DNA from: Callorhinchus milii
Taxonomy: Eukaryota
Reading direction: 5' to 3'
Assembly (NCBI RefSeq): GCF_018977255.1
Contig: NW_024705144.1
Span: 1-64,000, forward strand
DNA length: 64,000 nt
Of the stretch, positions 1-64,000 are shown piece after piece. The notes beneath the pieces were generated by a model. The model searched no databases. It was given only the letters and a program-made list of their open reading frames with translations, and was not told where the DNA came from. A program made the translations under genes and the position numbers. Numbering within the stretch: position 1 is the first letter of the stretch; each line of letters begins with the position of its first letter.

Positions 1-930
1 CCTAAAGTGTGTGGCCCAGAATTGGACACAATACTACAGCTGAGGCCTAAACCGTGACTTAAACCTTCACCAGAACTTCCTTGCCTTTGACCTCAGTGCC
101 TCTATTGATCAAGCCAAGTATCCCATATGCTTTTTATTTAGCAGCTATAGCAACCTGTCCTGCCACCTTCAAACAACTGTGAATGTGAACCACTCATATT
201 AATTGACATTGGTGGCTTTCTTCCCTGAAGTACAAAGAGGAGCCATATCAAGGTCCCCTTCACTGTGTCGCCCACATTTGGTGCACTCTGGGAAGACACA
301 GGGCAAAGGAAATCCAGAATATGAATTGGGTTTACTGTTGAGATCAACAGGGAAATTGTACAGCTGCCATTGAAACACTGTTGGTCAAGCCTCCCAATGC
401 TTGGCCAACTTCTCGCTTCATGTACTGCTTAGACCATCCTGAGCACATATGGGCTTCGGTTTCCATGATTAACAGAAGCTGATTGGGAATAATCGTTGCT
501 CCCAAAGGATAGAACTCGACTGTCCAGAGCCTTGGGATGACCTCTTCACTTGAAATACAATCTGCTGTTGTTGCGAGAAGCGAGACAGTAGCTCTTTGTA
601 TCTCGGCTTCTTTGCCCGTCTACTACTATTATTGACAACAATATTTCCTGCATTTGATAACAGTTCCTGATCACATCGAGGCACTGAAAACGCTTCACAG
701 AATACAACGTAAACTTTAAACTGACTATATTTCCTGACGCAACACGGCAGCCAATTGTGTGCAGCAGTGACTGCAAACTGTCGTGCATTGAGTTACTAAT
801 ATTTCGAAAAATTTTGTAGGGATTATTACCCCCGGAAAAGCCATCCACCAATCGACTAACAACCTGGTTCCTACTCACTGCTGGTAAACAGAGGCGTGTG
901 TGTGGAGTAAGTATGTGGAGCTCCGCGACC

Positions 931-1352
931 CTCGCACCCTCACCCGACTCCACCGTCCCCCCATCCCCCAGAGGATCGAGTTCAAGGTCCTCGTCCTCAC
1001 CTTGAAGGCCATCCATGGCCTCGTCCCCTCCTACCTCTCTGACCTGCTGACTCCCTACCAACCTGCCCGTTCCCTCCGTTCATCAGGCTCCGGCTGCTCC
1101 ACGTCTCCCGCCCGACCCTCTCTACCATCGGAGTCCGAGCTTTCAGCCTCTCTGCCCCCACACTCTGGAACTCCATCCCACGGTCCCTTCTCCTCACTTC
1201 CTCCCTCAACTCAATCAAGGCCATTTCAAGGCTTTTCTCTTCGACTGTTCCTTCTGTCTCCCTCCCACCTCTCTGCCTCCACCCGGCTCAGGCCCTGACA
1301 CCTGACTGTTCAGCGCTTGGGACATCCTCCCGACGTGAAAGGCGCGCTATAC
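931..1352 (+). mobile_element. L2 LINE 3' fragment
   Basis: LHRPPIPQRIEFKVLVLTLKAIHGL (L2 ORF2 C-terminus) and the GGGACATCCTCCCGACGTGAAAGGCG tail. Confidence 0.8.
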
Positions 1353-1764
1353 ATGTCATTTTGTTAGTGTTGTTCTTGCTATTGTAAGGAATGTTGCCCA
1401 ATATTTCGCTATGTCCCTCCTGCCGCTGCCCCAAGAGGACAGTTCCCTGGGGAGGGATGGAGTGAGGGGGGGAGTGCTGGAAGGGAAGGGGAGAGCGAGG
1501 GAGGGCAAGGGAGAGGGGGGGAGGGAGAGACAGGGGTGGGGAGAAAGAGGAGGGAGGAAATAGGGAGAGGGAGATAGCCAGAAGGCGATAGAGGGAGAAA
1601 GAGGGAGGGGAGAGGGGTGGAGGAAAGTGAGGGGGAGGAGGGAGAGAGAGAGAGAGAGAGAGAAGTGAAGGCATAGAGAGAGAGAGATAGTGGGAGAGAA
1701 GTTGAGAGGAAGGGGGGAGGGAGGAGAGAGTGAGTGTGGGAGAGGCTGAGGGGAAGGGGGGAGA

Positions 1765-2181
1765 TCCTCACCCTCACCTACAAGGCCATTCACGGCCTAG
1801 CTCCCTCCTACCTCTCCCCCTACCTACCTGCCCGTAACCTCCGTTCCTCTGGCTCTGGTCTGCTCCACATCCCCCGCCCCAACCGCCCGACCATCGGTGG
1901 TCGGGCCTTCACCCTCTCAGCACCGAGGCTCTGGAACTCTATTCCCCAGTGCCTTCGCCGCTTCCTCCCTTTCCTCCTTCAAGGCCAGTCTCAAGACCTT
2001 TCTCTTTGACGGTGCCTTCAGCTCTCTTCTCGACTCTCTACCCCCTCCTCGCTCACTCCTTTCCCTCCCCTCACTCTGACCATTTCCCCCACTGCTCGGG
2101 TCCTGACCCAACTGTACAGCGCCTTGGGACGTCCTCCCGACGTGAAAGGCGTTCTATAAATGGAATGTTGTTGTTGTTGTT
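1765..2181 (+). mobile_element. L2 LINE 3' fragment absent from duplication copy B
   Basis: ILTLTYKAIHGLAPSYLS, (TTG)n tail, GAGA on both flanks; empty site at 31277-31280. Confidence 0.85.
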
Positions 2182-2199
2182 GAGAGTGAGAGGAGAGAG

Positions 2200-2700
2200 A
2201 GAGAGGAGGCGGTGCGGCTCAGTGACGGTCAATGCCATTTAATAATATACAATAACACACAGTGTGTAGAATAGCGCAGATCACAGTAACTCATCACCAG
2301 TTATGGGGTCGGAGTGAAGGCGGACGTCGTCCCGTCGACACAATGGGCGGGAAAGTGCTGCGCGCGCGGAGCGGAGACCAGCGGTCACCTCCCGAGACAG
2401 GAGCAGCGCGAGGGGCGGCGAGAGGTGCGCGTGCGCGAGGGGCGAGGGGGGTGGGGGTGGGGCGGCACAAACCAACCAATGGCGAGGCGGGGGCGGGGCG
2501 GGAGGCGCGCGGGGAAAGTGACGGTTGGAGAAAGGGGGAAGTGCGCAGGCGCGCGGGCGGGAGCTCGAGCGGGACCAGGGGTGAGGAGCCAGTGCGCATG
2601 CGTGGCGGCAGCCGGACCCACCAAGGCTATAAAAGCGGGAGACGCGGAACGTCAGTCAGTGATGGTCAGCGCGAGAGGAGTGGTCAGTGATGGTCAGTGA
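2200..2700 (+). promoter_or_regulatory. CpG-rich Pol II promoter-like element
   Basis: CCAAT at 2476-2480, GC boxes at about 2488-2500, TGCGCATGCG at 2593-2602, TATAAAA at 2628-2634 and Inr-like TCAGT at 2652-2660. Confidence 0.55.
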
Positions 2701-3074
2701 CACTGTACCGCCACACACACTGAATAGCAATAGTGAGGCTGTCATTTACACACTCACACACAGTAATAGTGAGGGGCACAACAACAGAGAGAGAGAGAGA
2801 GCGGGTAAAGCTCAGCAGGTCAGGCAGCGGCTATGGAGAAAGGAAAGGGAGTCCGCGTTTGGGGTCCACGACCCTTCGTCAGAACTGGGCCATGTTGGGA
2901 GGGAGAGGCTCTGAAGGACAAGTTGAGAGGGGGCGGCAGGACAAGGAGCACAGAGAAGACAAGAAAGAAGGCAAAGGAGAGGATGTGTTAGTTGATGGTT
3001 AAAGAGGTGATAATGGCGTAAAATGGGGGCGGTGGGTTCAAACAAAACCGGGGAGAAAAGCCGCTCCACCCTGA

Positions 3075-3250
3075 AACCCTCCAATTGACTTGTTGTCTTT
3101 GACGGTGTGACAAGTGAGATTGATAAGGGCAACGCTGGGGATGGTGTATATCTGGATTTCAGTGAAGCCTTTGATACTGTTCCACGTGAGAGGCGGTACT
3201 GAAAGTAAAGAAAGTGGGAATCAGTTTAAGTATATTGGAATGGACACATG
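3075..3250 (+). mobile_element. CR1 LINE RT fragment (continues at about 3935-4090)
   Basis: VYLDFSEAFDTVPRER and GPLLFNVCINDM...AKF(A)DDTK. Confidence 0.7.
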
Positions 3251-3282
3251 ACTGGTGATAGCAAGAACCTCGAGGGCTGTGG

Positions 3283-3905
3283 TACAACAACAACAACAAG
3301 ATTCCATTTATTAAGCACCTTTCACGTCAGGAGGACGTCCCAAGGCGCTGCACAGTTGGGCCAGGACCCGAGCAGTGGGGGAAATGGTCAGGGTGAGGGG
3401 AGGGAAGAGAGTGAGCGAGGAGGGGGAAGAGGAGCTGAAGGCTCGGTAAAAGAGAAAGGTTTTGAGACCGGCCTTGAAGGAGGCGATGGAGGAAGCGGCG
3501 AAGGCACTGGGGGATGGAGTTCCAGAGCCTGGGGGCTGAGAGGCTGAAGGCCCAACCACCGATGGTAGGGCGATTGGGGCGGGGGATGTGGAGCAGACCA
3601 GAGCCGGAGGAACGGAGGGCACGGGCAGGTAGGTAGTGGTATAGTAGGTCAGAGAGGTAGGAGGGAGCGAGGCCGTGGATGGCCTTATAGGTGAGGATCT
3701 TGAAATCAATCCTCTGGGGGATGGGGAGCAGTGGAGGCGAGCGAGGGTGGGAGTGATGTGGTCGCGGTGTCTGGTGCGGGACAGTACACGAGCTGCAGAG
3801 TTCTGAATGACCTGCAGTGTGGAGGGAGGTGGCGGGAAGGCCGGCGAGGAGAGAGTTCCCGTAGTCCAGCCTTGAGGTGACGAAGGCGTGGACCAGGGTT
3901 TCAGC
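3283..3905 (-). mobile_element. L2 LINE 3' fragment
   Basis: LQVIQNSAARVLSRTRHRDHITPTLARLH, with the L2 tail. Confidence 0.85.
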
Positions 3906-6900
3906 AGCACAGAGTATGTCGTACAGAGTATGTCGTCAAGGATTTTTTGTGGGACCTCTTTTGTTTAATGTTTGTATAAATGATATGGAACCGGGAGTCA
4001 CAAGCACAGTGGCAAAATTCTGCAGACGACACCAAAGTAATGAAGGTGGTGGATTGCGAAGCTGAACAGGAGAGATTACAGTCTGACATGACATATGAAG
4101 TCAGCATTGATAAAATTAATTGTTTCTTCTCAATCAAAATTATTACGAATCGGCAAAGGACGAGAGAATGGGAGAGAGCGGCAAACGCAGGAAAAGCAAA
4201 GGCTCAGCAGCTGATTGGAAAACAATCAGATTTTATGTCAGAGAATATTTACACATCTTATTTTATACATTCAACCAGTGACAGAGGGCGGGAGCGCAGG
4301 TTTCGTCAATTCAACAAAGGTAAAGCTGTGAGATCGCGTAATAATTGATGAGTAAATGTTTTGCTTCATTCTTCATTGTGAAACGTTTAAAATAGACGCG
4401 AACGGTTTTTTCAAAGGAAGAGGGAAGACCCCAATTTAATGATATCGTAGAACCATAGAAACTGACAGCACAGAAAGAGGCCATTCAGCCCATCGAGCCT
4501 GTACCGGCTCTGTGAAGGAGCAATTCAACTGCTCACACTGTCAGGCTCTGTCCCCATAGCTGTGCAGATTCTCCCTTTTCATGTCTGTATATCCAATTCC
4601 CTTTTGACAGCACAGCACAGCTCATCGGCAGCACCTGGAAGGGCCGACCAGTCACTGGGGGAATGGAGTCATCTCATTGAGCACCTGTTTGACTACGCCA
4701 ACTGCCGGCTCACTGGACTTCCCAACTCTTTCTTCCACAAGAGGCAGATTATCCGGAATACTGCAACTTGTTCTCTCGCGCTCCAGGCTCCGGGAACTTA
4801 TCACACCCATTCTTGCCCGGATTCACTGGATCCCCGTTCTTGGACAACTGAGTACAAAACCCAAGTTCTCACCTTCAAGGTTGTCCCCGGTCTTGCTCCC
4901 CCCCCACCTCTCCAACATCATAACCCATATCAAGCTGTAGTTCCCTCCGCTCGGCGGACACCAGTTTGCTTCAGGTCCCCCCTTATTCCTGCTTCACCAT
5001 TGGTGACTGGGCATTCAGCATCTCTGCCCCACAGTCTGGAACTCTATCCCGCATACCCTCAAACACCCCCCCTCTTTTGCCTCCTTCAAGACACATCTGA
5101 AAATCTTCCTCTTCGATCATTCCTTTGACCACTCTTCCAAGGTCACACCCACTGCCATCCATCCCTTTTGAACCCAATTCCCAACTCGAGTCCAAAACCC
5201 CTGATTATCCAGCGCCCGGACATCTTTCCAACAAGAAGACAGAGATGGTTTCTGCTCCAGCCTGCTAAAAGGGGTGAAATTGTCGTGACTGTAATTAACA
5301 AGCCTAATAATAATAATCCCTCCAAAACAATAATAAATTGGTAATTTTCAATCCATGACTGTTTGTGGGACACTGCGGTGCGCAATTGGCTGCCCCGTTT
5401 CGCCCACGAATATAATAATACATATAGTCAATTCACTTTGCAGCATATTCTACTGAGCGCTTTGAGACGTACAGAAGACGTGAAAAGCGCTATATCAAAT
5501 GCAAAGATTATAATTATATTATTATTGTATTATTACCAGTAGATTCAGGAATTACACCAGTAGATTTCATGACACAAATGTAAATCCATTCATTTTCTTC
5601 TATCTTTATTATAATAATTAAACGATAATGTCTGTCTTCGCTACAAGAAGGATCCTTATAACTGACAGATGTAGATACATGATTTATACTGTGCCAGAAA
5701 GTTATTGCCGCTGGGAGTGACATGGGCAAATTTATTTTGGTGTATCTCGTATCATTCATCAGTTATTTACACTTTTGTGTGATTGCTGTAGTTACACCTC
5801 TTGGCCACCGAGTCAAAGTGGCGCAATGGGATCGTACATAACGGACACACTGCAGTTACACCTTTTGGCCACGCCGTGGCGCTGTGGCATTCTTAGCACA
5901 GGCAAGTGGCAGGAACAAATTAAAGAACACAGATGAAGCTAAGCCGCGGCAACAGCAACAAAATTACATTTTTATAACACCGAGTCCTCCCAAATGGTGT
6001 CCTCCCACAGGAGTCCTTCCCCATAAAGTAATAAAGATGAAATGTCTGTCTGTGGGTGAATCTACATTCCATATTGGATCCTTTGGTTGCAAGTGAAGCT
6101 GCAACGGGTACAGCTCGTTATTCAATGAAGTAGAAAACAAACCACTAAAGGCCTGTGAGTTCCAAAGAGTTTAATGGTAATGGTGGGGCAGATAGAGCAG
6201 TGGGATATGAAACAGGCGATTGTCACTGAGCAAAGGGAGCAGCCGGTCACTGGATGAAGGAAATCGCAGAGCCAGGTGAGGAAAGTGCTTGAAAGAAGTT
6301 ACTTAATGGGGACTTTACTGCATTTCAAAGTGAAGTACCCGAAGTATTTAAAAACGTTCACCAGACGTGAAAGAAACTGCCAAATAGAACGAGTTTTATG
6401 TATTAATATGACTCTATATTCTGCCATCTCTGATTTACCAATCACAGCCACTTGAGGTGACCCAACAGCTGCTGTTGGTGTGAAGGGGAATAATGTATGA
6501 AAGGTCCGGCTGTGGGCCCCACGGTGTGAGAGCAGGAAGCTGCTCACTGACTGACTGCACACAATCACAGCTGCTTCCTGACAGTTGTGCTCTGAGTTTC
6601 TGCCCCACCTGAAGGCGGTGTGAATCATTCTGTGTGAAGCGTCTTTCAAGCAAGAAGACTTTAGATATAAAAAGCAGTAACTTGTTTAGCATTTTGCTCA
6701 TGAGCTGTTCTGCAACATGAACTATTCCATCACATCCACAATCATTTCCTGTAAACTTGAAGTCTTGAATAGCAAATAACAAAAATAAACCCCAAACAAT
6801 ATAGAAATATAAAGACAGAGAACTCTCTATCATTTCTATTGTTTGCTGAGTAAAGTCAGCGCCTCTTAATTACTGTGTATGTAAGAATACGACAAACAGT

Positions 6901-9221
6901 GCAGAAAATGTGTTGACAAAGGCAACCGGGCAATAAGCAGTGATATCACAAGCTGAGTGTAAGAGGCACTGCATATTATTCTCTGGGTGATTAGGCTGTA
7001 TATCTGTGCCACATTACACCAGCGATGCACTGCACAATATTAACTCCACTGTTCAGGTACTCCAACACTTTTTTTCACATTGAGACTGTGTGAACATGAG
7101 GAATGAACAGCCTAATGAGGCCATAGAAACAGATATTTGGGCCGTTGGGAAGAGGGAAGAACTGATATTTAATAAGTCAGGACATGAAGGTACATGGAGA
7201 CAAAGCTGAGAAATGGACTGAGAGAGAATTGCCACAGAAGCCATTGCGGCTCCAGCGGCCTTGGCCTTTCCCTAAATGTAACAGGAAACACTATTATATA
7301 CTGAGTATACTGATTACCTTATTTGGCCGTTTTCAAAATATGTCAAATATGGCACTTCTTCCCTACACATCACCGAGAGACTGATCACCAAGATTGTCCT
7401 CAAATTCAGCAAATAAACACCTTGTTCTTTTCATGAAAATGTGTCTGGAATAACAATCATTGATAAATTGATTTTAAAAAGATAACTTTATTATATTTTA
7501 CTTCACATTCTATCAAAGCCAAAGTATTTTGTGAAGTGGCCACAAACGGAGCTGTTCTGTGTTCTGCTGTTTTTCAGCCGTTACAATGATTATTTCCCGA
7601 TGTTTGAGATTTATGTTGTGCTCTGACAGGTTTGCTGTAAGATCGCAGCACTTGTAGACCTTGTACAGGTTCCAGATCCAGTGCCCAAAGGAGAATTCAG
7701 GAATCAGTGGCTCCTCACGTCTCACTGCAGCCGATTGTTTCAGTTCAGGATTTCAATGTCAAACAGAAGCTTTTCACTGGGAATTATCTGTTGGTTTCTG
7801 ATTGTATTGATCAGAATATCGGAGTCAGTGAATGTTATACCCTACAGCCTGTGCGCTTTGATCAGATCTAATGCTGGGACTTTCCTACTGATCAACGTTA
7901 CTTGTGTGACTGTGCAATGGGCCACAGAGAATTACACACCAGAAAGGTGCAAACTCCTCAAACAACAAAGCACAAACACAGAGATTTACTCCCAGACCAG
8001 GTGGTGTGTTCATGTTGGGACTCTGAGATCACAACGCTGACTGATATTCCCAGACATTAATCCAAGTCCACTCTCCCGGGTCAGGCGGCTTGGAATATCC
8101 TATGACAGTAATTGTATAAGGTAAAAGATGTTTAGTTGTTTTACCAGCAATAATCCCGGAGATAATTGGAGCATCAGCAGAGTCCGGGAGCACAACACAC
8201 GGTGTCTGATGAGAATCCCTGTTACACTCTCCCTCGCAGTTACTGAAAGCTGCCGCGATACTGGAGCTGTGGCAAAGTGGCACTGAAACCATTTCTGATC
8301 GAAGCTTCATTTTATTTCTTTCCAGTTTTCTTCACCTCTTGTCCTGAAAGAGTGTGATTGCTCTGACATTACACTGGGCTCCCATTCCACCAGCAGCACT
8401 CGCTCTCTGGCTTCTCACCGTAAGAGGACATTTCATGCCTGGTTTGAAATCATGAGCCATATATTCTGTGAAACGCTTTGAGACGTCTTGAAGATGTGAA
8501 CAGGTGCTCTATCAAATACAAGGATTATTACTATTATTATGTCTTGATGCCCACGTGGGACATGGAATCAGGATTGGAAGACAAGAATCGGGACAATTAT
8601 TTACATTAGATCAGAACATTGCAAAACCATAGAAAATAATGAATGTTTTAACTAAGGCACAATATTATTTTTTGGCCACAAAATACACGGTTACTACACA
8701 TTATAATGCATTCCGTAAAGTGGCTTGAGATGTTTCAATGACATGATAAGATGATATGTCAAATGCAAGGATTATTAGAATAATACTTATAATTATACGA
8801 AAGTAAGAAAATCAGAATTGCAGGACGAAAAGAAACCAAGGTCCATCTGGTTTGCCTTCCACCACCCTGGCAGTCGCAGGCTCATGTCATGTCCTAAACA
8901 ATATATTGTATCGCACAATATTATTTCCAAAAAGTAACATAACTTATTTATTTTTTTACAAGAATCAACATTTTCAGCTTCATCATCTCCCCCCTTTACA
9001 GTCGCTCACTGAAATAAGTGTGAACCAGATTTGTATTGAATTTCCCGCCTCCTCCACACACACTGCAAACACACACACACTCAGAAACATTGAAGGAAGG
9101 AATTTGCGATGCTTCAGGGTCAGCGCGAGGGCTAATACTATTGAGACTTATATTAATATTAATTTGCTGTAAAGGCAGAATGTAAAGGTACAGTTATTGC
9201 TGTGTGCAGGTCAGAGGGAAT

Positions 9222-9296
9222 GTGACACGTGACTCCCCTCAGTCCTGCAGCTATTGGTGGGTTCTCCACCCCCTGCCCCACTGCCCCGTTATATAG
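9222..9296 (+). promoter_or_regulatory. VH promoter region (E-box, inverted CCAAT, TATA-like; no octamer seen)
   Basis: CACGTGAC at 9226-9233, ATTGG at 9253-9257 and TATATA at 9290-9295, about 90 bp upstream of the leader ATG. No ATGCAAAT seen, as expected for cartilaginous-fish VH promoters. Confidence 0.55.
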
Positions 9297-9386
9297 CGGT
9301 CACTGGGGACTGAGGCCATCTGTCCGGCAGCTCTTTGGCCCTCGGTTATTCGGCTCCAGTCTCAGTTCTGACAAGTGCCCAGAAAC

Positions 9387-9432
9387 ATGAGGTCCCTGAT
9401 TTCTCTCAGTCTGCTGCTGGCTGTCTTCTCCC
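9387..9432 (+). CDS. IGHV: IgH V leader exon (MRSLISLSLLLAVFS)
   Basis: ATG at 9387, 15 hydrophobic codons plus 1 nt, then donor GTGAGT at 9433. Phase 1 matches the V exon. Confidence 0.93.
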
Positions 9433-9548
9433 GTGAGTGCTATTATTCTGACAGTCTCACTCTTCCTGTGTCGGTCTTATTCTCTCTGCAATGTCACAGA
9501 GACGGGAGGTTTCACAGTCATTAATCTTCGGTCATTTATTCTTTACAG

Positions 9549-9854
9549 GTGTCCAGGCCGAGGTGGTGCTGACACAGCCGCCGTCTCTAACCGGGAAACC
9601 TGGCCATCCCCTGAGACTGACCTGTAAAACCAGTGGGTTTAATCTCGGCAGCTACTGGATGAGCTGGGTCCGGCAGGTTCCCGGGAAGGGGCGGGAATGG
9701 CTCCTCAGTTATTACAGCTCATCCTACAAAGCTTTCGCGCCTGGGATTGAAGACCGTGTCACTGTCATCAAAGAGAATTCCAATAACATCTTCGATTTGA
9801 TCATCAAAAGCCCGAGAGTGGACGACACCGCCATCTATTACTGTGCGAGAGGGT
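9549..9854 (+). CDS. IGHV: IgH VH exon, open and unrearranged
   Basis: Acceptor tttacAG at 9547-9548. Translates as (R)[55 protein letters not shown]...[10 protein letters not shown] with both Cys, the FR2 Trp and YYC. Confidence 0.97.
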
Positions 9855-9893
9855 CACAGTGAGAGGAAACGGGGCTGAACTCCTACAAATACA
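9855..9893 (+). other. VH 23-bp-spacer RSS
   Basis: CACAGTG at 9855-9861, 23-bp spacer, ACAAATACA at 9885-9893. Confidence 0.93.
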
Positions 9894-10306
9894 CAAGGGG
9901 AGGAAAGGCGGCCCCTCCCACCCTAAACTGCCTGACAGTCATGGTGTCAATGCTGTGTCTGGAGCGAAGATTAAAGGAAAAGCTTCAAATGGATTTCTTC
10001 TCATGTTAAACCTACACAGTGAGTCGTGGTTTGATGGGGCGAATGATCTGCTTATTGGTGCTGTAATATTCTGGGATTTCAGTTGGTAAGTGACACTGTG
10101 CTGTTTGAGGCGGGAAGGACTGCGATTGGAGACTGGCGATGTGACGGTTCACAGATATCCTCTTGTTACAAACTGAGCTGTTGGAGAGATTTGTTTTCTG
10201 TTTCTGTGGCTATGAAGAAAGTATTAGATAGACTCGATGTCATGTCACAGGGGAATAGGCCATTTCAGTGAATTTTGGCAGCCAGTGTTGAGCAGACATT
10301 GAGGGC

Positions 10307-10384
10307 AGTATTTGTATGGGACTGTGTCACTGTGTATACAGAGGATCACTATGCTGCACACAGCCATCTCCTCATACAAAAACC
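10307..10384 (+). other. IGHD: D1 segment (TATACAGAGGAT, 10335-10346) with 12-RSS and 22-RSS
   Basis: 5' side: AGTATTTGT, 12 bp, CACTGTG (10328-10334). 3' side: CACTATG (10347-10353), 22 bp, ACAAAAACC (10376-10384). This is the D1 signal layout of shark IgM clusters. Confidence 0.9.
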
Positions 10385-10697
10385 CCAGCCAGAGAGGCTG
10401 CTCACCCCTGTCATCACTGAAACATCCACAGCCTCCAAATAAATGTTACAGAGAGTGGATCCTTCTCATAAATGACCTGGTATTTAACAGATGAATTCAG
10501 AATGATTTAGATTACAGGACGGCATTAAACAAGACTGACGTCTGTGGAGCTGCTTTAACATTAATCCAAAGTCTCTAATAAACATAAGGATTTATTCTGA
10601 CTGAAACATCACATGAAGCCTCACTGGTGAATCTGAGCTGAGGTCCAGTCAGTGTCTGATATTCCAGTCAATATTTTATCAGTTTATCCTGTGCAGG

Positions 10698-10769
10698 AGT
10701 TTGTGTCACAGTGAGTATCACAGTGAGTATAATACCTGGGCCACAGCATTAACTGTCAATACAAAAACC
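10698..10769 (+). other. IGHD: D2 segment (AGTATAATACCTGGGC, 10726-10741) with 12/12 RSS
   Basis: 5' side: AGTTTGTGT, 12 bp, CACAGTG (10719-10725). 3' side: CACAGCA (10742-10748), 12 bp, ACAAAAACC (10761-10769). Confidence 0.88.
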
Positions 10770-11104
10770 CTTCAACACCAAACCAGCTCATGTCTCTCAC
10801 TGTTCGTTTGTGTGGCCACTTAATGTGCAGGGATTTGGTATGTTTAAAATGCCGCCTTCCACTGAGGATTTTACCAGATTTTAATCGACATAAAACATAA
10901 CATTTCATCTTCAATCTGTTGGTGACAAGAAAAGGTGTTTGACATGAACACAGCAAACTGGCAAAGACACAAACATTTAACAGGTCAACACAGAGCCGGG
11001 CAATAGTGTTCAGAACATTACAGAAATATATCGTGACCTGCATTTGGTTTGGGGGAGTCAACATTTACAATAATATTGTGTTGGTGTGTCCTGCCCGCAC
11101 AGCA

Positions 11105-11191
11105 GGTTGTTGCAGTGGGCAGCCCACTGACTGGAGCACAGTGACTACCTCGACTACTGGGGACAAGGCACCATGATGACGGTGACTAATG
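11105..11191 (+). CDS. IGHJ: JH segment (coding 11144-11191, YLDYWGQGTMMTVTN) with 23-RSS
   Basis: GGTTGTTGC, 23 bp, CACAGTG (11137-11143). WGQG motif and donor GTAAG at 11192 (phase 1). Confidence 0.95.
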
Positions 11192-14100
11192 GTAAGAAAC
11201 ACACACTTACTCACTCACAATACTGACATTGTTTTATATGTTTGTTTGATTCACTTTAACAACTATTTGCTGTAATGAATTCCGCGTTGCCAGGCTATCT
11301 CGCAGTTTAATGTATGTTAAAGGGGTTTCCCTGATATCGCTTTCAACAGCCACTGTTGATTTATGGATTATTCTCTCAATGTTTAGTTCATTGTTGGTGA
11401 TATTTTTGGTGGTTAGTGAATGTACAACTGAGGTTACACTGACGGTCTTTGTGCAATGTCTGATCGCGGTGACTGGCGGTGGGTAGTTTTCGGGTATAAT
11501 GTCGTCAGGAATAGTATGAAAGTGCTTGAATCTATGCCCACGTGTTGGGAATCAGGGCCGGAATGTTGTTGGATGAGCGATGGGAAGGTTATCTGATCGA
11601 TTCCAATATGTATTTCAATCCTTTATTTAACATAAGGACCGCGGCTGCAGTTTAAAGTGTCTCAATCTGGGGGAGGGGGTGAGTCTGAGAGTAAAGTGGG
11701 TTTATACTGCTGGGATGTGATTGTAAACACAGCAGCTCAATCTGCACGGATGTTACAGCAATAATAGTGAAGGTTTTTATTTTAATTAATATCAGCATTA
11801 ATGTGCTGCTCACAGTCTCGTTGCCTCAGTTGCCCCTCACACCAGTCATGGTTTAGTCAGCGAGAGTGAGAGCTCAGACTTGATTTTAATTGATTTGAAC
11901 AGCAATCGAGTGAACATGACCGCACTTCCTCACAGTGCACAGACACAAGAGGTCGCTGCTGATCTATAATCATCAGCTTCCTGTTTTACACAAAATGATC
12001 TGCAGAAAAAAAGATTTTAAATTTGTTGATTTTCAATAAACAAATGGTAAACTCTGAATCACACACTGCAATGTAACAGATCCAGTTGTTTATGAGATGT
12101 TTAACACACAGCGACACTGGTCACTGACACCAAAATAATGATATCAGAACTGATCAGCTCCAACTCCAGAGTCGGTAGAGATGAGGGTGAAAGGAATGAG
12201 TTTGTCATTTGACTGTAAATACATGATTTAGTTATTCTGTGTAACTGTTTGAGCTGCAGGGAATTGTGACTGTGAGTTACATTGCACAATGTACAATGCT
12301 TCACGTGTGATGTGGAAGGAGAGTGTGTGAAGCTGCTGTGCAGTTACTGAGAGCTTCAGCTGAGAGAGAGACAACATGGAGCGACCTGTGGCTTATTGGA
12401 TGGAAAGAGTTTGTGTTTGAGATGTGAGGGTTCAGGCTGTGATGGTGTGTGAGACCTGATTAACCGGCATTGAGCAGTGTAATAGCAAATGGCTGAACCG
12501 GGATATCTCACTGTGTGGAGAGCGGCTGGGAGTCGGGTTCATGTTTAACCCTCAGATCGAGGGGTAGGAAAGAGCAATGTGAAGGTTTGTTTTCATCAAT
12601 ATCTTCCCAGAGGCCGAGAAATTCACTTCCTCTCAGTCTGTGAGGAGACCATTTGTGGTACAGTGTAAAATTGTGCAGAATTATGAATAGTTTCTTCAAT
12701 TCAGTGTTATATTCCACAATATCAATATAAAAGTGCTTTGCTCCTTAGTCAATGCAGCGTCACTGACATCAAACCCCCGGACAGAGACCTCTGTCTTTAT
12801 TCAACTATTTAAGAGCCGATGTGTAACACATACTCCAAAATATGCTGTAAACATCTGTGTCCCCATTCAGTGCAGGGCCAGCGGCTGCTGCAGGTTCCGC
12901 TGATCCCAATCACAAGTCAGACAGGATTCCCTGTGCGAGGCGTGTCCTGGGCACAGCACTGATTACACTCCTTCATTCCTCAGGTCAACCACTGAATCTG
13001 CCCATTATCAGTCAGGCTCTGCCAGTGTGAAGCGCTCTGAGACGCTGCCCTGCGTGGAGGGCGCTATATAAGTGCAAGTTGTTGTATTATTGGGTCTCTC
13101 TAGTTTTGTAGCTGAAAGAGTTAATATTGACCGTAATCCATCATTATTCAGACAATCAGGAATATACTATTTTAACACCAACACAGTGGCTGTCAGGTGG
13201 GAAATTGTCTGTGGCAATTCTGTAACCAATCTGAACAGAATAAATTGTTTGAGTAAATGTCAGAACCAAAAAGTCTCAATGTTTAAATTTTCAGACGATT
13301 GTTATGACAATATAAGATTATCCGGAGGTTTGAATATTCTTGAAATAAATATTTATTGGCAAATTAAACAGAAGATTTGGAAATCAAAGCAACATTTTAA
13401 TTAACATTTAATTAATTAAGCAACATTTTAATTTCAGCTGCTTTTCAAAAAGCCACAATGGACCCTACATTTTAAAGCCTTGTTGCTCGGAGAAAGAACT
13501 GTGAATATTTTAGTCTGAGAGGGTTTAGAATGACATTATAATCACAGGGACACTGTCTGACTCTCTGTGTTTCTAAACTTAAACTGGTCACGTGGTGACT
13601 TGAAGCTGCTTCGCAGACGATGCAGTCGAGGCTTTGCTGTGTAGATTAGCAGTTTCTCTCTCACACAGACAGTCACAGCTGAACAACATTATTGGGATCT
13701 GAAATTTAAACCGGATTTACATTTAAACAGCCAAATGTGTCACCTTGGAGCCAATTCAGCTCCTGGTCCCCGCCCCCCAGGAAGATAGTTCAGCTCTATC
13801 CGGAGATTCATTTTATCCTGAAACTGCGCCTCCATTTTTTTCTGGAAATACAAATTCAGACTAACATTGTTGTCAAGAATTCAGTAACAATTAGAGAAAT
13901 TCCTGCTCCGACTGTCTCTTACAGAAAGCTCCGCCCACCACTCTCACCTCTCCTCTCAAACTCTGAGAGGATCATTATTCTAACAATAATAATAATAATA
14001 ATCCCTGCATTTGACCAATTTATTGTTGTTTTGTTTTTGAGGGATTATTATTAGGAGTGTGGAGTTAGGAAACTTGCCCGGTTTACACAGTTATTTGACA

Positions 14101-15417
14101 CAATTGTGTTCTGCACCATGTCCGGGTGTCTTTAACATTACCTTTCCTCTGCTGGAGAAACGCCGCCCTCCTAAAGATCATCAAGTGGATGACCAGTTGG
14201 GCAGGTGATACACATCGCACTAAACACAGTTTTTCTTACACAAAAACTGTGACAAAGATTACAAGTACATTACATAAGAACATAAGAATTAGGAGCAGGA
14301 GTAGGCCATTCGGCCCCTCGAGCTGCCCCGCCATTTGATAAGGTCACGGCTGATCTTCAGACCTAACTCTAATTACCTGCCCTATCCCCATATCCGCTAA
14401 TCCCTCTATTTTTTAAAAATCTCTCAGTCTCAGCCTTGAAGATGTTCATTAAGAATACTTTACTCCTTAAATGTCATCTGTGAAAGCCTTGTTCTCAGCC
14501 ACGACTCCAGCCAGCACGCACACACAGGTACGCACACACAGGTACGCACACACTCACGCACACAAAAATAACATAATAATCATTGCTTTAGGTGCAGTGC
14601 CTATCACGGTGGTGAGACGTCTCAAAGCGCTTCATAGGATACAATGTAATGTGGATTGACTGTACTTTGTGGGAAAACACAGAAGCCATTTGAGCAAAAC
14701 AATGTCCCACCAACACACGTAGAGTGATTGGTCAATTTTATATAGGTGACTGTTGACCAGGACAACAGGAGAGGGAGAGGGAGAGAGATACTGACTTCTG
14801 TTTTTGAATAGTGCCATGAGATCGTTAACGTGGAATTGATGGCAGACGGGGCCTTGGTTTAACACCTCAATCCGTGTATACACACACCACACACACACAC
14901 ACTCAAACACACACATACACACATATATACATACATGTATACATTATAATACTTGCATTTCATATTGTGCTTTTCAAATCTTTGAGACATCTAAAAGCGC
15001 TTCACAGTATAATGGAAAATGAATTGACTGTATATTTGTGGGATAAACAAGGCAACCAATTGGGTGCATTGAAATAACCAATTTTATTTTATTTATTTTT
15101 CTTGAGGCATCATTATCAGGCGGGTGGGGTAAGGAAACGTTCCCAATGTTTCACCCTGACGGAAACCGAACCCAAGTCTCTCGATTGTGAGGCGTGTGCT
15201 CTAACTACTGAGCCACAGGACTTCTACTCATACAGGAGACATAAACAGATACACACACACAGACATACAGACACATATCTATGTGCACGTATGAAGATAC
15301 ATAAATGCATATATACTTATATTGATTTGGGTCACAGGTTTATTTTAGTTTATCTGTGTGTCTGACCAAATTGCAGAAAAGCAGAACCTCAAATCTAACT
15401 TTCTTCTTGGTTTCCAG

Positions 15418-15494
15418 CTGTAAATACTCCTCCCAGTCTTTACGCCCTGCTGCCATACTGTGGACAATCCTCTTCTGGAGGCTCAGTGACTGTT
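15418..15494 (+). CDS. IGHM: IgM CH1 exon, 5' part only (runs into a gap)
   Basis: Acceptor ggtttccAG at 15416-15417. (A)VNTPPSLYALLPYCGQSSSGGSVTV matches a CH1 A-B strand, including the light-chain-bonding Cys. Confidence 0.8.
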
Positions 15495-15803
15495 NNNNNN
15501 NNNNNNNNNNNNNNNNNNNNNNNNNNNNNNNNNNNNNNNNNNNNNNNNNNNNNNNNNNNNNNNNNNNNNNNNNNNNNNNNNNNNNNNNNNNNNNNNNNNN
15601 NNNNNNNNNNNNNNNNNNNNNNNNNNNNNNNNNNNNNNNNNNNNNNNNNNNNNNNNNNNNNNNNNNNNNNNNNNNNNNNNNNNNNNNNNNNNNNNNNNNN
15701 NNNNNNNNNNNNNNNNNNNNNNNNNNNNNNNNNNNNNNNNNNNNNNNNNNNNNNNNNNNNNNNNNNNNNNNNNNNNNNNNNNNNNNNNNNNNNNNNNNNN
15801 NNN
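15495..15803. other. Assembly gap (others at 36086-36221, 38113-38335, 41842-41971)
   Basis: Runs of N. Confidence 1.
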
Positions 15804-16077
15804 CACATGAGAATCGCAATGCGCAAACCGACCACTGCTATCTGCTTCATATACGGTTTCCGTCCGGACAGTCTCAGGGTTGAGTGGCTGAAGGACTGGC
15901 AGCCCATACACTCAGGTGTTGTGACCTCTCCCTCGGTTGAAAACAATGGGACATTCAGCACCAGCAGCCGTCTGACTGTCACCGCCAGAGAGGGGAAGAG
16001 CGACTCGGTTTACACCTGCAAGGTGACCCATCAGCCCTCCCACACCATCACTGTCAAGAACATCACCAAGTACCCAG
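15804..16077 (+). CDS. IGHM: IgM CH2 exon, 3' part (5' end in a gap)
   Basis: ...TAICFIYGFRPDSLRVEWLKDWQP...VYTCKVTHQPSHTITVKNITKYP is a C1-set domain; donor GTAGG at 16078. Confidence 0.88.
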
Positions 16078-16775
16078 GTAGGAGGCACAGCACCAGCTGA
16101 TACACACACCAACAACAGGGCTCTCAGTTTCCTTGCAAATGTCCACTTGTGGGAGCTCTGGGGCACTTTGGGTTGAGTTCCTTTTGTATATTTCATTGGG
16201 ATCAATGCACATGTGAGCCTTGAACCAAAGTTTATGGATGTGTACAACATGAGGAAATCGGGACCCGATCCTCACTGTGTTATCAGGAGATGGCCAGGCA
16301 GCCGCACTGTGTGGCTCTGTTTCTGATCTGCTGCTCAAGGGGAGATCTGGCATCTCTCACAGGTCCACGTGACTGTGGCTGTAATTCCCATATTCCACCC
16401 TCTTCCTCCCCGTCTACTTTCACTGAACTTCCTGATCACAAACAGTCAATTTGGTCACTCCGCGCAGATATGCAGTGAATCGCAGACTGCAGAGTTACAA
16501 CTCATCCAATGTATATGTTTAATGCTGAGTTGTTGTCAGTCGGAGGGAATTGGAAATCAATCGGCCAAATATCACGCAGGTGTTTTAGAGAAGATTGTTC
16601 ATCTTTCCATTAAATCATTTCAATACCGACTGATAATTCTATTAGGAAACCGCGGTGTGTGTTCAGCTCACCCAGAACATGAGAATATTCATGGAGAGTA
16701 TTGCTTAACTTCATCAAATATGAAATCCTGGATATTGGCTGTTATTTGGGTTTCAAGTTTCTTTTCCTTTTCTAG

Positions 16776-17084
16776 ATTGTGATCCTCCTGAACCTGTCAA
16801 GGTCTCTTTCCTGCCGCCTTCACCGAAACAGGTTTTGATGGAACCCATTGTAACGCTGACATGTGTCGTGGCGAATGCACCACATGACGTCAACGTGACT
16901 TGGACACAAGAACAGACACATTTACAGTCTGGATATGGAAAACCATCTGCCACTGGGCCTCAGGAACTGATCAGTAAACTAAACATTTCTACACAAGACT
17001 GGACCGGTGGGAAAGTATACTTCTGCATTGTCAGCCATGACGATATACCGACTCCCATCAGAAAAAAGATATTTAAGGAGCCCG
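16776..17084 (+). CDS. IGHM: IgM CH3 exon
   Basis: AG at 16774-16775 and donor GTGAG at 17085. (D)CDPPEPVKVSFLPPSPKQ...LTCVV...W...YFCIVSHDDIPTP. Confidence 0.93.
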
Positions 17085-17568
17085 GTGAGCATCCAAGTTC
17101 AGGAAATAAACAATTTATTTGTTTATTGTAATTTCATAATATAGGCAACAGATACAATTGTGAAAACAATTATTAATTGTCTGTCTCTGTTTATAATTCT
17201 GTCGATAGATTTGTCACATCGAACAAATGCCGGAAAATATTTATAGATATAAGCTGATAAGCAGATCCTCTGACATGAATAACATAAAAAATAACTTCAT
17301 CATTACACCTGAGGATATTTTAACAGGTTTTCGTGGAGCAAAGGAAGCCACATCTAAGCCACTGAGCGCAAATCAAGTTAATCCCAAATTCTGTTGGGAG
17401 TTTTCAATCCACTCCAGTGTTCCCAGCCACACCAACAATTATAAACCACTGCGCACATACTGAGCAGAAACACACTTTACTCTCAGCTTGTTCAGCGGTA
17501 TCTTGTGCTTGAAGGCTTTCTCTGATTGACGGCATCAGTGTATTGATTTGATTTTATTGTTTCCACAG

Positions 17569-17960
17569 TTTTGTACACGAAAGAACCTTCAGTGTATCTG
17601 CTTCTCCCATCGGCAGAAGAATTGTCTGCTCAGCAGTCTCTCACCCTCAGTTGCCTGGTGAAGAACTTCGCTCCCAAAGAGATCTTTGTGGAGTGGACTG
17701 TGAATGACCAATCGATTGATGCCAACAAATACAAGAACACTGAGGTGATGGCAGACAGTGCAGATGGCGATTACTCCATGTACAGCATGTTATCCATCTC
17801 AGCCGGAGATTGGGACAGAGGCTATTCCTACTCCTGTGTGGTCGGACATGAAACTTTCCCACTGAAGACCCTGACCAGAGCCGTTAATAAATCCAGCGGT
17901 AAACCGAGTTTTGTAAACATTTCCCTTGTCCTGATGGACACCGTGAATGCCTGTCAATGA
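17569..17960 (+). CDS. IGHM: IgM CH4 exon plus secretory tailpiece
   Basis: AG at 17567-17568. C1-set domain, internal donor G|GTAAA at 17899 for the membrane form, tailpiece [19 protein letters not shown] with an N-glycan site and the penultimate Cys. Confidence 0.96.
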
Positions 17961-18046
17961 GGCTCCCAATAACATTTTGCTTATTTTTTGTGCACCCGCC
18001 TCCCGACCATTGCATTGTCAATTTGGAGTCATGAAAAAGTAACTCA

Positions 18047-18052
18047 AATAAA
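18047..18052 (+). terminator. Poly(A) signal of secretory IgM mRNA
   Basis: AATAAA 87 nt after the secretory stop codon. Confidence 0.75.
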
Positions 18053-18339
18053 GATCATTGTTGTATTTATGAGTCAGGTACAGAGGGGATGATTTCCAAT
18101 TAATTGCGCAGACAATTTTCAGAGTGAGGAATGATACACCTTTTGTTTGAAGCGATGATAGTATCAAGTTAGTAGAACAGTCAGTTTGCTTTGGATATTC
18201 TTAAGCACAGGGATGGATTTCCACTTGTTTTTGTCAAACTAAATACTGCTGAACAACAGACACAGATCCCGGTACAGCAACATGTTCACAAATACACCCA
18301 CTGAGCCATTCTCGTTGGTTGAAAAACAAAGACACTCAT

Positions 18340-18870
18340 TCACATTCACATCCACACACACTCACACACACTGACACACACTCACAGCCACCCAGACCTA
18401 CACACACTGACATCCACCCAGACCCACATACACTCACACACACTCACATCCACCCAAGTCCACATAGACACACATACAATCTCATCCACTGAGGCCCCCA
18501 CACACAACCAGACTGACCCAGGCCCACACACACTGACACACACTCACACAACACAGACCCACACACTGACACACACTGACACAACACAGACCCACACACT
18601 GACACACACTGACACAACGCAGGCCCACACACACTCAACACAACACAGGCCCACGCACACTGACACACACTCACACAACACAGGCCCACACACACTCACA
18701 CACACTCACACAACACAGAACCACAATCAACTCACACACACTCATACCCACCCAGACCGATACACATTGATAAACACCCACATCCATCTCGGCCCACCCA
18801 GGAGCACACACTCACACACACACACATCCACCCGGTCCATGCGCACTCACGTACACTCACACAAAACTAC
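18340..18870. repeat. CA-rich degenerate minisatellite in the CH4-TM1 intron
   Basis: Repeated cacacactgacaca/caacacagaccc units. Confidence 0.85.
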
Positions 18871-20498
18871 ATTGCTGTGACACTTCACCAAGTAGGACAC
18901 CCACACTGTCAGGAAACTGGCTTCTCCCCTTTTATACATTGCTGTAACAAATACAACTCAATGTCACCATTTTCCTTGAGGTGAATCTGCAGGTTTTTGA
19001 GAATATGATACATGTTTTTGTTCTCTAAGATACGAAGCATCACCTTGACAGTGAGTGTCAGTGTCTGATCCCTTCCCCAATCAGTCTCACATGGCCACAT
19101 GCAGCAAAGGTGGTAATCAATAAAGCTCAGGGATGAACCGTTACACTTAACCCTCAATCCCTTCAGCTGATGTAACCTGACGTTTGTGTCGGTTCCTCTA
19201 TTGCTTTACAGCAATATTAACCATTTTGAAATAGGCACAGTGCCATTGATAAAAATATTGATGATGACATAATATGGTAAAGGACACAGTCAGGAATAAC
19301 ATGGGGAATGGCATAAAGTTACAGAGCGTTCGGCTGAGTTGGCAGAAAGGTGGAAATGAAGTTCAATGTTGACACAGCAGTTTTTTGAAAGTATATTTAG
19401 GAAAATAATCACTAAAGGTATTACAGCAAAATAATTCTAATATAAGTGGAATGAAGAAAACTTGGAGTATAAATCGATGGGATTCAATATCAAAAGACCA
19501 TAAAAATGGATTCAGTATTTTTCAGAGCGGAAATTGATTGCCAATTCTATATAAAGTTAGCAGGATTGTGGGTGGGGCACTGCGCGCAGTTCTGGACACT
19601 GTTATACAAAGGACATAAGAGCCACTGAGTGGGTTTAGGGAAGTTTCACAAAGATCACACGGATGATCTCTGTGATTGGCGTTACAGTGATGAGGATTAG
19701 CTTCAAACACTGTGGCTGTTCTCATAAAAAGCGAAAGGAAAAAAAAGGGAAGTCTCTAAATACACGTTTTCAAATGTATGAAGATTTTGAAAGACTGACA
19801 TAGTGAAAGACGATTGTATCCATACAAACAGTATAAAACACCCAAGAATGTCACTGAAAAATATAAAGGCAGAGTCGATATTTATTTACAGATACGCAGT
19901 ACTTCTACTACCAGTAATCCTTCCATTTGATATAGCAGCTTATCACATCTCCGAGATGCCTCAAAGCGCTTCACAGAATGTATTTTAAAGTGAATTGATC
20001 GTGTACGTTGGGGACAACACGGCAGCCAACTGCGCACAGCAGATCTTTTAGAATATAGGATTGTTGATCACAATACCGTAATGTAAAGGAATTTGAATTT
20101 TTTTNGAATAGTCACAGTGTGAACATGGAAAAGAATAGCAGAAAGGTGGAATTGGAGCATTGGAGTAGATTTGGCCATTTTCTATCAGAAGACTCTCAAT
20201 GGGAGTATTTTCACCTTTTGTAATTCCACAAGTTTAATTTTCTCAATGTTTTTCCAAAATTCTTCTCTGGATTTAATATTTTTTGGAACAAATAAACAAA
20301 CAGTAAAATCAATTACTTTTTCATCTCTCTGAAAATTAAAAGTTTTGAAGGTTTGGCAGGAGGTTCTGTGTAGTTCAGTAGAGGGAGGGAGCCCACGATC
20401 AACTGGGAAACTTTATATACATTAATAATCAAAAGGGAAAAGAAAAGTCTCAGGTTTCAATCCCCTCTGAATATATTTCTTCATTTTCATCCTCACAG

Positions 20499-20632
20499 AG
20501 GTGATCCCAACCGAGACGATGCTGGAAGGTTTTCAACAAGATGAACATGACAACCTCTGGCCGACAGCTTCCACCTTCATCATCCTCTTCTTCCTGAGTA
20601 TTTTCTACAGTGCCACGGTCACTCTATTTAAG
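20499..20632 (+). CDS. IGHM: IgM TM1 exon
   Basis: cctcacAG acceptor in phase with the CH4 internal donor. (E)[44 protein letters not shown] carries the conserved antigen-receptor transmembrane motif. Confidence 0.95.
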
Positions 20633-21116
20633 GTGGGGAGAGGAAATTCATTGACACTATGATCTGATGTAACAGCTGCTGGTAAATAATTCTTCCACGG
20701 GAACTGATGGTGAAGCTCATTGCAGCCACTGTGCTGGGAAACTCCCCCTGTCCCCACAGGACAGGATCCGTGTGACCAAGCTGTGTGAGGGTGATGGACA
20801 TATCCTCTCACCATTACACACCCTATCACACCTGACATATGCTCACCTGGTATAGCCACAGGCAAGGAGCGAGGCTCATTTACTGATCTTGTGGATCTTT
20901 CAGTATATTGTGGATACTTGAAAGCGAAGGGCTTCTGCCTGTATAAGGCAATGACAGACCAATACCCACTGACACAGTATCAGTTGGGATTGTGTGTGTT
21001 TGTGGGTGTTGTATGGGGGGGGGTGGACATTCACATACACACATAAACACAATCTGAAATACTAAATCTCCTCCCAGGCTGAAATTATTCATCATATCTT
21101 TACTTTTATTTTCCAG

Positions 21117-21125
21117 GTAAAATGA
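21117..21125 (+). CDS. IGHM: IgM TM2 exon (VK*)
   Basis: ttttccAG|GTA AAA TGA gives the KVK cytoplasmic tail. Candidate AATAAA at 21522-21527. Confidence 0.9.
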   Translation, partial: VK

Positions 21126-23053
21126 GTTTATTACCATCAGCTTCACCGATGTTCCTCATCTGTTTGTGTTTATCTTCAATTTCCTGTGACAGAGTGTGTG
21201 ATGTCTTGTTTCACCCAATGAACGCATTCATGGGAAGTAAACATTGTATTGTACAACTACATGAATTTTAGTGACTTTTCTTATTGTTAGTCTATGTTAC
21301 AATGTGCCTTTTGTTAATAATATATAACCTTGTTATTTCATGTACTGTCACACCTCTCTGATATTCTTTATTTGCTGTTTACTATTTGTGTGGTGTAATG
21401 ATACAGAAAGACAGAGGCTGTTATATTTTGTCCTTTTATTTCATTCTGAAGATGAGTATTTGTGATCCGATCCTATTCCATAATGCCTACAGATTCTCTC
21501 TATTTGTTTGCCCGAAGTATCAATAAATGATAAAAGTTAGTGAGCTGTTTGATCTGTGTCTTTCCTGTTCCCTTTGTGTCAATGCCGCCTTGACTTCTGA
21601 TCCAAATTGTTCAGATTCACAGAAGCTCAGCATTAAACAAAAGCTGTTGAATGAACTGTCCGACTTCAGTTCGGGTTTTGCTGGAACAACTAATGGGCGT
21701 CAATCTTTGTACTTGAATTGCTTCTCCGCTCCAGTGACCAGCAGCTGCTTCCGTCCCCCAATGATCAGCTCCACACCAGATACAGCTTCAGACACATGGC
21801 TATTCTAATATAGTAACGCGCAGCTCTGTGTTATAGTATTTATAGCACAATGTGAGTGTGCAATGTGTTTGATATATGCAGAGAGCTTCATCTCCTGCCT
21901 GTGCTGAGCTGACAATCTGAGCAGCACCACAGTGGGAGGCCATGAAGCCCAAATCCCAGCTGTGGGCAGTTGGGCTGCTGTGTTGGCCCAGACTCCTCTT
22001 CACAGTTTAAACTGTGAAAGGCTTTGGGACGTCTTGCTGACGTGGCAGCAAACAACATGTGCAACCACTTGAGACAGAGGTTTTTGGCTCAAATCCACAT
22101 CGGAATTTGACAATAATGGAGTTGAAGTTTGTGAAATACACTCCAATGCTCTGCTGGGGTTGTGCTGTGTTGTTATGCGTTTGGTTCTTGGGTCCTTTTG
22201 CCTTCTTACCAAACTATTGAAGTGCTTTGACACATCTCCTTGATGTGAAAAGCTCCATAACAAACCTCAGGATTACTACTGAGATGGTCGACTTTCAGCA
22301 AACAGAAAATCAATAAGTACATCTTTCATATGTTAGTTTCAACATTAGAGAGACAGACAGACACGTGCAATAATCCGTTTGCCGTTTCACCTATTTCAAT
22401 ATTTTAAAGAAAATGAACAGATCCAGAATTAATATTGTCGCCATTCCACAGAAACTCCCTGCACAGAAGCACATATTTTGCGTCCATTGTCGGCTGTTAT
22501 TTTCTCTAAAATTAATATTTGCATATCTCGAATAGTAAGCATTTCCCCGCTCTCCCCCATATTCCCTTGTAACCCAGTTCACAGCCAATTCTATTGATGA
22601 ATTGGAACCCTGATAACCCGCTGAGTGCGGAAATGTGGTGTAACATTTATCTTCATGATTCTGCTTCGACCAAAGATCAAGCCCTGATCTATATTGAAGC
22701 TAAATATATGCACAAATGACTTAACTAATCAGAGCAGTTGAATTACAACTATACTGTTGGCTATCAATTATTCTACTTCCCCTCCCCCGCACACACTCCC
22801 CCCATCCCTAATGTTCTCTGGAGCAAAGAAAATGTCAAATGTTTTTCTAAACGGTTGTTGGATTACCTGTACAGATTCACTGTGCCCATAGCGTAGTGAT
22901 GTGCTTCACGTTCCACTGAGGGAAAGTGCAGTCTTACTGATGTGAACGTACTAAACAAGACTTGCAGGACAAACTTGTTGTTCAGAGATAGATAACTTTA
23001 AACAATTTTTTAAACGAGAAACATGACGGCTGAGGTTCTACAAAGGGAGTGCT

Positions 23054-23353
23054 GTGGAGTCCTGTAGCTCAGTGGTTGAAGCACTCGCATTGCAAGCGAG
23101 ACACCCGGGTTGATTCCAGGCCGGGCGAAACCTTGGCCAAGTTTCCTTACTCCACACACCTGATAATAATCCCTCCAAAAAACAATTTGGTCATTTTGAA
23201 TTCAAGACTGTTTGTGGGACACTGCTGTGCGCAATTGGCTGCCGCGTTTCACCTACAAATATACAGTCAATTCACTTTACAGCATATTCCGTAAAGCGCT
23301 TTGAGACATCGAGAAGACATGGAAAGCGCTATGTCAAATGCAAGGATTATTAT
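23054..23353 (+). mobile_element. tRNA-derived SINE with an L2-like tail
   Basis: A-box TAGCTCAGTGG, B-box-like GGTTGATTCC, central GCGCAATTGGCTGCC domain and (ATT)n tail. Confidence 0.85.
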
Positions 23354-26300
23354 TTGTAGTCTTATTATTATATTGCATTCAGTATTTTTAAGCATTTTTT
23401 ATCCTCAGTTATATCCGCTTTTAATCTGAGCTGATCTACTGTAACAGATCAGTTTGAACATAAGAAAAACATATGAGCATAAGAATTGTTAGTCGAAAGA
23501 AGATTATGGTCTGTCCAGTTTGCCTTCCACCATCCTGGCAGTCACATGCACATGTCAGGTCTCACACTATATACTGTATCCCACAATATTATTTCCTAAA
23601 ATACATTCATCTAATTTGCTTTTGAAAGAATCAACAGGTTATGTTCCAACCATCTCCCGAGGGAGACTGTTCCATACGTTTACTGCTCACTCACTGAAAT
23701 AGTATTTACGCAGATTTGCTTTGAATTTCAAATGCAGGCCATGTCCTGTGTTTAGCCGCCACTCTGTACATGTATTTTGCTTCCTACCGTTACCCTCCCT
23801 GACAATCAGCACAACAGGGAAGGAATTTCGCTTGTGTCAAACTTTACTGTTCATTGCAGAGTTTTACTGTATCCAGAACTTGGCAAATCGTAAAATACAG
23901 CCATAAATTTAAAGTACGTTTTCCATAAATTTCTTGCATCAACTACAGCAAAATGGTGACAAGAAGAACAAATTACATTGGTAAAGCGTCTTTCATACTG
24001 GGAGGACGTCCCAAAGCTCCGAATCACGATAGAGTTTGTACTGATTCCAAAAAAATTTGAATTCTAAAACTTTCTGATAGTTTTTAAATGATAATATTCT
24101 TTGCATTGAATATAACTCCTTATCACTTCTTTGATACATTCCCCAAAAAGATCATGTTCCTTGATGAACATTTAAGAAGATTTATTGTGTATACAAAATC
24201 ATACATATATATCACACTGACCCCAACCTTTGGAATTCCATCCCCCAATTACTCCACTTCGCCCCCTCCTTAGCCTCCTTCCTGACCCGCCTCAAAAGCC
24301 TCCTCATCGGTCACCCCACCTTCCCCTCCCTTCCCTCCTTCCCCCCCCCACCCGACCCCAGCTCGGGTCTGAAATGCTGTACACTGTCCAGCCCCTTGGA
24401 ACGTACTCCAGACATGAAAGGCGCTATACAAATGTGATCTGTTATTGCTGTTGTTGTTGATGTATGTGTGTCTGTGTGTATGTGAGAGAGGAGTCGGTTG
24501 AGGAAGAATTTGCACAGGAGACAAAACTCTGTTTAACTAAAACTGTTCTTCAGGAAACCCTTAATGTCTGGAATGGAATGTGTAAATCTCTTCCAGGAGG
24601 AGCAGACCTATCCAACCTAATTCAGGTGCATTTCAGACGCTGGTTCGTTAGGCTTTGGAAGTGTAACTGCTGGGGTTTAATAAGTTAAATTTGAAATCTT
24701 GCGATTGCACGCACTGTCTGGCAAGTTTCCTGCGACTTGACCAGTTAGAATTATCCTCTGTGTTAGTGCTTTGACCTGCAGGGTTAACAGGACTTAAATG
24801 GGATGAATCTCCAATGCCCACTGTGACTGCTTTGCCCACTGGTCCTGCCAATCGGGCAGGCAGACAGGCTGGTTTGCCAACAGCAGGACCTGGATTACAT
24901 CCGAACCCACGTGGCTCAGGAACCGGATTGTCAAGGATTGCCGCAGAGGATTGACTCAGTTCCACATTTTGTTGCCAACCGTTCCACCGAGGAGTGAATT
25001 CATTTCCAATGAGAAACCTAAACCCCCAACACTCCCCCATCCCCTTCCCACCACAACACACACACACACCGTCCCTGTACTCCATATGAAAAGTCAAATT
25101 AAAGTACAAATCACAACTGATAACTTGGAGAAAAAAATTAATTGAAATTAACCCTTTTACTGAAACCTGCTGCCCCAGGTCAAACAACACTTACAAGAAA
25201 TCATTGACATTGGCACGTGATGATCTGAGAAAGAGTCAGTTTCTTATCTGCAGGAAACACCTGCACTTTCTGACACTAAATTAGAGCGACTTCCTCCTAA
25301 TGTAAAACTGACCTGAAAGCCATCTGCTAGAAACTGGTTCAAAATGTTCCACCGAACAACACAGAGCGTCCTCCACACATGGCTTCTGTCTGTGGAAATA
25401 AAATAATTGTCAAATTAAAGTCTCAGATATTGTTCTGCAGAGGTTACAAAAACTGTTGATCGGCATTTGTAACTATTGGGGAATACTTCACACTACAGCA
25501 TTAATATTATCCGGCAACAAACCAATGACAAACACCAGATAAACATGTTACAGAGCTTAAAACTTCTTGGTTTCTTGGTAATTTCATGTTTCTGTAACTA
25601 TAATCCCTCCACCCAAACTGTATATCACAAAAATAAAACAAATATTGGAAATCTATAACATGTAAATTAGCATCAGAGGGAATAACAATTTGCAGTTGTT
25701 ATTATGGCCGCCTTATTACAAACTAACAGCAATATGAGGAACACGTGTGATGGCAGAACAGAAACCTTTTTCATAGAGTACAATTGATCATTGGAAATGT
25801 ATTTTAGAGACTATTACTATGAAGCCCAAACTATTCAGGAAATAAAGCAGCTTTTGTGTCTAAGTGTTTATATAAAGTGTTTGGAAACAAGTAAATTGTT
25901 TGTATTGTGTCTGAGCGCTGAACTATGTGTATTAACTCGGCTCAGTTGGCAGCACTCTCGCCTGTCAGTCAGAAGGCCGTGGGTTCAAGCCCTGTGTCTG
26001 TGTGTGGAGCTCAGGAACTCTCGGCATTGCAGTGCAGGGGCTGAGCTGTATTGGAGGAGATTTGGTCGTCTGTTTCTGTGGATGTTATAGAACACATTCC
26101 TCTGTTTGGGAAAAAAAGGACATTTCTCAAATGGGGATTGTTGGCCAGGATACAGGGAGACACTCCCTTCTCGTGTCGAATAGTGCCCTGGGATCTTTAA
26201 CATCGACCTGAACAGACAGACAAACCTCCGTTTAATGTCCCATCTGAAGGATTGCGTCCCTCACAACGCAGCACAGCCCCGGCACAGTTTTGTAGTATGA

Positions 26301-26997
26301 GCCGGGACTATATGAGTTTAAAATGCCGATGTGGGTCGTGTACACACAACCTTAGAGTCAGAGACAAAAGTGCTGCATGTGAAACCGACTAATACACACT
26401 TCACGGCTGCTTGGCATCGGCTGCAAAACACAGGCATTAAACTCTGCTGTAAATCATGTGCAGTGATGAAGATATTCTCCGTACATGAAAGGCGCTGTAT
26501 CAAATGTAAAGGTTATTATATTCTGTGTGGACACACTGTGTATTACAGGTGTTAAAACATAATTTTTAAAACTCACACCAGTGAAACAACATCTGAGTGA
26601 ATCAAAGAAGTTTACAGAATAGAAAGGGTCATTTGGTCTATTTTATGTCTGTTGGTTCTTTTAATTGCAATCATTTTGTATCCCGTTCACTTCTGTGTTC
26701 ATATACACCAATAGTTGACTCCATTTTAGCTTTGTTTCTGACTCTTTCAAAACTAATATGGATCTTTATCACAATTGGTCCAGTCAGCCCACTCCATATC
26801 CAAACCAATCTGTGCGATAAAAATAAAGTAACATCGCCGTTTGCTCATTTGCTAACTATCTTACATTCAAACCCTTTAGTCAATGATTTAGTCAATGATA
26901 AATACTCTTATCATTAATTCAGATAATTTAAAAGTCCTCTCTCAGGCCATCCCTTTGCCATCTTTGATTAGATTTCCACCATTCCTGTGGAGTCATT

Positions 26998-27320
26998 GTG
27001 CAGTCCTGTAGCTCAGTGGTTAGAGCACTTGCCTCGCAAGCGAGTGACCTGGGGCCGATTCCTGGCAGAACTAAACTATGGGCAAATTTTCTTGCTCCAC
27101 ACACCTGGTAATAATCCCTGAAGACCCATTTAAAAAATAATAATTTGGTGATTCGAATCCACGACTGCTGTAGGACACTGCTGTGTGCTATTCGCTGCCG
27201 CGTTTCTCCCACAAATATTCAATCCATTTACTTTACAGTATATTCTGTGAAGCTCTTTTTGAGATGTTCAGAAGATGTGAAAAGCGCTATATTGAATGCA
27301 AGGATTGTTATTATATTATT
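26998..27320 (+). mobile_element. tRNA-derived SINE
   Basis: Same family as 23054. Confidence 0.8.
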
Positions 27321-28278
27321 ATTCCCAGATTTTCTGCTTATTTCTGATATCTTAATATGGAATATATCTTATTATTTCTCTGTTTCACTCATCTACCAAT
27401 GTAACCGATGTTATTTTATTAAAAATGCTTTCAAATAGCGTGAAGCTGGTCTTGTTGTGGAAAGATTAAACTTGATTCTACATTACTCTGCAATGTTAAG
27501 AGCTCTGAGACGCCCCCCTGCGTTGAGGGCGCTATATAACTGCAAGTTGTTATTGCTGCTGTTGTTGTTGTATCTGAATACAGACTTCCCAGGGCACCAC
27601 GGCTCAAAGTGCAGTGACAATAAGTGACACACATCATCTGTCAGGGTGTGCTATCTGCGGAGCCTGTGCTCTGTGGGCAGTGAAGGCTTTGCTGTTGATC
27701 TGCAGATGAAAATCGTGTTAGTGGAAGCGTTAGAGAGCGTCACCAGTCACAGTGATCACAGGCAAAGCTTTCTCTCATTGGCTGCAGCAAACGGCAGTGA
27801 CATTTGAGAAGACAAATCCCATTTAAACAATCTGGAGCATCAATTGACAATTATTCCATTGATTAATACATATTTATTGAACACGTGACATCTTCAGTGT
27901 CACCTTAATTGTCCACAGGAGCTTTGTACATTTTAAAACAAAATGGTCTCACAGATTAAACGTATCTGGACTCACAGATTGTTACGCGTCAGATCGATTG
28001 TGTCCTTGTAATTGTCCACTTGTTTAGTTTAAAGGAAAGATGGGCCATTGGACAGACAGATGGATAGACTTGATTCTCCATCACTCCGCCACTGTTAACC
28101 CTTCTGAGACACTAACCTGCGTGTAGAGCGCTATATAAGTGTAAGTTGTTGTTGTTGTATTCTGAATACAGACTTCCTGGGTCACAAGGGCTCAAAGTTT
28201 GGTTGGACAGACTGGATGGCTGGACAGGTTGGGTTGAAGAGGAAATGGGCAAACGGTTGGGTTCAGTTGTTTGTATAT

Positions 28279-28610
28279 AATAATAATAATAATAATAATA
28301 ATCCTTGCATTTGATATAGCGCTTTTCACGTCGGGAGGACGTCCCAAAGCGCTTCACAGAACACACTGTAAAGTGAATTGACTGTATATTTGTGGGCGAA
28401 CGCGGCAGCCAATTGCGCACAGCAATGTCCCACAAACAGTCGTAGATTGAAAATAACCAATTTATTATTATTTTTGGTTTTGGAGGGATTATTATTAGGC
28501 TCTGTGTGGAGTAAGGAAACTTGCCCAAGGTTTCGCCCTCTGCCTGGAATTGAACTCAGGTCTCTCACTTGCAAAGCGAATGCTCTAACCACTGAGCTAC
28601 AGGACTCCAC
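28279..28610 (-). mobile_element. tRNA-derived SINE, near full length
   Basis: Same family, reverse orientation, (TAA)n tail. Confidence 0.85.
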
Positions 28611-29194
28611 AATAATAATTACAGTAATAATAGTTACAGCAATCTAATAATTACAGGAAACCATGTGCTTTTGTATGTTGTTATGGATCGATGGATCAGT
28701 GTCTGGGTGGACTGACAGATGAATGGATGGATGGCTGGACGGACTGACCATTGATGAATCGGTGGTTGGGTTGTTTGGTTGATACACAGATCTATCGAGC
28801 AGCAGATGAACTTGAAATATCCAAATGCATAAATAACTTTCGTTGTTGGATTGCAGCCCTCGCTTGTCAATAGCTCATCTGGTCGGTGCCCAGAAGCAGT
28901 AACATTTTCTCGTTAATATTCACTTCAAAATTTATGAAATCCAAAGGCATTTGAAGCTGCTGCTCAAGAAACTCACAATTCACAATTGTGCCCAAAAATT
29001 AAAAGCACTGAAAGCATTCAAGGTTCAACATTGGTCCTGCAGCGCCACTCAGCGCTTACATTAGAAAATGCACTCTAATTTGTCTGAAAGACATCGATTT
29101 CTTTAACTTGAATTGAATACTAATGATAATGGAATTGTTTTATGTTCTATCAAAATTACAGATAATGTAAAAACATAAAATCATAGATTATTTC

Positions 29195-29860
29195 AGGACA
29201 CAAGCAGACCATTTGGCCCATCATGTCTGTATGGGCTCAATGGAAGAGCGATCCAATCATTCCCACTCCCCCACTCACTCCACAATGCGAATTTTCCTTT
29301 TTCAAGTTTCTATCCAATTTGCGTTAGAAAGTGCTTATTGAATCTGTTTCCACCACACTTTCAGGCTGTGCATTCCAGACCATACCGATTCTCCACATAA
29401 AACAATGTATTCTCATCTCCGCTCTGGTTGTTTTTCCAATTATCCTTAATGTATATCCTCTGGTTACCCATCCACCTGCCACAGGAAATAGTTTCTCCCT
29501 CTGTCATTTAGCAAAACCTCACAGAATTTTGAAAATCTCTATTGAATGGCCCCTTAACCTTCACTGCTCCAGTGAGAACAATCCCAGTTGATGTCGTCTC
29601 ACCACATAAGTCAAGTCCCTCATCCATGGTACCATTCCAGTAAATCTCCTCTGCACCGTATCCAAAGCCTTGACATCCTTCCTAAAGTGTGGCCCAGAAT
29701 TGGACACAATACTACAGCTGAGGCCTAAACAGTGACATAAACCTTTACCAGAACTTCCTTGCCTTTGACCTCAATGCCTCTATTGATCAAGCCAAGTATC
29801 CCATATGCTTTTTTTTTAGCAGCTATAGCAACCTGTCCTTCCACCTTCAAACAGCTGTGT
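29195..29860 (-). mobile_element. CR1 LINE 3' fragment
   Basis: Reverse complement encodes the QLEYCVQFW-type CR1 C-terminus and 3' UTR. Confidence 0.7.
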
Positions 29861-32015
29861 ATGTGAACCACTGATATTAATTGACATTGGTGGCTCTCTT
29901 CCCTGAAGTACAAAGAGGAGCCATATCAAGGTCCCCTTCACTGCGATGCCCACATTTGGTGCGCACTGGGAACACACAGGGCAAAGGAACTCCAGAATAT
30001 GAATTGGTTTACTGTTGGGATCAACAGGGAAATTGTACAGCTGCCATTGAAACACTGTTGGTCAAGCCTCCCAATGCTTGGCCAACTTCTCGCATCATGT
30101 ACTGCTTAGACCATCCTGAGCACATATAGGCTTCGGTTTCCATGATTAACAGAAGCTGATTGGGAATAATCGTTGCTCCCAAAGGATAGAACTCGACTGT
30201 CCAGAGCCTTGGGATGGCCTCCCGACTTGAAATACAATCTGCTGTTGTTGCGAGAAGCGAGACAGTAGCTCTTTGCATCTCCGCTTCTTTGCCCGTCTGC
30301 TATCATTATTAACAATAATATTTCATGCATTTAATAACAGCTCCTGATCACATCATTGAGACACTGAAAACTGTCCGCAAACTGTTGTGGATTGAGTTAC
30401 AAATTTTTGGAAAAATTTTGAAGGGATCATTACCCCCGGAAAAGCCATCCACCAATCGACTAACAACCTGGTTCCTCCTGACTGCCGGTAAACAGAGCCG
30501 TGTGTGTGGAGTATGAGAACTTGCCCAACATTTGGCCGTCCCGGTCGGGAATCGAACCCAGGGCCTCTCCTTACAAGGCGAGTCCTCTTAACCACTGAGC
30601 TACAGGGCTCGATTCTGTGCAGTGACAGGAGGCGGTGGATAAGGAGCGCCTTCCTGACAGACGGCAGTCACAGCAGGTTATCATTCCCACTCCCAGCGCT
30701 GCGTCCCACCAACCGCAGCCTCCTGCCCCTGCCCTGAGGGCAGTCCCCGGGGAGGGAGGGAGGGAGCGGGGAAGAGGAAGAGTGCGGGTAGGGCAGGGGA
30801 GAGGGAGGGGAAGTCGGGAGTGAGATAGAGGGAGCGAGTAAGAGAGAGAGAGAAAGGCAGAGGGAGGATGGAGGGAGAGAGAGGAAAGGCGAGGGAATGA
30901 GAGAAAGAGTGTCGTGAGAGAGAGGGAGGGAAAGAGAAGGGGGGAGGGAAGGAGGAGGGATAGAGAGAGACAGAGAAGAGTGAGGGAGAGGGGGGGAGAG
31001 AGAGTTAGAGGATGTAGAGATAGAGAAAGAGAGTGAGAGAAGGTGAGGGGGAAGAGGGGATGTGGAGGGAGGAGAGAGGGAGGTGACGCCTTCCTGATAG
31101 ACTGCAGTAACAGCGCTGCGTCCAACCAACCGCTGCCCTGAGAGGACAGTTCCCGGGGAGTGAGTGAGGGAGCGGGAGAGAGAGAGGGAGAGCTGTCGGG
31201 AAAGGGAGAGGAGGGGGAAAAAGCCGGAGGGGTGTGATGGAGGGAGTGAGTGTGGGAGAGGCTGAGGGGAAGGGGGGAGAGTGAGAGGAGAGAGAGGGGG
31301 CGGTGCGGCTCAGTGACGGTCAATGCCATAATAATATACAATAACACACAGTGTGTAGAATAGCGCCGATCACAGTAACTCATCACTAGTTATGAGGTCG
31401 GAGTGAAGGCGGACGTCGTCCCGTCGACACAATGGGCGGGAAAGTGCTGCGCGCGCGGAGCGGAGACCAACGGTCACCTCCCGAGACACGAGCAGCGCGA
31501 GGGGCGGCGAGAGGTGCGCGTGCGCGAGGGGCGGGCGGGGGGGCGGGACAAACCAACCAATGGCGAGGCGGGGGCGGGGCGGGAGGCGCGCGGGGAAAGT
31601 GACGGTTGGAGAGCCTCTCCCTCCCAACATGGCCCAGTTCTGACGAAGGGTCGTGGACCCCAAACGCGGACTCCCTTTCCTTTCTCCATAGCCGCTGCCT
31701 GACCTGCTGAGCTTTCCCGCTCTCTCTCTCTCTCTCTCTGTTGTTGTGCCCCTCACTATTGCTGTGTGTGAGTGTGTAAATGACAGCCTCACTATTGCTA
31801 TTCAGTGTGTGTGGCGGTACAGTGTCACTGACCATCACTGACCGCTCCTCTCGCGCTGACCATCACTGACTGACGCTCCGCGTCTCCCGCTTTTAAAGCC
31901 TCTGGGGGTCCGGCTGCCGCCACACATGCGCACTGGCTCCTCACCCCTGGTCCCGCTCGAGCTCCCGCCGGCGCGCCTGCGCACTTCCCCCTTTCTCCAA
32001 CCGTCACTTTCCCCG
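29681..32015 (+). repeat. Segmental duplication, copy B (distal part inverted)
   Basis: See copy A; 31612-32015 is the reverse complement of about 2510-2913. Confidence 0.85.
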
Positions 32016-32595
32016 CTCCCTCCCTCCCTCCCTCCCCGGGGACTGCCCTCAGGGCAGGGGCAGGAGGCTGCGGTTGGTGGGACGCAGCGCTGGGAGTGGG
32101 AATGATAACCTGCTGTGACTGCCGTCTGTCAGGAAGGCGATCCTTATCCACCGCCTCCTGTCACTGCACAGAGTGGAGCCCTCTGTAGCTCAGTGGTTAA
32201 GAGGACTCGCCTTGTAATCATAATAATAATAATCCTTGCATTTGATATAGCGCTTTTCACGTCGGGAGGACGTCCCAAAGCGCTTCACAGAACACACTGT
32301 AAAGTGAATTGACTGTATATTCGTGGGTGAACGCGTCAGCCAATTGCGCACAGCAATGTCCCAGAAACATTAAGTAAAAGTAAGGAGAGGCCCTGGGTTC
32401 GATTCCCGACCGGGACGGCCAAATGTTGGGCAAGTTCTCATACTCCACACACACGGCTCTGTTTACCGGCAGTCAGGAGGAACCAGGTTGTTAGTCGATT
32501 GGTGGATGGCTTTTCCGGGGGTAATGATCCCTTCAAAAAAATTTCAAAAAAATAAGTCACTCAATCCACGACAGTTTGTGGGACGCTGCTGTGCA
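30375..32595. repeat. Long inverted repeat (arms about 30375-30770 and 32010-32595)
   Basis: 30415-30572 is an apparently exact reverse complement of 32379-32540, and 30571-30765 is near-identical to the reverse complement of 32012-32216. Confidence 0.85.
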
Positions 32596-33682
32596 CAGTT
32601 GGCTGCCATGTTTCACCCAAAAAATGTACAGTCACTTCACTTTACCGTTCATTCTGCGAAGCGTTTTGAGACGTCTCAAAGACGTGATAAGGCGCTGTAT
32701 CAAATGCGAGGATTATTGTTATGCTGTTATGGTGACCCGCGGCTCCCGCCGCTGCACATGGTGACCTGCCGCCGAAAGAAAGAGGGAAAGAGAGAATTTA
32801 GGTGAGGGAGAATTTATGTGAGAGAGGGAACGAGCCAGTGTGCGTGAAAGAGGCAAAGGGAGAGGGTGGGAGACAGCGATTGAAAAGAACGATTCACAGA
32901 AAGGGGAAGAGAGTGCGTATGATCAAGAGAAGAGAAGCAAGAGAGAGTTTGTCAGGGAGAGAGTAGGGGGAAGGGAAAGAAAGTGAGGGAGGGAGGGAGG
33001 GAAGCAGAGCTAAAGTAAGAGAGGTTGAGATTGTGAGAGAGGAGAGAGTGTGTATGGGAGAGAAGTGGAGTGATGGAGACTACTTGAGGTGGTGGTGGGG
33101 GGGGGGGAGAGATTGATTTTTTTGGTCCGCCTCGTGCTTAAGAGTCTCCGAGCCGGGCTTAGATTTCCATGCATCGCACCTACGCGAGAAAAAATCCCAG
33201 AGATAGAGAGTTGGAACGGAATTCGCACTCTCTCCCTGGAGGATCGCATCCTGTTTATCCAGTTCCAGAGAGTATTACTGACATTTGTGCAGCGCCTTTC
33301 ACATCGGGAGGACGTCCCTAGGCGCTGGACAGTCGGGGATTTGGACCTGAGAGGGAGGGGTTGGCATCAGGGAGTGAGGAGAGCAGGGAAATGAGGAGGG
33401 TGGCCAAAGGCGCGGTCGACCAGGAGGGTCTTGAGACGTGCCTTGAAGGAGGCAATGGAGGGAGCGAGCCGAAGGGACTACACTGAACCTAGCGGGTTAA
33501 TATAAAACAGACACCTGACTCTCTAATCACTAATTGACGTTCTCTAGTTTATTTCTTCGGTCTCTCTCTGTCTCTCTGATTGACAGATGTCCAGTCTCTC
33601 TCAGTCTCTCTGTCTCAGCCTCTCTATCTCAGTCTCCTGTCTCAGTATCTCCCTTTGTCTCTCTTTCCCCCTCTCTCCCCCG

Positions 33683-33770
33683 TCATTGCATACTCGCTCT
33701 CTCGTTCAGTTCATAAAACAGTAAATAGGCATCGCTGGACACTACACTGTGCGGCTGAATCTGTGATACT
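33683..33770 (-). CDS. USP21: USP21-like exon 12 (VSQIQPHSVVSSDAYLLFYELNERASMQ*)
   Basis: AYLLFYE C-terminal USP motif, TGA at 33683-33685, AATAAA on the - strand at 33548-33553. The 12 exons total 1710 nt (569 aa plus stop). Confidence 0.93.
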
Positions 33771-33989
33771 CTGTTTTGGGGGGAAAAGAGACAGAGATAT
33801 AGCCAGAGATTCACACAGCCTCTCCCTCACACACACACACAAAGCTCCCTCTACACTGTCTACACTCCTAGGTCACGGTTAGAGACACAGTAAAACTCCC
33901 TCTACATTGTCCGTCTACACTCCCAGGTCAGGTTTAGAGACACAACTCCCCCTACACTGCCCTCCACACTCCCAGGTTAGGCTTCGAGA

Positions 33990-34405
33990 CAATAACAACA
34001 ACAAAATTACATTTATAGAGCACCTTTCACATCGGGAGGACTCCCAAGGCGTTGGTTTTGGACCCAAGCTGGGGGTCGCGATTGGGGACGGTGAGGGGGG
34101 AAAGGAGGGTGATTAAAAGCACAGACGTAGAGGAGTGTCTTGAGATGGGTCTCGAAGGAGGCGAGGGAGGAGACGAGGTGGAGGGACTGCAGGATGGATT
34201 TCCAGAGTGTGGGGGCAGAGTGGCTGAAGGCCGGCCCGCCAATGGTGGGGTGGGCGAGGTGGGGGATGAGAAGCAGACCTGAGCCGAGCCCGCTAAGCGG
34301 AGGAAGTGGGCAGGATGGTAGGGGGTTAGGAGGTTGCAGAGGTAGGGGGGAGCAAGGCCATAGAGGGCTTTGAAGGTGAGGACCAGGAGGAGTTGGGGAG
34401 GCCAA
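33990..34405 (-). mobile_element. L2 LINE 3' fragment in the last USP21-like intron
   Basis: LTFKALYGLAPPYL and the L2 tail. Confidence 0.75.
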
Positions 34406-34464
34406 GTTAGAGTTTGCATAGAGACACAGTAAAGTTCCCTCTACACTGTCTGTCCTTGGAGAGT

Positions 34465-34950
34465 CAGGAGATGGATTCTACTATACAGAGCCTTGGTCAG
34501 ACTCCATCTGCAGTACTGCGTTCAGTTTTGGGCACTGCATCTCAGGAAGAATGTATTGGCTCTGGTGGGGGTGCAACTCAGATTCACCAGAATTATACCA
34601 GGGCATAAAGGTAGATACAGAGAAACTGTTTCCTCTGGCGGGGGGAATCCAGAACAAGGTGGGGCATCATCTTAAAATTAGAGCCAGGCCATTTATGAGT
34701 GAATTCAGGAGGCAGCTTTTTCACGCAAAGACTGGTGGAAACCTGGAACTCTCTCCTTCTCCCAAAAGGCTGTGGATTGTGGTTGGATCTTCAAGACTGA
34801 GGTGGATAAGATGTTTGTTAGGTCAGGGTATCAAGAGATACGGGGCAAGGGTGGGTAATTGGACCTGAGGTATAGATCAGCCATGATGTTACAGAATGGC
34901 GGAAGAGGCTCGAGGGGCTGAATGGCCTCCTCCTCTTTCTATGTTTCTAT
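34465..34950 (+). mobile_element. CR1 LINE 3' fragment
   Basis: LYRALVRLHLQYCVQFWALHLRK...EKLFPLAGG and the GCTGAATGGCCTCCT 3' end. Confidence 0.8.
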
Positions 34951-35137
34951 GGATTTAGATGTGAGAGGGTGATAGATAGAGACTTCAGGGAGTCGGGAAA
35001 TGGATTGAAGTGAGGGTTATAGACCCAGTAAAAGTTAGAGAGAGGATAAAGGGAGGGTGGGGAGGATAGAGAGAATGGAAAGGATAGAGAGAATGGGAAA
35101 AGATAGAGAGAATACAAATTAATTAATTAAAACTCAC

Positions 35138-35252
35138 TCAGTGTTGCTAAAGTTGAGCCAGACAGAGTGAGATTTGCAGGAGGCTGTGTAATATCCACCG
35201 TGTACTGTCCCCGTGTGATTACACACCGCAAACAGGTCATACATCATCACGC
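35138..35252 (-). CDS. USP21: USP21-like exon 11 (His box, degenerate: CNHTGTVHGGYYTASC...WLNFSNT)
   Basis: AG/GT bounded, 115 nt. Aligns without gaps to CNHSGSVHYGHYTALC...WHVYNDS. Confidence 0.92.
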
Positions 35253-35585
35253 CTGTAACACACAAACCACAAACAGGTCATACATCATTACACCTGTAAC
35301 ACACAAACCACAAACAGGTCCGTAACATACACACACTACAAACAGGTCATACACCATCACGTCTGTAACATACACCCACCACAAACAGGTCATACATCAT
35401 TACACCTGTTACACACAAACCACAAACAGGTCATACATCATCACATCTGTAGCTCACAAATCACAAACAGGTCATACATCATCACGCCTGTAACATGTAC
35501 ACACCACAAGCAGGTCATACATCATCACGCCTGTAACATGTACACAGCGCAAACAGGTCATACATCATCACGCCTGTAACATACA
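35229..35585. repeat. 41-43 bp minisatellite built from the exon 11 acceptor and first codons
   Basis: AAACAGGTC recurs at 35230, 35271, 35312, 35340, 35383, 35424, 35465, 35508 (variant) and 35551. Confidence 0.92.
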
Positions 35586-35775
35586 ATAATAATAATGACA
35601 GTGGTTACACACAGTAAATAATGGGTGAAAGCGGGAGGTTGTGATGAAAGGAAGAGAAGGAGGGAATGAGGTAGTGAGGGGAGAGAGGGAATGAGGCTGT
35701 CAGTGAGGGAATGAGTGTGCAAGGGATGGAGGGAGTCTGTAACAGGAGGTATAGATGATGTAGTGAGTGACTAAC

Positions 35776-35880
35776 CTCTGGGAGAGGAGGAGTGAGAAAG
35801 GCTGAAGTTATTGACAGGAAAATCCACAAACGTTAAACTTTTCTTGACGGTGAAACGAGTCTTTGAGAATCGATTCAGGT
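35776..35880 (-). CDS. USP21: USP21-like exon 10 (HLNRFSKTRFTVKKSLTFVDFP...)
   Basis: Matches HLNRFSASRGSIKKSSVGVDFP; AG acceptor with a TCTTTAAC branch site; donor GTTAGT. Confidence 0.92.
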
Positions 35881-36239
35881 CTGAGACGGAGTTAAAGACA
35901 AATATTCTCCTCCTTCCCTCGTTCCCTCTCCCCTCCTCCATCCCTCAGTCACTCCCTCAATCACTCTCTCTGAGGTAGTGTTAATGAGATACGTTCATCT
36001 CTCTAAATATCTCTCTCAATCCCTCTCTCTCTCTGAGCCGGAAGTTAAAGACAAATATTTATCTCCTCTCTCCCTCATTCCCTTCNNNNNNNNNNNNNNN
36101 NNNNNNNNNNNNNNNNNNNNNNNNNNNNNNNNNNNNNNNNNNNNNNNNNNNNNNNNNNNNNNNNNNNNNNNNNNNNNNNNNNNNNNNNNNNNNNNNNNNN
36201 NNNNNNNNNNNNNNNNNNNNNAGGGAGATAGAGGTAGGG

Positions 36240-36520
36240 AGTAGCGTCCTATAGCTCAGGGGTTACAGCACTCGCCTTGCAAGCGACAGACCTGGGTTCT
36301 ATTCCCACCAGGGCGAAATGATGGGGAAGTTTCCTTACTCCACACACTCCTCTGTTTGGCCAGCAGTAAGAAGTAACCCGGATGTCAGTCGATTGGCGTA
36401 TCACTTTTCCGGGAATAATAATCTCTCCCCAAAAAAATAATAATTTGGTTACTCAACCTACGACTATTTGTGGGACGCTGCAATGCGCAATTGGCTGCCG
36501 CATTTCGCCCACATATTATT
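36240..36520 (+). mobile_element. tRNA-derived SINE (3' truncated)
   Basis: Same family. Confidence 0.75.
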
Positions 36521-36819
36521 ATTGTCTCTCTCTCCCTCCCTCCCTCCCTCTATCTCTCCCTCCCTTTATCTCTCTCTCTCCCTCCTCTCGCTCCTTCCCT
36601 CCATCTCTCTCTCCCTCCCTCCATTGCTCTCTCCCTCCCTCCATCACTCCCTCCCTCCCTTCATTGCTCTCTCCCTCTATCTCTCTCTCCCTCCCCCCAC
36701 CTCTCCCTCCCACCATCTCTCCCTCCATCTCCCTGATCCGGGATTTATTGAGTCAAATTCACCTCCTTCTCTGTCGATCTCTCGTTCTATTTCTCTACCT
36801 GTGAGCCAGGAGCTAAAAA

Positions 36820-37230
36820 TCATACAATCATAGCATGACACAGCACAGAAGGAGGCCATTCGGCCCATCGTGTCGGTCTTTGAAAAGAGCCATAGCCCGT
36901 AGCCCTGCAAACTTGTCCTCCCCAAATAATTATCTACTTCTCTCTTAAACGTTATGACTGAATCGGCTTCCGCCGGCCTTTCAGGCAATGATTCCAGATC
37001 CCAACAACTCTCTGTGTGAAAGCATTTCTCCTCCCGCCCCTCCCGTTTCTTTTAACAACTATTTTAAATTGTTGCCCTCGGGTTCCCGACCCGCCCGCCA
37101 GTGGGAATAGTTTCTCCCTGTTCGTCCTATCGAATCCCCTCATCATTTTGAAAACTTCTATTAACTCTCCTCTTAACCTTCTCTGCTCCGCAAGGAGAAT
37201 AATCCCGGCTTCTCCATCCTTTCCTAAAGC
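36820..37230 (-). mobile_element. CR1 LINE 3' fragment inside the U12 intron
   Basis: MRGFDRTNREKLFPLAGGSGTRG...FTQRVVGIWN. Confidence 0.8.
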
Positions 37231-37663
37231 GAAATATTTATCTGCTTCTCTCTCTCTCCCACACTCCCTCTCTCGCTCTCAGTTTCTCGCTCCCTCATTC
37301 TCTCACTCCCTCTCTCGCTCTCAGTCTCTCGCTCTCAGTCTCTCACTCCCTCATTCTCTCACTCGCTCTCTCGCTCTCAGTCTCTCGCTCTCAGTCTCTC
37401 GCTCTCACTCTCTCACTCTCTCTCTCGCTCTCAGTCTCTCGCTCCCTCACTCTCTCGCTCTCAGTTTCTCGCTCCCTCATTCTCTCACTCCCTCTCTCGC
37501 TCTCAGTCTCTCACTCCCTCACTCTCTCACTCCCTCTCTCGCTCTCATTCTCTCGCTCCCTCACTCTCTCACTCGCTCTCAGTCTCTCTCCCTCATTCTC
37601 TCATTTCTTCTCTCGCTCTCAGTCTCTCTCCCTCACTCTCTCACTCCCTCACTCAGAGGATAT

Positions 37664-37742
37664 GAAGAACAAGAATCTTGGGGAATCTGTGTATTGTTAA
37701 TTTCTTTGTACTTTGCTTCCTCTGCCGGCAGCGATCACACGT
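37664..37742 (-). CDS. USP21: USP21-like exon 9 (TCDRCRQRKQSTKKLTIHRFPKILVL)
   Basis: AG acceptor, second CxxC; ends at an ATATCCTCT U12-type donor. Confidence 0.92.
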
Positions 37743-38014
37743 CTAAAGAGAGAGAGTATGTGAGAGAGAAAGAGACTCAGAGAGAAAGAGACTGAGGAAG
37801 AGACACAGAGAGAGAGACTGAGAGAGAGACTGAGGGAGAGAGAGACTGAGGGAGAGACACTGAGAGAGAGACAGAGAGAGGCAAAAATAGTGAGAGTGAG
37901 AGAGACGGAGAGAGGAGAGACTGAGAGAGACACAGTGAGAGAGAGAGAGAGAGAGAGAAAGAGAGGGACGAAGATAGTGAGAGTGAGAGAAACGGGAGAG
38001 AGAGAGAGACTGAC

Positions 38015-38098
38015 CGACTCATTATCTGAATCCAACTCCTGACGGGTGAAGAGATGAAAACAGTCCGTGAGAGAGATTTTACTCAAATCTGAAGGTTT
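38015..38098 (-). CDS. USP21: USP21-like exon 8 (KPSDLSKISLTDCFHLFTRQELDSDNES)
   Basis: AG/GT bounded, 84 nt, phase 0. Confidence 0.9.
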
Positions 38099-38490
38099 CT
38101 GTAACTTAATGANNNNNNNNNNNNNNNNNNNNNNNNNNNNNNNNNNNNNNNNNNNNNNNNNNNNNNNNNNNNNNNNNNNNNNNNNNNNNNNNNNNNNNNN
38201 NNNNNNNNNNNNNNNNNNNNNNNNNNNNNNNNNNNNNNNNNNNNNNNNNNNNNNNNNNNNNNNNNNNNNNNNNNNNNNNNNNNNNNNNNNNNNNNNNNNN
38301 NNNNNNNNNNNNNNNNNNNNNNNNNNNNNNNNNNNGTATGTGTGACTGTGTCTGTGTGTTGTGTGTGAGTGTGTGACAGTGTTTGTGTATGTCTGTGTGT
38401 GAATGTTTATTGTCTGTGTGTGAGTTGAGTGTGACTGACTGTGTCTATGTGTATTTGTGTCTGTGTGTGAGTGAGTGTGAATGTGTTTAC

Positions 38491-38594
38491 CTTAGGAATG
38501 GGCAGAGACAGATCGGAAAATACTTTGAACTTAGTTGATTTATTCCCACAAGCGAAACATCGTAAACTACTTTTTAATTGTCCGACAAAGAGAT
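38491..38594 (-). CDS. USP21: USP21-like exon 7 ([16 protein letters not shown]...DLSLPIPK)
   Basis: AG/GT bounded, 104 nt, first CxxC of the finger domain. Confidence 0.95.
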
Positions 38595-38842
38595 CTGAGA
38601 GAGAGAGAGAGTGAGAGAGCTTTACTATCTCTCTAACTAACCCTCACCTGGAAGTGTGGACACACAGTGTAGAGGGAATATTGTTGTGTCTCTAACCCTG
38701 ACCTGAGAGTGTGGACGGACGCACAGTGTAGAGGAGCTTTACTGTTATTGTAAAGTGAATTGACTGTATATTTACTGTGTCTCTAACCCTAACTCAGGAG
38801 TGTAGATGCACAGTGTAGCGGGAGCGGTATTGTCTCTCTCAC

Positions 38843-38907
38843 CAACAATTTTGCTGTTGTCAGTCTCTGAGTATTGTTTCCACAGCTCAATTGACTTTTC
38901 ATCATCA
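38843..38907 (-). CDS. USP21: USP21-like exon 6 (DDEKSIELWKQYSETDNSKIV)
   Basis: AG/GT bounded, 65 nt. Matches DDDRANLMWKRYLEREDSKIV. Confidence 0.92.
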
Positions 38908-39164
38908 CTAGAAGAAGACAGATGAGGTGTGATAGGGGCGAAGGAAGAGAGAGAGAGCGATGCAGGATGATTACGAGAATGTGAGAGAGGGATAGAGAGG
39001 TGGATGAAAAGAGTGTGAGAGGGACAGAGCAAGAGAGAGATGGAGAGTGTGATAGAGTGTGGAGGGAGAGAGAGACAGTGAGATGGAGAGAGTGAGAGTG
39101 CAGAGGTAGAGAGAGAGGGATGGAGAGAGCATGAGGGAGACGGAGCGAGAGAGAGAGAGATGAC

Positions 39165-39302
39165 CTGAGTCTCTCTAGTCCCTCTGCTGTCAGCCGTCTG
39201 CGCAACTCCCAAACAATATCTGGAGTTTTGTGTCGTTTGCGATTGATTTCAGTGTGAAGTCCCTCCATCAGCAGGCTCAAAAACTCCTGGGCGTCCTGCT
39301 GG
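39165..39302 (-). CDS. USP21: USP21-like exon 5 (QQDAQEFLSLLMEGLHTEINR...)
   Basis: QQDAQEF box; AG/GT bounded, 138 nt. Confidence 0.94.
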
Positions 39303-39304
39303 CT

Positions 39305-41600
39305 AGAGAGAGGGAACGAGAGAGCAGAGAGAGCGAGATATTGAGAGAGAGATTCAGAGACGGAGACAGAGAGAGAGACTGAGAGAGAGAGAGAGAGAGG
39401 GAGACAGAGAGAGAGATTGGGAGAGAGAAAGACCGAGAGAGACAGTGACTGGGAGAGAGATTGGGAGAGGGAGAGATAGGCAGAGAGAGAGAGGGAGAGA
39501 TAAACAGACTGAAAGAGAGTAGAGACTGACAGAAAGAGAGACTGCGAGACAGATTGAGACTGAGAGAAAGACTGGGAAAGAAGAGAGTGAGGGACAGAGA
39601 GCGAGAGAGACTGGGAGAGAGAGAAAAAGACTGCGAGGGAGAGAGAGAGAGAAAAAGACAGAGAGAGATAGACTGAGAGAGAGAGAGAGAGAGAGGGAGG
39701 GAGAGACACTGACAGAAATAGAAACTGAGAAAGAGGGATAGAGAGAGAAAGAGAGAGACTGAGAGACATGTGTGCATGCGACCGCCAGGAAGATGGAAGG
39801 CTTTTTTCATCTAGCATTTCTTATGAGAGAGAAAGACTGAGAGTGACAGAGACTGAAAGAGAGAGAGAGAGGGAGAGAGAGAGACTGCGGGAGAAAGAGA
39901 GAGAGAGAAAAAATATTGGGAGGGAGAGAATGAGAGAGACAGACAGACAGACAGACAGAGAGAGAGAGAAACGAGATTGCAGGAAAGAGGCAGAAAACAA
40001 GACAAAGAGCAAGTGAAGAGAGAAAGAAAGAGAGCGAAAGAGCGATGGAGAGTGAGAGAAAGAGACACAACCGAGAAAGAGTGAGCGAGATCCAGAGAAA
40101 AGGTGAAAAAGAGAGAGAGAACTGGAGAAAGAGAAAGGAGAAAGAGATGGCGAGAACTGGAGAAAGAGAAGGAGAGAAAGAGGACAACAGAGAGAGACAG
40201 AAAACGAGCGAAAGAGAGAATAAGCACAGTACAAGAGTTGGAGTAAGAGAGACAACGAAAGAGCATGAAAGAGAGAGAGAGAGATAGAGAACGACAGAGA
40301 AAGACCCACTGCTGCACTCACTGATCTGAGAGAGAGAGAGAGTGCACGGGAGAGAACAAGAGAGAAAAAAAATTAGAAAACCAGAGACAGAGGGAGAAAG
40401 AGAAGGATAAACAGAGAGATTGAGAGAAAGAATGACAGAGAAAGAGAGGTTAGAGATGGAGAGAGCCTCCCTCCAGCGGTCACTGACCTGAGAGAGAGTG
40501 GAACACACTGAGAGAGATAGAGGGAGAAGGGGTGGGGAAAAGAGATACGGAGCATTGGATAGAGAGAGAGAGAGAGACAGAGAGATGGGGGGGAGAGAGA
40601 GAACATGGGATAGAGAGAAAGAGAGCAAGAGAGAGAGAGGGGGACACAGAGAGGGTTGGAGAAAGAGAGAGGGATAGAGAGAGAAAGTGGGAGGGATAGA
40701 GAGATACAGAAAGAGAGGGAGAGAGAGGGGGAGGGCAAGAGAGAGTGAAGAGAGGGATAAAGAGAGATAGAGAAGGATAGAGAGAGACCCTCTCTGGCAC
40801 TCACTGACAACAACAACAACAATTTGCACTTATATAGCGTCCTCTACGCATGGTAGCGTCTCAGAGCGCTTAACAGTGGTGGGCACTGACCTGAGAGAGA
40901 GGGATAGAGAGAGAAAGATGGTGAACGAAGGATAGAGAGGCAGCCTCCCTTCAGCATTCACTGGCCTGAGAGAGGGGTGGGACAGAGAGGGGGAGAGGAG
41001 GGATAGACAGAGAGAGAGGGAGAACAAGAGAGAGAAGGATAGATAGAGGGGGAGAACGAGAGAGAGAGAGAGAGAGGGAGAATGAAAGAGAGAGGGAGAA
41101 CGAGAGAGAGAAGGAGACAGAGGGAGAACGAGAGAGAGAAGTAGACAGAGGGAGAACGAGAGAGAGGGAGAATGAGAGAGTGAAGGATAGAGAGGGTGGG
41201 AGAACTAGAGAGAGAAGATAGACGGAGTGAGAGGGAGAACGAGAAGGATAGAGAGAGGGGGAGAATGAGAGAGTGAAGGATAGAGAGAGGGGGAGAATGA
41301 GAGAGTGAAGGATAGAGACTGTGGGAGAACTAGAGAGAGAAGATAGACGGAGTGAGAGGGAGAACGAGAGAGAGAAGGATAGAGAGAGGGGGAGAATGAG
41401 AGAGTGAAGGATAGACAGCAAGAAAGGGAGAACGAGAGAGAGAGAAGGAGATAGAGAGAGAGAGCCTCACTGACCCGAAGAAAGAGAACGCCAGAGAGAG
41501 AAAACAAGTGAGAAGGATAGAGACAGGCAGAGACAGAGAGGGAAAGAGAGAGAGACAGAGAGGGAAAGAGTAGGATAGAGAGAGAGAGAGAGTCTCACTG
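39305..41600. repeat. GA/CT low-complexity tracts filling USP21-like introns (also 37250-37650, 37750-38010, 43230-43570)
   Basis: Near-pure polypurine on +; these tracts produce the S/L-rich spurious ORFs. Confidence 0.9.
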
Positions 41601-41602
41601 AC

Positions 41603-41714
41603 CTGAAACTGTTGAAGTGAGGAACGCGTTTGTGAAAAACAGCCAAAAAGTTACTGGGAGTCACGGGGTCCGAATTGTGAGGGTCCCAGAGACACACCAG
41701 GAGGTCAGAGAATG
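41603..41714 (-). CDS. USP21: USP21-like exon 4 (AFSDLLVCLWDPH...PHFNSF)
   Basis: AG/GT bounded, 112 nt, phases consistent with both neighbours. Confidence 0.92.
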
Positions 41715-42234
41715 CTGTGAGAGAGAGAGTGAATGTGTGTGTGAAAGAGTGTGAAATTGAGAGTCTGAGTGTGTGCGAAAGAGTGTGTGTGAGAGAGAGA
41801 GTGTGAGAGAGAGAGAGATTGAGAGTGTGTGAAAGAGGGTGNNNNNNNNNNNNNNNNNNNNNNNNNNNNNNNNNNNNNNNNNNNNNNNNNNNNNNNNNNN
41901 NNNNNNNNNNNNNNNNNNNNNNNNNNNNNNNNNNNNNNNNNNNNNNNNNNNNNNNNNNNNNNNNNNNNNNNAGATTGTGAGAGTGAGTATGTGAGAGATT
42001 GTGAGTGCGAGAGTGTGCGAGAGAGCGAGTACGTGTGAGAGAGGGTGAGAAAGAGAAAGTGTGTGAGAGAGGGAGAGAGGTTGTGAGAGTGTGAGTGTGT
42101 GAGGACGTGTGTATGAGTATGAGAGAGCGGGAGTGTGTGCGAGAGAGAGCGAGAGAGTGTGAGTGTGTGTGAGTGAGGGTGAAAGAGAAAGAGACAGAGC
42201 GAAAGAGTGTGATAGCAAGTGTTCGAAAGAGAGC

Positions 42235-42268
<34 letters not shown>

Positions 42269-42574
42269 CAGCGTGAGTGTGTGAGTGTGTGCACTTCTCT
42301 TTCTTCCTCCCTCTGTGTCTCTCTGAGTCGCACTCTCACACACTCTCACCCACACTCTCTCAAAAAAAAGGCACGTACACGCTCTCTCAGTCTCTCTCTC
42401 TTTCTCTCACACTCTTACACTCTCTTGCCTTTTACACACACACTCCGTCACACCCTCTCTCAAACACCCGGCGCTCCCACACATCCGTCTCTTACACGCG
42501 CACTCTCTCTCACACACTCTCTCTCTCGCTCTCTCTGTCTCACATTCTGTCACTCTCTCTCTCTCTCTGGTTAC

Positions 42575-42698
42575 CCTCTATCAGGTCGCTGTGAGTCACA
42601 GCGTTCTGGGTCACATCACTGCGATATTCTCCTCGTAAGCAATATTCCTTCAGGGGCAGCGTGTGACTGAGACACTGAATGACAGCGTTTATAAAGCA
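42575..42698 (-). CDS. USP21: USP21-like exon 3 (catalytic Cys; CFINAVIQCLSHT...)
   Basis: AG/GT bounded, 124 nt. Matches CFLNAVLQCLSSTRPLRDFC. Confidence 0.94.
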
Positions 42699-42884
42699 CT
42701 GTCAATAACAAACCAGTAATCAATAATCAACGCCACAGCGCCCCTCGCACCGCACGCAAATCTCAGAGCTTCACAACACCTCGCACTCACTCACACACAC
42801 AGCACCTCGCCCTGTCTCTACAACAACAAATTGCACATATATAGCTCCATCCACGCAGGGTAACATCTCAGAGCGCTTCAAAGA

Positions 42885-43045
42885 GTGTCTCTAACCCTGA
42901 CCTGGGAGTGTGGACGGACGCACAGTGTAGAGGAGCTTTACTGTGTCTCTAACCCTGACCCGGGAGTGTGGACTGACGCCCAATGTAGAGGAGCTTTACT
43001 GTGTCTCTAACCCTGACCTGGGAGTGTGGACGGACGCACAGTGTT
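42885..43045. repeat. 58-bp tandem repeat (about 3 units); related copies at about 38620-38820 and 33835-33990
   Basis: GTGTCTCTAACCCTGACC starts at 42885, 42943 and 43001. Confidence 0.8.
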
Positions 43046-43148
43046 TTACCGCACGCACATCTCAGAGATTCACAACACCTCGCGCTCACACAGCGGGGGA
43101 GAGAAAGAAAGGAAGAAAAAGAGAGGAAAGAGGGAGAGAAAAGCTCAC

Positions 43149-43202
43149 TGTGTTTCCTAAATTTATAAGTCCAACGTGGCCGCTTCCTACAACCAAATTA
43201 TC
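43149..43202 (-). CDS. USP21: USP21-like exon 2 (DNLVVGSGHVGLINLGNT)
   Basis: AG/GT bounded, 54 nt. Matches the USP21 Cys-box start LGSGHVGLRNLGNT. Confidence 0.93.
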
Positions 43203-43575
43203 CTAAAAAATAATGAGAGAAAATTAACAAAGTCTCTCTCTTTCTCTCTCTCTCAGTCTCTCTTTCAGTCTCTCGATCTCTCAGTCTCTCTTTCTCAGTC
43301 TCTCTTTCTTTCAGTCCCTCTCCCGCAGTCTCTCTCCCTCAGTCTCTCTCTGTCTCTCTCAGTCTCTCAATCGCCTTCTGTTTCTCCCAGTCTCTCTCTT
43401 TCAGTCTCTGTTAGTCTCTCTTTCTCAGTTTCTCTCTCTTTCAGTCTCTCGCTCTCTCTGTCTCTCTCTCCCTCAACCTCTCTCTCTCAATCTCTCAGTC
43501 TCTCTTTCAGTCTCTCAATCTCCGTCTCTCTCAGCCTCTCACCTTCCCTCCCTTCCCTCTCCCTCTCCTTTTCAC

Positions 43576-44217
43576 CGTGTTGATGGAGGCAGTGAGCGAG
43601 TTCAGTTGATGTTTCCTCCCGGGGGGCAGTTCCTGGCTTGACGTCTGGCTGTTGGTTTGACCAGAGCGCTGTGACCTCCCCTCCCTCAGACACCCCTGGT
43701 GCTGCTGCAGGTCCCGGATTTTGGAGCAGGACTCGGAGAGGAGAAGAGAAGGTATTCTCATCTCACTGAGAGCCTTCCCCAACCTGCCCTCGGAGCCGTC
43801 TCTGAGCCGCTGCCTCGGCTTGTCATGAGTTGTACGTCCTGCAGGCCTGGGGGGGTTGTGTCTGGTGGCCAGGCTTCTTTCTTCTGGCCTCTTTTCCTGG
43901 CTTCCCTCAAGCTCAGGCCCCAGGTTTCCCCCTGCCGTTAGGCCTGGTCTAGTGTAAACACTGCCCCCAAGACCTGCCTGTCGGTCTGACCTTGTAGTTA
44001 GGGTTCCCCCAGGACCTGGCACGAACCCTTGCCTCGTCAGTCCCCCCGAAGCCTGAGCCACAGACCCCTTGGGTGGTCTGGAGGGCCAGTGGAGGTCTGG
44101 GGGCCCTAATGGCCCCCGCGGGTCCGGCAGTGCGGTCACAGTAGCCAACGTGGTACGTCTGGATCCGTGAGGTTGAGGGCTGGGGGTGTTCAAGGCCAGG
44201 AGAGAGTGAGGGAGCAT
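43576..44217 (-). CDS. USP21: USP21-like coding exon 1 (214-codon low-complexity N-terminus)
   Basis: Open frame from ATG at 44217, acceptor ccgcAG 20 nt upstream, phase-0 donor GTGAAA. A large Pro/Gly/Arg-rich first coding exon as in USP21. An upstream coding exon cannot be excluded. Confidence 0.75.
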
Positions 44218-45054
44218 CGGGTGGGCGGGGGGGCAGTCTGCGGAGAGAGAGACAATAGAGTGTGTTGAGTGTGAGAGAATAGAGTGTTTGTGAGAGAGCG
44301 TAAGACAGTAGAGTGAGTGTGTGTGACAGAGAGAGTGAGTGAGTGTGAGAGAGGGTGAAAGGGAGTGTGAGGAGAGTGTGAAAGAGACAATGGATGAAAT
44401 GAGAGAGAGAGAGACGGAGTTTGTGAAAGAGAATGTGTGAGTAGATTGAAAGAGAGAGATAAGAGAGAGTGAAAGGAAGCCAGAGACAGTCTGTGAAAAA
44501 GAGAGTGAAAGAGTGTGTGTGAAAGAAAGACCGACGGACAGAGTGTGTGAAAAAGAGAGCAGGACTCACATCAATGAATAGATACGGCGGTATATCAAAT
44601 ACTAGGATTATTATATTATAAATCTCTCTCACGCTCACACTGTCCATTTCTCTCTTACACACTCACACTTTTGCCAACTCTCTCACGCTCACACTTTCTC
44701 TCGCACACACTCTCCTCTCTCTCTCACATGCTCTCACACTCTCCTTGTCTTGCTCTCTCACACTCTCCATCTCTCACGCACCTCTCACCCTCTCCATCTC
44801 GCTCTAATCACTCTCTGTCCCTCTTTCTCTCTCACACGCTCTCATACTCACACGCGCTCTCTCTCTGATCCTTCCATGCTCTCACACAAAATAAATATTG
44901 CCACACTTCGCCCACAATCACAAGTCACCATCTCAAAACCCCTCATTATTTTGAATTAACCTGTATTAAATCTCCCCTGAAACTTCTCCGCTTTAAAGAG
45001 AGTAATCGCAGCGTCTCTAGTCTGTCTACGTGATATGTTTTGGGGATGTTTTGT

Positions 45055-45360
45055 TGGAGCCCTGTAGCTCAGTGGTTGGAGCACTCGCCTCGCGAGCAAG
45101 AGGACCCCGGTTTGATTCCCGGGCAGGACAAGACCTCACTCCACACACGCCTCTGTTTACCAGCAATCAGTAGGAACCCGCTTGTTAGTTGATTGGGGGA
45201 TCGCTTTCCGGAGGGAATAGCCTCTTAAAGAAAAATTGGTCACTCCATCCATGACTGTTTGTGGGACACTGCTGTGCATAATTGGCTGCTGCGTTTTGCC
45301 CATAAAAATATACAGTCACTACACTTTACAGTGTATCCTGTGAAGCACTTTGAAATACCC
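45055..45360 (+). mobile_element. tRNA-derived SINE
   Basis: Same family. Confidence 0.8.
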
Positions 45361-45939
45361 CGAAACTCTTTTCCCCAAACCCGAGACTTGGTTACCCGGT
45401 AATTAGCACTAACCACTTACCTGACCTGTGGCAATCTGTCGGATTAGTGAGCCTGGCCGGGGAACGTCACCTGATTAACAGAGCCTTGGTTAAAAACGTC
45501 ACCATCACTGGCCTTAACTAATGACAGTAACCAGAGTTGATTACTCACAGTAACCAGCAATAACTAGTGACAGTATCCAGTGTTAACTAGTGACAGTATC
45601 CAGCATTGCCTCCTGACAATAAGTAACAATGGCTGGTGACCACGAGGAATATTTACTATAATTAACTAGCCATGGAGATCAAGGTTAACCCGCCACTAAC
45701 TAACCAGCCACAGTGACCTTGCTCAGCTGGGGAGGAGCCAGTTACAGTAATTCATGGCTAACCAACAGCTGGATTAAACTTTAACCACCCTAACTAATGC
45801 AAGCTAACTGGTTACTTCTCTCCCTGCTCGGTCTATCCAGCTGTTAACCTGGTTTTAAACCCGGTTTTCCCTTTTTTTAATGAAGTTTTCACCAAAACAT
45901 TGTCATTTTTTTAAAAGGATTTGTTTTTGGAGGGAAACC

Positions 45940-46110
45940 GGGTCACGTGCCGGGGCTCCCCCCCCTGTGTGACGTCAGCATGCTGGGGCTGCCCTTTTGT
46001 GACGTCAGCGCGCCTGCGTAGGGGGGGCGGGAACCGGCTGACGTCACCGGAGGGGGCGGGGCTCTGGTTAAAGGGAAGGTGCGGAGAGCGAAGGGGAGGG
46101 GGCGGGGTGT
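45940..46110 (-). promoter_or_regulatory. GC-rich promoter of the USP21-like gene
   Basis: TGACGTCA at 45970, 46000 and 46039, GTCACGTG at 45942-45949, several GGGGCGGG boxes and CpG enrichment. A consensus - strand donor CAG|GTAAGT at 45421 suggests a non-coding first exon. Confidence 0.7.
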
Positions 46111-48589
46111 GTTTGGCCGACAAATAATAACAAATTTTTTTTTGCTCTCTGCGTACTTTATTTACGATTTATTTTTGTTTGTTTGCCAACTAACACACAC
46201 TGACAACTCCCAGGTTTTGCTGAGAAAATGACGTTTAATCCACGTTTTTTTAAATGTTGCAGGAAAAGTATCGTTTAATCCGTGTTTTTTTTTACACTTA
46301 TTTCAGAAACTGACTGTTTTTCGAGTTACATAAAATTAATAAGATGACCGGTCGTATATCTGACAGTGTTCTGACAATAATCCTTACATTTAACAGAGCG
46401 CCATATTACGTCGCTTGGATGTCTCGAAGCTCGTCACAGAATGTACCGTAAACAACAACAACAAGATTCCATTTATAGAGCGCCTTTCACGTCGGGAGGA
46501 CGTCCCGAGGCGCTGGAAAGTTGGGGCAGGACCCGAGCATTGGGGGGGAAAATGGTCAGGGTGAGGGGAGGGAAGGGAGGGGGCAAGGAGGGGGTAGAGA
46601 GTTGAGAGGGGAGCTGAAGGCATGGTCAAAGAGAAAGGTCTTGAGACCGGCCTTGAAGGAGGAAAGGGAGGGAGATAGACAGAGAGAGAGAGACGGGGTG
46701 GATGGGTGGTTGGGGATAGAGGGACAGAGAGAGAAACAGGCAGAAAGAGAGAGACAAAACACAATATACTGCAGATGCTGGAATCCGAAACAAAAACAGA
46801 AAGATCTGGGAAAGCTCAGCAGGTCGGGCAGCATCTACGGAGAAAGCAAAGTGAGTCAACGTTTCGGACCCACGACCCTTCGTCAGAACTTCGTCGGTGG
46901 GGTTTGGGGGCTATGGATCTTGTTATATAAAGTATAATAATATAATATAAACTATAAATAAGTATAATAATACTGAAATCTACATTCCATATTGGATCCT
47001 TTGTTTGCAAGCACAGCTGCAACAGGTACAGCTCGTCTACATATATATGTATTACGTTGTATTTATATAATAATAATCCTTGCATTTGACACAGCGCCTG
47101 ATCACGTCTTAGAGACGTCTCAAAGCGCTTCACAGAATATAATTATTGTAAAGTGAATTGACTATATTTTGAGGGCGAAACCCAGCAGCCAATTGCGCTC
47201 AGCGACGTCCCCACAAACAGACGCGGATTGAAGTGACCGACCGATTTGTTATTTTTTTTTCTTGAGGGATTATTATCAGACGTGTGTGTGTACGTGTGCG
47301 TGTGCGTGTGTGGCATAAGGTAACTTGCCCAAGGTTTCGCCTGACCTGGACAAGTTTCCTTATTCCACAAACACACACACATGCCTCTGTTTACCCAGAA
47401 GTTAGCAGGAAACCCGGTTGTTAAGTCGATTGGCGGACGGCTTTTCCGGGGGTAATAATCCCTTCCAAAAAAAATAATAATAATTTGGTCACTCAATCCA
47501 CATGGGACGCTGCCGGGCGCAATTGGCTGCCAGTTCGCACACAAAATATGCTATCAATTCGCTTCACAGTAAATTATTGTTATTGCGTTTGATATAGCGC
47601 TTTTCACGTCTTCTAGACATTACAACAAACTCCTCCTGAATTATTCCTTTATCCTCGTAGATCATTCAATGATCACTCCTCTATTCTGTTGCCCCAATTA
47701 TTCTTTCCGATGTGAAGGGCCGTCTACAGGTGTAAGTTGTTTCGCTGTTATGAACAGCTCTCGGACAATTTAGTGTTTCCAATTCCCGCCCAATGGTCCG
47801 ATGGTGGGATTGGGGCCACTTTCCTCGGTGTGATCATTCGAATCAAGGCCCCCGTTCCCAGCTTTAAATCCCTCCACAGCCCGACCCACCCTCCCTACCT
47901 CTGCGACCACCTCAAACGCTACCTTCCTGCCTGCTTCCCCTCTTCAGTGCCTCAGCCGTTGGCTGTTTGTCGCCTGCTCTATCCCCCCGTTTGCGGTGCG
48001 TGGCTGTGCAGACATTGCCTTCCACGTACGCCCGCCAAACGCACAGTCACTACTTTACAGTCAGTTGTGTGAAGCCCTTGGAGGCGTCCTCCTGACCTGA
48101 AAGCCACTGCGCCAAATAGAAAGATATCAGGGTTATCCGCTGTTGGCTGTTGGGATTTCAGCCATTCTGCCCTCGCTCTCCGGAACTCCATCCCAGAGTC
48201 CCTCCATCTCATCCCCTCCACCCCAATGTCCCTCCACCTCATCCCCTCCATCCGAGAGTCCCTCCACTTTATCCCCTCCATCCTTCCCTCTGACTCGCTC
48301 CCTCCCTCCCCATGCACAAACTCTCCTCTTTCACCATGTATTAGGTTACAATAGTAATTCTTGCATTTGACTCAGCGCCTTATCACGTCTTCGAGACGTC
48401 TCAAAAGCGCTTCACAGAATAGACTGGAAAGTGAATTGACTGTGGATTTTATGGACCGTATATACCTTTCACCTCCCCACCCTCTTCGGCTCCCACCCCA
48501 GCTCGTTTCCCAGCCATCATTACAAAGCAAGTTGAGATGCCGACCGGCACTGTAACGTTGACAATTGCACTGTATTGTAATCATGGAAA

Positions 48590-49440
48590 CATATAGAATT
48601 ATCCGGCACAGAAGGAGGCCATTCGGCCCATTGCGTCTGTGCTCTTTGAAAAGCGCTTCCGAATCAATCCCTTTCCCCCACTCTCTCGCCATAACCCTGA
48701 AAACTAATGCTCCCCAAATAATTATCTGCTTCTCTTAATCAGTGTTTTATATAAAAGTTCATCATAACTTCCTGACTTTTGTATTCTATGCCCCAATTTA
48801 TAAAGCCTCGTATCCCGGATGCTTTTTTAACAGCTTTATCTACCTGTCCTCCCTCCTTCAAATATTTACTTATATGAACCCCCCCACCCCAGGGTCTCTC
48901 TGTTCCTTCACCCCCTTTACCATCAGCTGATATCGTCTCTCCTCATTCTTCCTCCCAAAATACATCACTTTGCATTCCTCCACGTTAAACTTCATCTGCC
49001 ACCTGTCGGCCCGTGTTACCGGTCTGTCTATATCCGTTTGCAGTCGATTATCCTCCTCACTGTTTACTGCTTTTCCAGCTTAGTATCATCTGCAAACTTG
49101 GCAAATGTGCTCATTATTATTATTTATATAGATCACAAACAGCAGTGGCCCCAATACTGACCCCGGGGGGGACACCACCGCACAGTTCCCTCGGCTTTCT
49201 GTCTCCCAGACAGTTCTGTATCCGCTGCCACTGTCGCTTTAACACCATTGGCTTCTATTTCGCTCAGAAGCCTCTTATGCGGCACTTTATCAAATGCCTT
49301 TTGAAAATCCATATAAACTGCATCAACCGCAGGACCTTCAATCCGCCCTCTCCGTTACTCCATCAAAAAACTCCCATCAGGTTTGTTGGCTGTGATTTGC
49401 CTGTAACTGACCCGTGTTTGGCTGTGCTTTATTAACCCAA
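48590..49440 (-). mobile_element. CR1 LINE fragment
   Basis: Reverse complement contains YMDFQKAFDKVPH, PPGSVLGPLL and SKFADDTKLG. Confidence 0.75.
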
Positions 49441-50140
49441 CACGTTAATACGTAACGGGTTGGATTGAAACATACTCCGTGTCTCACTCACTTGCTCGCT
49501 CTCTCGTTCGCTCGCTCATTTCCTCACTCGCTCAATCCCTCATTCGCTCGCTCACTCACTCTCTCACTCGCACAGTCACTCCCTCGCTCGCTGTGAAGCG
49601 CTTTGAGACGCCTCGAAGAAGTGATAAGGCGCTGTGTCAAATGCCAGGATTATTGTATTATGATAAGTTTGGAGGCCACAACACTGGAGATGTTTAATCT
49701 CCTCGCTTCAGGATAAGCGGGGATTTAGGAGGATATAAATCTCGGAGCTCTCCACGGTGGGGGTTTAAGATTTCAATCTCCTCTCACTCGCCTACAAATC
49801 CATTCACGCCTTGACACCTCTCTCCCTCTCTCCATCCTCCTTCTCCATCCTTCCCCACAACCCGCTGCCTCCGCTCGGACTGGCTCCGGTCTCCTGTTTG
49901 TCCCTTGTGCCCTCGGCTCCACCATTGACAGTCACGACATCAGGTCCCGAAACCGTCACTCTCTCCCTCTAACCCTCCCTCCACCTTGACCCTTCCTTCC
50001 CCTTCTTCAGGTCGTGCCGTGTGAATGAGGGGTGCAAGTTGTTGTTGTCGTCGTCGTTGGTGTTAGTCGGTCCTGGGGCGACGGGGAGAGAGGGGGGGGG
50101 GGGGGGGGGAGGAAGGTTGAGCGAGGAACCTGACTGAGAA

Positions 50141-50216
50141 ATGTACAAACACACAGCCCAGGTCTACCCTCTGACGGCCCTCACCAGCCCTGTCCGCCCT
50201 CAGACCAGCTCACAAG
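50141..50216 (+). CDS. SLC35F3/F4-like first coding exon (MYKHTAQVYPLTALTSPVRPQTSSQG)
   Basis: Colinear with the SLC35F3 short-isoform N-terminus as I recall it (MKKHSARVAPLSACNSPVLTLTKVEG); donor G|GTAAG at 50217. Confidence 0.7.
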
Positions 50217-50762
50217 GTAAGCTTGAACTTAACAGGGGAACGTCTTGACTCGGAGTTTCACTCACTCGCTCGCTCACTCACTGGTTCACTCCCTCGCTCA
50301 CTCCCTCGCTCAACTCCTCACTTGCTCAGTCACTGACTCACTCACTCACTCACTCATTCGCTGAATCACTCTCACTCACCTCACCCTCTCATTCACTCCC
50401 TTACCTCATTCGCTCAGTCACTCACTCACTCACTCACTCACTCACTTGTTCAGTCACTCACTCGCTGAATCACTCGTTCACTCCCTCACTGGCTCAATTG
50501 CTCGCTGAATTGCTCGCTCACTTGCTCACTCCTCACTCACTCAATCCCTCGCTCACTCCTCGCTCGCTCACCCTCTCACTCACTTCCTCTTCGACCGAGC
50601 CTTCGGCCACCCTCCCACCCCCACCCCCCACCCCCCGCCATCCCTCCTGACCCCCACACCCAGCTCGGGTCACAACCCGCTGATTGTCCAGCACCCTGGG
50701 ACGTCCTCCCGACGTGAAGCACACTGTACAAGCCTCATTTGTTGTTGTTGTTGTTGGCGAAG

Positions 50763-51067
50763 GGACCGGACAGAGTGAGGCGATAGAGACACAGACGACT
50801 GAGGGTGAGGCTGCCGAGGCCCCAGGGAGGGGCTGCCGTTGCTCCGGTGCCCCCTCCGTCGGTTGGCGTGGGGTTTGGCACTGATGGCAGGGCTGGCGGT
50901 GACCTGGGCCGGCACCACGCAGGTGGCAAAGCACAGCTTCCTCGCCCGCGATGCCCCTTCCTCACCACCTGGTTCTCAACCAACTGGAACCTCATCTTTC
51001 TCCCCCTTTACTGTGCTGGGCGCTGGGCGCCATCGCGGGAGGAACAGTCTCCCTTCAAGCAACTGAG
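50763..51067 (+). pseudogene. SLC35F3/F4-like exon 2 with two -1 frameshifts (pseudogene or sequencing error)
   Basis: Three consecutive frames join to ...GRGCRCSGAP/LRRLAWGLALMAGLAVTWAGTTQVAKHSFLARDAP/FLTTWFSTNWNLIFLPLYCAG...EEQSPFKQLR, matching WAGSTQLAK...DAPF..TWF.TNWN. Donor AG|GCGAGT. No later exons recognised in the window. Confidence 0.75.
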
Positions 51068-52544
51068 GCGAGTGTTCCAGCTGTGCTCATGTTCTTTATA
51101 GTGCAAACGTTAATGCTTCCCCATTTTTGTTCACCACCTGTAATCATCTACACTTTTATATTCATTTTCATTTTGCATGCTTGCTTCCAAAACATTATCT
51201 TGATCAATTGATGTTCTCATACCAGCCTTAAATTGGCTGTAGAGTTAATCACTGTATAATTCTATATTTCTCAGCATTCATCTATTCCATTTATTAACGT
51301 ATAATTTTGAATCTGAGGGAGCGCCACAAAAGTGATCGATCAAAGGTGACACTGCCTTCGTATTCTGATGGCAGAAATAAGAGGTAATAGATACCAGCAC
51401 GCATGCAAAGCTCAGTTTATTTGCAAGATGCTGCTTTTCTTTTGTAAACAGCTGCTCGTTTATTGTTAGGAGAACAGAAAACAATGCGCTTCAGTCAGAA
51501 ACGATGCACCTTCGTATCAGAGCTGGCACCAACTCACAGGCTTGGCAACTGAATGTCAGAATCAATTAATTCGAATTTGCCGATCTGGGTTGTCTGTGTC
51601 TGGAGTCGGGCTCCTCGTCATTACTGTTCAGTATAAATAAATTATGGCAGACCAACCAGCGTGGCTCAATTCCAACAACAGATTGTATTTCAAATCGGTC
51701 GGCCTTCCTTAGTCGCATGACAGTCCATTCGAATTCGCGAAGAACAAGGACTATTCCCAATCAGCAACTGTTAATCATGCCAGCCGAAGCCCGAATGGGG
51801 AGATTATGTAAATCATTGTTCATCCCAGCAATTCATATTCTGGATTTCCCTTTGCGCTGCCTTTTCTCAGAATGTGTCAAATGTGCGTGACACTGGGAAA
51901 AGTAACTTGATAAGTCTCCCGCTTTCCCACCATGGAAGATAGCCATCATTATAAAGTAAAGCTGTAATTTCGATAGAATCTAAAACTATTGCATTCATTT
52001 GTACTTAATCCAGTTATTGCATAATGTTATGGGAACATAATATGTATTGCAAGAAAATATTTTAATAACTTTCATTGAGATGCCTAAACCCATCAAAAAG
52101 CTTAACATTATCAAAAACAAATTGCGAGTTCCAGGCCATCTACACGTGAGAATCACAGAGTTTGAAATTGAAATGCCTTTAATTCCTGGAACGATGCTTC
52201 CTCGGTGCCTAATTCAGGAGAGAGTTAGGTGCACTTTGGAACAAAATCAAAGAGTGGGATCATAGTGTGTGTGTTCTTATCCGTTTATTCCTGGAGTTTA
52301 ACAACCAGCAACTTGAGATGAAGAGCTTTATCTGGAAACCTTTCCAACTGTTTTTCCATGAAGAACCATACTACCAGATAGAGCTCCAGTTAACAGATGT
52401 AACCGAAAATGAATGGAAATAATCCGTGCCCCACTTCATATTAAGCAACAATATAATTATAGCGCCTTTCACGCCAGAAGGATGTCCCGATGAGCTGCAC
52501 AGTCAGGGACTTCGAGCAGGCCAGGATCTGCTGAGCGGATGGAG

Positions 52545-53415
52545 AGGACAGGTTGAAATTTTCAGCATCCAAGGCTGCACTCTCCACCTCTCAAAGCCAG
52601 TTAGGAACCTCGGCGTTTTGTTCGACCCTGAGCTGTCCTTTCTCCCTCACATCCGCACCACAACTGGCACCGCCTTCCATCAACTCCGGAACATCGCCAG
52701 ACTACGGCATTACCTCACCGCTCACGCTGTTGAAACCCTGGTTCACGCCTTTGTCACCTCAAGGTTGGACTATGGGAACTCTCTCCTCGCCGGCCTTCCC
52801 GCCACCTCCCTCCACACTGCAGGTCATTCAGAACTCTGCAGCTCGTGTACTGTCCCGCACCAGACACCGCGCCCACATCACTCCCACCCTCGCTCGCCTC
52901 CACTGGCTCCACATCCCCCAGAGGATTGATTTCAAGATCCTCTTCCTCACCTACAAGGCCATTTACGGCCTTGCTCCCTCCTACCTCTCCAACCTACTAT
53001 CCCCCTACCTACCTGCCCGTACCATCCATTCCTCCGGCTCCGGTCTGCTTCAAGGCCCCCGCCCCAATCGCCCTACCATCGGTGGTCGGGCCTTCAGCCT
53101 CTCAGCCCCTAGGCTCTGGAACACTATCCCCCAGTGCCTTCGCCTAGCTTCCTCCCTCTCCTCCTTCAAGGCCGGTCTCAAAACCTTTCTCTTTGACCCA
53201 GCCTTCAGCTCACCTCTCGCACCCCCCTCTCCCTCCTCGCTCCCTCCCTTCCCTACCCTCACCCTGACCATTTCCCCCCTCCTCGCTCCCTCCCTTCCCT
53301 CCCCTCACCCTGACCATTTCCCCCCTGCCCGGGTCATGACCCAACTGCGCAGCGGCTTGGGACGTCCTCCTGACGTGAAAGGCGCTTTATAAATGGAAAC
53401 TTGTTGTTGTTGTTA
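52545..53415 (+). mobile_element. L2 LINE 3' fragment
   Basis: KPVRNLGVLFDPELSF...FVTSRLDYGNSLLAGLP...LHWLHIPQRIDFKI, with the tail. Confidence 0.9.
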
Positions 53416-53677
53416 TCAGCAGACCACAGAGGTAAGATAGGTTAAGGTCGTGGAGGGGCTTTACGGAAAGTTGGAGGATTTTGAAATCTCCTCTTTGAGC
53501 GATGGGAAGCCAGTAGAGCCAGGGAATGGTGAGGGTGATGGGACAATGGAACAGCGTGTGGAAAAGTACATGAGCACCTGACTTCCGGATGACCTGCACC
53601 GTGTGGAGTGAAGAGTTCGGATCGCCGACAAACATAGTGATGCATTAGTTGAGACGAGATGTGATGAATGGATGCTA

Positions 53678-54775
53678 CAACAACAACAACAACAAGATAC
53701 CACTTAAAGGACGCCATTCACGTCGGTAGGACGTCCCAAGGCGCTGTACAGTTGGATTAGGACACGAGCAAGGGGGAAATGGTCAGGTTGAGGGGAAGAA
53801 AGGGAGGGAGCGAGGAGGGCGTAGAGAGTCGAGAGGGGAGCTGAAGGCACGGTGAAGGAGAAAGGACTTGAAATCGGCCTTGAAGGAGGAAAGGGAGGAG
53901 GCAATGCGAAGGCACTGCGGGATAGAGTTTCAGAGCCGAGGGGCTGAGAGGCTGAAGGCCCGGCCACCGATGGTAGAGTGGTTGGGGCGGGGGATGTGGA
54001 GCAGACCGGAGCCAGAGGAACGGAGGGTAAGGGCAGGTCGGTAGATTGGTATTATGTCGGAGAGATAGGAGGGAGCAAGGCCGTGAATGGCCTTGTAGGT
54101 GAGGATGAGGATCTTTAAATCAATCCTCTGGGGGATGGGGAGACAGTGGGGACGAGCGAGGGTGGGAGTGATGTGCTCCCGAAGCCTGGTGCGGGATATT
54201 ACACGAGTTGAAGAGTTCTGAATGATCTGCAACTTGTGGAGGGAGGTGCCGGGAAGGCCGGCGATGAGAGAGTTCCAACAGTCCAGCCTTGAGATGATAA
54301 AGGCGTGGACGAGAGTTTCAACAGCGTGAGGAGTGAGGTAGTGCCGTAGTCTGGCGACATTCCGGAGGTGATGGAAGGCGTTGCCAGTTGTGGCGCGGAT
54401 AAGAGGGAGAAAGGACAGCTCAGGGTTTTAGAGAACGCCGAGGTTCCTGACTGGCTTTGAGAGGTGGAGAGTGCAGCCTTGGATGCTGATGGTGTCAGCG
54501 CCTGAGGTGCGGAGGCGCTGACGTGAGCCAGTCAGGAGGGCCTCAGTTTTACGCACGTTGAGCTGAAGAAAGTTGTCACTCGTCCAGAACTCGATGTCGG
54601 ACAGGTAGGCTGTCAGGACATCGATGGTCGTGGATTTGAGGGTTGAGGAGGAAAGGTAGAGTTGGGAGTCATCCGCATACATTTGGAAGTTAACTCCTTG
54701 TCTGTGGATGATGTCACCAAGGGGGAGCATATAGAGGGTGAAGAGGAGGGGACCGAGGACAGAGCCCTGAGGGGC
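53678..54775 (-). mobile_element. L2 LINE fragment including RT motifs
   Basis: PQGSVLGPLLFTLYMLPLGDII...MYADDSQLYLS, through to the 3' tail. Confidence 0.92.
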
Positions 54776-57700
54776 TGCTACACATGCTATACATGTGATC
54801 TTGACTAATAGACTGCCATCATTATTGCCCTGGAGAAATGTGGAACCAACTGGTTTAGCAACTGGCTGATTCGAACTGAAGCATGTGCAATGCCACGGCT
54901 TAATTTAACAGCAGTGTCCAACGTTAGCTTTACGTCTCATTCCCAGCCAAATGCAACGAAAAATTACAAAGTACGCAAAGTCGCTTAATTAACATCCCCT
55001 GTTCAGGGCCTCTGGTGAAGGAACGCAAATTCTGCGAAACCACTTTCGCCTCTAGAGTGTTCATCCACAATGTCAGCAGCTTGTCCAGTGACATATTTCT
55101 CTCTCTCTCAGCCGATTCACTGTTTACCAGAATTTGACATTAATATTTGTTTTTGGACTTCACCAATACGTATATCCTCTACCTGTTGCCGCTTACCAGT
55201 AGAGATTTCTTTGTTGCATTTACCTGTCAAACCCTCACAAATATATATAACTCTCCAAAATCTGCTCTAAACATTTAATATTTTAATGACATGACCTTTG
55301 GTGGATTTGAATTAAAAGGCTGCAATGGCGTTGGACTCAAATCTACATTGGCGTTTTGCTTAGCTTCGTGGTGTAGGAATTGTGGCGTGGCGAACACCGT
55401 CGTGTCGAAACCAATAAGAGAAGCATTCCCGGTAAGTGACACTCAACGCGGCAATTGGGAATACCAAGATGGCTGGCAGATCGCAAATTGTTCTGTAAAG
55501 ATGCTCGCACCATTGTGAATAGCGATGTCTGTCAGACAGCTGTTGGAATTTATAAACTGGAATCCTGCCATGAACCCATGTTGGGTATCTAGGCCTTGGA
55601 ATACACATTGATTGGTTTGCAGAAATCGCGGCAATTCTGTTCAAGCTCTGCACCTACAACTGCTGGAACAATCGTTCAGTGCGAAGGGATGTGTGCCGTT
55701 GTGGGCAGGAAGATGATGTTAATTATTTCCAGAATTTCGTGGAAAATATGTTGCCTTCGAGGAGGCTTCCTCCATACTCCTCTATGCGCGTCTTCAGAGA
55801 AGAACTGAACGTTTTTTGCAAGTCCCTTCAGTCACGTCCCCATTCTCCACGACTCAGTGTCGAGCTCTGCAAATATGTGCAGTTTGACAACAATACCCCG
55901 CGTGATGGACAGTGTGTAAACACGAGTTGTTGCTGTTGTTGCGCTGTATATCGGGTAAAGGAACAGGGAAGGATCAGCCGGAGGACCAATATTGAATGGC
56001 GAGAAAGGGGAGGCTGGAGGCCGCAGGAATCGATAATAACTTTACAAGCTTAATTCCAGACACGAACGTTTCAATAAGGGATTTGAATAACATTAATGGA
56101 CTATTGATGACCTTTCGTATTGATATCCTTTCTTATCAAGTCTTCGAAGTCACAAATGCTCACAGTATAGACTGCAAAGTGGAACTTCTTATGATGGTTG
56201 AAACATAAGAATATAACAAACGCTCGATGAAAAAAGACCAAGGGACATTTAGTTCGCCTTCCACATTTCTGGCGGACACAAGTACATATGTCCCTAAGTA
56301 TCTTTGTATTTTATCCCACAATGTTGTTTACTAAAATAAAACTATCTCATATGATTTTCAAAGAAGCAACACTGAGTGCTTCAATCGTCTCCCGGGGGAT
56401 CCTGTTCTACAGTTTAACTCCTTCTTCACTCAAATCATGTTTCTGTAGATTCGATACACAGCAGCCAATTTCCGCACAGTAATATCCAATAAAGTTTCAG
56501 GAAGTGGGTGATTAATTGTATCTTGGGGATTGTTGGCCAGAACACTGGGAGAAACTATGGAGTGTATATAGTTAGTTACGCAGAGTATTAGCGGAAAGAG
56601 TGTGCCGTCTTCCCCAGACTGAGGAATTCCAGTTGTACGTGGGGACACACGTGTATCTCTCAGTTGATTTGGATAATTTAAAATCAATTTCCATTTTCGC
56701 ATGGTTGTGTCCGGGATATTTTAGGCTAAGTTTTCTCCATGGAGGAGACAACGTGCTGTTGATAATTAAATCAGTGAGATAAATTGCATAAATCTCGGAT
56801 AATGTGTTTTCCACACGGCTCGAAATTATTCATGATCAGGTGGTAAAATTGGTCAGCAAAGCCTTCTCCACTTTTAATTAAATAAGACTCCGTTTTATGT
56901 TTTTAATTATCATCATTCTTGCGTGAGCTACTGCCTGTAAGAAAAGGAGGAATTTGTTTTATTTCACTGGGAAGATGTTAATTCCGATCATTTTTAGGTA
57001 AGAAAGCGTTTACAATCCGATTCTTGCTGCTGTTGGCGTTGCTGGCAAGTGCTTTAAGCAATTCATTATTTCTATTAATAGGCAGAAAAGTTTTCAAACT
57101 GACTCAGTTGGCAGTATTCTACCGTCTAAACGGGAAGTTCTGGGGTTAGTCCCATGTAGAGATTTTGACCTCACACTGCAGGCTGACATTCTCCGTCAAA
57201 ATCAATGTACATTGTACAGCGCAACTCACAGGTTTGCATCTCAGACATTACGTGCAGTGATAGAGGATGAGTTCCATTGTTGGATCGTCTTCAGAAAGCA
57301 AACTGAAAAAGAAAAAAACAGGCTTCTCTGTTGAAACCTTTCAGATTGTAACGAAATATTATTTTGAATCCTTCCACTTGATGTAGCCTCTCATCAATTC
57401 TTCGAGACGTCTCAAAAAGGAAAGCAGATTGTAGTGGTGTTCGGCCTGTAAATCTCCGAGATAATATTCTTCATTAAATTCATAGCTGACTGTGTGCTAT
57501 TTCGCTGCAGCGTTTGAATACAATTCAGTCTATGTTGTAAAATGCTGATACTTTGAGGGGTTTGGACGATTCCAGTTGGCGCTGTATCAAGTGGAACGAT
57601 GTTTGCTACTGCGACCATAATCAGGCATTAGCATCATTCTGAGAAGAATTTTCTTTGCAAAGGGGAAATGTGTGTTAGTGAAACCTTTAGCATGTATTCG

Positions 57701-58999
57701 AACCTATCTGATGACTAATGTGATAGCGCAATTCAAATTGAAGGCTAATCTGCAAGTTAGACACACAGATGAGCAATTCACCTTTAATTCAAGAAGTAGG
57801 GCAAGATTTCCTCTTCTGATTGAGAGCCTGTAATTTGTAATGCAAGTAAAGACACGCCTTAAGATTCAACAATCTGAATTGAACATATTGTACTTTAGAT
57901 CTGGGTTCTTTTCCCCGGCAGGGCGAAACGATGAGTAAGACTTGTTATTCCACAAATCTCTGTTTACCCAAGAGTAAGTAGGATCCTGGTTCATATGCGA
58001 CTAATAAAGCGGTTTTCTGGCGGTAATAATGGCTTGAAAGATAAATAATAACACATAATAATAACACTTTGTCACTGAATCCTTGCCTGGTGTGAGACAG
58101 TGCTGTGCTATATCAGATGTCGCGTTTAGCAGGCAAAGTACACATTCTAGTGCTTTTGCTGAATTGCTGTGAAGCGTCCAGCAGACGTGGTAAGGCGCCA
58201 AATTAAATTGCAGAATTATTTTTGTTAAGGTTGTGCGTTGAAGCCTTCAAAATTACCTTGTGCTGAAAGACCACGCAGCTTGGCTCTTCCTTTTTAGCGA
58301 CGTTTGAAAAACTTTCGAGGGCCAATGCAATACATTTATGCGTCGCTTCTGAAAATATAACCCGTAAGAATAACATAGAAATCCTTTGGCTTTAGTTTTG
58401 CAGCTGCTGGAGGATGAGAAAAACATGATGCTTTGTATATTATATGGCGAACTGGCTTCATGCTGCAGCTTTTGAACTCCTGTACAAACACGAGTATTTA
58501 CATACTTACCCTGACTAAATTCAGATAGGAGATTAAGAAAGATGGGATATTTGCTTGTATTATGATTGTTAAATTATTTCGTTGACAAACTTTGCAGGTG
58601 GTATGTGTGCCTGTGTGATTGGACAGATACATTGATAGGGTTCATCATGTCTGTGTTTTGACAGTGTCTCTTTCTACATTTTGTTTAACTGTGTTGTGTC
58701 AGTGTGCCTGCAAGTGGTCTGCTCTGTGATTCTGCATCTGTCTGATGGTGTGAGTGTGAGGAAGTGCTGTCGCGTGGTGCTCAAATAAGCAATTAAAATA
58801 TATCATTTCACCCTTCTCTGCCTAAAATTCCACCTGCCACGTGTCTGCACACTTCACCTGCGAACTCTAAAATGATGCTCTCGATACCGAAGCCCAGTTT
58901 AATGTTCTATATTGTAAAGAGCAATGGTCCTAATAGCGACACCTGGAGGAAGACACTGCAGATCTAACTACAGTCAGAAAAACTGCCTTTCACCACTTG

Positions 59000-59315
59000 T
59001 GGAGTCTTTTAGCTCAGTGGATAAAGCACTCTCTTTGCAATTGAGTGACTTGAGTTCAATTTCAGGCAGGGCGAAACCTTGGGAAAATTTGCTTACTCCA
59101 CACGCCTAATAATAATCCCTCGAAACACGAAAAACAATAATTAAATCGGTCATTTTCAATCTACGACTGTTTGTGGGACATTGCTGTGCGCAATTGACTA
59201 ACGCGTTCGCCCAAAAATATACAGTCAATTTACTTTAGAATGTATTCTGCGAAGCTCTTCGGGAGTCCTCCCGACTTGAAATGCGCTGTATCAAATTCAT
59301 TGATTATTATTATTA
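59000..59315 (+). mobile_element. tRNA-derived SINE
   Basis: Same family. Confidence 0.8.
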
Positions 59316-62199
59316 CTAATTTTATTATCCTTTGCTGTCTTTCTCCAAGCCAGTTTCTGATCCAAGTTCCCTTAGTCCCATGGGCTTCAATTCCGCTAAA
59401 AAATCTATTATGTGGCACTATCTCAAACAGCCTTTGTATGTCCCTTTATCCCAAATCAACTGCAGTATTTCTAGAGGTATGTGGGATCTCTTAGGTCATC
59501 AGTGATTTCAATGGCGAAATATGAGATTTTTCTTTCCAAACCTCAGCAGTAACCCAATCTTGCACAGCGAAGGCCCAAGGCTTGGATCAGGATAAATGTG
59601 CTAACACCTGCTTCCTTCGTCCCAATAAAGAATAGTGTCGCTTGGATTTCCCTTCTAAACCAAAAGAAGGCATCACCATGAACGTAGTTGTCCACAGTAT
59701 TATATTAGAGTCAGCCAGGAGATGAGGCTTCAAACTGCAACCTTCTGAGTCAATGCTGCGACCTGATGCAGTCGGGCATATAAACAACAAAAACATGATT
59801 CCGCCAGTTTTTGAACATGGAACGTTTTGCGTATTAGGTGAATGTGATAATCGCTACACTATAGAAACTTGTCTAAGGCCGCCTGCTGGATCAATCCTGA
59901 CCTGAATATGTGGTTTGTTATTAAATTCAACGCACATTTGTTGAATCATCGAATTTTACTGAAGAGTTGAGAAAGTAGAAATTACCTACTTTCTGACATT
60001 TAAACAGAGGCGTGCAGATTACGAAAACATGACCAATATTTCAGCCTGTCGTGAATCGAACGCAGATTTGAGACTTGCGAGTTGTACCGTGTATCTAACC
60101 ACTGAGCTGCAAGACACCACGGTTTGGAATGGAAATTGCAATGTTCTCCGACTGAAGAAAATCACCCACCGTGCCGGACAACAGAGTGTCCATTTTCTGC
60201 AGGCAAAGGTCTCTATCTTATTGGTGGACTCTCGGGCCTTTCCCGCATCTCAATCAATAGTGTTGGCCAAATGCAGCTCCCAGTAATATCGCGCTAATGT
60301 GAAGCCCTCAGTTTCCAGGACACAGATACAGGAACTAAACTCCGTCGAGGATTCAGGGAGTTTCGGCCGTATGTCTACGTTGTAAAATTTTACGAGTGAA
60401 GCCAGAGTACTTCATGCAATTTTAATATTTTACTAACACAACTTTAGTTCAGTAAGTTAACCCCAGTTTCACACAGAAATTCATGTAGCATAAATTGTAT
60501 AGTCCCTCTGCATTCTATGGACCAAGGATTACATTAGTAGAATACACAGATCAGAATTGTCATCAGTATTTATCAGAAGGAATAATTGAATAAACATTAC
60601 TCGAAAACTAAAATAATTCTTAACAGAACAGTAAATAATCAATAATTCGTGAAGGAACAGCAAATATTCAATATTTCGTGATGCAGTGGTACAAAATCAA
60701 TAATGATACATTAGATTATTAACGGCTTGAATGACCGACTAAATCCCCCAACGAAACCATTAAACGGCAGCGACCGACCGTGACCGCTTGTCTCTCCCGA
60801 CCTTGTATCGACTGATACCAGTTACAGGATGATCTGGTCTGCCTCCTCCTTTCCTCTCTCTCTCTCTCTCTCACTAACTTTCTCTGTCAAAGGACTGACA
60901 TACCGGGTGATCTGCCTGCTCTGTTTCTTTCTCTCTCCCTCCCTGACTCGAACGGTCACGAATTTCGTCTTTTCAATATCAGTCTGCCGTTCCCAATCTT
61001 GTGATTCTGTGGTTTTGGTTGGAGATTTCAGCCATTAGCAACTGTAACCACAGAGCTCCTCATTTTCTCTCCCGGGTCCGAGACAACTTCACTCAGGTTT
61101 AGCTCCTATTCTTATACTCTCCAGCAGCATCTGTTCAATTAGCAGTTAACAACGGGTGCTTGTCGTGCAGTCCTTAACCATTGACCAGTGCTCTTGTGAT
61201 TTAATTCACACATTGAGCAATTCCCTTCAATTAACATTCCTACCTCTTCCATTCTGTAATGTGCTTCTCCCTTTCACTTCACGGTTTTCCAAAGGATATA
61301 TTTTGTACAATCCCACCACTTTGGGCCAGTTACTTTACTTCAGTTCTACATACATTATCCTGTACATGGTGGTCATTGAACCGGTAACACATAGTGATGT
61401 GTTTTCACGCATTCTTTTGCCCTCTTAACTCTTCTCTTGATTCCTAATTTTCTCCTGCCAGTCTCTCTGACCTGGTCTTGAGATTGGTCTCTGACACGAT
61501 TCTTTGTCCTGGGAAACGTGACTTTGTCTAACCCAGAGTTTTAAATTCAGTCAGTATGAGCCGCTAGTTTGCATTTTACTGCTTATTTCAGGGGTTTTAC
61601 AGATCGTGCCGTTGTTTATGTTTCTTATTGAACGACAGAGTGCACATTGTACATTGTCAGAAAAATCAACGTTTTTAGTCATGATCGTACACAACATATT
61701 CATCCAAAAGGCTTGAGCTTCCCGTAAACACTGCTGTGTTACCAGACTCTCCACAAGTTCAGAAACCCTGAGCTTGAGCAGCGGGACTCACATTCTTCAC
61801 ATGTTGTTGCCCAGAATATGCGACGTGACGCTCCCGCATGATGCACAATGCACATCCAACATCTCAGCTGTTGTGCCATTTCACAGACGTTTACGTAAAA
61901 TGTATATTATTAGCTCCTTCCCTCTGCACGCATTTCACATTGTGATCATGTTTCTTCGCCAAGTTTCGCTATGTTCAAATTCACTCACTCCGTTAGGATC
62001 TCTGCGGGAGATTTTCTTCGTGTTAATTTTTCCATGTGCGTTCTCCCACATGATTACCCAATCATTGATTTTATTCATCATCGTCTCACGTGGCACTTTG
62101 TCAAAAGCCCGACAGGAAACAGAAATGCGCTACATCCACTATATTTCACTTGTGGTACTTCTCAAATAATTCCCTAAAATTACTTAGCCTGACATTATA

Positions 62200-62520
62200 G
62201 TGGAGTCCTGTATCTCAGTGGTCAGAGCACTCGATTTGCAAGTGAGAGACCTGAGTTCAATTCCCGGCAGAGGGCGAAACCTTGGGCAAGTTTCCTTACT
62301 CCACACGCCTAATAATAATCCCTCAAAAAAAACAATAATAAATAGGTTATTTTCAATCTCTGACTGTTTGTGGGACACTGCTGTGCGCAATTAGCTGCCG
62401 CGTTCGCCCACAAATATAGAGTCAATTCACTTTACAGTGTGTTCTGTGAAGCGCTTTCGGACGTCCTCGAGACGTGAAAAGCGCTAAGTCAAATGAAAGG
62501 ATAATTATTATTATGATTAT
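62200..62520 (+). mobile_element. tRNA-derived SINE, near full length
   Basis: Same family. Confidence 0.85.
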
Positions 62521-62859
62521 TTTGGAAATTGATGATGGCGGCATGCTAAAAATATTCCCTTTTCTCCAGGTACAAGAAACGATATTCAAACGCAAGTCAG
62601 TTCAGGTGCAGAGGAACATTGAAACAATCGCCAAAATCAAACATGTCTCTCAACAGTAGGAATCTTGCATAATACCAGCAACAGTAACACTCTATTTATA
62701 TTTCCACCTATGTTCTTGTGTGTTTTGTCTTCTGCAGTGATAGTTCTGGAGATCACGAAATTGGAGCCCGCAGGTTAGTGACATTCTCTCATGTCATCGG
62801 CATACTTTTCGGGATCTGCAATCGTTGATGAGCTACATATATTTTAAAAAGTAACATAG

Positions 62860-63990
62860 ATCCAAAAAGTGAAGCACAACAACAGCTACAACAAAAACTT
62901 GGGTTTGAAAAGCGACTTCAACGCCGGACGACGTCTCAGAGCGCTTCACAGTAACGGATCCCGGGACCGAGCCAGGGGGAGGGAGAGCATGGTGGCCAAA
63001 GGTGCTTTCGAAAAGAAATGTCTTTAGCAGAGACCTCAAAATAGGAAGGGAGGGAGCGAGACGGAGTGAGTGCGGATGGGATTTCGATAGCCTCGGGTCA
63101 CAGTGGCTGAATTCACGGCAGCCGAGGGTGGAGCGAAGAACACCGGGGCAAGGATGAGGCCATATCCGGAGGAAGGAAGGCAAAGGGTACTTTTGTGGGG
63201 AGAGACGAGGTCAGAGATTTCGGTTGGTGCAGAGGAGTGGGGGTTTTGAATACAATGGTGAGGATCTTGACATCGAACATCTCTGGGATAGGCAGACAGT
63301 GCAGTCTGCCCAGGTCTGGGGTGATCGTGGAGCGGAGTTTCGTGCGAGTGAAAAAGCGGGCTGCAGAGTTTTGAATGATTTGGATTTTATGGATGGTTGT
63401 GGAGGAGAGAACGGCGAGGTGGGCGTTAGAGCAGTCCAGCGGAGAGGTGACTGAGGCATGGACCAGGGTTTCTGCATCTTTTGGGGCGAGGATTTGGCGG
63501 AGACGGGTAATGCGACGAAGGTGGAAAAAGGAGTTGCTGGTGAGGGATCAGATTTGGGGGAGGAAGGATAATTGGGGATCGAACCTGACGCCGACGTTGC
63601 GTACGGGTTCGGAGAGTTTTACGGAGAGATCTGGTAGATTGATGAGGTGAGAACCATGAGGTTCGAAACGTTAACGAGAGTAGAAGAGAATGGCTTCCTT
63701 CTTGTCAATGTTCTGTTTAAGGAAGTTAGCGCACATCCAGCCCCTGAGGTCTGACAGGCAGAACATCAGGGGACTGGGGGTCGCAATGAGAGGTGGAAAA
63801 GTAGAGTTGGGTGTTATCTAGATTCATGAGGAAATGTATCCCATGTCCTCGGGTGACATCCCGAAGAGGGAGAATGTTGGTCAGAAGGGGAGGAGGCAAA
63901 GCATGGTTCCTTGGTGTTCCCGCAGGTAACCGGGTGAGAGCGGGAGGAGAAGCCATGTGTGAAGATGTACTGCTGGCAATTTGTGAGGTA
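62860..63990 (-). mobile_element. Older decayed L2 fragment
   Basis: Degenerate YLSTS...VKNLG...IKSFKTLQP and tail remnants. Confidence 0.65.
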
Positions 63991-64000
63991 GGACACGATC

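Follow-up and report, generated by a model that had tools for sequence, protein, structure and literature searches.

The elephant shark (Callorhinchus milii) locus described here raises the question of whether a USP21-like gene with an open reading frame and an altered active site still encodes a deubiquitinase and, if it does not, whether its product is an extra copy, a gene in decay or a protein retained for another role. The window is the whole 64,000-nucleotide stretch analysed (contig NW_024705144.1, positions 1 to 64,000).

The rebuilt gene is located on the minus strand (44217–33683) and contains 12 exons totalling 1743 nt, corresponding to 580 codons plus a stop. There are no internal stops or frameshifts, in agreement with the 12 phase-consistent exons of the original prediction, although the 569 aa length given there is superseded. 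Exon 1 (43543–44217; all exon coordinates refer to the minus strand) spans 225 codons and encodes a disordered N-terminal region. Exon 2 (43149–43202) codes for DNLVVGSGHVGLINLGNT, the opening stretch of the Cys box with its oxyanion Asn, which lies five residues ahead of the nucleophile Cys, and exon 3 (42575–42698) opens with the nucleophile codon TGC (42698–42696; CFINAVIQCLSHT...). Exon 4 (41603–41714) and exon 6 (38843–38907) are from the rebuilt model and orthologue comparison; exon 5 (39165–39302) contains QQDAQEF, and the boundary between exons 5 and 6 (LERL|SDDEK) resembles that of the ray gene (LERM|RDDEK). Exon 7 (38491–38594) encodes CFAC, the first zinc-ribbon pair, together with DLSLPIPK, and one RNA contig shows a splice acceptor at its first base; the exon is followed by exon 8 (38015–38098) and by exon 9 (37664–37742), which encodes CDRC, the second zinc-ribbon pair. 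Exon 10 (35776–35880) precedes the His-box exon 11 (35138–35252; VMMYDLFAVCNHTGTVHGGYYTASCKSHSVWLNFSNT(E)), and exon 12 (33683–33770) encodes (E)VSQIQPHSVVSSDAYLLFYELNERASMQ and the stop codon. Exons 3, 5 and 11 match Pfam PF00443 (UCH), exon 11 at 27.5 bits against a gathering cut-off of 23.9, and the top solved-structure match of exon 3 is human USP21 (E 2e-7).

Intron 9 (35881–37663, minus strand) is of the U12 type, combining donor ATATCCTC and branch site TCTTTAAC with an AG acceptor, and every other intron is GT-AG; a human USP21 isoform that reads through the counterpart of intron 9 starts HILIF. Three N gaps are present, in intron 3 (41842–41971), intron 7 (38113–38335, stopping 14 nt short of the exon 8 acceptor) and intron 9 (36086–36221). 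The flanking exons keep the reading frame, and their alignment to USP21 of ray, coelacanth and tetrapods is collinear and lacks no residue; thus no coding segment is concealed in the gaps. A CpG island was looked for at the 5′ end and none was found, leaving the suggestion of a preserved promoter without support.

The active site is altered at the catalytic positions themselves. The codon for the catalytic His (human USP21 H518) is TAT (35191–35193, minus strand), encoding Tyr, and the codons AGC AAC (35143–35148, minus strand) place Ser at the third critical position (normally Asn) and Asn at the fourth (normally Asp). The His box reads GGYYTA within a retained scaffold (CNHxGxxxGG.YTA), and the entire YNDSR motif reads FSNTE. 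The original prediction had described three clustered changes, with VHYGHYTA becoming VHGGYYTA and YNDS becoming FSNT; the codons at 35148–35143 bear out the second of these and extend it to FSNTE, and the His-to-Tyr change is real, but the Tyr-to-Gly change is the ancestral state, as coelacanth and lungfish have VHGGHYTA and ray and shark have VNGGHYTA. The Cys box (GLINLGNT|CFINAV), QQDAQEF, both CxxC pairs and AYLLFY had been reported as kept and are all found in the rebuilt model, as is the oxyanion Asn. Exon 11 is the sole His-box-like exon within the 64-kb window.

Among 148 USP2/USP21 homologues the catalytic position is His in 146, and the remaining two, with a gap in one and an unalignable stretch in the other, offer no residue for comparison, such that none of the 148 has lost His by substitution. 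The third and fourth positions are N/D plus Asp in 144 of the 148, and the reading of a broken active site in a preserved frame holds. One ray and one shark are included among the homologues bearing these residues. The fourth Asp is 96% conserved among human USPs and its replacement in USP1 (D752N) is catalytically incompetent, while Ser at the third position is present in the active enzymes USP16, USP30 and USP45 (PMC10867860). With the general base His replaced by Tyr and the two orienting or backing residues altered (Asn to Ser and Asp to Asn), neither deprotonation of the Cys nor resolution of the intermediate would be expected, and C. milii USP21 is probably a natural 'dead enzyme' rather than a deubiquitinase. 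Activity by a non-canonical mechanism, with another residue as base, is very unlikely: the general base and the fourth Asp are changed together, where the Asp change by itself disables USP1, none of the 148 homologues has the His substituted, and no substitute His is evident nearby in exon 11. Such activity is nevertheless not without precedent, in that USP53 and USP54 were annotated as inactive and then proved active (PMC12037411) and USP39 and USP52 are under reconsideration (PMC10919355), and both the Cys and the oxyanion Asn are retained here.

The region is rich in repeats and has three N gaps, which raises the possibility that the altered codons are an assembly or sequencing artefact, but the probability of this is negligible. 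The N gaps are all intronic, and independent DNA contigs from two individuals (runs X1 and X3) span 34915–35249 and retain TAT. Every sampled exon 11 word is present in four further DNA runs (X9, X2, X4 and X25) and in two RNA runs (X7 and X11). A 256-nt RNA contig (run X7, record 23) joins exon 10 to exon 11 with no mismatches, including the Tyr codon, such that the change is found both in the DNA of two individuals and in spliced RNA.

Rather than the paralogue originally proposed, the gene represents the chondrichthyan orthologue of USP21. It is placed inside the USP21 clade (support 100/100), separate from USP2 and sister to the ray and shark genes (83/96), and it shares with ray USP21 12 exons with identical boundaries and a U12-type intron at VLH|LNRF, the ray intron having donor GTATCCTTT and an AG acceptor at the identical codon. 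It could still be a dead extra copy, with an intact and active USP21 elsewhere in the elephant shark genome, although no observation favours this directly and it is improbable given that the locus has the complete ancestral 12-exon structure with its U12-type intron, that its position agrees with the species tree, and that the exon 11 words in six DNA runs show this sequence state only. No second C. milii USP21 was present among the best 120 matches using snake USP21, a mixed profile and ray USP21 as queries; this is weak evidence, as the window's own protein is also missing from these matches, and just two elasmobranch USP21 proteins are among the matches listed. UFC1 and PPOX are the neighbours of USP21 in tetrapods. 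No UFC1 or PPOX exons were found in the window by tblastn with UFC1–USP21 and USP21–PPOX fusion models, and the ray USP21 locus has no called neighbours within 10 kb.

The N-terminal region is much less well conserved. The motifs scored were the MPQ start, the proline-rich and KKLeLgR region, KRGPLKADH, KRSSSLRR and the NES, of which C. milii keeps only a PQP start and the NES-like LGKALSEMRI; both the microtubule motif (the KKLeLgR region) and KRSSSLRR are absent from its N-terminus. Identity over this region is 22–26% between C. milii and any orthologue and at least 31% among the other orthologues. The exon 1 frame was open in only 15 of 20,000 shuffles, which favours selection. The exon 1 sequence SPQPHGSRRT corresponds to the point where the orthologues start (MPQP...), with an ATG located 12 codons 5′ of it.

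Sequence change across the gene is faster than in its relatives. Of 121 invariant columns, 106 (88%) are kept in C. milii and 15 (12.4%) are altered, against 0–2 (0–2%) in each of 18 other species. The 15 changes are for the most part conservative, and they include all three catalytic residues, chosen a priori (chance ~0.0016). The C. milii lineage evolves 1.5–2 times faster than that of the ray, with 63 specific changes versus 33 using coelacanth as the outgroup (chi2 9.4; 3.9 to 11.5 with four other outgroups), and the catalytic exons have a pN of 0.28 and a pS of 0.82, the latter saturated. When neutral evolution was simulated to the same 12.4% change the frame was stop-free in 3% of runs, with indels and the 22 splice sites not yet counted. 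As neutral drift of this size rarely leaves an open frame, these comparisons suggest evolution that is relaxed but not neutral.

The RNA contigs are of low depth and show several aberrant junctions, including an exon 11 back-splice to exon 7 and a skip from exon 8 to exon 11. One contig joins exon 11 to an alternative 3′ exon (32642–32765, minus strand) that adjoins a tRNA-derived SINE, and whose product exchanges the last beta-strands for ...ESPCAAAG...NER*. The junctions seen past exon 11 in these contigs are the back-splice and that to the SINE-side exon, and no exon 11–12 junction was seen. A minisatellite (35221–35586, minus strand; ~9 copies of a 41–43 nt unit) duplicates the acceptor of exon 11 along with the opening ~30 nt of that exon. 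Run X3 has a polymorphism at 35189 (plus strand T>A) that changes the minus-strand codon TAC to TTC, converting the Tyr beside the dead His to Phe.

These features are accommodated by the main rival reading, slow decay, in which USP21 became dispensable in holocephalans and lost its catalytic residues before the remainder, now eroding with little or no selective constraint; the frame would still be open through not having been hit yet. The 15 altered columns, the roughly twofold rate, the loss of N-terminal motifs, the His-box polymorphism, the minisatellite expanded across an acceptor, the non-productive RNA junctions with no exon 11–12 junction seen, and a C. milii protein missing from the matches listed for the three queries where two elasmobranch proteins appear, are all consistent with it. 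It is nonetheless the less likely account of a gene with a 580-codon open frame and 22 intact splice sites, among them the rare U12-type pair, when absence of stops alone has a 3% frequency in the neutral simulation and the invariant columns are 88% intact. Exon 12 is a near-match to that of the ray (VVSSDAYLLFYEL vs VVSSESYLLFYEL), and the changes are concentrated at the catalytic residues rather than spread evenly. The same observations divide over the earlier proposal that the gene is under selection, which is supported by the frame, splice sites and invariant columns and is weakened by the rate, the N-terminal losses, the polymorphism and the exon 11–12 junction not seen in RNA.

The best reading is that a dead USP21 has been retained as a non-catalytic protein, with chances of being correct that are about even. 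The loss of catalysis is placed on the holocephalan lineage, later than its divergence from sharks and rays, whose USP21 proteins retain the catalytic H, N and D. The USP fold has been retained whole, from the Cys box and oxyanion Asn through QQDAQEF and the zinc ribbon to the His-box scaffold and the last strands, with the catalytic pocket drifting freely after the loss while the frame and every splice site stayed intact, along with most fold-defining residues. Pocket drift alongside such retention suggests selection for a non-catalytic role, which would most likely be the binding of ubiquitin, ISG15 or former partners as a reader, decoy or scaffold, a role proposed from sequence features. 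The fuller proposal that holocephalan USP21 turned, perhaps tens to hundreds of millions of years ago, into an inactive, selection-kept, putative ubiquitin- or ISG15-binding protein is made tentatively.

Pseudo-enzymes are common and are mostly old paralogues. In the C. milii lineage the fold of USP21 is kept but its general base is lost, although the orthologue is active in species from rays to humans; this amounts to a natural experiment. If the conversion reading is correct it would be the first natural dead USP21 orthologue, a case represented by one holocephalan species and by low-depth spliced RNA contigs, and an example of a deubiquitinase becoming a reader or decoy, possibly on RIG-I/STING-type pathways. 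Pathways of this type are trimmed by USP21 in mammals. The locus also bears on the origin of the gene. According to a published survey, USP21 arose in bony vertebrates as a duplicate of USP2 (PMC5381560). All three cartilaginous-fish genes (elephant shark, ray and shark) are, however, within the fully supported USP21 clade, and the ray and shark share the USP21 N-terminal motifs, such that the duplication is older than the split of cartilaginous and bony fishes and the origin of USP21 is re-dated to before it.

Human USP21 (PDB 2Y5B, 3I3T, 3MTN) is the best solved-structure match of each C. milii exon tested. The catalytic domain is ~55% identical to that of vertebrate USP21, with which the gene shares its clade, exon structure, U12-type intron, Cys box, QQDAQEF, zinc ribbon and NES-like motif, but from which it differs in the His-to-Tyr, third Asn-to-Ser and fourth Asp-to-Asn changes, in lacking the KKLeLgR region and KRSSSLRR, and in evolving about twice as fast. 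Its sister group consists of the ray Narcine bancroftii (XP_069797244) and the shark Mustelus asterias (XP_078062102), which NCBI names 'USP2-like' or 'USP21-like'. All three have the GG before the His position, CKS and VVSS..YLLFYEL, whereas the ray and shark have GHYTA and YNDSR, keep the N-terminal motifs and have 0 of 106 invariant columns altered. USP50 is a USP8 paralogue that is dead in every species, in contrast to this normally active orthologue that is dead in one lineage, and in which, unlike USP50, the His is also lost. USP39/Sad1 and PAN2/USP52 similarly have a USP fold without a full triad and serve as scaffolds (PMC10919355), but these are ancient and conserved eukaryote-wide, with known partners (the spliceosome and PAN3). 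The catalytic residues of the OTULIN-like FAM105A are present in several vertebrates and absent in humans (PMC5381560), and although this protein belongs to the OTU family rather than the USP family, it provides a precedent for lineage-specific loss.

The USP21-like gene lies on the minus strand (44217–33683), and a model rebuilt from the window DNA has 12 exons totalling 1743 nt (580 codons and a terminal stop) and is free of internal stops and frameshifts. Ten of the introns have GT-AG ends. Intron 9 (37663–35881, minus strand), which splits the His codon of VLH/LNRF, has rare AT...AG ends and is of the U12 type, because its donor is ATATCCTC and the branch site TCTTTAAC is situated 10 nt before the AG. 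Three N gaps fall inside introns: 41842–41971 in intron 3, 38113–38335 in intron 7, ending 14 nt short of the exon 8 acceptor, and 36086–36221 in intron 9. The exons flanking all three are in frame, and alignment with the USP21 proteins of ray, coelacanth, sturgeon, eel and frog reveals no missing residue, so no coding piece is concealed in the gaps. A preserved promoter, part of the original prediction, is unsupported, as the CpG observed/expected ratio around the 5′ end is 0.36–0.74.

Intron 11 contains very high-copy repeats (33831–34985) with a summed contig depth of ~390,000 in the DNA runs; they are abundant in the RNA runs as well. A minisatellite of ~9 copies of a 41–43 nt unit (35221–35586) duplicates the acceptor of exon 11 (ttacag) together with the initial ~30 nt of its coding sequence (VMMYDLF...), so that a series of decoy 3′ splice sites lies immediately upstream of the His-box exon. 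An immunoglobulin VH exon (...YYCAR; 9452–9859, plus strand) is located ~24 kb past the 3′ end of the gene on the opposite strand, and no connection between the two was found.

The His box is encoded by exon 11 (35252–35138, minus strand; VMMYDLFAVCNHTGTVHGGYYTASCKSHSVWLNFSNT), for which the top match among solved structures is human USP21 (VHYGHYTA), followed by USP2 (GGHYTA). The position of the catalytic His of G-H-Y is occupied by Tyr (TAT, 35193–35191, minus strand), and FSNTE stands in place of YNDSR (codons 35153–35139 completed by base 1 of exon 12, 33770–33683), changing the third critical residue from Asn to Ser and the fourth from Asp to Asn. Ser is tolerated at the third position in USP16, USP30 and USP45 (Keijzer et al., PMC10867860), and the fourth is Asp in 96% of human USPs, with the identical Asp to Asn change in USP1 (D752N) nearly abolishing activity (PMC10867860). 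The protein retains its nucleophile Cys and, five residues ahead of it, the oxyanion Asn, as well as QQDAQEF, the two CxxC pairs and AYLLFY. Despite its USP fold, it lacks two hallmarks of active USPs: the catalytic His and an Asp at the fourth position. Of the 148 USP2/USP21 homologues collected, 146 have His at the catalytic position, and no residue occupies it in the remaining two (one gap, one unalignable); 144 have both N/D at the third and Asp at the fourth position, and those lacking them look like defective models. The broken catalytic site in an intact gene is confirmed, with no second His-box exon in the window to serve as an alternative, and as judged from the sequence the reading of the enzyme as dead is right. 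The Tyr to Gly change in the His box that the original prediction listed is no change, since coelacanth and lungfish have VHGGHYTA and ray and shark VNGGHYTA.

The altered codons, which the original prediction had proposed to check in reads and cDNA, recur in independent DNA and RNA data. DNA contigs of two individuals (runs X1 and X3) cover 34915–35249 and retain the Tyr, Ser and Asn codons, and all sampled exon 11 words are present in DNA runs X9, X2, X4 and X25 and in RNA runs X7 and X11, and in none of the runs of other organisms. A 256-nt RNA contig from X7 has exon 11 spliced to exon 10 (35880–35776) over a 523-nt intron with no mismatches, so the TAT is carried by spliced RNA. The X3 individual has a T>A variant at 35189 that converts the Tyr following the dead-His position to Phe; this Tyr is invariant in the active homologues aligned. 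Runs of relatives (X12–X14) aligned at 80% likeness matched simple repeats only and gave no His-box state for other species.

An exon 7 query (38594–38491, minus strand) against 1.8 billion representative proteins returned USP21 and USP2 proteins and no self match. Protein searches found USP21 in the ray Narcine bancroftii (XP_069797244), the shark Mustelus asterias (XP_078062102), lungfish, coelacanth, sturgeon, bowfin and teleosts; the NCBI names of the ray and shark proteins are 'USP2-like' or 'USP21-like'. A profile search with the exon-plus-scaffold alignment found the ray gene and not the window's own protein. There are no holocephalan proteins and only two elasmobranch species among the best 120 matches of the snake and ray USP21 searches, and neither the window's protein nor a second USP21 of C. 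milii appears in the three best-120 lists (snake, ray and profile), although absence from such a list is no proof of loss.

An IQ-TREE phylogeny of 30 catalytic domains supports the USP21 clade at 100/100, sister to USP2, and groups the elephant shark protein with ray and shark at 83/96 within it, matching the species tree. The ray gene has an identical 12-exon structure and, at the His codon matching elephant shark intron 9, a U12-type GT-AG intron (GTATCCTTT...AG; 33328–37482 of the ray locus L001). A human isoform that reads through this intron (P0227) starts HILIF, corresponding to CAT ATC CT, which makes the intron an ancient feature of USP21. The N-termini of ray, shark and tetrapod USP21 have in common an MPQ start, RPLPxGPGPLDERGRKL, KRxPxRADH and RSSSLRR. 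By the tree, the 12 exons and the U12-type intron, the window gene is an orthologue of USP21 and not the new paralogue that had been proposed. No UFC1 or PPOX exons were found in the window, and no neighbour genes within 10 kb of the ray USP21 locus. Ray and shark USP21 keep GHYTA and YNDSR, so the loss is specific to the holocephalan line. The presence of USP21 in elephant shark, ray and shark places its origin before the cartilaginous–bony split, earlier than the bony vertebrate date of a 2017 survey (PMC5381560).

The elephant shark protein has changed quickly. Its terminal branch has 0.65 changes per site (IQ-TREE), with 0.44 on the ray path and 0.33 on the shark path from the same node, and Tajima counts with coelacanth as outgroup give 63 elephant-shark-specific and 33 ray-specific changes (chi2 9.4; 3.9–11.5 with four other outgroups). 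In the set of 121 columns that do not vary among 18 other USP21 proteins it has 15 changes (12.4%), compared with 0–2 in the corresponding set of each other species. The 15 are R260K, D261E, G320S, M376L, L381S, D385N, V432I, P452S, Q470H, L504F, Y521F, H534Y, N549S, D550N and S551T; they are mostly conservative and include all three residues designated catalytic a priori (chance ~0.0016). Exon 1 is barely alignable to its orthologues (identity 22–26%), and the proline-rich plus KKLeLgR sequence, the microtubule-binding motif of human USP21 (PMC3302736), is deleted; an NES-like LGKALSEMRI is retained, and shuffling exon 1 leaves its frame open only 15 times in 20000. Pairwise comparison of the catalytic exons with ray gives pN 0.28 and a saturated pS of 0.82, so selection was at work for most of the history that the two species share; with synonymous sites saturated, the holocephalan branch is not separable and has no branch-specific omega.

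RNA depth at the gene is low (2–5), and RNA run X11 shows three unexpected junctions of exon 11. One contig joins it at 32765 to an alternative 3′ exon (32642–32765, minus strand) with a good acceptor (ctttcggcggcag/GT), and 40 unrelated residues replace the last strands of the USP fold; this exon adjoins a tRNA-derived SINE (32390–32440 region). In another contig the sequence passes from the end of exon 11 (35138) back to the opening base of exon 7 (38594), a back-splice that makes a circular RNA likely; exons 7, 8 and 11 together would form a 303-nt circle. In the third, the end of exon 8 (38098–38015, minus strand) is apparently joined straight to exon 11, skipping exons 9–10 and reaching a stop, on a support of only 8 letters. 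The exon 11–12 junction was not seen in RNA contigs at this depth, and the X7 contig seems, from the depth table, to stop short of exon 12. C-terminally truncated isoforms are predicted in elasmobranchs too: in ray isoform X1 the acceptor lies 16 nt into the last exon (L001 46806 vs 46822), so that the frame shifts and other sequence takes the place of the final USP strands, and shark isoform X2 has nothing beyond exon 8.

The sparse RNA, the unexpected X11 junctions and the unseen exon 11–12 junction point towards slow decay of the gene, as do a nine-copy minisatellite grown from the exon 11 acceptor and the missing entries in the best-120 lists, and such decay is a serious rival with a real possibility of being correct. 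Fully neutral drift yielding 12.4% change at invariant columns needs ~0.063 substitutions per site, at which simulation leaves the 580-codon frame free of stops in only 3% of runs, a figure that takes no account of frameshifts or of damage to the 22 splice sites. The changes take in every catalysis-specific residue and spare 88% of the other invariant ones. Together with the simulation, this pattern leads us to prefer a maintained, non-catalytic protein, to which we give an even chance of being right. Catalysis would have been lost early, with the catalytic pocket then drifting freely while the fold remained under selection. The original interpretation stands as to a dead enzyme and falls as to the paralogue and promoter, and selection is plausible but unproven.

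No description of a dead USP21 was found in the literature. Predicted inactivity proved wrong for USP53 and USP54 (PMC12037411), whereas in elephant shark USP21 the general base itself is missing. The pseudo-DUBs USP50, USP39 and PAN2 are alike in kind, combining a USP fold with active-site loss, but elephant shark USP21 differs from them as a lineage-specific dead orthologue, for which the closest precedent is FAM105A of the OTU family (PMC5381560).
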